Source of the DNA: Candidatus Iainarchaeum sp.
GTDB lineage: Archaea > Iainarchaeota > Iainarchaeia > Iainarchaeales > GCA-2688035
DNA length: 40,241 bases
NCBI GenBank assembly: GCA_016932355.1
Contig: JAFGDB010000062.1
Location: forward strand, 1 to 40,241
Direction of reading: 5' to 3'
The notes under the pieces were generated by a model that was not told the origin of the DNA, searched no databases, and was given only the letters and a program-made list of their open reading frames with translations. A program made the position numbers and the translations under genes. Within the stretch, counting starts at the first letter, position 1. Every line of letters begins with the position of its first letter. Of this stretch, positions 1 through 40,241 are shown piece after piece.

Positions 1-237
1 AAGGAGCAACCAATTGTGAGGTGAAACCGTTCAAAACAACCGATTGCCTTCCTGTCGGGGGTGATTCAAATTATAGGAGGTTTATTTCCTGTACTAATTG
101 TTGCCTGCCATTTATAAAGGGCTTTTGGTACAATAGCTTAATAGTACAAAAATCGAAGCAGGCTTCATTCCACCAAATATTGCAGGGCTTGGCCTGTTTT
201 GAAAAGATTTAAATTAATTACCGGGAGCAAAAATGTT

Positions 238-984
238 ATGGAAAAGGCAAACCCAAGGGTGCTCATAGCAGCGCCGGTAACATCATACAAGGAAGAGGTT
301 ATTGGAGAATTCCTCAAGGGCCTGCAGGCCCTTTCCTACAAAAACAAGGAAATTCTCCTACTTGACAACAGCCCTGAAGAGGAAATGTTCAACAGGCTCA
401 AGAAAGAGAAGGGCATAAGGGTAGAGAAAACCAAGCACTTGGGGAATGCAAAGCAGGCTGTTGCAAGGGACAGGGAGCAACTGAGGCAAACAGCACTCAA
501 GGAAGGATTTGATTATTTGCTTTTCCTGGACCAGGATATTGTTGCACAGGAAAACCTGGTTGAAAGGCTTTTAGAATGGGAAAAGCAGGTTTGCTGCGGC
601 CTGTACTTCAACTACTTTGAGTCAAGGCTGGCGACAGGCGAAAAAATGGTTGACTTTGCGCCAGTTTACTACACATGGTTTGACCCTGAAATAAGGGAGA
701 TTGGGATAAGCAAGCAGCTGGGCTATGCAAGCGTTTTCCCAGGCAGGCTTATGGAAATAAAGAAGGGCGGCCTGGGCTGCTGCCTAATACACAAAAGCGT
801 TCTGGAAAAGGTGAACTTCAGGCTTGAGCAGAACGCAGCATACCACGCAGACTTTGCCTTCTTCAAGGACTGCGAAAGGCAGGGCATAAAGGCCTGGCTT
901 GACAGCTCAATCCTGTGCAGGCACATTATAACAGTGCCAAAGGAACAGGCTTTCAAGGAAGGGTGGGGTGGAAAAAATGCCTAA
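238..984 (+). CDS. GT-A fold (family 2-like) glycosyltransferase
   Basis: ORF 199..984 starts at TTG. The in-frame ATG at 238 lies about 20-30 nt downstream of a TATA-like gatttaaattaatta (206-220). Motifs ILLLDNS and LFLDQDI (DxD) are typical of GT2-type enzymes. Confidence 0.6.
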   Translation: MEKANPRVLIAAPVTSYKEEVIGEFLKGLQALSYKNKEILLLDNSPEEEMFNRLKKEKGIRVEKTKHLGNAKQAVARDREQLRQTALKEGFDYLLFLDQDIVAQENLVERLLEWEKQVCCGLYFNYFESRLATGEKMVDFAPVYYTWFDPEIREIGISKQLGYASVFPGRLMEIKKGGLGCCLIHKSVLEKVNFRLEQNAAYHADFAFFKDCERQGIKAWLDSSILCRHIITVPKEQAFKEGWGGKNA

Positions 985-1675
985 CCAAAAGCAGGAAAAT
1001 GAAGGAAACCCAAGGCTGCTGGTTGCAGGAATTGTAAGCGTGAAAGACAAGCAGGCTCTGCTTGATTTCCTGAAAGGCATTAAAGCAATTGACTATGAGA
1101 ACAAGGAGGTCCTGCTGCTTGACGCAAGCAAGGAACCTGAAAGCATGAGCGTTTTTGAGGAAATAAAGGGCATAACATTTGAGAAGGCTGCTGAAAAGGG
1201 AAGCCAGGCTGAAACAATTGCATTCAACAGGAACAGGCTGGCTGAAGCAGCATTAAAAAAGGGCTTTGGCTACCTGCTTCTCGCTGACCTTAGCCAGCAG
1301 CTGCCGGGCAATGCAGCAAAGCAGCTTTTAAGCAATGGAAAAAAGCTTTGCTTTGGTTTGTGCCTGAAGCCTGTTACACTCAAGATAAGCAAGGGGGCAG
1401 AGGAATTTTACCTGAGGACAATGAACCCAATGGCAGCAAAAACCCAGGGAAAAAAGCTTTCAGGCCTGCAGCTTGAGGAAATATTCCCAAGCAGGCTGAT
1501 AAAGACCGATGCCTGCTTCCTCGGGTGTGTGCTAATCCACAAGGATGTATTGAAAAAAGTGAAGTTCCGGTCTGAAAGGGAAAAAGAGGACTTTGAATGC
1601 TTTGCCGAAGACTGCAAAAAGCAGGGCATTGAGCAGTGGATTGACACAGGCGTTGTGTGCAAAATGCAGCCCTGA
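977..1675 (+). CDS. glycosyltransferase-like tandem paralog with a degenerate DxD motif
   Basis: ORF 968..1675 (GTG at 968, ATG at 977) overlaps the upstream stop at 982-984. The N-terminus NPRLLVAGIV..LLDFLKGIKAIDYENKEVLLLDAS parallels NPRVLIAAPV..IGEFLKGLQALSYKNKEILLLDNS in the upstream gene. The DxD position reads LLLADLS. Confidence 0.5.
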   Translation: MPNQKQENEGNPRLLVAGIVSVKDKQALLDFLKGIKAIDYENKEVLLLDASKEPESMSVFEEIKGITFEKAAEKGSQAETIAFNRNRLAEAALKKGFGYLLLADLSQQLPGNAAKQLLSNGKKLCFGLCLKPVTLKISKGAEEFYLRTMNPMAAKTQGKKLSGLQLEEIFPSRLIKTDACFLGCVLIHKDVLKKVKFRSEREKEDFECFAEDCKKQGIEQWIDTGVVCKMQP

Positions 1676-1898
1676 ATCACTTAACAAAAACAATTGCCTT
1701 CCTGCTTCTCGGGCCGTCAAATTCCGCAAAGAAAACCTCATCACCTCCAATATTGGAATTTTTTCTTAGGACTCTGATTTTCTCGGCTTAAACCTTTACA
1801 CGACTAAGTCTGGCAATTTTGGTGTAAAGGATTTAATGTCTCCAAAATCCGCAGAGACGTCCACGAAAAAAATTCATTAAATCGGAGGTGATTCAGTT

Positions 1899-2042
1899 AT
1901 GGATTTCAAAAAGTTTGATTTCCCTCTTCCTAGTGAGGAGGAAATAAGAATTGTAAAGGAAATAGCGAGATTCGCACCAGCGGAGCTTGATGGAAGAGAC
2001 AGGTGGGTTCTGCGAGAGTTTCTGGGGGGCGATTTCAAATGA
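1899..2042 (+). CDS. 47-aa hypothetical micro-protein (MDFKKFDFPLPSEEEIRIVKEIARFAPAELDGRDRWVLREFLGGDFK)
   Basis: It is below the ORF-track length cutoff. GGAGGTGA (1885-1892) sits 6 nt upstream of the ATG at 1899. Its TGA stop (2040-2042) overlaps the ATG (2039-2041) of the next gene in an ATGA arrangement. Confidence 0.4.
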   Translation: MDFKKFDFPLPSEEEIRIVKEIARFAPAELDGRDRWVLREFLGGDFK

Positions 2043-3286
2043 AACGCCATTTTTATTCAACCACCGGAACACCACTCTTCCAAAACCACTTTAAAACCCA
2101 AAAACAAGAATTATCTGACAAAGATATGAAAAGCTTAAAATCTGAATATCTATACCCAGCAATCCACTGGTGGCAATTTCCTCTGGATAGGTTCTCAATC
2201 GAATTAGACTCCAAATATAAGAAAACTCTTTTTGAAAGGATCTATGAAGAGCGAAGAAAATCAAACCGCTTTAGTAAATTTTTAAATGAAAAATCTAAAA
2301 TATATGGTAAAAACTGGACTTTTAAAAAACAGCGGTTTCTTTTGTATGAATATAAAAAACACCAAAAATTTGTCCCTGCTTGGGTTATTTTCTGCACAGC
2401 CACTTATCTTGGAGTTGAGCTACTTGAAATTGAAAAGAAGATAGAAAGCTATATAAGCTTCAGAGGACGTTTAGTGGTTTCAGAGCCAAAATTGCCAGTA
2501 AGAGTAACCCCGGAATTTACTGCAATAGCAATACACACCATGTGCGATGGATGTAATCATCTAGGATCGATAACTTACTTCCAAAGGGATAAAAAAGAAC
2601 AACTCAGATTTTCTAAACTTGCTGCTAATGTGTTTGGAACATACAGAGTAAAGGATAATAAATACTCTGAAATATTACCAAAGGTTTTTGGAGAGGTTAT
2701 TTCCAGTTATTATAAGATTACTGATTATTCAACTTTTGGGGCACGCATACCCGACAAAATAAAGAATAGCCCCTTCCAACATAGACTTGCTGCTCTTGTT
2801 GCTTTTATCCTGGACGAAGGAACCGTTAGCCTAGGCATCACTTTGCACTCTTCAAATAAATTGCTATTATTAGACATCTGTGAAATAGCAAAATCTTTGG
2901 GGTACCTTTGCAGAAAGATTCAGCAAAGAAAGATGCAAAAAACTTTAAACCCTTTTTTCAGATTTAGAATATCCCCAAAAAGCATTGGAAAATTATACAC
3001 AGACTTAATGATGCTTTACGAAAGATTTCCAAATTTAAATTTTAACAAAAAAATGCACAGAATCCAGAAAATTTGGAATACACAAACTAGAAATTGGAAA
3101 CAACGAAGGAAAGGCGAAACACGACAGCTTATAATAAACGAATTAAAAAAATCTAAAAAAACAACTTTTGAATTAAGCGAAAGCACAGGAATTTGTCTGA
3201 AAACCGTTTACCACCACCTTAAGAGAATAAGCAACCTATCAAAGATAAGAGAAGGAACTCAGATTTACTATGAAGTCTTAGACTAA
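2039..3286 (+). CDS. double-motif LAGLIDADG-family (homing-endonuclease-like) protein with a C-terminal HTH
   Basis: ORF 2003..3286; the ATG at 2039 is coupled to the micro-ORF. There are two LAGLIDADG-like helices ending in an acidic residue plus Gly: TAIAIHTMCDGC and LAALVAFILDEGT. An HTH-like segment follows (KKTTFELSESTGICLKTVYHHLKRI). The gene is very AT-rich compared with its neighbours. Confidence 0.55.
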   Translation: MKRHFYSTTGTPLFQNHFKTQKQELSDKDMKSLKSEYLYPAIHWWQFPLDRFSIELDSKYKKTLFERIYEERRKSNRFSKFLNEKSKIYGKNWTFKKQRFLLYEYKKHQKFVPAWVIFCTATYLGVELLEIEKKIESYISFRGRLVVSEPKLPVRVTPEFTAIAIHTMCDGCNHLGSITYFQRDKKEQLRFSKLAANVFGTYRVKDNKYSEILPKVFGEVISSYYKITDYSTFGARIPDKIKNSPFQHRLAALVAFILDEGTVSLGITLHSSNKLLLLDICEIAKSLGYLCRKIQQRKMQKTLNPFFRFRISPKSIGKLYTDLMMLYERFPNLNFNKKMHRIQKIWNTQTRNWKQRRKGETRQLIINELKKSKKTTFELSESTGICLKTVYHHLKRISNLSKIREGTQIYYEVLD

Positions 3287-3681
3287 CCTTCAATTATCTT
3301 AACAAATATCTTTCGTTGCCTTGGCCCGTCTGCCTCTACAAAATAGCAACTTTCCCAGGTACCAAGTAGCAACTTGCTATTTTTGATGAAAATCAAGCGG
3401 CTGTTTCCAATAATTGCCGACTTAATGTGCGCATCACTATTACCCTCTCTGTGGGTATAGGGACCTGCCACAGGCACAAGCCTGTTCAAAGCATTTATCA
3501 AATCTGTTTGCACACTGGGGTCAGCACCCTCAGTTACAACAACTGCTGCCGTAGTGTGCGGGGAGTAGACAACGCACAAGCCCTCCTTCAGCTTTGCCTT
3601 TTCAACCGCCTTTTGCACCTCTCCGGTAATGTCAATCAATTCATTCCTCTTTTTGGATTTTATTGGGATTTCCTCAAACAT
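3283..3681 (-). CDS. YjbQ/UPF0047 family protein (secondary thiamine-phosphate synthase-like)
   Basis: Full-length resemblance to the YjbQ family (LCVVYSPHTTAAVVVTEGADPSV..., NSDAHIKSAIIG). GGAGGTG sits 7 nt upstream of the ATG at 3681, which I prefer to the TTG at 3696. Confidence 0.8.
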   Translation of the reverse strand: MFEEIPIKSKKRNELIDITGEVQKAVEKAKLKEGLCVVYSPHTTAAVVVTEGADPSVQTDLINALNRLVPVAGPYTHREGNSDAHIKSAIIGNSRLIFIKNSKLLLGTWESCYFVEADGPRQRKIFVKIIEG

Positions 3682-3736
3682 ACAAAACACCTCCAATTTT
3701 TCCGGAAAATTCTCTGGCTGCTGGAATTTGCAAAAA

Positions 3737-5140
3737 TCACTTTCTTATCTTTTCCGCAATTATTTTCTGCACAGCCCTTGGCTCTGCCTTTGCCTTTGTA
3801 AGGCGCATTACCTGCCCTACAAGGAAGTTAAGGCTTTTCTCGTTGCCCATCTTCAGGTCTGCAACCGCCTTCTTGTTCTCTGAAAGGACCTTTTCAACAG
3901 CCTTTTCAATCTCCTTTTCACCCAAGTCCTTTGAAAGGCCCCTGCCCTCAACGAACCTGGTTGGCTTTACTCCCTTGGCAAGGTAAGCAACCACTGCATC
4001 CTTTGCAACCTTCTCAGTAATCTTCCCTGAGAGAAGCATTTCAAGCAGCAGGCCAATCTCGCCTGAATCTAAATCCAGGGAATCCAGGTCAAGCTCGCTC
4101 CTGTTTACAACAGCCATTAGCTCCCTTGTCAAAAACTTTGCAGCAGCCTTTGCATCCACAGATTTTGAAATTTCCTCAAAAAGCAGGCCCAAATTGAAAT
4201 TCCTTGCAAGCACGTTTGCAGTGTACTCATCCAAGGAAAATTCTTTCATAAAGCGCTTTGACTTTGCAGCATGCAGCTCAGGCATTTTAGCCTTCATTTC
4301 TTCAATTTCACCTGAAGACAGCTGGATTGCGGTAAGGTCTGGCTCAAAGATGTAGCCGTAATCAGCCTCTGTTTCCTTGCCCCTGGTTGACCTTGTGGTC
4401 ATTGTTTTTTCGTCAAAGGAACGGGTTTCCCTCACAATTTCCCTCTCATCAAGAAGAAGGCGCTTCTGCCTTGCAACCTCAAACTCCAGGGCTTTGCCCA
4501 CTGCCTTTTTCCCTGTAACGTTCTTTACCTCAACCCTGGAATTGCCGTAAACGCTTACATTGCAGTCTGCCTTCAGTGTTCCTGTTAGTGGAGAATAAAC
4601 CTTGAGGTAGGAGAGGATTGTTGTAAGCTGGTCAAGGAAGTCTTGAGCCTCCTCAGGGCTGGCAAAGTCAGGGTCTGTTACAACCTCAACCAGTGGAATT
4701 CCAGAGCGGTTGTAATCCACTAGGGAGAAGTTGCTTGCACCCATCCCTGCCTCGTGCACTAAAGCAGCTGGGTCCTCCTCCAAATGCACCCTTGTAATGC
4801 CAATCTTTTTCCCAGTGCTTAGCACAAGGTGGCCCTTCAGGCCAACCGGAATTTCGTACTGGCTTATCTGGAAGTTCTTTGACATGTCAGGATAGAAATA
4901 TGTTTTCCTGGAGAAGAAAAATTCCTTGTTCACCTCGCAGTTAAGGGCAAGCGCCACCTTCAGCGCATAATCAAGGGCCTTTGCATTCAGCACAGGCTTG
5001 CTTCCTGGATGGCCAAGGCAGATTGGGCAGCAGCTGCTGTTTGGCTCCTCTGCTGCTGTAGGGCAGCCGCAGAAAAGCTTGCTTTCAGTGTTAAGCTGGA
5101 TATGGCACTCCAACCCAATTACCACTCCATCCTTTTCCAT
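3737..5140 (-). CDS. gatB: Asp-tRNA(Asn)/Glu-tRNA(Gln) amidotransferase subunit B
   Basis: 467 aa. GLECHIQLNT..KLFCGC, RKTYFYPD and ITRVHLEEDPA are hallmark GatB motifs. It lies in an operon with gatC and gatA. Confidence 0.9.
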   Translation of the reverse strand: MEKDGVVIGLECHIQLNTESKLFCGCPTAAEEPNSSCCPICLGHPGSKPVLNAKALDYALKVALALNCEVNKEFFFSRKTYFYPDMSKNFQISQYEIPVGLKGHLVLSTGKKIGITRVHLEEDPAALVHEAGMGASNFSLVDYNRSGIPLVEVVTDPDFASPEEAQDFLDQLTTILSYLKVYSPLTGTLKADCNVSVYGNSRVEVKNVTGKKAVGKALEFEVARQKRLLLDEREIVRETRSFDEKTMTTRSTRGKETEADYGYIFEPDLTAIQLSSGEIEEMKAKMPELHAAKSKRFMKEFSLDEYTANVLARNFNLGLLFEEISKSVDAKAAAKFLTRELMAVVNRSELDLDSLDLDSGEIGLLLEMLLSGKITEKVAKDAVVAYLAKGVKPTRFVEGRGLSKDLGEKEIEKAVEKVLSENKKAVADLKMGNEKSLNFLVGQVMRLTKAKAEPRAVQKIIAEKIRK

Positions 5141-5880
5141 TAGATGCTCACCTTCATTAAGTCCCTTGCAAGCAAAACCCTGCCATTGAAAAAGCGCTTT
5201 GCCTTTCCCCTGCTCTCTACTTTGTCAGTTTCAGGGTAAAAATGGGTAAGCATAAGCCTCTTTGCATTGGCTGCAGCAGCAATCTGGCCTGCCTGCTCTG
5301 CGGTCATGTGGTGCCTTACCCTCTTTAAAACACTGCATTCAAGGATTAGAAGGTCTGCATCTTTTGCAAACTCAGCCAAAGCTTTGTTATAGCCGCAGTC
5401 TCCGCCGTAAACAATCCTCTTGCCTGAAGCGCTGACGCTAATTGCAAGCGAGTTTCCAACATGAGGAACCTTGATTGCATGGACTGTGAATTTTCCGGCC
5501 TTTTCTTTCCTCGATGAAAGCTCTTTAACAGAGGCCCTTGTTTTTTTAAGCTGGGGGTAAAGCAATGAAAGGCCTTTGAAGAACTTTTTAATCCCCTTTG
5601 GCCCGAAAATGCTGAACTTTGCAGGCGTGCCAAGGAATTCGTGCATTACAAAGCGCGAGAAGCAAAACGCGCTCAGGTCATTTATGTGGTCAGAGTGAAA
5701 ATGCGAGAAAAACAAGCTGTTAATTTTTGTAAAATCAAAGCCTGCCCTCTGCAATTGTTTTAGGCAACCGAAGCCCAAATCAAGGATTATGTCAGTGCCA
5801 GCATGCGAAACAATATAGCCAGAGGGGTACCTCCCCTTGCCGGAGGCTGAACTGCCGCTTCCCAAAACAGTTAGCCTCAT
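5140..5880 (-). CDS. metallo-beta-lactamase fold hydrolase (RNase Z/ElaC-like)
   Basis: 246 aa with the HFHSDH motif and a C-terminal LMLTHF. Its start overlaps the gatA stop (ATGA) and its stop overlaps the gatB start (TAATG). Confidence 0.7.
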   Translation of the reverse strand: MRLTVLGSGSSASGKGRYPSGYIVSHAGTDIILDLGFGCLKQLQRAGFDFTKINSLFFSHFHSDHINDLSAFCFSRFVMHEFLGTPAKFSIFGPKGIKKFFKGLSLLYPQLKKTRASVKELSSRKEKAGKFTVHAIKVPHVGNSLAISVSASGKRIVYGGDCGYNKALAEFAKDADLLILECSVLKRVRHHMTAEQAGQIAAAANAKRLMLTHFYPETDKVESRGKAKRFFNGRVLLARDLMKVSI

Positions 5881-7295
5881 TTCAAGGCCTCCACTGCAAG
5901 GCTTGCCTGCACCATTTTCCCTTCACCCATATGGTCTGCTGTAAGCATTAGGCCAACAGGCATGTTCTCATGCTTTCCAACTGGAATTGAAGCATGCGGC
6001 ATTCCAGCGAGGTTTGCAGGAACAGTGCACAGGTCCATTGCATACTGCTGCAGCGGGCTTAGCTTGAAGATTGCCTCAAAAGTTGGCGCAACCAATGGCA
6101 TTGTTGGGTTTGCAAGGACATCAACCCTGGAAAAGGCCTTCTTGAATTCTTTTATCAGGGCGGTTCTTGCCTTCATTGCTCTCAAATAGTAGGCATCGCG
6201 GAAGCCTGCCATCCTTGCAAAGGTGCCAAGCAAAATTCTTCTTTTGGCCTCTTCACCAAAGCCGTTGCTTCTGACCTTTGAAAAGTATTCGTCAAAGCTA
6301 CCCTCAAGCTTTTCGTGGAGGCCATAGCGCATTCCGCAATACCTTGCAAGGTTTGTGCTTGCCTCTGCTGTTGAGATAAGGTAGTAGGCTGAAATTCCGT
6401 ACTTTGAGTTTAGCGGGAGAGAGATTTCCTCTGTTTTCATTCCAAGACTGTCAACCGCTTTCAAGCATTCCTTTTTTACATGGGCATCGCAGTTCTCAAA
6501 AAGCTCTTTCACAATCCCAATCTTCAACTTTTCAGGTACAAGCTTTGAAAACTCCTCTTTCTCCTGTTTCAGGGAGGTGCTGTCATTGGCGTCATGGCCT
6601 GAAATCACTTCAAGCAGCAGGGCAGCGTCCCCAACAGTTTTTCCAATGCTGCCGATTTTGTCAAGCGAGTTGGCGTAATCAATTAATCCAAAGCGCGAAA
6701 CCCTGCCATAAGTTGGAGTAATGCCAGCAACGCCGCAAAAGCTGGCAGGGCATGCAATGCTGCCTCCAGTGCTCTGCCCAATGCTTGCGTGCGTTTGCTT
6801 TGTCAAGGCTGCAAAGCCAGCTGAACCCCCCGAGCTTCCGCCGCAGGCCCTCTTGATGTCGTGCGGGTTTTTCGGGATTTCAAATCCAAGGCCAACATTC
6901 GTGCTGAAAGTGCCAAAGCCAAATGCATCCTGCGAGGTTTTCCCAATAATTATTGCACCCTCTGCCCTTGCCTTTTCAATCACTGTTGCATCAAACAATG
7001 GTTCGTAACCTGAGAGAATTTATGAGCCGGCCCTGCTCTCCATGTTCTGCACGCATATGCAGTCCTTTACTGATAAGGGAACACCGAGGAGCTTTCCCTT
7101 GTGCCTCCCTGTTTTAATGCTTGCCTCAACCTCTTTTGCCTGCTTTAAGGCGGATTCCCTTGCAATCAGATTGAAGTGGTTGTATTGTGAATTTGTTTTC
7201 TCTGCCTCTTCCAGGATTTTTTCAGTGTGCTCCAGGACAGAGATGCTTCCCTTTTTTACCTCTGAAACAAACTGCTTGATTGGAAGGGCAGGCAT
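5877..7295 (-). pseudogene. gatA: amidotransferase subunit A (amidase family) interrupted by one in-frame TAA at 7020-7022
   Basis: ORFs 7020..7295 (N-terminal part, ...GVPLSVKDCICVQNMESRAGS) and 5877..6998 (...FDATVIEKARAEGAIIIGKT..GGSSGGSA...) are in the same frame. The read-through sequence is ESRAGS*ILSGYEPLFDATV. The stop sits where GatA proteins carry Lys or Arg (S-K/R-I-L). Confidence 0.8.
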
Positions 7296-7296
7296 T

Positions 7297-7590
7297 TCAC
7301 ATCACCCTCGGGCCCATGAAATAGCCCTGCTTTTTGTTCTTTGTGTTCTTCAAGGATTGGTCCTGGCTTAGGCATTTTTCAACCTTGTCTTCGCGCATGA
7401 CATTTACAAGCTTTATTGGCTGGAAGCTTGGCTGCTCTTTCTCTACATCAAGCTTGTCAAGCTTGGAAAAGGCCTCAAGCATTTCCTGCAGCTGGGGCAG
7501 GAATTCTTCAATCTCCTGCTCGGTTAGGTTTAGCCTGGCGTTGGCTGCAACCCTTAGAAGAAGGGCCTTGTCTACCTTTTGTTTCGGCAT
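7297..7590 (-). CDS. gatC: amidotransferase subunit C
   Basis: 97 aa. VAANARLNLTEQEIEEFLPQLQEMLEAFSKLDKLDV matches the GatC pattern. It lies 1 nt upstream of the gatA start. Confidence 0.85.
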   Translation of the reverse strand: MPKQKVDKALLLRVAANARLNLTEQEIEEFLPQLQEMLEAFSKLDKLDVEKEQPSFQPIKLVNVMREDKVEKCLSQDQSLKNTKNKKQGYFMGPRVM

Positions 7591-7681
7591 GAAAACCAGG
7601 AATATTAAAGGGTAAAAGGAATATTAAAGTTTATGAAAGCAGGCAGCCGGAAAAAGAGGTTTTAAATACCGGAAAAGGCAA

Positions 7682-8371
7682 ATGATTAATATGGCAAAGA
7701 GAATTGGGCTTGATTATATTCCGGACAGCGAGTGGGCAAAGCTGAGGAAAGAGGTTAAAGGCGCAGGCGGCAGGGTTCTTCTCCTTGTGCACCCTTTTTA
7801 TAATGAAAAATTAATAAAGAAATTTCCAAAATACCTTGAAGTGGTTGAAAACCTCTTGAAAAAGTCAAAATGGCCAATTGTTGTTTTGCAAGGGTTTGAA
7901 AACATACCACAAACAAAGGAAAGGTTAAGGAAATTAAAGGCAAGAAATGTTTTGATTATTCCAACTGCAAATCACAGTTCTGCCACAATAAGAAAAAAGA
8001 CAACATGGAAAGAGATATTGGACCACAAACAAGAACAATTGATCAAGTGCCTTGCACAAAAGGCAGGGGTAAAAAGTGTTTATGTTGGCGGCATGTATGC
8101 TTCAACATCAGGTAGTGCGAAGTCTGTTGAAGAATATGAAGCAGGATGGCTTGCAGAAAAATTACAGGGAAGGAAAAGCAGATTTGAGTATGTAGAAAGG
8201 CCATTTACAGGCGGGTGCGCAGGAGCGACCTATGAATATCTAATAGAGTCTGGAAAATTTAAAAAAGTGAGATGGGTTCCAAACGCAAGGCTTGACGGAT
8301 GGAAAACAGATTTAAGCCGGCCATATGTTGCACCCAGGACTCAACCAAGAGTAAAGATTCACAGAAAATAG
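7682..8371 (+). CDS. hypothetical protein with an alpha/beta-like pattern
   Basis: 229-aa ORF with an ATG start and no recognisable family. It has alternating hydrophobic strand-like segments (VLLLVHPF, IVVLQGF, VLIIPT, VYVGG). Confidence 0.45.
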   Translation: MINMAKRIGLDYIPDSEWAKLRKEVKGAGGRVLLLVHPFYNEKLIKKFPKYLEVVENLLKKSKWPIVVLQGFENIPQTKERLRKLKARNVLIIPTANHSSATIRKKTTWKEILDHKQEQLIKCLAQKAGVKSVYVGGMYASTSGSAKSVEEYEAGWLAEKLQGRKSRFEYVERPFTGGCAGATYEYLIESGKFKKVRWVPNARLDGWKTDLSRPYVAPRTQPRVKIHRK

Positions 8372-8373
8372 CG

Positions 8374-10152
8374 CTACTGCAATGGCTTCTCAATGTCAAG
8401 CTTCAAGGAGAGCTCTTTGAGCTGCCTTTCGCTCACTTCATTTGGGGCATCGTCCATTAGGGAAACTGCTGCCTTGTTTTTAGGGAAGGCAATCACTTCC
8501 CTGATGCTATCGCAGCCAGCCATTATGGCAATTATCCTGTCCAAGCCTAGGGCTATTCCGCCGTGCGGCGGCGCTCCAAACTTGAATGCGCTAAGCAAGA
8601 AGCCGAATTTTGCCTCTGCCTCCTGCCTGGAAATGCCCAATGCGTTAAACATTTTCTCCTGAATCTCGCCCCTGTGGATTCTGATGCTGCCCCCCCCTAT
8701 TTCCGAACCGTTCAAAACCAGGTCATAGGCCTTGGCCTTTGCCTTCTCTGGCTGTGAATCAAGCAGGGGAATGTCCTCATCTCTGGGTGAGGTGAAAGGA
8801 TGGTGCATTGCCTGAAACCTTTGCTCTTCATCATTCCACTCCAAGAGGGGAAAGTCCAAAACCCAGAGGAAGCTGAACTTCTTCCTGTCAATGAGGCCAA
8901 GCTTCTCGCCCAAAGCAAGCCTTACATACCCCAAGGAATTGCATGCAGTAAGCCATGAATCTGCAACAAGCAGGACAAGGTCACTGTCCTTTGCCTTCAC
9001 TTTGGAAAGCAATGCGTTCACTGTTTTCTCCGGGAGGAATTTGGCAATCTGGCTTTCAATTTCTTTGCCTTTGACCCAGATGCTCATTAAGCCTTTTGCC
9101 TTGTAGAGCTTGGCAACCTCTGTTAATTTGTCAACATCTTTTTTGTTTAGGGTTTTGCATCCCTTGTCAATTTTCAGGGCTTTAATCACGCCCTTGTTTT
9201 CAATTACCTTGTTGAAAATTTCAAAGTCTGTTCCGCTTAATTCCTTTGTTACATCAACCAAGTGCAGTTCAAACCTGTTGTCCGGCTTGTCACTTCCATA
9301 AATGTTCATTGCCTCATCAAATGAAAGCCTTGGGAAAGGCGCTTTTACTTTAATGCCAAGGGCCTGCTTGAAAACAAACTGCATTGCCCTTTCCATTATC
9401 CCAATTATGTCATCCCTGCCAACAAAGGACATTTCAACATCCACTTGCGTAAACTCAAGCTGCCTGTCAGCCCTCAAATCCTCATCCCTAAAACAGCGCA
9501 CAATCTGGACATAGCGGTCAAAGCCTGAAACCATGAGAATTTGTTTAAACAGCTGGGGGCTTTGCGGTAAAGCATAGAACTTTCCAGGGTGGACCCTGCT
9601 TGGAACTAAGAAATCGCGGGCTCCCTCTGGGGTGCTTTTTGCAAGGAACGGGGTTTCAATCTCCAGAAAATGTTCTTTGTCAAAGAAGTCGCGGAATGCC
9701 TTTACAACCTTGTGGCGAAGAATCAGGTTTTGCTGCAGTTCTGCCCTTCTTAAATCAAGAAACCGGTATTTGAGCCTTTGGTCCTCTCCAGCAAGCAAGT
9801 GCTCGTCAATTTCTATAGGCAGGGGCGTTTCCGCTGGATTCAGGATTTCAAGACTGGTTGCATTTAATTCAATCTTGCCTGTCTTGATTGCCTTGTTCTC
9901 TGTGCCCTTTGGCCTTTTTCCAACCTTGCCCTCAACCTGCACAACGAATTCCTTGCCCAGCTTTGATGCCTCCTTGTGGGCTTCTTTGGAATCCTTTGGG
10001 TTGAATACAACCTGTGTTACGCCATACCTGTCGCGCAGGTCAATGAAAATCAGGTTGCCGTGGTCACGCCTTTTTGAAACCCAGCCCTGCAGGACTGCCT
10101 TTTTCCCCCTGCTTTTTTCAGTCAGTTCACCGCAGGTGTGTGTTCTCTTCAT
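8374..10152 (-). CDS. aspS: aspartate-tRNA ligase, bacterial-type long form with GAD insertion
   Basis: 592 aa. The N-terminus RTHTCGELT..GWVSKRRDHGNLIFIDLRDRYG, plus FRDEDLRADRQ, GGGSIRIH and GLDR, are class IIb motifs. The length fits the bacterial form rather than the roughly 430-aa archaeal form. Confidence 0.9.
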   Translation of the reverse strand: MKRTHTCGELTEKSRGKKAVLQGWVSKRRDHGNLIFIDLRDRYGVTQVVFNPKDSKEAHKEASKLGKEFVVQVEGKVGKRPKGTENKAIKTGKIELNATSLEILNPAETPLPIEIDEHLLAGEDQRLKYRFLDLRRAELQQNLILRHKVVKAFRDFFDKEHFLEIETPFLAKSTPEGARDFLVPSRVHPGKFYALPQSPQLFKQILMVSGFDRYVQIVRCFRDEDLRADRQLEFTQVDVEMSFVGRDDIIGIMERAMQFVFKQALGIKVKAPFPRLSFDEAMNIYGSDKPDNRFELHLVDVTKELSGTDFEIFNKVIENKGVIKALKIDKGCKTLNKKDVDKLTEVAKLYKAKGLMSIWVKGKEIESQIAKFLPEKTVNALLSKVKAKDSDLVLLVADSWLTACNSLGYVRLALGEKLGLIDRKKFSFLWVLDFPLLEWNDEEQRFQAMHHPFTSPRDEDIPLLDSQPEKAKAKAYDLVLNGSEIGGGSIRIHRGEIQEKMFNALGISRQEAEAKFGFLLSAFKFGAPPHGGIALGLDRIIAIMAGCDSIREVIAFPKNKAAVSLMDDAPNEVSERQLKELSLKLDIEKPLQ

Positions 10153-10196
10153 AAAAGCACCAGGATAAAAAAAATTGCCTGAAAACGGTTAAAAAG

Positions 10197-10931
10197 CTAA
10201 GTGTTGGGGAAAGGGCAGCTGGCTTTCAGAAAACAGTGTGCGCAATTCGGCTTTTTCCTGCAAAACCTTTTTCCATGCTCAACCAGGAGCGCGTGGAATT
10301 CATTAAATAGCTGCGTGTTTTGGGGCAATTGAGATTCAAAAAAAGACTTGGCTTCTACATAACTTAGTTTGCCCTTTCCAAAAAACCGCCCAAGAAAGCG
10401 CGTTGTGTACACATCCACAACAAAGCTCGGCTTCTCTGCTGCATAGAGGATGATGTCGTCTGCTGTTTCATTTCCAATCCCGTGCAGTGAAAGCAGCTCT
10501 GCGCGAAGCTCTGGAATTGGCTTTTTGAATAATTTTTTTACCGAACAGGAATAATTCTTTTTCAGGTATTGGGAAAAGAAAACCAGCTTTTTTGCCTTCT
10601 GGTTGAAGTAGCCGGATGGCTTTACCAGTTGGGCAATTTCTTCTTGGGGGGAACCTGCAATTTTGGGGCAGGAGAGCATTCCAGCCCTGCTCAGGTTTCC
10701 AAGGGCCTTCATTACATTTTTCCAGTCAGTGTTCTGCGTGAGGATTGCACCAATGCAGATTTCAAAGCGCTGGCTTTCAGAGAGGCGTTTGCGCTCCCTG
10801 TAAGTTGGTGCAAATTCCCCTTTCTCTGTTACAGGCCACCATAACTGTGGCCCAAATTCCAAGAGTAGTTTTTTGTATATTTGAATTGGCTTCATCCAAA
10901 GAGAATTGGGTTGGAAATTGTTTTTAAGCAA
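10197..10931 (-). CDS. endonuclease III-related HhH-GPD DNA glycosylase-like protein with a 4Fe-4S motif
   Basis: LHGIGNETADDIILYA...VVDVYTTRF forms an HhH-GPD signature. The C-terminus has CRKKPNCAHCFLKASC (C-X6-C-X2-C-X5-C). Confidence 0.75.
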   Translation of the reverse strand: MLKNNFQPNSLWMKPIQIYKKLLLEFGPQLWWPVTEKGEFAPTYRERKRLSESQRFEICIGAILTQNTDWKNVMKALGNLSRAGMLSCPKIAGSPQEEIAQLVKPSGYFNQKAKKLVFFSQYLKKNYSCSVKKLFKKPIPELRAELLSLHGIGNETADDIILYAAEKPSFVVDVYTTRFLGRFFGKGKLSYVEAKSFFESQLPQNTQLFNEFHALLVEHGKRFCRKKPNCAHCFLKASCPFPNT

Positions 10932-11904
10932 ACTCTGTCAGGGTTTTCTGCTCGTGCATTCCAAGCGGCTTTGCAACAATGCCAAGCCTCCTCTGGATGT
11001 AGGATGCAAGCTCCCTTTCGCTGCCGTGCATTGTAAGAACAAGCTTTGGCTCCGCCTGCTTCACATACTGCATTAGCTGGTTGAAGTCAGCATGGTCACT
11101 CAATGGGAAAAGCCTGTCATATCCCCTGCGGAAAGCCCAGCCTGTTGCAAGCGCAGAGCTCACCTTCTTCTTCAGGCTCAGCTCAAGGAATTGGAGGAGA
11201 TGGTTGTTTAACAAGCTTGGCGGCATTATAAGAACTGAACTCTCACCCAGGTTGTGGTTGAGCTCAATGTACTTTCCAAGGCTTACGCCATGCTGCCTGT
11301 AAACCTCGTTGTTCTTGAAAATGCTTTCGTGCACCAATGGCGAAATGCCCGCATACTTGTTTGAAATTGCTGTGAGCTCCTGGGCCTTTCCCAAAGAATA
11401 GCCTGCCAAAACAACAAAGCCCTTTTCAGCCTGGCTTTTAATCCAGCTGCCGATTTCACTGTAAAGCTGCTCCCTTTCAGGGAAGCTGAAGCAGGGCAGC
11501 CCAAAAGTGCTTTCAATCACAAGGATGTCGCAGGGAAGGGCATCTGCGCCCTTCTGGATGAGGGAATCCTGCATTTTGAAGTCAGATGTGACAGCAACCC
11601 TCTGGTTGCCCTCAACCAGGACCTGGGCTGACCCCAGAATGTGCCCTGAATTGTGAAGGCTTACTGTTGCATTCCCCAGTGAAAGCTTTTCCCTGAAGCG
11701 CAGTTCAGTGCAGTCATTTATTTTCCCAAACCTGCTTTCAACAATTGCCCTTGTCTTTGGTGTGCAGATATAGCTGCTGCCCCCGTTCAGGGAAACATGG
11801 TCTGCATGGCCGTGCGTTAATATGTTTGGCCTTTCCAGGGAAGCCCTGCCTGGGTCAACTGCAATATTTCCAATGAACAGACCCTTGTCTGAGTAGATTT
11901 GCAT
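10924..11904 (-). CDS. MBL-fold/beta-CASP-like nuclease, short form
   Basis: 326 aa. THGHADH, a mid-protein ESTFG and a C-terminal LSDHADF...TMHGS match the short beta-CASP nuclease layout. It overlaps the downstream glycosylase-like gene by 8 nt. Confidence 0.65.
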   Translation of the reverse strand: MQIYSDKGLFIGNIAVDPGRASLERPNILTHGHADHVSLNGGSSYICTPKTRAIVESRFGKINDCTELRFREKLSLGNATVSLHNSGHILGSAQVLVEGNQRVAVTSDFKMQDSLIQKGADALPCDILVIESTFGLPCFSFPEREQLYSEIGSWIKSQAEKGFVVLAGYSLGKAQELTAISNKYAGISPLVHESIFKNNEVYRQHGVSLGKYIELNHNLGESSVLIMPPSLLNNHLLQFLELSLKKKVSSALATGWAFRRGYDRLFPLSDHADFNQLMQYVKQAEPKLVLTMHGSERELASYIQRRLGIVAKPLGMHEQKTLTEFA

Positions 11905-11991
11905 GCTCTAATAATAGGGCGTTTGGAAATAAAAACCTTGGCTGCAAAAAGAAAGAATTAAAACCAGGTTTGACATAATTATACTGTTTTT

Positions 11992-13107
11992 ATGGCCGGC
12001 AGGGAAACAGTCATTGTTGAGATTGGGGAAAGGATTAAAGAGGCGCAGCAGAACATTTCAGACAGGCCTTGGAAAGCTGCGAGCAGGCCTGCCTTTTTGG
12101 CTGCCCTGGAGAAAAGTGTTTCTGATCTGGCTGAACTGCACAGCCTCTTCAGCAGGATTGTTGGGGAAATGGACAAAAACCCTGAACCAGGAAAGCCAGA
12201 GGTAAAGCCCTTTTTGGAAGAGCTTGAAAAGCTCCTCAAGCTATTGAAAAGGAACCTGGAAATGGAGAAAGGGAAGAGAAGCACTGCAAAAACAGCGAAC
12301 GAGCTTGACAAGGAGGAAACACCTGAGCTTTACGCAGACTTGCAGCACAAGATACTTGCTTCACTGCTCAAGGCAAGGTACGCGCTTGAAAAGACAACGA
12401 TTTTCCTCAGGAGGCAAGGCTTTGAGCCAATAACTGACAAGAGCACTGCAAAGCAGGTGATGGAGGTGCTCAGCAGGAAGGAGGAGGAGCTCCAGGAGCT
12501 CAGGGAGAAATATGAGAACATCAGGAAAAGGAGCTACCTTGGCTATTTTGAGGAGGGCACTGTTGCAGATTTGGAGCAGGAGCTCGGCGACCTTGCCAAA
12601 AGAATGGCCCTGTCAGCAAATGAGCTTGGCAAAAGCATTTCATTCCACAGGAGCCAGATTGAGTACATTGAAAACAGCTATGCTGAATTGAAGCAGAAGC
12701 TTGACAGCCTTGAGGAGCTTTTTTCGCAGTACAGCGAAAAGTCAGAGGAGCTGATTAAATCCCTCAAAAAGGAGAGGGATTACGCAAAAAAGATTGTCCT
12801 TGATGTGGAGCATGAAACCCTGCAGCTCAGGAACACTTACACAAGGGAAATGCTCAATTTGCAGGAAACAAAGCTTGCTGTAAAGAGGGAAGCCGAAAGG
12901 AAGTTCTCAGAGGAAATAAAAAAACTCGCAAGGCAGCTTTCAGAGCAGCAGGACCTTGCAAGGCATTTCAGGAAGGTTGCAGAGGACAAGCTGAAAAAGG
13001 AGCACGAGCTTGAGGAAAAGGTAAAGCAGCTAACCCTGCTGTGCAAAACCAAGGAAAAGCACGAGGCAGTGAAAAGGCACTACAAAAAGGGGAAAAAGAA
13101 GAAGTGA
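11992..13107 (+). CDS. hypothetical K/E-rich coiled-coil protein
   Basis: 371-aa ORF with heptad-like charged composition throughout and a basic KKGKKKK tail. Confidence 0.5.
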   Translation: MAGRETVIVEIGERIKEAQQNISDRPWKAASRPAFLAALEKSVSDLAELHSLFSRIVGEMDKNPEPGKPEVKPFLEELEKLLKLLKRNLEMEKGKRSTAKTANELDKEETPELYADLQHKILASLLKARYALEKTTIFLRRQGFEPITDKSTAKQVMEVLSRKEEELQELREKYENIRKRSYLGYFEEGTVADLEQELGDLAKRMALSANELGKSISFHRSQIEYIENSYAELKQKLDSLEELFSQYSEKSEELIKSLKKERDYAKKIVLDVEHETLQLRNTYTREMLNLQETKLAVKREAERKFSEEIKKLARQLSEQQDLARHFRKVAEDKLKKEHELEEKVKQLTLLCKTKEKHEAVKRHYKKGKKKK

Positions 13108-13108
13108 A

Positions 13109-14395
13109 TCAGGATTCCCTCTCGCTCTTAATCAGTTCATCCAAGCTCTGCCTTTCCCTTATCAGGTAGCTTCTTCCGTCAAGCAAAAGCACGCATGCAG
13201 GCAGCAGCCTTGAGTTGTAGTTTGAGGCCATTGCAAAGCCATAGGCGCCTGCATTCAGGATTGCAAGAATGCCGCCTTCATTTGGAGTTGGCAGCTCCCT
13301 CAGGGCTTCCCTGCTCTCGTTGAATACATCACTGCTCTCGCATAAATTGCCTGCAACCATGTACTGCTTCTTCTGCCTTCCGTTCACATTGCTGCAGACA
13401 ACAATTTCATGGTAGCTTCCGTAAAAGGCAGGCCTTACCAAGTCATTGAAGCCTGCGTTCACGCCAATAACCGGAATGTTCTTTTCCTCAACTGTGTTTA
13501 TTTCACAAAGGAAAATGCCAGCATCCCCAACAATGAAGCGGCCTGGCTCAATTGCAATCTCTGCCTTCAGGCCTGAGGAATTCATCTTTTCAACAATGCC
13601 CTTTGCGTATTTTTTAAGGGGAAAACCAGCCTGCTCCATCCTGTACCTTATTCCTGGCCCGCCGCCGAAATCAACAAACTTCAATTTCTTGCCTGTGAGC
13701 TCTTCAGCCTTCACTGCTATTGCAATCGTCTTTCCAACTGTTTCAAGGAATGCGTCAACATCCTTGCCAAGCCAGCCGCTGCCAATATGCTGGTGCAACC
13801 CAACAAGGTTAAAGCCAAAGGCTTTTGCCTGCAGAAAGGCTGATTCAATTTTATGCTCTGGAATTCCAAACTTGATGAACTTTCCTGCAGTGATTGTGTG
13901 TGAATGCAGGCCTGCGCCAATGCCTGGATTCCACCTTATGCTTATGTCTCCCTTAAAGCCAAGGTCGCGCAGCCTCTGCATCTGGGAGAAGCTGTCAATG
14001 TTTATTGTAATGCCAAGCTTGGCCAGGGCTTTCAATTCAGGAGTGCTTACGCTCGTGCCTGTGAAAAGGATTTTTTCCCTTGGAAAGCCTGCCTTGAGCG
14101 CAATCTGCACCTCTGCTGGCGAGACAGCATCAATGAAAGCGCCTTCCCTCTCCAAAAGCTTGAGTATTGCAATGTGCGAATTTGCCTTCATTGCAAAGTG
14201 AATCCTTGGCCTTGCCTTGAACTCGGAAAATGCTTCCTTTACTGCCCTGAAGTTTTCAATAACCCTGTTTCCATTGTAAACGTAGAGTGGAGTGCCGTAC
14301 TGCTTTGCAAATGCTTCAGCGCTAAAGCCTGCAATGTAAAGCTGGTTTTGCCTCACTTCCAAATGCCCGTCTTGCTCCCACCACATAAAAATCAC
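13109..14395 (-). CDS. lysA: diaminopimelate decarboxylase
   Basis: Fold-III PLP decarboxylase motifs are present: FAMKAN, HQHIGS, GGGPGI, EPGR and CESSD. It lies next to dapF. Confidence 0.85.
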   Translation of the reverse strand: MIFMWWEQDGHLEVRQNQLYIAGFSAEAFAKQYGTPLYVYNGNRVIENFRAVKEAFSEFKARPRIHFAMKANSHIAILKLLEREGAFIDAVSPAEVQIALKAGFPREKILFTGTSVSTPELKALAKLGITINIDSFSQMQRLRDLGFKGDISIRWNPGIGAGLHSHTITAGKFIKFGIPEHKIESAFLQAKAFGFNLVGLHQHIGSGWLGKDVDAFLETVGKTIAIAVKAEELTGKKLKFVDFGGGPGIRYRMEQAGFPLKKYAKGIVEKMNSSGLKAEIAIEPGRFIVGDAGIFLCEINTVEEKNIPVIGVNAGFNDLVRPAFYGSYHEIVVCSNVNGRQKKQYMVAGNLCESSDVFNESREALRELPTPNEGGILAILNAGAYGFAMASNYNSRLLPACVLLLDGRSYLIRERQSLDELIKSERES

Positions 14396-14426
14396 TGCCC
14401 GCAGAGCTGATTCATGTTAAAACCAA

Positions 14427-15248
14427 TTACCAGTCCAAGCTCCCTGTAAAAACCTTCTTGGCAGGGCCTTTTAAAAAGAGCCCCTTCCCAGCCTTTATCT
14501 CAACTGTTCCGCCAAGCATTTCAACCTTCACCCAGCCACTGCCTGAAAGCAGGCCTGTTTCAATCCCTGCAATCACAGAGGCAATTGCCCCAGAGCCGCA
14601 GGCCATTGTCTCGCAGGCCCCCCTTTCATGCACACGCATCTTAATGCTTTTTGGCGAAATTACATTGACAAACTCGGTGTTTGTCCTCTCAGGCTGAAAT
14701 GCCCTGTTCCACTCAAACTTGTGGCCGATTTCCTCAACGGGAAAGTCCTTGACAGGCTCCTTGAGGAAAACAACAGCGTGCGGGTTGCCCAAATCAACGC
14801 TGTAGTACTCAAAGCTTTTCTTTCCAAGGTTCAGGTAGAATTTCCCCCTGAACTGCCTTCCCCCAAGCAATTCCAGTTCAACATCTGCAGAATAGCCCTT
14901 TTGCCTGACAATTTTTGCATTGACAAGGCCAGCGCCTGTTTCAACCTTGAATTCCTTTTTCTTGCCCCCGTTCAAGAGGAAAGCTTCAAAGGCAGCGCAC
15001 CTCAGGCCGTTAACGCAGGTTTCAGCTTCAGAGCCGTCAGAGTTGAAGATGCGCATCCTGAAATCGTTTTGGCTTTTGTCAGGCCTGCAAAGGAAAAGCA
15101 AGCCGTCTGCTCCCACGGAAAAATTCCTCTTGCAGTTCTTTGAGGCAAAGTACTGCCTGTCCTTCTCCTCAATAACCTGCTTCTGGAGCTCATCCACCAC
15201 AATGAAATCGTTTCCCAGGCCATGTAGCTTGCTGAAAGGCACAATCAT
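14427..15248 (-). CDS. dapF: diaminopimelate epimerase
   Basis: FSKLHGLGNDFIVVD, NSDGSEAETCVNGLRC and ERGACETMACGSGA supply both catalytic Cys motifs. The ATG at 15248 is preceded by AGGTGG, and I prefer it to the track start at 15308. Confidence 0.9.
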   Translation of the reverse strand: MIVPFSKLHGLGNDFIVVDELQKQVIEEKDRQYFASKNCKRNFSVGADGLLFLCRPDKSQNDFRMRIFNSDGSEAETCVNGLRCAAFEAFLLNGGKKKEFKVETGAGLVNAKIVRQKGYSADVELELLGGRQFRGKFYLNLGKKSFEYYSVDLGNPHAVVFLKEPVKDFPVEEIGHKFEWNRAFQPERTNTEFVNVISPKSIKMRVHERGACETMACGSGAIASVIAGIETGLLSGSGWVKVEMLGGTVEIKAGKGLFLKGPAKKVFTGSLDW

Positions 15249-15350
15249 AAAACCACCTGCACTGCAAAATTGGCAATCATCACAACAGCCCCTTATCTTG
15301 CACAGCAATCATTCCAAAACACTTTGAATCTTGACCAGGTTGGACAGCAA

Positions 15351-16544
15351 TCATTCCAGCAGCCTCTCTGCAGCCTCTTTGGTTTTTTCAACGCTCTGCA
15401 CCATTGCAAACCTAACAAATTTGTCACCCGGGTTTTTTCCCTCAAATGTGTGGGAAATCAGTCTGCCTGGAACAGTGTTTATGCCCTTTTGGAGAAGCAA
15501 TTGCTTGCTGAACTCCAGCGGGGTATTTCCATCTGGAACCTGCGCCCAGAGGTAGAAGGTGCCAGCAGGCTTTTCAACAGCGCAGCCCGCATGCCCCAGG
15601 GCAGGGAGCAAAGCGTCAATCCTTGCGCTGTACTCTGCCCTCATTTGCTCAGGGTGCCTTTCATCATTCCATGCAGCAACGGCTGCATCCTGTATAAATG
15701 TTGCAACCCCCTGCACGCTTTTCCTTGAAACAGAATCAAAGGGCTTTAAAAGCTCGGGGTTCTTGCTTGCTGCAAAGCCAACAGCATAGCCTGTCATCAT
15801 GCTCCTCTTTGAAAGGCTGTTAAGCACAATGCTGCACTGGCCTGCGTTTGGAATTTCAAGAATGCTCAATGGCCTTTCACCAAAGAAAAGCTCGTTGTAG
15901 CACTCATCTGAAACAAGGATTATGCCGTTGTCGTTGCAGAAGTCAACGGCTTCCTTGAGCTTCTCCCTGGCATACATCTGCCCTGTGGGGCTGTGCGGAT
16001 TATTCAGGAACAGGATTTTGACCTTTTCGGCTGTTTCCCTGCCAATTAAGTCAAACCTCGGCAGGAAGTTGTTCTCAGGCAGCAGGTTCATGTAGTGCGG
16101 CACTGCGCCTGCAAGAATTGTTCCGTCGGTGTAAGGCGGATACCCTGGATTTGGGATAAGGGCAATTTCGCCCTTGCCGGGGTTTAGGTAATAGAGCGGA
16201 ACATGGAAGCAGGCATACTTTGCGCCATAGGTTGCAACCACACCATCCCTTTCCAAAGAAACATTTGACCTGGTTTTCATCCAACTGCACACAGCTTCCT
16301 TAAAGCCGTCAGAGCCTGTTGATTCAGGATAGCCGCTTGTTTTCCTTCCATCAACGGCCTTTTTGCACTGCTCCCTGACCAAGGCAGGGGTTTCATCGCT
16401 TGGGTCGCCAATGCCAAAGTCAATTATGAATTCCCTGCCGTGCTTTGCAATTGCCTTCTCCTTTGCTGCGTCAACTGCGTCAAAGGGGTAGGGCTTGCCC
16501 AGTATTCTGGCAAGGCCGCTGTTTATCGGGACTTTGAAAGCCAT
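15351..16544 (-). CDS. dapL: class I PLP aminotransferase, probably LL-diaminopimelate aminotransferase by context
   Basis: About 397 aa with aminotransferase motifs (NPGYPPY, NNPHSPTG, SLSKRSMMTGY). It sits between dapF and dapB. The specific substrate is inferred from gene neighbourhood only. Confidence 0.6.
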   Translation of the reverse strand: MAFKVPINSGLARILGKPYPFDAVDAAKEKAIAKHGREFIIDFGIGDPSDETPALVREQCKKAVDGRKTSGYPESTGSDGFKEAVCSWMKTRSNVSLERDGVVATYGAKYACFHVPLYYLNPGKGEIALIPNPGYPPYTDGTILAGAVPHYMNLLPENNFLPRFDLIGRETAEKVKILFLNNPHSPTGQMYAREKLKEAVDFCNDNGIILVSDECYNELFFGERPLSILEIPNAGQCSIVLNSLSKRSMMTGYAVGFAASKNPELLKPFDSVSRKSVQGVATFIQDAAVAAWNDERHPEQMRAEYSARIDALLPALGHAGCAVEKPAGTFYLWAQVPDGNTPLEFSKQLLLQKGINTVPGRLISHTFEGKNPGDKFVRFAMVQSVEKTKEAAERLLE

Positions 16545-16628
16545 TTTAACCACTTGCAATGAAAAAACCCTGTGAGGGAAAATTTAAATAACAAACAGGG
16601 CCTAAACGAATTTCGGTCAAATCGGTTA

Positions 16629-16638
16629 TTTATATATA
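16629..16638 (+). promoter_or_regulatory. TATA box candidate (tttatatata) for dapB-dapA
   Basis: This AT-rich TATA-like element ends 44 nt upstream of the dapB ATG at 16682. It lies in a divergent intergenic region that also carries aaatttaaata (about 16582-16592) facing dapL. Confidence 0.4.
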
Positions 16639-16681
16639 ACTTTTCGTATGGGTTATTTCTATGGCTTTTTAGTGGTTGAAA

Positions 16682-17428
16682 ATGAGAATTGCATTAATTG
16701 GATATGGGAACATGGGGAAGGAAATTGCAGCCCTTGCAGGAGAGCAGGGCATTGAGATAGCTGCAATTATTGACGCAGAGGCAGCCGGTGCAACAGGCAG
16801 GGAAATTTCAAAGGAGGCCCTGGCAAATGCAGATGTCTGCATTGAGTTCAGCAACCCTGGTTCAGCAGTTGAAAACATTAAGGGCATGGCTGCTTTGCAC
16901 AAAAATATCGTGGTTGGAACCACCGGCTGGTACAGCAAGCTTGATGAAGTGAAAAAGGCTGTTGAAAGAGAGGGCATTGGCCTGGTTTATGCAAGCAACT
17001 TTTCTCTCGGGGTCAATGCTTTTTTCAGGATTGTTGAAAGGGCAGCAGAGGTAATGGACAAGCTGCCTGAATACGATGTTTCCGGCCTTGAAATTCACCA
17101 CAAGGGCAAGAAAGACAGCCCGAGCGGGACAGCCAGGGCAATTGAAAAAATTCTCCTGGAGAGGATTGCAAGGAAAAAAAGGGCGGTTGAGGGAAAGCTT
17201 GACAGGAAAATTGAAGGGGATGAGCTGCACTTTGCATCACTTAGAACAGGCAACGTGCCCGGAACCCACTCCGTGCTTTTTGACAGCATCGCTGACTCCA
17301 TTGAACTGACGCACACTGCAAGGAACAGGCAGGGCTTTGCATTGGGAGCGCTGCAGGCAGCAAAATGGGTAAAGGGCAAAAAAGGCTTTTATTCAATAGA
17401 TGACATGATGAAGGAGCTCTTTGAATGA
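16682..17428 (+). CDS. dapB: 4-hydroxy-tetrahydrodipicolinate reductase
   Basis: MRIALIGYGNMG forms a Rossmann N-terminus. EIHHKGKKDSPSGTA matches the DapB signature E-x-HH-x-x-K-x-D-x-PSGTA. Confidence 0.85.
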   Translation: MRIALIGYGNMGKEIAALAGEQGIEIAAIIDAEAAGATGREISKEALANADVCIEFSNPGSAVENIKGMAALHKNIVVGTTGWYSKLDEVKKAVEREGIGLVYASNFSLGVNAFFRIVERAAEVMDKLPEYDVSGLEIHHKGKKDSPSGTARAIEKILLERIARKKRAVEGKLDRKIEGDELHFASLRTGNVPGTHSVLFDSIADSIELTHTARNRQGFALGALQAAKWVKGKKGFYSIDDMMKELFE

Positions 17429-17462
17429 GAAAATCAAGCAGGGGTTTGAGGGGGAATTCTAA

Positions 17463-18368
17463 ATGAGCAAAAAGATTTCTGGGTGCTTCCCTGCACTGGT
17501 AACGCCCATGAAGCAGGACGGAAACAGGCTGAACCACGCAATTGACTTTGAAGGGCTGAAGCAGCTCATTGATTACGTGGCAAATGGTAGAGTAACAGGA
17601 ATTGTCGCAGGCGGGTGCACAGGGCACGCAGCCTCATTGACGCATGATGAGCAGGTAAGGCTTGTTGAAAAGGCAATGGAGGCAGCAGGAAGCACTGAGG
17701 TCATTGCAGGCGATGGAAGCAACTGCACAAGGGAAGCCATTGACCTTGCAAGGGAAATGCAGGATTTGGGAATCAAGAGGCATTTGCAGATTTCACCCTA
17801 CCAGAACAAGCCAACACAGGAGGGGCTTTACCAGCACTATGCTGCAATTGCAAAGGCAATTGACACTGAAATAATTGTCTACAATGTTCCGGGAAGGACA
17901 GGCCGGAATGTTGAGCCTGAAACAGTTTTAAGGCTTGCAACGGAATTCAGCAATGTGGTTGCAGTAAAGGAGGCATCAGGAAACCTGGAGCAGATAAAAA
18001 AAGTGATTGAGGTGGCCAGGGATTTGGAGTTTGATGTAATAAGCGGCGATGATAGCTTAACGCTTGAAATAATAAAGGCAGGCGGAACAGGCTGCATTTC
18101 AGTTGCAGCAAATGTTGCCCCAAAGCAGACAACTGAAATGATTTCACTTGCCCTGCAGGGAAAGATTGAACAGGCAAAAAGGATTGATGAAAGCCTGGGG
18201 GAACTGTACAGGGTTTTGTTCATTGAAACAAACCCAGGGCCTGCACACTATGCCCTGAGAAAGCTTGGAATAAAGGCAGGCATTCCTCGCTTGCCTTTGG
18301 TGGATGTAACCCGGGAATCAGCCAAGCAGATTGATTCAGCCCTAAAAGGCCTTGGCCTGGTTAAATAA
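17463..18368 (+). CDS. dapA: 4-hydroxy-tetrahydrodipicolinate synthase
   Basis: 301 aa. IVYNVPGRTG and VAVKEASG (Schiff-base Lys) are DapA motifs. Confidence 0.9.
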   Translation: MSKKISGCFPALVTPMKQDGNRLNHAIDFEGLKQLIDYVANGRVTGIVAGGCTGHAASLTHDEQVRLVEKAMEAAGSTEVIAGDGSNCTREAIDLAREMQDLGIKRHLQISPYQNKPTQEGLYQHYAAIAKAIDTEIIVYNVPGRTGRNVEPETVLRLATEFSNVVAVKEASGNLEQIKKVIEVARDLEFDVISGDDSLTLEIIKAGGTGCISVAANVAPKQTTEMISLALQGKIEQAKRIDESLGELYRVLFIETNPGPAHYALRKLGIKAGIPRLPLVDVTRESAKQIDSALKGLGLVK

Positions 18369-18446
18369 GCAGAACAGCACAGGAGCGGCTCAGCAGGGCA
18401 TTAGCCGGATTAGATGAATGGCTTGTGCTGCACAAACCTAGCCTGA

Positions 18447-18875
18447 TTAAAAAGGCAGCCCGCCCCTTGCATTCTCTTTTGGCTTGAAGGAACCAGGATT
18501 GAACAAGCAATCAAGGATGAACTTGGACCATTTTTTTGCAAGCTGCTGCTTTTCCAGGGAGAGCTGCATTTCATTCAAGCCCTCAACATCAGATTCCTCT
18601 ATTGCTTTTACAATCTTTGCCTTTGAATTCATTTCCAGGTCAATGAGCTTGCTGAGCAAAGCCTCAATCTTGAAGTCCTTTTCCGCATACAAAACAAAAA
18701 CAAAAACAAGGTCTGCCTCATTCACAACCTTGGAAACGGCTGCAGGCACATCCTCTGGAAAGGGCACAAAAACTGGCTGGCAGCGCAGGCCAGCAACCTG
18801 CTTTTCAAGCAGGCCTGCCAGCTCAGGGAAGAAATTTATGCCTGTTTTGCTGTCCGAAACAAGGAACACTTTCAT
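18447..18875 (-). CDS. hypothetical protein with weak resemblance to the lumazine-synthase/archaeal riboflavin-synthase fold
   Basis: 142-aa ORF. The resemblance is loose (FPEDVPAAVSKV..., C-terminal LFNPGSFKP), so it is not a confident assignment. Confidence 0.4.
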   Translation of the reverse strand: MKVFLVSDSKTGINFFPELAGLLEKQVAGLRCQPVFVPFPEDVPAAVSKVVNEADLVFVFVLYAEKDFKIEALLSKLIDLEMNSKAKIVKAIEESDVEGLNEMQLSLEKQQLAKKWSKFILDCLFNPGSFKPKENARGGLPF

Positions 18876-18979
18876 ACCAACCTATTTGTTGCAATGTCCT
18901 TTTATAATTTTTAGTCCCCTAAAAGCTGCCAATGCAAAACCTATTTAAATAAGGTCCAAGTTATCTATAATGAACCTAT

Positions 18980-20518
18980 ATGTATGGGCCTGACAAGTTT
19001 GATGAGCCGCATTACAGCGATGAGGAAATAGATTTGGGCGGGGAAGGCTTTGGAAGCCAGGTTGCCGAAATGCTCGGCCCTGCAAAGCAGTACCTGCCGC
19101 ACATAATTGTAGCAGTTGTTGCCATAGTTGCAGGCCTCCTTTTGTACGACTACTTTATTGGCTCTTATGGAAGCGTTACAATAACGCTGAGGGACACTGA
19201 AGGGGAATACCTTGATGACACCAGCCTGAAGCTTTTTGCAGAGGGAAGCGCGCAGCCTTTGTTCAGTGAAAGCGGAAGCAGCACTTACACAATCTCCCTA
19301 AAGCCTGGCAGGTACAGGTATGAGGCAACCTCGCCAGGCTATGCAGTGAAAAGGTCAAGCGTTGAAATCGCAAAGGGCGAGACAACAAGCGAAATTGAAC
19401 TTGAAAAGGACATTGAGGTTGAAATAACCGGATTTGGAAGCGTTTTTCCTGAAAGGCTCTACGCAGGGCAAAGCATTGAACTGGAAATAAGGCTGGAAAA
19501 CAAGAGGGGCGAGACCGCCTCGGTGCAGATAGTGCCGGAGCAGAATTTGGAGGATTATGCAAGCGAAACCCAGGCCGTTCAGGTCCCTGGCTCTGGAACG
19601 GCAGCAGCCACCCTTACTGTAAGCGTTCCAGCCTCAGCAAGCATAGATGACCAAACAGAGGGCGACCTGAAAAAGGCAGCTGTTAGAATCAAGTACACAA
19701 ATGAAAGGGCTTCATCTGAATTCACGCTCTACCCAAACCCAAAGGAAAAGATAACATTAAGCAGCCCGAGCTTCAGCGTAAAAGCAATTGGAGGAAAAAA
19801 CAAGCAGAGCAGGGACATCAGGATAACAAACAGCAACAGGTTCCCAATTGAAAACCTGGAGCTAAGCATTGAAATAACCAGCAGCACGGAAAACAGCAAG
19901 GAAGAGGCAAAGGAATGGTTCCAGTTCACAGAGGTTGCAGACCAGCCAGAGCCCTGGAAGCTGGACATTGAAAGCATTGGGGCTGGAAAAAGCGTTGAAA
20001 AGGAATTGCAAGTAATTGTCCCGCTTACGGCAGAGGACGAGCTTGGGATAAAGGGCAACATTGTGCTGGATGCAGGCTACTTCACCCAGCCGAAGAAAGA
20101 GCCCTTAACCCTTGACATAACCGAAAAGGCAAGCTATGAAATAGAGCTCAGCCTGAGCCCAAGGCAGCCTTACAGCATTGAATGGGACAGTGCAATAGGG
20201 GGGTATGAGGAGAAAATTGTTTCCCTCAATTTAAAGAACTCAGGCCAGATTGAATTGGAGAACATTGTTGTTTCTGTTGAAAATGATGAAACATGCAGCA
20301 CGAGCTGGCTTGTCTTCCTTGAAAACTCTTTGGACAGCCTGGCTATTGGCCAGACAAGGGAGCTGAAGGTGAGAATAACTGCGCCATTGTTCCAGAGGGG
20401 CAATGAAAGCCCAATCCACTGCGATTTGCACTACAGGTATGACAACCCCTTAGAGCTCGGCAGCTATGTAGAGGACACCATAATTGCGTTCATTGAAATC
20501 GAGCCAGAAGCAGATTAA
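18980..20518 (+). CDS. membrane-anchored surface protein with a single N-terminal TM and a beta-rich ectodomain
   Basis: 512 aa. A TM segment (IIVAVVAIVAGLLLYDYFIG) follows an acidic cytoplasmic head, and repeated beta-sandwich-like segments come after. A TATA-like tatttaaata sits about 30 nt upstream of the ATG, suggesting a leaderless transcript. Confidence 0.5.
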   Translation: MYGPDKFDEPHYSDEEIDLGGEGFGSQVAEMLGPAKQYLPHIIVAVVAIVAGLLLYDYFIGSYGSVTITLRDTEGEYLDDTSLKLFAEGSAQPLFSESGSSTYTISLKPGRYRYEATSPGYAVKRSSVEIAKGETTSEIELEKDIEVEITGFGSVFPERLYAGQSIELEIRLENKRGETASVQIVPEQNLEDYASETQAVQVPGSGTAAATLTVSVPASASIDDQTEGDLKKAAVRIKYTNERASSEFTLYPNPKEKITLSSPSFSVKAIGGKNKQSRDIRITNSNRFPIENLELSIEITSSTENSKEEAKEWFQFTEVADQPEPWKLDIESIGAGKSVEKELQVIVPLTAEDELGIKGNIVLDAGYFTQPKKEPLTLDITEKASYEIELSLSPRQPYSIEWDSAIGGYEEKIVSLNLKNSGQIELENIVVSVENDETCSTSWLVFLENSLDSLAIGQTRELKVRITAPLFQRGNESPIHCDLHYRYDNPLELGSYVEDTIIAFIEIEPEAD

Positions 20519-20564
20519 AGCAGGCTCTGCTTCCCAAAGCAGTTATTTGAGCAATCTCCCCAGG

Positions 20565-20969
20565 TTAAAGGCTCTTGCCTATGAGTTCTTTCAGGCTCTT
20601 TGGGGCATCCACCCCTTTTGCCATAAACTCTTCCTTTGAAAACCACTTCATCTGGGCAATGCGCTCGTTCTCCTTGTGCGGCAAAACAGGCTTTTGTGTT
20701 CCGGCATCGCACCTGAAAACCGTGTTCACAACCATTGCGCCATCGCTCAAGCGCATAAAATAGTATACGCCAACAGCCTCCAGGGCTTCAACTTTGAGCC
20801 CTGCTTCCTCCCAGGCTTCCCTTTTCAGGGCTTCAATGGGGTCTTCACCGTGCTCAACCTTGCCGCCAGGCAAATCCCAGATTTTTTTCCTTCCAACCTC
20901 TAGCTCAAGGGCAAGGAACCTGCCTTCCCTTACAATAAGGGCCTTTATTGCAGCAAATACATCAGGCAT
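20565..20969 (-). CDS. NUDIX hydrolase
   Basis: The Nudix box GGKVEHGEDPIEALKREAWEEAGL is present. Confidence 0.8.
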   Translation of the reverse strand: MPDVFAAIKALIVREGRFLALELEVGRKKIWDLPGGKVEHGEDPIEALKREAWEEAGLKVEALEAVGVYYFMRLSDGAMVVNTVFRCDAGTQKPVLPHKENERIAQMKWFSKEEFMAKGVDAPKSLKELIGKSL

Positions 20970-21079
20970 ATCAGAAATAACACTACATGGGAAAATTTAA
21001 AAAGGAAAAGGAAAGCCCCTGTTTGCAAAAGAATTTTATATGAAAAGGGCATATATTAAAGGGTTAAGAGGACTTTAAA

Positions 21080-22561
21080 ATGCGCAAAATTCTGCTATTG
21101 GTGGCAATTGCACTCATGCTGCCTGCAGCATTTGGGCAGGAAAACAGTACAGAGCTTACAATTGACCACATACACACAGCCGCCATCCCAAATGCATACT
21201 TTGACTTCAGCTTTACAGTTGGAAACATGGCAGGGCCTGCCTGCGACTCAAAGGTTGAATACTGGCTTGGAACAGAGGAAAGCAGGCTTGTGGAGGGAAC
21301 AGACACCCTTTTTTTGGGCGAGGGAACCAAAAAAACGATTGAAACATTCCTCCTTGTTCCGGCAAGCGCAAAAGGCGTAACAACATTCTACCTGCAAATG
21401 CAGTGCAACGGCTCAACAGCGCTTGCAAGCAGGACAATAAGGGTAGAGCAGCCAACAGACACAACCCCAAAGATAATTGAATTGAAGGTGCTGAAAAACA
21501 CCGAGGACAAGGAGTTCGACTTTGGCTACACCCTAAAATCATACCAGGATGAGGCACAGCCGGCAAGGGTTGAAGAGGTTATAACCAGCGAGGACAAGGC
21601 AGTATGGAAAAGCGAGCAGTTTATAAGCCTTGCAGGAACAGAGGAGTTTGCAAGGCAGGGGCCTCTGCTTCCGCCAGGGGCATATACCCTGACAGTGCTT
21701 GTAACAAGAGACAGCCAGACCTCAGCCTCAACAACAGCCTTTGAAATTGAAGGAAGCGGCTTTTCAGGAAACCTCAGCCTTTCAGGAATTCTTTCAATCA
21801 TTGCAATTGGGATGTTTTCAATTATTGCCTCTGTGCTGATATTTGAATCATGCGGCTACAGGCTGATAAGAAAGCAGGACAGCGAAGCAGGAAGCTTTTC
21901 ATTGGGAACAAAGCCGCCTGCAGCCCCTGCGCCAGGATTATGCAAAACCGAGGAAATTCCAGAGCCAGAGAAAAACTATGTTGGCCTTTCCGAATCAGAG
22001 TCAAGCGGCATGCTTGAAAAGGAGGAAATTGAAAAGCTTTTGGATGACGCAGGCTTCTCCAAGGGGGAAAAGCTTGTTGGCATGGAATTTGCCCACGCCG
22101 TTCCAGTAAGCCAAAGCGTTAAAAGCTGCATTTTCATTGACAAGTTTGACAAGGCAAACTGCGAAACAACAATTACAGTCAACATTGAAAACGAAACAAG
22201 CAACGACTGGTGCGATGTAAATGTTTTGGGCAAAATCCCGAAATTTTTGTCAGAGAACGTTTCAGAGGTTTCAGCTGACAGTGATTTGGAGGTAACAAAA
22301 GAGGGCTCAATCATCAAGTTTGTGATTCCCAAGATTGCTGCAAGCGAAACAGCGAGCATTTCATACACAATACCAAAGTGGGTTACGCAGGAAAAGGCAA
22401 AAAAGGTTCCGCTGCCTGCAGTTGTGCACTTCACAAACGTTAAGCCCTTGAAGGTCAAAAGGGGGGAAGGCAAAAAGCTGGAAAAAAGGGAAATTGCAGA
22501 AAAGCAAAAAGTGCACAAAAGCAAAGGCAGGAAAAAGCAGGGGAAAATCCAGGCTGATTGA
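21080..22561 (+). CDS. secreted/membrane-anchored hypothetical protein
   Basis: It has a signal peptide (MRKILLLVAIALMLPAAFGQ), a central TM (ILSIIAIGMFSIIASVLIF) and a lysine-rich C-terminal tail. Confidence 0.55.
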   Translation: MRKILLLVAIALMLPAAFGQENSTELTIDHIHTAAIPNAYFDFSFTVGNMAGPACDSKVEYWLGTEESRLVEGTDTLFLGEGTKKTIETFLLVPASAKGVTTFYLQMQCNGSTALASRTIRVEQPTDTTPKIIELKVLKNTEDKEFDFGYTLKSYQDEAQPARVEEVITSEDKAVWKSEQFISLAGTEEFARQGPLLPPGAYTLTVLVTRDSQTSASTTAFEIEGSGFSGNLSLSGILSIIAIGMFSIIASVLIFESCGYRLIRKQDSEAGSFSLGTKPPAAPAPGLCKTEEIPEPEKNYVGLSESESSGMLEKEEIEKLLDDAGFSKGEKLVGMEFAHAVPVSQSVKSCIFIDKFDKANCETTITVNIENETSNDWCDVNVLGKIPKFLSENVSEVSADSDLEVTKEGSIIKFVIPKIAASETASISYTIPKWVTQEKAKKVPLPAVVHFTNVKPLKVKRGEGKKLEKREIAEKQKVHKSKGRKKQGKIQAD

Positions 22562-22609
22562 ACAGCCCCAAAAAGGCAAAAGCTAATTGAATTCTGTAAA
22601 ATCCAAAAA

Positions 22610-22625
22610 AGCCCCGGGAGGGATT
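22610..22625. repeat. distal att-like repeat agccccgggagggatt
   Basis: 15 of 16 nt are identical to 31052-31067, which is the 3-prime end of tRNA-Thr read on the + strand. Confidence 0.6.
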
Positions 22626-22773
22626 ACCGCTCCAAATCAGAAGCCCGCCTGCATTGGCCGGCTGAAATTTTTATACAGAAACTATATAATGCGAGGGAGT
22701 TAATTAATTTATCGTCTGACATTCGTTTAACAAATAGGCTTAAATTTGTTTTAATAGATTAAATTTAGGTTGG

Positions 22774-24573
22774 ATGACTCGTTGTACACGTTGTGGAGAG
22801 AAGATAAAAGACCTGCCATTTCACTGTCACTATTGTAATTGCTTTTTTTGCAAGGAACATAGACTGCCAGAAAACCATAACTGCGATGCACATAGAGAGT
22901 ATAGTGAAGTTCGGCGAAGACGTTTTATTGAAATAGTTAAAAGTTATGTTACCTCTTTCATGCCAGTTGAAGAAAGTTTAAAAGGGGAGTCAGGAGCAAA
23001 AGTTAAGGGGGTTCCGCATACTGTATTTGAGAATGGCGAACTTAAAACAAAGACTAAAGTGAAAACTGTAGGCGAGCGAGCTCCCAAAAGCAGTAATTCT
23101 TACAAAAGTAAGCCTGCCATAAAATTCCGTTTCAATAAATTTAGGCTAAACAAGTCGATTGTTAAGTTTCTTGTTTTAGGGGGCGTTTTGTTTTCTATAA
23201 TTCTGTTGGTTACATATTTTCTTAATGTAAATTCTGTGGTCAGATTGGAGAATGTTAGGGCCAATGCTTACAAGTTAGCTAGTTCTAGCCCTCTAAAATT
23301 AGCGGTGAGAATAGATTACGAACTAGTTGATAATGCTACGGCAGTATACTTACAAACAGGCATTGAGCGAAAAACAAAAGAGTTGAAATGTAAATCTGCA
23401 GGCAAGTGTTCTGAAAGGATAAGTTTGCCAATCTCCGGTTTTTCATTAGTAGATGAGAACGCAGCGGAACCCACTTATGTTACCGAAAAACAAAAATACC
23501 TTCTTTGCGCGGAGTTTGAGAATCCCCTTATATTAAAGCAATGCAAGCAAATCATCTTGGAACCCTTTAATTTTAAAACTTCAGCAGCGGTTTCTATCGA
23601 TGCAAAAAACTTTACGTGTCCACAGGATTATCGTGAAGAAGGTGGTTTATGTTTAAAAATAAAACGTTGTGAAGATGGGACGGAATATGGGAAATGTAGT
23701 AATGAAAAACCCATATATTGCGAGGATGGTAACTTAGTTTCAAAAGCTAGTGTTTGTGGTTGTGGGGTCGATGAAGAAGTCGAAGAGGAAGAATGTGTTT
23801 CGATTTTTTTGAACGGGTCTGAAGAAAAAGAATTTGAGTATGTATTGCGTGGCGAAAGAGGAAAAATTTTGTTTACAACATACAAAGGATTGAATGACTA
23901 TTTAGCTGGTCAGCCAAGAACATACTATTGTGATCCTACTTGCCCCTCTGACACCGATATAGAGCTAAAATATCTTTCGGAGGAGCACCAAACGAAGGAG
24001 TTGAATAAACTTGTTCAGCTAATGCGTGAGGAAGCAGATAGTAAGGATGACCAAGCAAGAGTTGCTATAAGTTTAGTCCAGAAGATACCTTATGATTGGA
24101 TTGGTTTTGAAACAGGATTTTTATCTGGGAGATACCCTTATGAAGTTCTGTATGATAAAGCAGGGGTTTGTGGCGAAAAATCAAAACTCTTGGCCTACCT
24201 ATTAAAATCGCTTGGGTATGGCGTGGTGCTTTTTCAATATGATGAGGAATCCCATCAAGCAGTGGGGGTAAAATGCCCCCTCGAATATAGCTTAAATCAG
24301 GGGGGTTATTGTTTTATTGAAACCGCCAGGCCAGATATTCCAACTAATTATAGTGGTGATTATGTGGGGGTAGGAAAATTGCCCGCAGTGCCATCAGAAA
24401 CAATAAAAGTTAGTGATGGCAGTTCATTTGATAGCATTGGAGAGGAATATAATGATGCATTAGAGTGGAATAGAATTGATGCAATTGCTGAGAAATCGGG
24501 TAACGTTTTGCTCCCGGTTTATTATAATTCTTGGAATAGGCTGGTGTACAAATACGGGATTGAATTTGATTGA
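22774..24573 (+). CDS. AN1-type zinc finger / TM / Cys-rich ectodomain / transglutaminase-like core protein
   Basis: The N-terminal CTRCGEKIKDLPFHCHYCNCFFCKEHRLPENHNC fits the AN1 pattern C-X2-C-X10-C-X2-C-X4-C-X2-H-X5-H-X-C exactly. A TM follows (FLVLGGVLFSIILLVTYFL). The C-terminal GVCGEKSKLLAYLL...SHQAVGV...CFIETA resembles a Cys-His-acid transglutaminase-like core. Confidence 0.55.
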   Translation: MTRCTRCGEKIKDLPFHCHYCNCFFCKEHRLPENHNCDAHREYSEVRRRRFIEIVKSYVTSFMPVEESLKGESGAKVKGVPHTVFENGELKTKTKVKTVGERAPKSSNSYKSKPAIKFRFNKFRLNKSIVKFLVLGGVLFSIILLVTYFLNVNSVVRLENVRANAYKLASSSPLKLAVRIDYELVDNATAVYLQTGIERKTKELKCKSAGKCSERISLPISGFSLVDENAAEPTYVTEKQKYLLCAEFENPLILKQCKQIILEPFNFKTSAAVSIDAKNFTCPQDYREEGGLCLKIKRCEDGTEYGKCSNEKPIYCEDGNLVSKASVCGCGVDEEVEEEECVSIFLNGSEEKEFEYVLRGERGKILFTTYKGLNDYLAGQPRTYYCDPTCPSDTDIELKYLSEEHQTKELNKLVQLMREEADSKDDQARVAISLVQKIPYDWIGFETGFLSGRYPYEVLYDKAGVCGEKSKLLAYLLKSLGYGVVLFQYDEESHQAVGVKCPLEYSLNQGGYCFIETARPDIPTNYSGDYVGVGKLPAVPSETIKVSDGSSFDSIGEEYNDALEWNRIDAIAEKSGNVLLPVYYNSWNRLVYKYGIEFD

Positions 24574-24577
24574 AAAT

Positions 24578-25069
24578 TCAATTTTTTTTGTGATGATGAT
24601 AAACTGTAGCAGCCCCAATTATTCCTATTAAGATAGAACCAATTCCAATTGAAAATCCCGCTTGAGCCACTTGCGATGCAAATTCTTGCACTGCTAAGAA
24701 ATTTAGGAATACAAAAACAAGCGATAAAATGCCTGCAATGGCTTCTGGGGTCCTGCCTAATGCGTTTATTCCTCTGAGGAAATAAAGAACAACGGACACA
24801 AAATAAGTTATGATTAAAGCAAAAAATACCAGCAGAGATATTTTGTATTCACCAGAGTTTAAGTTAACAGCAATCATACCCCCTGTATTGTTTTGCTCTT
24901 TTTCGTTTTCTTCAACACTTATATAAATACCTTTGATGAGTTGATAAGGGGTAAGACTGTTTTCAGAGAAATCAAATAAGTTTTGAGAAACAATTGGAAG
25001 AAACATCGAAAATAGTAAAAGGAAAAAAGCGAATAAACCGCCCCCATTGACTCTGAAGTAGTATTTCAT
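24578..25069 (-). CDS. polytopic membrane protein (about 4 TM)
   Basis: 163 aa with four long hydrophobic segments. It is the last gene of the minus-strand island operon. Confidence 0.5.
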   Translation of the reverse strand: MKYYFRVNGGGLFAFFLLLFSMFLPIVSQNLFDFSENSLTPYQLIKGIYISVEENEKEQNNTGGMIAVNLNSGEYKISLLVFFALIITYFVSVVLYFLRGINALGRTPEAIAGILSLVFVFLNFLAVQEFASQVAQAGFSIGIGSILIGIIGAATVYHHHKKN

Positions 25070-25106
25070 AATAATATCCTGTACTTGAAAGAATATTTTA
25101 ATCTAT

Positions 25107-26342
25107 TCAAATCCCTCTTTTCCCAAGTATTTTGTCTATCTCTATTGGTGTGTATTTGATTAATTCCACGCTCACATTAATTGTCTTGTTCTCTGAATTT
25201 ATTAAAGGAAACTCTGTCGGATGGTTGTTATGGTGGTGTCCGTGTATTATCCATCCCTTCCAGCCCTTAGGTTTTAGTGCTGGATCATGCGTTAAAATAA
25301 ATTCTTCGTCCTTGTATTTCAAGAAAACGTTTTTGTCTTTTGAATAAAATGTTTTCAACTTAATGTCTTCGTGATTTCCTTCGATGAAAACAATTTTTCC
25401 GTTTAGTTTTTTCAGCCAGTATTCTGCGCTGTGGCTTCCTTTTCCAAAAGCCATGTCGCCTAAAAAGTAGACAGTGTCTTGGTTTCTCACTGTGTTGTTC
25501 CAGTTGCTTACAAGTATGTCGTTCATTTCTTTAACGTTTTTGAATGGCCTCTTTGTGTATTTTATGATGTTTGTGTGGTCTAAATGCAGGTCGCTTATTA
25601 GGAATATTTTCTTGCTAGTAGATGGCGTTTCTGCCAAGTGAATCTCCAATCTTTTCCCGCCGTTTGCTTTTATTTCTTTCAAGGCGCTTATTGTTTTTTG
25701 CATGCTTCTTCTGCTTAAGGCTTCATACCTGTGAAGCATCTCTCTTTGGATGAAATCATATTCTCTCAATATTTTGCCTTTCTTCAACAAGGTGGCTCTT
25801 AAGAGGCACTGGTCTATGTTGGGAATCTCAAGGCTTGAAACATAGCGCCAAATCTCGTCAAATTTTTCTTCAATGTCTCCATGGGCGATTGTAGTATGGA
25901 AGATAAAATCTAATTCAGGCATATCCCAAGGCTGCGCTTTGCAAGTAGTGTTCAATTCTTTTGCCAACTCACTTCGGAGTCCAATCAATTCTGTAGACGG
26001 CTTGACATTCAAATAGATAACATGTTTGTCTATGTGATCAAACCCGTTGAGCTTAAACTTAACTAAGTCAAATCTCTTGCAGATGCTTACAAACTTTTTT
26101 ATCATCTCATTTTCATCGGCTGTTGAAAAGCCACCATACAAGCTGATGTGCAGCGGCTTTCCTTTGCGTATCACTTGCTTTACTTGGAACTTGCGAGAAA
26201 TGTTTTTGGAAAGCTCTTTCGCATATCTTTTGGCATAGCCATGAAACCTAAATTCAATCAGGTAGTTTGCACACTTCTTTTTTGATTTAAGTCGTTTCTC
26301 TTTTTGTTTAAGCAAAGAACTCAATTTTTTTAATGTTATCAC
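25107..26342 (-). CDS. fusion of a 2H phosphoesterase (LigT/CPDase-like) and a calcineurin-like metallophosphoesterase
   Basis: The N-terminal half has two H-x-S/T motifs (PLHISLYG and FHTTIAHG). The C-terminal half has ISDLHLDH, FLGDMAFG, IEGNHED, LTHDP and IHGHHH. The GTG start overlaps the upstream stop (GTGA). Confidence 0.65.
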   Translation of the reverse strand: MITLKKLSSLLKQKEKRLKSKKKCANYLIEFRFHGYAKRYAKELSKNISRKFQVKQVIRKGKPLHISLYGGFSTADENEMIKKFVSICKRFDLVKFKLNGFDHIDKHVIYLNVKPSTELIGLRSELAKELNTTCKAQPWDMPELDFIFHTTIAHGDIEEKFDEIWRYVSSLEIPNIDQCLLRATLLKKGKILREYDFIQREMLHRYEALSRRSMQKTISALKEIKANGGKRLEIHLAETPSTSKKIFLISDLHLDHTNIIKYTKRPFKNVKEMNDILVSNWNNTVRNQDTVYFLGDMAFGKGSHSAEYWLKKLNGKIVFIEGNHEDIKLKTFYSKDKNVFLKYKDEEFILTHDPALKPKGWKGWIIHGHHHNNHPTEFPLINSENKTINVSVELIKYTPIEIDKILGKRGI

Positions 26343-26650
26343 CGAAACCGCTTCCTTCGTCTATGTTTTCTCTTCCTTTTTTTCTTAACTGGCACATACT
26401 CCCCATAAAAGATTGGGGCAAATTCATCTCTCCAAGCTTCATAACCACTGTAGATCCACAACCAGAATTTAACAGGCTTCCCACCCACATATGGTTTTAT
26501 GTCAGCTCGGCTGCAGGTTCTATTCTCATATTTTTTATAGCAAGGTATAGGGCCATCAAATCCAACGCAACCAAATAAGTCAACAATCTTTGTACTTCCT
26601 TTCTTCCCAAATAAATGTTTAATCCAATCCAGAGGAGTCAATTTAATCAC
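26339..26650 (-). CDS. hypothetical small protein with a highly basic C-terminal tail (KKKRKRKHRRRKRFR)
   Basis: 103-aa ORF that overlaps both neighbours, consistent with an operon. Confidence 0.45.
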   Translation of the reverse strand: MIKLTPLDWIKHLFGKKGSTKIVDLFGCVGFDGPIPCYKKYENRTCSRADIKPYVGGKPVKFWLWIYSGYEAWRDEFAPIFYGEYVPVKKKRKRKHRRRKRFR

Positions 26651-26903
26651 CCGGTTTATATTTTACATAGAAAAAGATTATAGCAGCAGCTATTCTAAGA
26701 ATTATGTCAACTGCGTCTGGAAAAGGTAAAGCAACCCTCACCATCAGCATAATAAGAGAGGTAAAAGTGCCAGTGAAGGCTTCTGTAGTCATTCCTGACG
26801 CCATGAACCCGAGAACGGGCAACATCATTTCTATAAAGATTCGCCCAACTACAAATGAAGAACCAAGTGCATAGGCAGCCACTATATCCTCTTTCCAACC
26901 CAT
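26643..26903 (-). CDS. small membrane protein
   Basis: 86 aa with 2-3 hydrophobic segments and an ATG start. A TATA-like aataatttaaaata lies upstream on the minus strand. Confidence 0.45.
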   Translation of the reverse strand: MGWKEDIVAAYALGSSFVVGRIFIEMMLPVLGFMASGMTTEAFTGTFTSLIMLMVRVALPFPDAVDIILRIAAAIIFFYVKYKPGD

Positions 26904-27340
26904 ATCCTAATCGGCTGCATTTCTTATTTTAAATTATTATTTTTGAGTTTTGCAGCGCCATATTTTTTCAAAAGCCCCCCAGCAATTCCCTGGAAAGACT
27001 CATTGCTGAAAACCTTATCCACAAGTCAAATCTGCCCCCTGTAATTGAACTAAATGTAGCAGTCCATTGCATCCTTCTTCTCGTGCCTTGCCTGTGTAGC
27101 CGCAAATCACTTTTTCTGGCTTAATCTGACTCAAATTACAAAAAGAAGCCCAGTTGACCTAAATATTTAGGTAGCGGAGGTAGCGGAATACCTCAGTTGG
27201 GCAAAAGGAGCGAGAATTGAGTACTAGTTGCTCCTACAAAGTATTGATTTTTGTAATGCAGTTTAGGAATACTATTAGTGCGTTGTGTACGTGAACATTA
27301 GCGTTTTGATTTAAATTTTTTGTTTTCTATTTGCCTGTTT

Positions 27341-28027
27341 TTATTTGAATAAGAATGAGAACAATGTTCCAAGTTTATTATTTATCATCATTTCAATTTC
27401 TTTTGCTACTTGGATGTAATTACTGTTTTTTAATCCAAAATAATCTGTAGTGACGAATTTTGTTTCTTCCTTTTTGTTGGTCAAAGCGGTTCGAATCCAG
27501 TGTTCATTGTCCGGGTGATGAATTACTTTGCCGTATTTTTGGTTTATTTGCTTGCAGCCTTCTTCAATTACTTCAATGCATTGGTTCACTTGCGAATCTG
27601 GAAGTTGATCTTTCATAAAATAAGTTCTAGCAATGAGCGCAAAATCTCCTTTTATTTCAGAGAGTTTCTTGTTTATATTTGTAGCGAATGATTCTCGTTT
27701 TTTCAAATCGGTGTCAATATCCTGGACACTTAAATCTAATAGTTTGAGCCCTTTCTTAAGTTGGTTTTTATCTATGAAGTTTGTTTCAGGCAGTAAGCTT
27801 ATGGCTTTGTCTAAGCTCTTTTTTGAATTTAAATAAAGAAGCATTGCTTCGATAGTGGTATGAAAAGTGTCAACAAGATCATAGAACTCGTGTTTAACTG
27901 AGGACACTAAAACGCTTTTTGCCTGTTTGAAGTCATTTTCAATTAGGAGGGTGCTCTTAATTCTTTCAGTTTCTTCTTTCCCCAGATAAGCGCTGATGAA
28001 TATGTTAGTATCGGGAGAGAGAATCAA
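27341..28027 (-). CDS. PIN-domain nuclease with a large helical insertion
   Basis: Four PIN acidic positions are recognisable: D6 (SPDTNIFI), E47 (VKHEF), D173 (HHPDNEHWIRTA) and D195 (FVTTDYFG). About 120 residues separate E47 from D173. The TTG start is preceded by AGGTG. Confidence 0.55.
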   Translation of the reverse strand: MILSPDTNIFISAYLGKEETERIKSTLLIENDFKQAKSVLVSSVKHEFYDLVDTFHTTIEAMLLYLNSKKSLDKAISLLPETNFIDKNQLKKGLKLLDLSVQDIDTDLKKRESFATNINKKLSEIKGDFALIARTYFMKDQLPDSQVNQCIEVIEEGCKQINQKYGKVIHHPDNEHWIRTALTNKKEETKFVTTDYFGLKNSNYIQVAKEIEMMINNKLGTLFSFLFK

Positions 28028-28038
28028 GTGAACACCTG

Positions 28039-28773
28039 CTATACTTTTATCGCATTGGCAATGTATTCGTTGTACCTGTCAAATTTGTGTTTGGGTTCTA
28101 GTATGCCGGCTTTGGCAAATTCTTCGTAGGCCTGTGTAATTTCTTTTTTTATTTTGTCTTTATCGAATAGTTTAACTAGTCTTATCACAAGAATGTTCGT
28201 TGCCGCAATTGTTCTAGCGAATTTCCTGAAATTGTGGGTTCTTTTCCCGAATGCGAAATATTTCAGACCTGGAATGGGGGCAAGTATTTTCCAATGGTTT
28301 TTCTGCGCTTTTATTACTTCTTTTCTGAACTCGCCTAAAAGCGTTTTTTGTATTCTTATGACTGTGGGGAAGTAAGATTTTTTTAACAAGTCTTTTTCAT
28401 CTGCGATAGCTTTCTCCATCGCTTGTTCGTCAGATATTATCTTCAAAGAGGTGTTAATAAACTCTGAAATTTTGACCAACAGTTGGTCTTGCTTATTAAC
28501 CATAAGCTGAACCACTTTCAAGAGTTCTTTCATATGTAGCTTATTCACTTTCGTTGTGGCCGCCAAATAATCTTCTATTGTAATGTACTCTTTGCCTGTA
28601 AGGTTTTCTAACTCCTTGACGACAAGCTCAGCATCATTAATACAGAATTGAAAAAAATCTTCTAATGTGGGCTTGACTTCCTCTGTTTTTTGAATGCTTA
28701 TGTATTTATCATAAGCCTCATCAATTAGAGGGTTATGGAAATTTAGATACCCCTGTTTAACATTAACGAACAT
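28039..28773 (-). CDS. hypothetical all-alpha protein, upstream partner of the PIN gene
   Basis: 244-aa ORF that ends 11 nt before the PIN gene start. A TATA-like atatttatatatat and a G-rich SD lie upstream on the minus strand. Confidence 0.5.
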   Translation of the reverse strand: MFVNVKQGYLNFHNPLIDEAYDKYISIQKTEEVKPTLEDFFQFCINDAELVVKELENLTGKEYITIEDYLAATTKVNKLHMKELLKVVQLMVNKQDQLLVKISEFINTSLKIISDEQAMEKAIADEKDLLKKSYFPTVIRIQKTLLGEFRKEVIKAQKNHWKILAPIPGLKYFAFGKRTHNFRKFARTIAATNILVIRLVKLFDKDKIKKEITQAYEEFAKAGILEPKHKFDRYNEYIANAIKV

Positions 28774-28880
28774 GCTGCCCCCTTTGGTACTTTATTTATC
28801 CTATAGGCTGTAATGAAAGGGAAACGATATATATAAATATTTGGACGCCCCCCCAAATTATGTATACTGCAAGCTGTTTT

Positions 28881-29006
28881 CTATCGTCGAGACTCCAGCA
28901 AATCCCTTATCTCTACAAGCAAATTGTTCTGCTCCCTGAGCAGCCTGTTGTTTTCCGCTAGCAGGTTTTTGGTTTTGTTTTGCTGGATGAATGTTGCTAT
29001 GCCCAT
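28881..29006 (-). CDS. 41-aa leucine-zipper-like micro-protein (MGIATFIQQNKTKNLLAENNRLLREQNNLLVEIRDLLESRR)
   Basis: It is below the ORF-track cutoff. Its ATG lies 1 nt after the integrase TGA, and GGAGGTG within the last integrase codons sits 7 nt upstream. Confidence 0.35.
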   Translation of the reverse strand: MGIATFIQQNKTKNLLAENNRLLREQNNLLVEIRDLLESRR

Positions 29007-29007
29007 T

Positions 29008-30204
29008 TCACACACCTCCCGGAAGACCTTGCTGCAGGATTGTTAAAGCCTGCCTTATTTTCTGCGGGTTGTTGCCAGCCAGCTCCAGCAATTTCATCAG
29101 GCTTATGACGCTTTCCTGGCTGTTTTCCTCTGTTTCACGCATCTCCCTTGAAGCTTGCGGTGATAATGGAAGCCAGCATTTTTCGCAATAATCATTGTTG
29201 ACATCGTTCAATTGCTTGCATCTTGGGCATGGCTCTCTCTTCAGCAAATCCTTTTGCTCTTCCCCCTTCTTCAAGCCGCACATTCTTAGCACAGCATCAT
29301 CTACTTGTTTTCCTGAGAGGTGAACATAGCGTGCTGCCATTTTGCTGTCCTGGCCCCAGCCAAAGTATTCTTTCATTTGGGCGTCTGTAAGGAACTGGGC
29401 CATGTATGTTGCCCTGCTGTGCCTGAAGTGGTGTGGGTTGATTGGCTTTTGCAAGCTGGCTCTTTTTTTGGCTGTGCGCAGGACCTTGGATATTGCAGAG
29501 TAGCCCATTTGTTCGCAGTGGCTTTTTTCCAAGCAAATCCATAGTGGCGCATCAATGTTTTTGCTGTATGGATGCTTGTTAATCCACTCCAGCACGTAGG
29601 GCGCGCTGTGGACGATCCTGACTTTTCTCATGCCGGTTTTTCCGTCTAGGAGAATCCTGCCGCCGAATTCGTCGAAAGAAATGTCTCTGATTCTTGCGCT
29701 GCCGAGCTCGCCGATTCTCGCGCCTGTTTCCCAAAGGGAAGCAATGAGCGCTTTGTCCCTCTGGTTCAAAGCAGATTTAATTAACTGCTTTGCATCTTCC
29801 TGGGTTAGCAGTTGCTCTGGCAGGGTTTGGTTGCCGATTTTTTTGAACTTGAACCAGGCAACACATTCTGGGTATGTTCCGTTGTTGAGCCACTTGTGAA
29901 AAACCTTCAGGATTTTTTTGTAAGTCCAGATAGTGGCTTCCTTGCAACCCTGCTTGTGCAGCCAAATCAAGAACTGTTCATAGTCCTCTTTTGAAGCCTC
30001 TCTGAAGTCTTTTTTCACCTGCCCTGCTGTTCTCCTTAGCACGCACATTTGTCTTATCAATCTCGCAAGGCTGAACCCTTGTGCCAAATTGTGCTCATAG
30101 AAGCTTGTTATCAGTTGCTTGTTTGCTTCAGCTAGGGAAGAATTTTCCAACCGCTTGATTTCCCCTTCAAGGTCTCTCTCGAAAGGGTGAATGTATTTTC
30201 TCAT
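29008..30204 (-). CDS. tyrosine recombinase/integrase with a C-terminal zinc ribbon
   Basis: Catalytic signature residues are present: ETGARIGEL (Arg), HHFRHSRAT (H-x-x-R) and AARYVHL (Tyr). The tail carries CPRCKQ...CEKC. A TATA-like atttaaat and GGTGAGGT lie upstream. Confidence 0.85.
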   Translation of the reverse strand: MRKYIHPFERDLEGEIKRLENSSLAEANKQLITSFYEHNLAQGFSLARLIRQMCVLRRTAGQVKKDFREASKEDYEQFLIWLHKQGCKEATIWTYKKILKVFHKWLNNGTYPECVAWFKFKKIGNQTLPEQLLTQEDAKQLIKSALNQRDKALIASLWETGARIGELGSARIRDISFDEFGGRILLDGKTGMRKVRIVHSAPYVLEWINKHPYSKNIDAPLWICLEKSHCEQMGYSAISKVLRTAKKRASLQKPINPHHFRHSRATYMAQFLTDAQMKEYFGWGQDSKMAARYVHLSGKQVDDAVLRMCGLKKGEEQKDLLKREPCPRCKQLNDVNNDYCEKCWLPLSPQASREMRETEENSQESVISLMKLLELAGNNPQKIRQALTILQQGLPGGV

Positions 30205-30271
30205 TTAACCTCACCTTCCTCAACCGAAACCAATTTAAATGACACAGGTGAGGGCTCTTGAAAAGAAGCTA

Positions 30272-30297
30272 ATAGCCCCGGGAGGGAATTGAACTCT
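30272..30297. repeat. internal att-like repeat (partial tRNA 3-prime end) atagccccgggagggaattgaactct
   Basis: 23 of 26 nt are identical to 31050-31075. It lacks the 5-prime half of a tRNA, so it is not a gene. Confidence 0.6.
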
Positions 30298-30426
30298 GTT
30301 TTTTTGGCTGGGTTAGAAGCTGGCCCACCTGGCAAGCTCTTGCATTGGCAATTAGCGGTTAACAAAAGCGGAAAGCATTAAAAACACTTAGGTAATAAGT
30401 ATATTATAGGCAATAAATTTATGTAG

Positions 30427-30705
30427 GTGGTTTTTTTGGCTACAGAAACTATCCAGGTTTTGCACTACCCAACGCTTAAAACTGTTCTCATGGTTGAAAA
30501 CATACTAAAGGAAGCAAAAGAGCCTCTTTCAAGATATGAAATAATGAAAAGGTCAGACAACAAAGTAATGAGGCAAACACTGAACACTATACTTGCATAC
30601 CTTGAAAAGAGGGGCATGGTACTGGACAGCGAGAAAGGCGTTATCTGGACTTACACGCCGCCATCAAAGATGAAGAAATGGTTGAGAGAGAGCGTCGAAG
30701 TATGA
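30427..30705 (+). CDS. winged-helix DNA-binding protein, putative antitoxin/regulator
   Basis: 92 aa with a GTG start; an alternative ATG lies at 30490. It shows a wHTH-like pattern (LSRYEIMKRSDNKVMRQTLNTILAYLEKRGMV). Its stop overlaps the next ATG (ATGA at 30702-30705). Confidence 0.45.
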   Translation: MVFLATETIQVLHYPTLKTVLMVENILKEAKEPLSRYEIMKRSDNKVMRQTLNTILAYLEKRGMVLDSEKGVIWTYTPPSKMKKWLRESVEV

Positions 30706-31049
30706 AAGCAAGAGTCAGGATTATAGGGCAAGCGCTTGAAGAATACAACAAACTCAAGGAAGCCGTCAAGGAAGAGGGAAAAAGAGGCATTAAAAGCAGC
30801 GAAAATGTCACACTGCTTAAGAGCATAGACCAAAAGGTTGAGTGGCTGAAAGAAAACCCTTTGGTTGGCGAGGTTGTGAAAAAGAAAGACATCCCAAAAG
30901 AACTTGACGTAGACAACCTCTTCAAGCTAAGGCTTGCACGCTACTGGAGAATGCTTTACACAATCAGGCGGCAAGAAATAGAAATATTCTGCTTTGTCCT
31001 AACAATAGAGCCGCACTCAGATTACGACAAAAGATTCAAGAAAAAATAA
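30702..31049 (+). CDS. RelE/ParE-superfamily toxin-like protein
   Basis: WLKENPLVGE...LFKLRLARYWRMLYTIRRQEIEIFCFVLTIEPHSDY fits the RelE/ParE core pattern (R-x-R-x-x-x-Y/W-R-x-x-Y ... h-x-h-x-x-H). An alternative start lies at 30678. Confidence 0.5.
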   Translation: MKARVRIIGQALEEYNKLKEAVKEEGKRGIKSSENVTLLKSIDQKVEWLKENPLVGEVVKKKDIPKELDVDNLFKLRLARYWRMLYTIRRQEIEIFCFVLTIEPHSDYDKRFKKK

Positions 31050-31051
31050 AT

Positions 31052-31123
31052 AGCCCCGGGAGAGATTCGAACTCTCGACCTGCGGTTTACGAAACCGCTG
31101 CTCTACCGCTGAGCCACCGGGGC
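31052..31123 (-). tRNA. tRNA-Thr (anticodon CGU)
   Basis: The reverse complement folds as a cloverleaf. Stems: acceptor GCCCCGG/CCGGGGC, D stem GCTC/GAGC, anticodon stem GCGGT/ACCGC with loop TTCGTAA, T stem GAGAG/CTCTC with loop TTCGAAT. No CCA is encoded. Confidence 0.85.
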
Positions 31124-31215
31124 ATTTGGCAAATTAATTAAGCATGCGGTTTAATTTAAAGCCTTTTCAAGGCAGCAAAAAAGTTAAATACTGCTTAATG
31201 CATCATTATTCTGCC

Positions 31216-31386
31216 ATGCTTGCAGCAATCAAGGCAATCCTTTCAGAGGAAAGGGCCCAGAGCGAATGGAGCAGTGTATACATGCTGATTATCCTTATAA
31301 TTGCTGCACTCCTCCTTATTGCGGTAATAAAACCCATGTTCAGGCAGAGCCAGCAGATAGTGCAAAAAACAGACGCAAAGCTCTAA
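31216..31386 (+). CDS. small pilin-like protein with a putative class III signal peptide
   Basis: An internal ATG of ORF 31144..31386 gives MLAAIKAILSEERAQSEWSSVYMLIILIIAALLLIAV, that is R-A-Q followed by a hydrophobic helix. A TATA-like aagttaaata sits about 25 nt upstream. Confidence 0.4.
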   Translation: MLAAIKAILSEERAQSEWSSVYMLIILIIAALLLIAVIKPMFRQSQQIVQKTDAKL

Positions 31387-31427
31387 CAGCAAAATCATTA
31401 AATACTACCTTTTGCCTCTTTAATCTG

Positions 31428-31976
31428 ATGCAAATGGTTAACAGGAAGGGACAGGAGGCCGCGCCCTTTGAACTGCTCATAGCGGTAATTGTAATGGGCT
31501 TTGTAATAGTCATAGGAACATATGCAATAAACAACATGCACTGGGAGCAGTGCAAGAGGGACACGGAAAAGGGCCTCAACAACCTGAAGAACTCGCTTGA
31601 AAGCATCACAACAGCTGGAAGCGTTGCCAACATAAACTTCAGGCTAAGCGGCTGCTTTGACCCAAACGATGAAATAATCTGGATAGAGGACGAAACCGGG
31701 GTTGAAAGGTGCGTTGCGCTTGGGGCAGGCTCAAAGCCACTGTGCCCAATACTCAAGTATGCAAACAAGGACTTCAGCCTAAGGGTGCCATTGAACATAC
31801 CTGCAAGCACTGTTTTCCCCTCAGAGCCAGGCCTGAAATGCCCTGAAAGGCCAGGAACATACCTCGTTGACTTTGAGGACAAGGAAATGGAAAAGCAGGG
31901 CGACTACCTGCTCATAAATGGCAGCAGCGGGAACGAGGCAATTACAACAATCTGCGCCTACAGAAGGGAGAGCTGA
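31428..31976 (+). CDS. archaeal type IV pilin-like protein
   Basis: The ATG at 31428 gives MQMVNRKGQEAAPFELLIAVIVMGFVIVIG (K-G-Q plus a hydrophobic helix). The track N-terminal extension from 31266 overlaps the previous gene and looks spurious. Confidence 0.6.
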   Translation: MQMVNRKGQEAAPFELLIAVIVMGFVIVIGTYAINNMHWEQCKRDTEKGLNNLKNSLESITTAGSVANINFRLSGCFDPNDEIIWIEDETGVERCVALGAGSKPLCPILKYANKDFSLRVPLNIPASTVFPSEPGLKCPERPGTYLVDFEDKEMEKQGDYLLINGSSGNEAITTICAYRRES

Positions 31977-31982
31977 TTAAAA

Positions 31983-32678
31983 ATGATGGGGTTTACCCTG
32001 AGCAAGATGAACCTGCTAATCCTCGTAACAGCAATCTTTGCAATAATCGCATTCTTCATGATGCACCTTCTTGGGATAATGGTAGGCTGGACCGCACAAA
32101 GAATGGTCAACGAATACATTGGGACAATTGACGGCCTTGCAAGAAGCACAACACCCTACTTTAAGGAAACAATCACAGTTCCTGACAGCATAAGCTACTT
32201 TGGCGGAATAGGGGAGAGCAACAGGTTTTTTTACGTGATTGAAATTGCAAGGGAACCGGAAGAATACAACCCAAAATACCTCACAAAGGTAATACTGAAA
32301 ATAGCCAGCAGAAAGGAGCAGGACAAGTTCATTGCAACAAAGAGCAGCGACATAAACGCACAGGTCTACCTCTACCAGTGGCCTGTTTCAGAAGGGAGCA
32401 TTACAACAAACATTGCAGAACAGAGCAGCATAACAATTGACCCCTATAGGGGCCTTGGCACCTTCAGCAACTCCATGGTGCTGGTCAAGGAATCATACAA
32501 GGGAAAGAACTACATGCATATAGTGGTTTGCTCTTCTGCATCAGGGCAGTGCGACCAAAACCTAAAGTATGCAGCATGCTGCATTGAAAAATGCCGCGGC
32601 ACTAAATCAAACTACCTTCCTGAGCCGGAAGCCTGCCCGCCGAGCCTGAGCTGCTATGGAAACATGGACTGTGGTTGA
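31983..32678 (+). CDS. pilin-like protein
   Basis: The N-terminus MMGFTLSKMNLLILVTAIFAIIAFF has G-F-T-L followed by a hydrophobic helix. The C-terminal region is Cys-rich. Confidence 0.5.
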   Translation: MMGFTLSKMNLLILVTAIFAIIAFFMMHLLGIMVGWTAQRMVNEYIGTIDGLARSTTPYFKETITVPDSISYFGGIGESNRFFYVIEIAREPEEYNPKYLTKVILKIASRKEQDKFIATKSSDINAQVYLYQWPVSEGSITTNIAEQSSITIDPYRGLGTFSNSMVLVKESYKGKNYMHIVVCSSASGQCDQNLKYAACCIEKCRGTKSNYLPEPEACPPSLSCYGNMDCG

Positions 32679-33190
32679 AAATGCGGAAAAATAAGGGCAA
32701 GGGGTTTTTAGGGCCTATCGGGGATGACCTGCCAAGCCTCATCCCACTGATTTTTGCCCTGACAATATTCTTCTATGCATTCACGTCCACGTGGAACGTG
32801 TTTGACCAGCGCGACACTTCATTTGACTCTGACATCGCTGTTTTGAGAATAAGCTATGCGCTCAAAGGAGACAACTACATTGCAAGCGACACCGAATTCC
32901 ACAGCATGTGCGAGACAGCAAAGGGCGTAAGTGGCATGTGGTTCTTCTCAGGGCTTCTTGAGCTTTCAACAGGCCCTGAAAGCAGGTTTAAAGGAATCAA
33001 TATTGACAGGCTTTTAAGCGAGGGGCAAGGCTTCTTCCCTGGCTTTCTGTGCAGCAACACAGAGCAAAAGCCTGACCTGGAGGAAAACCAGACGCTTGTA
33101 AGGTTCTTCCCAATAGCGCTTGAATTTGAAGACCAATCAGGCATGTTTTACGTAAAGCCAATGCTGCTGGTGGTGGTTGCATGGCAATAG
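32675..33190 (+). CDS. pilin-like protein
   Basis: The N-terminus reads MKMRKNKGKGFLGPIGDDLPSLIPLIFALTIFFYAF. It overlaps both neighbours by 4 and 10 nt, consistent with an operon. Confidence 0.45.
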   Translation: MKMRKNKGKGFLGPIGDDLPSLIPLIFALTIFFYAFTSTWNVFDQRDTSFDSDIAVLRISYALKGDNYIASDTEFHSMCETAKGVSGMWFFSGLLELSTGPESRFKGINIDRLLSEGQGFFPGFLCSNTEQKPDLEENQTLVRFFPIALEFEDQSGMFYVKPMLLVVVAWQ

Positions 33191-33846
33191 CCTTGAGCCA
33201 AAGGGGGCAGGCTGCGCTCACAGACGCGCTCTATTTCCTCCTGATTGCAGGCGCATTAAGCACCTGGCTGCTGTACAGCAGCGCAACATATGGCCAGGTT
33301 GTAAAGACCCAGCTGAACAAGCAGTACTGGCAGGAGTACACAAGGTCAGCGCTTGAAACAATAGTTTACAGCAGCACTCCAAGAGACCCTGAAATTCCAT
33401 TAAGCGAGGCAACTGAAGTGGATTACCTGCTTGCTGCCCTCAAGGAGGACTATGCCGATGACCTGGTGCTTGACGAAACAAAGGCTGTTTTGTTCAACCA
33501 GGTTAAAACAGTGATGGAGCCGTTAAGGCCGAATTTTGACTATGCATTCTACATCTATGTGCTTGACAGGGAGGAGTATGCTGCAGCAATGCTGCACATA
33601 AGCGAAACATCAGGAACAGGCCTTACAGGAAAAAGCCTTGTGCTTTCATGCACGCCTCCAAACAAGGTTGTGCTTGCAGACTTCCTCTCAAGAGTTGGGC
33701 ATGTTGCGCCAAGCAGCAGCGTTATCAGGCTAAGCCAGAGGCAGGGCTCTGACCAGCTAAGGCTCCCTGCGCAGGCAACCCTTGTCATTTGGACGCCGAC
33801 AGCAACAAGCCATGCTGACCTGAACTGCCAGGAATTCACAGCCTAA
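33181..33846 (+). CDS. pilin-like protein
   Basis: The N-terminus MAIALSQRGQAALTDALYFLLIAGALSTWLL has R-G-Q plus a hydrophobic helix. Confidence 0.5.
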   Translation: MAIALSQRGQAALTDALYFLLIAGALSTWLLYSSATYGQVVKTQLNKQYWQEYTRSALETIVYSSTPRDPEIPLSEATEVDYLLAALKEDYADDLVLDETKAVLFNQVKTVMEPLRPNFDYAFYIYVLDREEYAAAMLHISETSGTGLTGKSLVLSCTPPNKVVLADFLSRVGHVAPSSSVIRLSQRQGSDQLRLPAQATLVIWTPTATSHADLNCQEFTA

Positions 33847-33861
33847 GAATTTGGATTGCAG

Positions 33862-33985
33862 TTAATGGCAGCTTAAATGGATTTCACTGCCCAGCCCAAA
33901 GCCGCAAAAAAAAGGCAGCCTGTTCCGTTTCCACTGGTTGGCTTATATTGAGATTAATGGCAGCTTAAAAAGGGTTTTTCACTGC
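33862..33985. repeat. imperfect direct repeat of about 30 nt (ttaatggcagcttaaa...tttcactgc) in two copies
   Basis: The copies lie at 33862-33890 and 33954-33985, and their first 16 nt are identical. The second copy includes the stop codon of the zinc-ribbon gene. Confidence 0.6.
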
Positions 33986-34716
33986 TTGACCTTTGCGCCG
34001 CATTCAGGGCAGGTTAAAACAATCCTGCCTGCAATCTTTTCAGATTTCTTTGCGCAGGTTTTGCAGAAGGCAGCACCGCAGCCAGGGCAGAAAATTATTT
34101 TTGTGCCTGTTGAGCCGCAGCTCGGGCAGCCAACTGCTTCCTCCTTGCCGCCCCCCAAGCCCTCCAAGCTGAATTCATCAGCAAGGTCTTTTTCAGTGCC
34201 TTTCTTTTCAGGGGATTTGCCCTCTCCGGAGAAAAGGTCTTCAACGCTCAAGTCCTCAATCTCTTCCTTGCCCAGAACGGGTTTTTGAACTTCAGCAGGC
34301 TGGCCTGGCTCTTCAAAACCAGGCTGTCCCCCCTCTTTTAAATCAGGCTTCTTTCCCCTCTGCCTTTTTCCCCTTGGGCCTTTTTCCCTTGGCTTTTTAT
34401 TTTCAGGCCTGCGCTTCTCAAGCCTTTGGAAGATTTTTTCCCTCTCCTCCTTGTCGTGGAGCTGCTGGTAAAGGTTTTCTGCAATCTGGTCATACTCGTC
34501 CTTTCTCGGGTAGCGGTCATGCTCTTCCTTGAATTTCTGGACCTCTTCAAGGGCAAGCTGCTTTGTTATCTCCTCATCTGCAGCATTCTCATCAGGGCTT
34601 TTTGGCATCTGCTGGAAAACGCTTTCAGCAAGGTCGCCTGAAGGTTCATACCCTTGGGAGCCACCCCTATAAAAACGCCTCATTCTCCTTGGAACTCGCT
34701 TGCCCATAGAAAACAC
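33979..34716 (-). CDS. zinc-ribbon protein with a long charged low-complexity N-terminal region
   Basis: The C-terminus reads CPSCGSTGTKIIFCPGCGAAFCKTC...LTCPECGAKV. The remainder is E/K/P-rich. Confidence 0.5.
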   Translation of the reverse strand: MFSMGKRVPRRMRRFYRGGSQGYEPSGDLAESVFQQMPKSPDENAADEEITKQLALEEVQKFKEEHDRYPRKDEYDQIAENLYQQLHDKEEREKIFQRLEKRRPENKKPREKGPRGKRQRGKKPDLKEGGQPGFEEPGQPAEVQKPVLGKEEIEDLSVEDLFSGEGKSPEKKGTEKDLADEFSLEGLGGGKEEAVGCPSCGSTGTKIIFCPGCGAAFCKTCAKKSEKIAGRIVLTCPECGAKVKQ

Positions 34717-34827
34717 TTTCCCTGCAACCGGGTGAATATTAAACGATGTTCTGGTTTTTAATTGTTTGGCAAAAGCCGTGGAAATGGCTGGGGCAATTCA
34801 AAAAAGGGAAAAAGGCTGAAATCTGGC

Positions 34828-35346
34828 TTAGGCGTATTTCAGTATTACCGCGCAGCAAAGCTGGGTTGCCGTTTCTGACTCAATTGGGCACTCGCATACT
34901 CCATCATCGCCACTAAGGTCAATTCCAGACTCCAAATCTTCAACTGTTTGAACAAGGTTGTTTGAGTGGTCGCACACAACCCTTGCCTTAACGCTCAAAT
35001 TTGAAGTGCCGCCGTTTACAATGGAGTTTCCTGCCAAGGAAAGGTTCTGGTTGGTAGCAAAGTCGCCCTTGTGAATGCAGATCTGGTCTGAGGTTAGGCC
35101 ACTGTTGCCAACAAGCGCCTTTGTTGCAAGGCTTGTGCCTGCATTGAAGCTGACAGCAGGGCTTGTGTCCATTGCGCCAAGCAGGTCCTTCTGCTTCTGA
35201 ATCATCTGCTTTGCATAGTTCTGCACATCATTTCCAGGCGGCACTATTAGGCCGATTATTGACATCAGGATGTAGAGCATTGCAACAGCAATTATTGCAG
35301 CAATAAGAAGCTTGAAAACGCTGTAGGCTTGGCCTTTGCTGTCCAT
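34828..35346 (-). CDS. archaeal type IV pilin-like protein, a candidate major pilin
   Basis: MDSKGQAYSVFKLLIAAIIAVAMLYILMSIIGL has K-G-Q plus a hydrophobic helix. It is monocistronic, with paired Cys in the globular part. Confidence 0.6.
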   Translation of the reverse strand: MDSKGQAYSVFKLLIAAIIAVAMLYILMSIIGLIVPPGNDVQNYAKQMIQKQKDLLGAMDTSPAVSFNAGTSLATKALVGNSGLTSDQICIHKGDFATNQNLSLAGNSIVNGGTSNLSVKARVVCDHSNNLVQTVEDLESGIDLSGDDGVCECPIESETATQLCCAVILKYA

Positions 35347-35389
35347 AATTCTCAGAATAAATAGGCCTTTTTAGTATTTAAAGCTTACG

Positions 35390-36871
35390 CTAAAGTTGGG
35401 CCTGCCTTCTTGCCTTTCTCAGGAAAGCAGGCAGTTCAGAAACCTTGACCCTTTCCTGCTCCATTGAATCCCTGCACCTGTATGTAACAGTATTGTCTTC
35501 CTTTGTCTGGTAGTCAATTGTGATTCCGCCGAAAACGCCTGCCTCGTCTGCCCTGCTGTACCTCTTCCCAATGCTTCCCTTCTCATCGTAGAAAACGTCA
35601 AAGTCCTCGTCAATAAGGCCCTCAAAAACCTTTCTCGCAAGCTCTGCAAGGCCGTCCTTCTTCACAAGCGGGTAAATGCCTGCATCATAAGGTGCAACCC
35701 TTGCAGGCAGCTTTAGGTAAATCCTCTCCTCCTTTCCGCGCTTCTCCTTCCTAAAAGAGTTGTCCAGCACAACGTAAAAGGTCCTGTCAATCCCTGCACT
35801 GAGCTCAAACACGTGCGGAATGAATTCTTTTCCATCCTCCTTCACAGACATCTTGTGCCTGCTCTGCCTTTCATGGCCCTTCAGGTCATAGTCTGTCCTG
35901 TAATTGCATGCAATCAGCTCAATCCAGCCAAGGTCTGTTTCAACCTCAAAGTCCCAGGTTTCCCTTGCATAGAACGCCTTCTCATCCTTGCCAAGCTGCC
36001 TGAAGCGCATCCTTGAAACAGGAATGCCGTATGCCTCGTACAGCTGCTGTGTCCTTGCAAGGTAGTATGCAATCAGCTTGCCTGAAACAAGCTTTTTCTT
36101 CACGGCTTCGCTGCAGCTTACCAGGCTCGGCTTTTTGCCCAAAAGCATTAAATTCAGCTTGTAATTCTGCACCTCGGCAAAATTTTCAACATCGTCAATC
36201 TTGTGGGGGTTGAAGAATATTTCAACCTCCATCTGCCCTATTTCACGCTCCCTAAGGAGGGTGTTCCTTGGGGCAATCTCGTTTCTAAAGGAAGAGCCTG
36301 CCTGCGCAATTGCAAGTGGCAGGTTTTCCCTTGAGCTTTTAAACAGCCTTGGGAAATCGCAGAAAATGCTCTGGCAGGTTTCAGGCCTCAGGTAAGCGGC
36401 CTGCTTTCCAGTAGCACCGATGCCAACTCCCATCATCATGTTGAACTTCCTTACCTCATTGAAGTCCTTGCCACCGCACTTTGGGCATTTCACAGCGTGC
36501 TTTTCAATCAGCTTGTCCAATTCAGCTGTTGCAAGGCTTTCAGGGACGATGCCGCCTGCCTTTTCTGCAACCAGGTTGTCCGCTCTATGCAGTGAATTGC
36601 ACTTCCTGCACTGCACTATCGGGTCATTGAAGTTTTCCAAATGCCCTGATGCCCTGAAAACATCCTCCGGCAGGATTTGCGCGCCGAATATTTCAAGCAT
36701 TCCCTCCTTTTCAACAAGCTGCTTTCTCCAAAGGCCAATCACCTTTCTCCTGATGGTTTCACCCAATGGCCCGAAATCAAAGAATCCAGAGGCAGCGCTG
36801 CTGTAAATCTCCGCAGCAGGGTAGAATAATGCCCTTCTCAAGGCCAGATTGACTATTTCCTCTTTCGGCAT
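35390..36871 (-). CDS. glyS: glycine-tRNA ligase, archaeal/eukaryotic alpha2 type
   Basis: 493 aa. It has the N-terminus RRALFYPAAEIYSSAASGFFDFGPLG, FRNEIAPRNTLLREREIGQMEVEIF and an anticodon-binding tail. Confidence 0.9.
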   Translation of the reverse strand: MPKEEIVNLALRRALFYPAAEIYSSAASGFFDFGPLGETIRRKVIGLWRKQLVEKEGMLEIFGAQILPEDVFRASGHLENFNDPIVQCRKCNSLHRADNLVAEKAGGIVPESLATAELDKLIEKHAVKCPKCGGKDFNEVRKFNMMMGVGIGATGKQAAYLRPETCQSIFCDFPRLFKSSRENLPLAIAQAGSSFRNEIAPRNTLLREREIGQMEVEIFFNPHKIDDVENFAEVQNYKLNLMLLGKKPSLVSCSEAVKKKLVSGKLIAYYLARTQQLYEAYGIPVSRMRFRQLGKDEKAFYARETWDFEVETDLGWIELIACNYRTDYDLKGHERQSRHKMSVKEDGKEFIPHVFELSAGIDRTFYVVLDNSFRKEKRGKEERIYLKLPARVAPYDAGIYPLVKKDGLAELARKVFEGLIDEDFDVFYDEKGSIGKRYSRADEAGVFGGITIDYQTKEDNTVTYRCRDSMEQERVKVSELPAFLRKARRQAQL

Positions 36872-36967
36872 GCAGTATCATAAGTTGTTAACTGTTTTAA
36901 TAAATTTCCTATTATGCAAGGGGTTGCAAAAACACTTAAAAAGCATTGACTAATTAATGTTATAGCC

Positions 36968-37771
36968 ATGCAGGACAAAATTCAGCAGCTTAGGAAGCAG
37001 CTCATAAAAAAGGCCAAGAAGCAGGTCCAGGTAAGGTATGCTGAAAGCGATGTGCACATTATAAGGGCTGTTTCATTGCTCCAGGACCTTGACGCAGGCT
37101 TTAACCTGCTTGCAGAGAACTGCATTGAATGGTACTCTGCCCACTTCCCTGAACTGCACAACATTGTAAAGGACAACGAAACATACCTGAAGCTTGTTCA
37201 AGAGCTTGGCGACAGGGCCAATTTCACTGAGAAAAATGCAGCTGAAATAATAAAGGAAAGGGAGAGAAGGAAAAGGGTTTTGGATGCAGCAAAAAAGAGC
37301 ATGGGAAGCGAAATTCAAAAGGACGTGCTTGAAGCAATAAAAATGCTCTCCAAGAATGCCCTGAGCCTGAAAAAGGAGCGCCTGCTTTTGGAAAGCCTTA
37401 TTGGAAAGCAGATGCAGGGCTATGCCCCAAACACTGCAGGGCTTGCAGGCCCAATTCTGGGAGCAAGGCTGATTGCAGCAGCCTCTGGCCTGAAGCAGCT
37501 TGCAATGATGCCTGCCTCAACAATACAGCTTTTGGGTGCAGAAAAGGCATTGTTCAGGCACATAAGGGACAGGAAAATCAAGGGCCCAAAGTACGGCCAC
37601 ATATACGGGCATGCCCTGGTTAAGAAGCAGCCTGCAAAGCACAAGGGCAAGGTTGCAAGAAGCCTTGCAGGAAAGCTTTCAATTGCGGCAAGGGCAGATT
37701 ATTTCCATGGGGAAAACATTTCTGAAAAGCTGAAGCAGGAGCTTGAAGAAAGGGCAAAGCAGCTGGATTAG
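36968..37771 (+). CDS. nop5: Nop5 (Nop56/58) box C/D sRNP protein, short form apparently lacking the N-terminal domain
   Basis: A NOSIC-like segment (IIRAVSLLQDLDAGFNLLAENCIEWYSAHFPEL) begins near residue 30. The Nop domain follows (LLGAEKALFRH, PKYGHIYGH, ARSLAGKLSIAARADYF). The gene lies next to fibrillarin. Confidence 0.8.
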   Translation: MQDKIQQLRKQLIKKAKKQVQVRYAESDVHIIRAVSLLQDLDAGFNLLAENCIEWYSAHFPELHNIVKDNETYLKLVQELGDRANFTEKNAAEIIKERERRKRVLDAAKKSMGSEIQKDVLEAIKMLSKNALSLKKERLLLESLIGKQMQGYAPNTAGLAGPILGARLIAAASGLKQLAMMPASTIQLLGAEKALFRHIRDRKIKGPKYGHIYGHALVKKQPAKHKGKVARSLAGKLSIAARADYFHGENISEKLKQELEERAKQLD

Positions 37772-37779
37772 GTGGTTTT

Positions 37780-38445
37780 TTGGAGGAGATATTTCCAAAC
37801 GTTTTTTCTGAGAGGAAAGAACTGTTTACAAAAAACCTTGTTCCAGGAACCTCTGTTTACGGTGAAAAGCTCCTTGACCATGAGGGAATTGAGCTAAGGC
37901 AGTGGGACCAGTACAGGAGCAAGCTTGCTGCCGCCATAAAGAACGGCCTTTCAGAGCTTCCGATAAAGCCAGGCAGCGTTGTCCTCTACCTTGGGGCAGC
38001 AGAGGGCACAACAATAAGCCATGTTTCAGACATTGTCGGGGGGAAAGGCATAGTTATTGGCGTTGACATAAGCGAACGGGTCATGAGGAAATTCATAATG
38101 GTCTGCGAGCAGAGGAAAAACATTGTGCCAATACTGGCAGACGCAAACAGGCCCTGGACCTACCGTGACTATTTTGCAGGCGGGCAAATTTCAGTCTTGT
38201 ACCAGGATGTCAGCCAGAAAAACCAGGCCCAAATCTTTTTGAAGAACAGCGAGTACTTCCTGAAAAAAGGCGGCTATGGAATGCTTGCAATAAAGGCAAA
38301 GAGCATAAGCCAGGAAAAGCCAGTTAATGACATATTTGAGAGCGAGACAGCAAAGCTTAACGAGCAGTTCAACGTATTGCAGAAAATAAACCTCAAGCCC
38401 TTTGAAAAGGACCATGAAATGGTCTTCTGCCGGAAAAAAGAGTGA
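37780..38445 (+). CDS. flpA: fibrillarin-like rRNA/tRNA 2-prime-O-methyltransferase
   Basis: LYLGAAEGTTISHVSDIVG (SAM motif), VDIS, ILADANRP and LYQDVSQ are fibrillarin motifs. The TTG start is inferred because no in-frame ATG lies near the N-terminus. Confidence 0.85.
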   Translation: MEEIFPNVFSERKELFTKNLVPGTSVYGEKLLDHEGIELRQWDQYRSKLAAAIKNGLSELPIKPGSVVLYLGAAEGTTISHVSDIVGGKGIVIGVDISERVMRKFIMVCEQRKNIVPILADANRPWTYRDYFAGGQISVLYQDVSQKNQAQIFLKNSEYFLKKGGYGMLAIKAKSISQEKPVNDIFESETAKLNEQFNVLQKINLKPFEKDHEMVFCRKKE

Positions 38446-38475
38446 TTGCCCCTGCAAAAAAGGAAGTGTTTCTGA

Positions 38476-39033
38476 TTGAGGAAAGAAGCAAGAAGGCAGT
38501 TCATACACTTCTGCTTTGGCTCATTGTTCATTGCAATTGCAGCACTGCAGGGCATTGAATTCACAAGGGTTTTGCTTGCGGTGGTTTTTGCCATTGGCCT
38601 GCTTGTCTCCTTCCTTATTAAAAGAGGGGCAAAAATTCCAGTGGTAATGCAGGTTGTTGAAAGGGTTGAAAGGGATTATGAAAAACGCCTGCCAGGCAAG
38701 GGAGCGCTCCTCTTTTTCCTTGGCGCGATAATCCTAATGCTGCTGTTCCAGGAAAAAATGGTTGTGCTTGGCGCGCTGTGCGTTGCGGTTTACGGAGATG
38801 CTGCCTCCACGGTTTTCGGAATTGCGTTTGGAAGGCACAGGATTGCAGGCAAGAAAACCATTGAGGGAACAGTGGGGGGGATAGCAGCAAGCTTTGCCTT
38901 CCTCCAGCTGCTTTTTCCATGGGATATTGCGCTTGCAGCTGCAGTCATCGGAATGCTTGCAGAGCTTCTTCCCTTTGACGACAACTTCACAATTCCAATA
39001 GCTGTTGCAGCAGCGCTAACAATTCTATTATAA
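38476..39033 (+). CDS. polyprenol/dolichol kinase-like (CTP-transferase 1 family) membrane protein
   Basis: It is polytopic. YGDAASTVFGIAFGRHRIAGKKTIEGTVGG matches the GD-x-x-A-x-x-x-G-x-x-x-G...K-x-x-EG motif of the dolichol kinase/CdsA superfamily. The exact activity is not resolvable. Confidence 0.55.
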   Translation: MRKEARRQFIHFCFGSLFIAIAALQGIEFTRVLLAVVFAIGLLVSFLIKRGAKIPVVMQVVERVERDYEKRLPGKGALLFFLGAIILMLLFQEKMVVLGALCVAVYGDAASTVFGIAFGRHRIAGKKTIEGTVGGIAASFAFLQLLFPWDIALAAAVIGMLAELLPFDDNFTIPIAVAAALTILL

Positions 39034-39060
39034 ATTTTCCCCCTTCATTTATTCTTATCT

Positions 39061-39133
39061 GGACCCGTAGCCTAGCGGATAGGGCACTTCCCTCCTAAGG
39101 AAGGGGTCGTGGGTTCGATTCCCACCGGGTCCG
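39061..39133 (+). tRNA. tRNA-Arg (anticodon CCU)
   Basis: It folds as a cloverleaf. Stems: acceptor GGACCCG/CGGGTCC, D stem GCCT/GGGC, anticodon stem CTTCC/GGAAG with loop CTCCTAA, T stem GTGGG/CCCAC with loop TTCGATT. No CCA is encoded. Confidence 0.85.
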
Positions 39134-39387
39134 TTAGCCGGCAAATCCCGAGAAGCCTTTTGCTGTTGCAAAAGCCTTGGGAAAATTGCTTTGCGTGCGA
39201 ATTGTGCCATCTTCGCATCTTGGGATGCTCGATGCCACGGCAAGCTCAACAAAACGGCAAATCCTGGTGCGAATGCAAGATTTGGCTTATTCGTCAAAAA
39301 CTTGAATTTTTCAGTACTCAGATGGCGATTGACGAAACCATTTTAAAGCACTTTGGGCAAAAAGTTTTTACCTGAGAGGGGTTTTGA

Positions 39388-40101
39388 TTGGTTGAGAAGC
39401 TTCCTACAACGATTGCAGGGGAAATCTGCCTGAGCAAGGACCCAGGCGGCAGCATGAAGAAGTGGCGCGAGATTTTTGGCATTACCCAGACAGAGCTCGC
39501 TGACTATTTGAATGTTACAAGCAGCACAATTTCAGACTATGAGGGCGGCCGAAGAAAGAGCCCAGGGATTGGCGTGATAAGGAGGCTTGTTGAGGCTTTG
39601 ATTGAGATTGATGAAAAGAGGGGTGGAAAGGTTGTAAAGCAGCTTGAAAAGGATTTTAAGCCGAAGGAGGAGGCCTTTGACCCCCACGAGTTCTTCAGCG
39701 CAATGAAGGGTATTGACTTTGCGAAAAGAATTGATGCAGAGTGCGTTGCAAACCCCTCGCGCTTGAAGGAAACCCAGATTTACGGTTTTACCGTCATTGA
39801 CAGCATGAAGGTAATCCTTGAGGTGCCTGTGCACGAGTACATGCAGCTTTACGGAAAAACACCAGACAGGGCCCTTGTTTTCAGGTTTGTTGAGAATGGA
39901 AGAAGCCCAATGATTGCAGTTAAAATCGGGAGGTTTTCCACCGACATGAAGCCTGCGATTGTAGTATTGCATGGAAAGGTTGATTCAAAGAATGTTGACC
40001 CGCTTGCAATTAAGATTGCCGAAAGCGAAAAAATCCCATTGCTTGTAACGCAGAAAAGCATTGAGGACATTCTTGCAGAATTGAAGAAGTTTGAGAGCTA
40101 G
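39388..40101 (+). CDS. XRE-type HTH domain protein with an uncharacterised C-terminal domain
   Basis: WREIFGITQTELADYLNVTSSTISDYEGGRRKSPG is a typical HTH_3 pattern. The start is uncertain (TTG at 39388 or ATG at 39454). Confidence 0.6.
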   Translation: MVEKLPTTIAGEICLSKDPGGSMKKWREIFGITQTELADYLNVTSSTISDYEGGRRKSPGIGVIRRLVEALIEIDEKRGGKVVKQLEKDFKPKEEAFDPHEFFSAMKGIDFAKRIDAECVANPSRLKETQIYGFTVIDSMKVILEVPVHEYMQLYGKTPDRALVFRFVENGRSPMIAVKIGRFSTDMKPAIVVLHGKVDSKNVDPLAIKIAESEKIPLLVTQKSIEDILAELKKFES

Positions 40102-40241
40102 GGCCTCAGGAAAAAAGCATTAATTGAAAGAAAATTAAGGCTATGTTCTTACAGAAAAAGTAAAGCGCTTTTTCTCCTTTCCCCTTTTGTCAACCCCAAT
40201 TAGCTTGAAGGATGTTTTCACTTCTGCGTTAAACTCTTTCT

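Follow-up and report, generated by a model that had tools for sequence, protein, structure and literature searches.

Several domain combinations have been described among end-healing enzymes that act on 2',3'-cyclic phosphates, with examples in Pnkp of T4 and of Clostridium thermocellum, in Trl1, in ThpR and in CNPase. Cyclic phosphates (>p) are opened to monoesters by 2H enzymes, as described for ThpR (PMC4201822), and HAD, calcineurin-like or HD 'linear' phosphatases then take off the monoester phosphate (PMC7824862, PMC9503650). The binuclear metallophosphoesterase (MPE) of C. thermocellum Pnkp, which is of the lambda-phosphatase type, performs both steps alone, acting as diesterase and monoesterase to convert RNA>p into RNA-OH (PMC2190708, PMC3675462); the enzyme also has kinase and ligase domains, and Hen1 as a partner. 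In Trl1 (ligase-kinase-2H CPD) and CNPase (PNK-like plus 2H), a 2H CPDase is likewise fused to another end-processing activity, but that activity is a kinase or ligase and not a phosphatase, and in the fungal and plant Trl1 route the 2'-phosphate is left in place for Tpt1 (see also PMC9503650).

Here we describe a 411-aa archaeal protein that joins a 2H CPDase to an MPE of the COG4186 type. In the literature searched, we found no prior characterisation of such a fusion, and no biochemical study of the 2H-MPE family or of its COG4186/AQ665 half. The hosts of the family (DPANN, Thaumarchaeota, methanogens and Dehalococcoidia) are organisms whose RNA-damage and RNA-repair biology is almost unexplored. 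A characterised fusion would moreover open a first way into the function of the phrog_547/COG4186 phosphoesterase, a protein of more than 1000 phage genomes without a known role.

An integrated element at a tRNA-Thr gene

The window, that is, the whole stretch of 40,241 nt from Candidatus Iainarchaeum sp. that was analysed, contains the following features.

22607 to 22633, no strand: left att-like copy of the tRNA-Thr 3' end, at the GC transition; core AGCCCCGGGAGGGA
22774 to 24573, plus strand: 599-aa AN1 protein, convergent with the operon (stop codons 4 nt apart)
24578 to 25069, minus strand: 163-aa protein with four transmembrane (TM) segments, downstream of the fusion gene; an orphan
25107 to 26342, minus strand: 2H-MPE fusion gene, 411 aa from a GTG at 26342
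25110 to 25646, minus strand: COG4186/phrog_547-type binuclear MPE domain, about residues 233-411
25653 to 26270, minus strand: 2H phosphoesterase domain, about residues 25-230, with H65-I-S67 and H149-T-T151
26339 to 26650, minus strand: 103-aa ORF with a polybasic C-terminal tail, overlapping both adjacent genes; putative gene
26643 to 26903, minus strand: 86-aa membrane protein, first gene of the local operon
27341 to 28773, minus strand: separate two-gene module, 244 aa (28039-28773) and 228 aa (27341-28027)
29008 to 30204, minus strand: tyrosine recombinase (integrase) with a C-terminal zinc ribbon, PF00589 E 2e-19
30271 to 30297, no strand: right att-like copy of the same tRNA end, 67 nt before the start codon of the integrase
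31052 to 31123, minus strand: tRNA-Thr (CGU), found by ARAGORN; Rfam 71.5 bits

The mobile-element setting proposed in the original prediction is confirmed: a 7.7-kb low-GC block (cargo 0.37, against 0.47 in the flanks) carries the integrase and has a repeat of the 3' end of tRNA-Thr at each boundary. Repeats of this end lie at 22607, 30271 and 31049. With an integrase beside an att copy, direct repeats of a tRNA 3' end and a contrast in composition, the block is an integrative element of the tRNA-targeting kind, and tRNA-Thr (CGU) is its probable target. Of the two boundaries the left is the less secure, since its att-like copy has just 74% identity and an exact core of 14 nt. The best NCBIfam match of the integrase is recomb_XerA_Arch, below the cutoff of that model. 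Directly next to the island is a probable ParE/RelE-type toxin cassette, a homolog of which lies 1.5 kb from the fusion gene in another locus (L028). A NUDIX gene is found in the window 1.6 kb outside the att-bounded island.

Both halves of the fusion protein

That the 411-aa protein joins a 2H domain to a calcineurin-like MPE is borne out for both halves by Pfam, PHROGs, AlphaFold and Foldseek. The expected motifs are all present, namely HISL (H65), HTTI (H149), DLHLDH (251-256), GD (295-296), GNHE (322-325) and GHHH (368-371), and every catalytic His and Asp is invariant in 117 homologs. The AlphaFold model of the whole protein has a pLDDT of 93.9 and a pTM of 0.88, and Pfam and NCBIfam detect only these two domains. 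The public gene call is 405 aa long, which implies a start six codons downstream, at an in-frame TTG.

The N-terminal half, with two H-x-T/S motifs, a profile match (PF13563, E 1.5e-15, 58 bits against a cutoff of 27) and the fold, belongs to the 2H phosphoesterase superfamily. Across the 117 sequences H65, H149 and R182 never vary, and conservation of T151 is at least 90%. Foldseek aligns this half, each time with a probability of 1.00, to Bacillus subtilis YjcG, the best structural match (2d4g; E 8e-7, TM-score 0.74 normalised to the target), to the Arabidopsis Appr>p cyclic phosphodiesterase (1jh6/1fsi; E 1e-5, TM-score 0.61), and to AKAP18, Usb1 and LigT. YjcG and the Arabidopsis CPDase are single-domain proteins with 14-16% identity to this half, and the fusion scores 18 bits with the YjcG model PRK13679, whose cutoff is 129 bits. 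ThpR/LigT shares with the fusion the 2H fold and both catalytic HxT/S motifs (5ldm, 4qak, 1vdx, 2fyh), and the expected common chemistry would be conversion of >p to a monoester. However, ThpR lacks a C-terminal MPE, and the fusion family has H-I-S/T-L-x-G and H-x-T-I-A-x (HISLYG / HITLxG; HTTIAH / HATIAx) where ThpR has the extended HxTxxF and HxTxxR (PMC4201822). As these extended motifs are missing and the score with the ThpR model TIGR02258 is 20.4 bits, under the cutoff of 65.7, the protein was rejected as a ThpR/LigT equivalog, and the RNA>p specificity of ThpR cannot be transferred to it.

The C-terminal half is a calcineurin-like binuclear MPE with all five motifs of such enzymes (DxH, GD, GNH(D/E), H and GHxH), here D251xH253, G295-D296, G322-N-H324, H352 and G368-H-x-H371. 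In the homolog alignment D251/H253, G295/D296, H324, H352 and G368/H371 show no variation; at the Asn position of motif III, the protein of the window has N but some homologs have S, Y or T. More precisely, this half is a small phosphoesterase of the phrog_547/COG4186 (AQ665-like) type, matched over the whole domain by profile (phrog_547, E 1.4e-44, residues 233-406 against positions 18-196 of 245) and by fold (best PDB match 1XM7, Aquifex AQ665, E 1.7e-8, TM-score 0.66 normalised to the target). In BFVD it matches phage phosphoesterases down to E 3e-11, one of them named COG4186. The AQ665/COG4186/phrog_547 proteins themselves stand alone (about 170-240 aa), none being fused to or adjoining a 2H domain. 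PdeM was also considered and rejected: the score with TIGR04123 is 31.9 bits against a cutoff of 150, and no ligase or helicase partner recurs.

A widespread and mobile family

The combination of 2H and MPE had been taken as an unfamiliar one. It is instead a large family, with more than 445 protein clusters and at least 205 GTDB species genomes, to which JGI and NCBI already give the automatic label 'calcineurin-like phosphoesterase family protein/2'-5' RNA ligase'. Its distribution is patchy, over DPANN, Thaumarchaeota, Methanosarcinales, Methanoregula and Dehalococcoidia. In 42 of 67 loci the GC content of the fusion gene is below that of its flanks, against 2 loci with the opposite difference (p 1e-9), and GC3 is lower as well (p 1.6e-4). 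The closest relative is a 0.39-GC islet within a 0.53-GC genome. Integrases like that of the window lie near the fusion gene in about six homolog loci (L001, L011, L018, L058, L071 and L007), and in L011 the integrase and tRNA layout is repeated beside it. The low GC and the nearby integrases indicate that the fusion gene behaves as horizontally moving cargo, an accessory gene exchanged among archaea and Chloroflexi. Many copies lie on contigs of 0.5 to 3.3 Mb, and hence on cellular chromosomes.

Possible functions of the enzyme

Processing of cyclic phosphates would be the natural reading of the activities predicted for the fusion. By analogy with the enzymes described above, we propose as the most likely reading, with a probability of about 40%, that the 411-aa protein may be a self-contained bifunctional phosphoesterase removing 2',3'-cyclic phosphates in two steps; substrate, step order and biological role are what we infer here. 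The 2H domain, through His65 and His149, would act on the cyclic diester, whether at the 3' end of an RNA or in a 2',3'-cyclic nucleotide, and hydrolyse it, if the chemistry of the 2H family applies, to a 2'- or 3'-monophosphate. The MPE (D251, H253, D296, H324, H352, H369 and H371) would then strip this monophosphate to leave a 2',3'-diol, which is the outcome of Pnkp-Hen1 end healing, and no dedicated partner would be required. A likely use would be the clean-up of products of metal-independent ribonucleases (toxins, HEPN/RelE-type RNases), after which the cleaned 3' ends would be open to extension, to degradation or to re-ligation by a 3'-OH-dependent ligase. The ParE/RelE-type cassette at the island, together with its homolog near the fusion gene in L028, was counted as a context of conflict for this proposal.

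The substrates of RtcB, the principal RNA ligase of archaea, are 3'-P or >p ends, so that a diol product would block the RtcB route instead of helping it. At positions ±1 and ±2 of the homolog loci no RNA ligase, kinase, RtcB or Tpt1 recurs, which fits an enzyme acting on its own, and the idea of an RNA-end-healing operon is therefore abandoned. A Pnkp-type RNA repair enzyme was likewise rejected, as the protein has only 2H and MPE domains, and neither kinase, ligase nor Hen1 among its neighbours. Replacement of the motif III Asn in some members was counted against two-step removal. Finally, an MPE can itself open cyclic phosphates (PMC2190708), which would make the 2H domain redundant for this chemistry and is a hint of another substrate for at least one of the halves; the adjacency of NUDIX genes in five loci and the ADP-ribose-related neighbours of phage MPEs point to small molecules.

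In such a case the 2H domain would open ADP-ribose 1'',2''-cyclic phosphate (Appr>p) or free 2',3'-cNMPs, the MPE would take the phosphate, and an adjacent NUDIX enzyme, where present, would then split ADP-ribose. The protein would then be the cytoplasmic counterpart of CpdB, or of the route from CPDase through phosphatase to NUDIX. We regard this as somewhat unlikely. In L011, L023 and L036 a NUDIX gene on the same strand is translationally coupled to that of the fusion (4-nt overlaps or gaps), and in L044 and L053 one is close by, but adjacency concerns only about 6% of loci, and the NUDIX gene of the window, although near, is beyond the island boundary. The Arabidopsis Appr>p enzyme is among the top structural matches, yet the fold search puts YjcG above it. 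Neighbours of standalone phage MPEs include PARG (2), YAcAr/SLOG (2) and DUF4326 (1), which are domains of the ADP-ribose network, but these counts are just 1-2 in 150. A staphylococcal-nuclease-like membrane protein adjoins the fusion gene in L015, whereas no Tpt1/KptA or macro-domain partner is found among the neighbours in homolog loci.

Alternatively, the enzyme may be an anti-defence protein carried by mobile elements which, on the model of Acb1 or of viral 2',5'-phosphodiesterases, degrades cyclic oligonucleotide or 2'-5'-linked immune messengers, the MPE finishing the linear products. The integrative element of the window, the integrases in six other loci and the foreign composition of the gene in about half its hosts are consistent with this, as are neighbours matching the defence models PDC-S01 (3), LmuA (3) and AbiEii (2). 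The N-terminal fold resembles AKAP18, the NS2/VP3 2',5'-PDEs, poxvirus cGAMP PDE and Acb1; Acb1, NS2 and VP3 are, like the fusion, carried by mobile or viral genomes. To Acb1, which the original prediction mentions, the similarity is at the level of the fold and weak (rank 50 in BFVD, E 2.8e-3); no virus was found to carry the full fusion. Acb1, NS2 and VP3 lack an MPE and match with E values of 1e-3 to 7e-3, and Acb1 and cGAMP PDE (E 2e-3 to 3e-3) come behind YjcG, the CPDases and LigT. By tblastn the MPE half is present in 1379 phage records, but the full-length fusion is in no phage record or IMG/VR contig, and around 80 standalone MPE genes of viruses no 2H gene occurs within 8 kb. Given also the many chromosomal copies and the lack of a PADLOC match for the protein itself, we consider an anti-defence role improbable.

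A recurrent membrane-protein neighbour

No neighbour family accounts for more than 6 of 140 immediate neighbours. The sole neighbour that recurs across phyla is a membrane protein with a zinc finger or polybasic stretch, a TM helix and a CAP domain. Of 80 loci, about 9 have such a gene immediately next to that of the fusion; they come from Thaumarchaeota, Methanosarcinales, Hadarchaeota and Poribacteria. The AN1 gene of the window fits this type. Its 599-aa product has an AN1 zinc finger (residues 4-39; zf-AN1 E 7e-6, and a match to the AN1 regular expression), an RRRR stretch, a TM helix at about residue 125, Cys-rich repeats and a transglutaminase-like core (Transglut_core E 9e-3). Partial matches to it lie beside the fusion gene in L016, L040, L048, L024 and L044. 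In 861 kb of homolog loci, all three strict AN1 motifs are within 2.1 kb of the fusion gene, two of them within about 100 nt, and in one family member (P0080) the enzyme is itself fused to AN1 and a TM helix.

It is therefore conceivable, if unlikely, that the true conserved partner of the enzyme is an AN1/Zn-ribbon membrane protein, the two forming a previously undescribed membrane-tethered module in archaea and at least one bacterial phylum. The partner would have an AN1/Zn-ribbon head in the cytoplasm, followed by polybasic residues, one TM helix and, outside the cell, a CAP or transglutaminase-like domain, and its zinc-finger/polybasic tail would dock or regulate the 2H-MPE protein at the inner face of the membrane. 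Such a module could couple an extracellular cue to the clearance of cyclic-phosphate RNA or nucleotides. The interest of the locus is in the enzyme family and this unexplained AN1/CAP link, and not in a four-gene island system.

Small genes around the fusion gene

Four minus-strand ORFs of 86, 103, 411 and 163 aa had been described as a chain with overlapping starts and stops. Their coordinates are correct, and two junctions overlap, by 8 nt (86/103 aa) and by 4 nt (GTGA, 103/411 aa); the third, between the 411- and 163-aa genes, is a 37-nt spacer. The 86-aa protein has about two hydrophobic TM segments and the 163-aa protein, as predicted, four, and the tail of the 103-aa ORF is indeed extremely basic, with the C-terminus KKKRKRKHRRRKRFR. 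An AT-rich, TATA-like box about 25-45 nt upstream of the 86-aa gene is the sole promoter-like box upstream of the operon. The 86-aa protein is annotated as a singleton cluster in a public protein collection. An exhaustive HMMER search of 1.84 billion representatives with the 163-aa protein returned only itself. The 103-aa ORF is absent from public protein annotation under three start variants, and our searches gave no homolog of it anywhere; we estimate the chance of an open frame of this length at about 1e-3 per frame at 38% GC.

The three small partners are missing from all 82 homolog loci, including relatives 70% and 73% identical, so that the four-gene operon is peculiar to the present locus and the proposal of a conserved four-gene system is largely refuted. 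That the two TM proteins, the basic protein and the fusion form one functional membrane-associated system is highly improbable in view of these results, despite the tight spacing, the single promoter-like box, a slight excess of TM proteins next to the fusion gene across the family (35% vs 25% of immediate neighbours, p 0.014) and the C-terminal TM anchor of P0080. The small ORFs are best explained as local, lineage-specific additions outside any conserved machine. Some partnerless homologs lie amid housekeeping genes, which in part bears out an objection foreseen in the original prediction, but there too the fusion gene is a low-GC foreign islet.

The adjacent gene that had been read as a PIN nuclease is the 228-aa gene, paired with the 244-aa gene upstream. 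Its product resembles PIN proteins at the level of motifs (SPDTNIF..., ...VTTDYFG), but profile searches did not extend this, with no match in Pfam, NCBIfam, PADLOC, PHROGs or PDB sequences, and the AlphaFold model is unusable (pLDDT 46.6). Comparison with its single homolog shows conservation of D6, E47, D105/D107 and D195, a pattern compatible with PIN but not diagnostic of it. The sole homologs of the pair are themselves an adjacent pair (46% identity, and 39% at E 9e-60), on a contig (L164) without the fusion gene; the 244- and 228-aa genes are a module independent of the fusion.

The fusion protein and its two active sites

The 411-aa fusion joins an N-terminal half that matches PF13563 (2'-5' RNA ligase/2H superfamily) with an E-value of 1.5e-15 to a C-terminal metallophosphoesterase (MPE) half that matches PHROG 547 'phosphoesterase' at 1.4e-44 and, weakly, the generic Pfam Metallophos_2 model (E 8e-4). 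An AlphaFold2 model of the fusion, built from 117 homologs, is confident along its full length (pLDDT 93.9, pTM 0.88). In Foldseek searches the N-terminal half retrieved B. subtilis YjcG, the Arabidopsis ADP-ribose 1'',2''-cyclic phosphate (Appr>p) cyclic phosphodiesterase, AKAP18, Usb1, LigT and ASCC1, and the C-terminal half retrieved Aquifex AQ665 (1XM7, function unassigned) and small phage 'COG4186' phosphoesterases. All the motifs quoted in the original prediction (HISL, HTTI, DLHLDH, GD, GNHE and GHHH) are found in the ORF. Two alignments, of 26 and 117 family members, show H65 and H149 of the 2H half and D251, H253, D296, H324, H352 and H371 of the MPE half to be invariant and T151 to be at least 90% conserved; the exception is the Asn of GNH(D/E), which some members replace with S, Y or T. 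Since the catalytic residues are invariant, both active sites are under selection. Pfam, PHROGs, the structural comparisons and these residues thus agree in identifying a fusion of a 2H and a calcineurin-like enzyme. It differs from ThpR, against which it scores 20 bits (curated cutoff 66) and whose extended HxTxxF/HxTxxR motifs it lacks, and from PdeM, against which it scores 32 bits (curated cutoff 150).

A widespread cellular family

Such a fusion, unfamiliar to the original prediction, proved to be no oddity: at least 445 clusters match it at E<=1e-3 in a word-indexed search, nearly all of them full-length and 40 to 73% identical, and with each GTDB species represented by a single genome, a scan turned up 205 stretches encoding it. 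The best 80 of these 205 come from DPANN archaea (Iainarchaeum, Micr-, Woese-, Aenigm-, Nano- and Altiarchaeota), from further archaea (Thaumarchaeota, Methanosarcinales, Methanoregula, Hadarchaeota and Hydrothermarchaeota), and from bacteria (Dehalococcoidia/Chloroflexia and one Poribacteria MAG). Several members already bear the names '2'-5' RNA ligase family protein' or 'calcineurin-like phosphoesterase family protein/2'-5' RNA ligase' (NCBI/JGI). Within this family, which databases annotate by domain names only, the window's gene is an ordinary member. The literature searched contains no paper on COG4186/AQ665 function or on a 2H-MPE fusion; judged against it, this architecture is a novel variation on the known end-healing and cyclic-phosphate enzymes.

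A viral origin of the full fusion was rejected, as searches of IMG/VR and GenBank phages match the MPE half only: none of 1379 matches in phage records covers 80% or more of the query, nor was the full fusion found on any IMG/VR contig. Viruses carry the MPE half by itself, and the ±8 kb around 80 viral MPE genes gave no match to a family-specific 2H HMM. As a standalone gene, the phrog_547/COG4186 phosphoesterase is very common in phages whose hosts include Vibrio, Pseudomonas, Staphylococcus and Listeria (1379 GenBank records; IMG/VR loci L081-L160), where its neighbors now and then include PARG, YAcAr/SLOG, DUF4326 and HAD 'Swiss-army-knife' RNA-repair domains.

Integration and mobility

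The predicted mobile-element setting was borne out by a drop in GC (from about 0.47 to 0.37 across 22.6-29 kb), an integrase, a tRNA gene and repeats of the 3' end of that tRNA:

22607-22633, weaker att-like copy of the tRNA-Thr 3' end, exactly at the GC transition
29008-30204, XerA-like tyrosine integrase
30271-30297, att-like copy of the tRNA-Thr 3' end, 67 nt upstream of the integrase gene
31052-31123, tRNA-Thr

The positions of the two repeats imply an element of about 7.7 kb. It is flanked by genes for lysine-biosynthesis enzymes and an aminoacyl-tRNA synthetase, so that the surrounding sequence is cellular chromosome. The integrase has a host-like GC content of 0.475, against 0.372 in the cargo (22634-29007); this contrast makes the element a compositional mosaic, whose cargo probably derived from a lower-GC donor. 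Both att-like copies run on into tRNA-like sequence (30271-30329 and 22607-22660), diverging from tRNA-Thr after about 27 nt, which suggests repeated integration at one site, with each copy a tRNA 3' half that was displaced or has degenerated.

Mobility extends to the whole fusion family. Integrase homologs lie near the fusion gene at six homolog loci (L001, L011, L018, L058, L071 and L007); L011 repeats the layout of an integrase beside a tRNA, and no att repeat was found in the stretch of that locus examined. Over 67 loci, the GC content of the fusion gene is a median 5 points below that of its flanks (Wilcoxon p 1e-9), the difference being below -3 points in 42 loci and above +3 in 2. Amino-acid composition does not explain the deficit, since third codon positions show it too (median -6 points, p 1.6e-4). 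At 70% identity, the closest relative has a tRNA synthetase gene on one side and purine-biosynthesis genes on the other; it lies on a 533-kb contig, yet is a 0.39-GC islet within a 0.53-GC genome.

The four-gene cluster

The original prediction placed the fusion in a novel island operon of four minus-strand genes, and the coordinates of all four ORFs are correct:

26643-26903, minus strand, 86-aa ORF, annotated singleton cluster
26339-26650, minus strand, 103-aa ORF, an ORF reading absent from the annotation under three start variants
25107-26342, minus strand, 411-aa fusion ORF, GTG start
24578-25069, minus strand, 163-aa ORF, annotated singleton cluster

The chaining of start and stop codons holds for the first three, the 86- and 103-aa ORFs overlapping by 8 nt and the 103-aa stop sharing GTGA with the GTG of the fusion; it fails for the 163-aa gene, which is set off by a 37-nt spacer. 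In public annotation the fusion is 405 aa long, implying a start at an in-frame TTG six codons downstream of the GTG. Upstream of the 86-aa ATG, at a distance of about 25-45 nt, is an AT-rich, TATA-like box. The non-coding gap of 437 nt (26904-27340) that separates the operon from a 228-aa gene contains this promoter-like box and a short tandem motif (ctccgctacctccgctacct); Rfam has no match in the gap. A sigma-70 promoter and terminator scan gave the same counts as shuffled sequence.

Conservation of the set was not upheld. The 86-, 103- and 163-aa proteins have no tblastn match in 80 homolog loci, and are also missing from the loci of the 70%- and 73%-identical relatives (82 homolog loci altogether). 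Nor do these three, or the 228- and 244-aa proteins encoded next door, recur in de novo clustering of 1027 neighbor ORFs or in tblastn of the 82 loci. The 103-aa ORF has no homolog among 5.8 billion clusters, and among 1.84 billion representatives, scanned exhaustively with HMMER, the 163-aa protein matched only itself. The three small ORFs are probably real local genes: for the 103-aa ORF, this follows from the low chance of a 103-codon open frame at 38% GC (about 1e-3 per frame by our own estimate) and from its coupling to both neighbors. Judged by these homology searches, they are not conserved partners of the fusion, and since the small partners do not recur, the idea of a novel operon built around it is unsupported.

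Neighbors across homolog loci

No family dominates among the immediate neighbors of the fusion gene (n=140), the leading Pfam families being MBL-fold (6, mostly from syntenic Dehalococcoidia), NUDIX (5), CAP (at least 4), AAA_14 (3), AbiEii (2) and zf-AN1 (2); the list is just as diffuse at ±2 positions (116 neighbors). PADLOC models match few neighbors (PDC-S01 3, LmuA 3, AbiEii 2). An RNA-repair operon was rejected, as Pfam reveals no recurrent RNA ligase, RtcB, polynucleotide kinase, Tpt1 or macro domain among the 140 neighbors at ±1 or the 116 at ±2; so was a known defense or anti-defense system, as PADLOC matches none of the island's proteins. In L011, L023 and L036 the fusion is translationally coupled to a NUDIX gene, and in L044 and L053 one lies nearby. 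The window has a NUDIX hydrolase gene (20565-20969, minus strand, E 1.6e-16) 1.6 kb beyond the island's left boundary, a proximity that may be coincidence. Transmembrane (TM) proteins are weakly enriched among immediate neighbors (35% versus 25%, odds ratio 1.6, p 0.014), position ±4 being equally high.

The largest neighbor cluster (13 loci) comprises membrane proteins in which a cytoplasmic AN1-like or Zn-ribbon head is followed by a strongly polybasic segment, a single TM helix and a CAP domain outside the cell. At about 9 loci, drawn from Thaumarchaeota, Methanosarcinales, Hadarchaeota and Poribacteria (four phyla), membrane proteins with such heads are encoded immediately next to the fusion, with a CAP or transglutaminase-like ectodomain in the recurring ones (L024:7228-8859, L048:7304-8641, L016:4109-5998, L040:4351-5913, L045:4218-5945, L009:4448-6007). 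A strict AN1 motif occurs three times in 861 kb of homolog loci, each time no more than 2.1 kb from the fusion gene and twice within about 100 nt of it, and one family member, P0080, has an AN1 finger and a TM helix fused to the C terminus of the enzyme. The window itself contains

22774-24573, plus strand, 599-aa gene with AN1, RRRR, TM, Cys-rich repeats and a transglutaminase-like core

which is convergent with the operon (stop codons 4 nt apart) and fits this recurring type. These membrane proteins may be partners of the 2H-MPE enzyme, though the probability is low.

Possible functions

The question arises as to what such an enzyme could do. 2H enzymes such as ThpR convert RNA 2',3'-cyclic phosphates (>p) to 2'-monoesters (PMC4201822), and the monoester is next stripped by 'linear' phosphatases, which may be HAD, calcineurin-like or HD enzymes (PMC7824862, PMC9503650), while the binuclear metallophosphoesterase of CthPnkp performs both the diesterase and the monoesterase steps (PMC2190708). 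The 2H-MPE fusion may combine the two as a self-contained cyclic-phosphate remover, >p -> p -> OH, which is the simplest reading given two conserved sites and no obligate partner. We tentatively give a probability of about 40% to such two-step removal from RNA ends. Two points tell against a simple role in repair. An MPE alone can open cyclic phosphates, so that the 2H half seems redundant. Moreover, archaeal RtcB uses >p or 3'-P ends, so that making a diol would draw RNA away from it.

Alternatively, the fusion may act on a small molecule, as its NUDIX links, the fold match to the Appr>p phosphodiesterase and the ADP-ribose-related neighbors of phage MPEs (PARG twice, YAcAr twice, DUF4326 once) would suggest; we regard this as possible, though clearly less probable than two-step removal from RNA ends. 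Degradation of immune signals would suit the mobile, conflict-like distribution, but is improbable, as the full protein is not in viruses (IMG/VR and GenBank phage searches) and Acb1-type fold matches rank low.

Adjoining modules

Three further features border the cluster and the integrase:

27341-28773, minus strand, 244-aa and 228-aa gene module, whose sole other copy is L164:5199-6636
30436-30705, plus strand, 89-aa winged-helix protein, Penicillinase_R-like (E 8e-4)
30678-31049, plus strand, 123-aa protein with weak ParE/RelE-toxin matches (E 0.005, below cutoff)

The 228-aa protein, called a PIN nuclease in the original prediction, has no match in Pfam, NCBIfam, PADLOC, PHROGs or PDB sequences, and its AlphaFold model, from 2 sequences, is of too low confidence for use (pLDDT 46.6). 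Its sole homolog (46% identical) adjoins a homolog of the 244-aa gene (39% identical, E 9e-60) on L164, a contig without the fusion, so that the pair forms an independent two-gene module; neither protein has a tblastn match in the 80 homolog loci. D6, E47, D105/D107 and D195 are common to the 228-aa protein and this homolog; these acidic residues are compatible with a PIN domain, without proving one.

The overlapping 89-aa and 123-aa genes form a cassette between the right att copy and tRNA-Thr, probably either a toxin-antitoxin pair or what is left of an earlier integration. In another homolog locus, L028, a homolog 45% identical to the 123-aa protein is encoded 1.5 kb upstream of the fusion.
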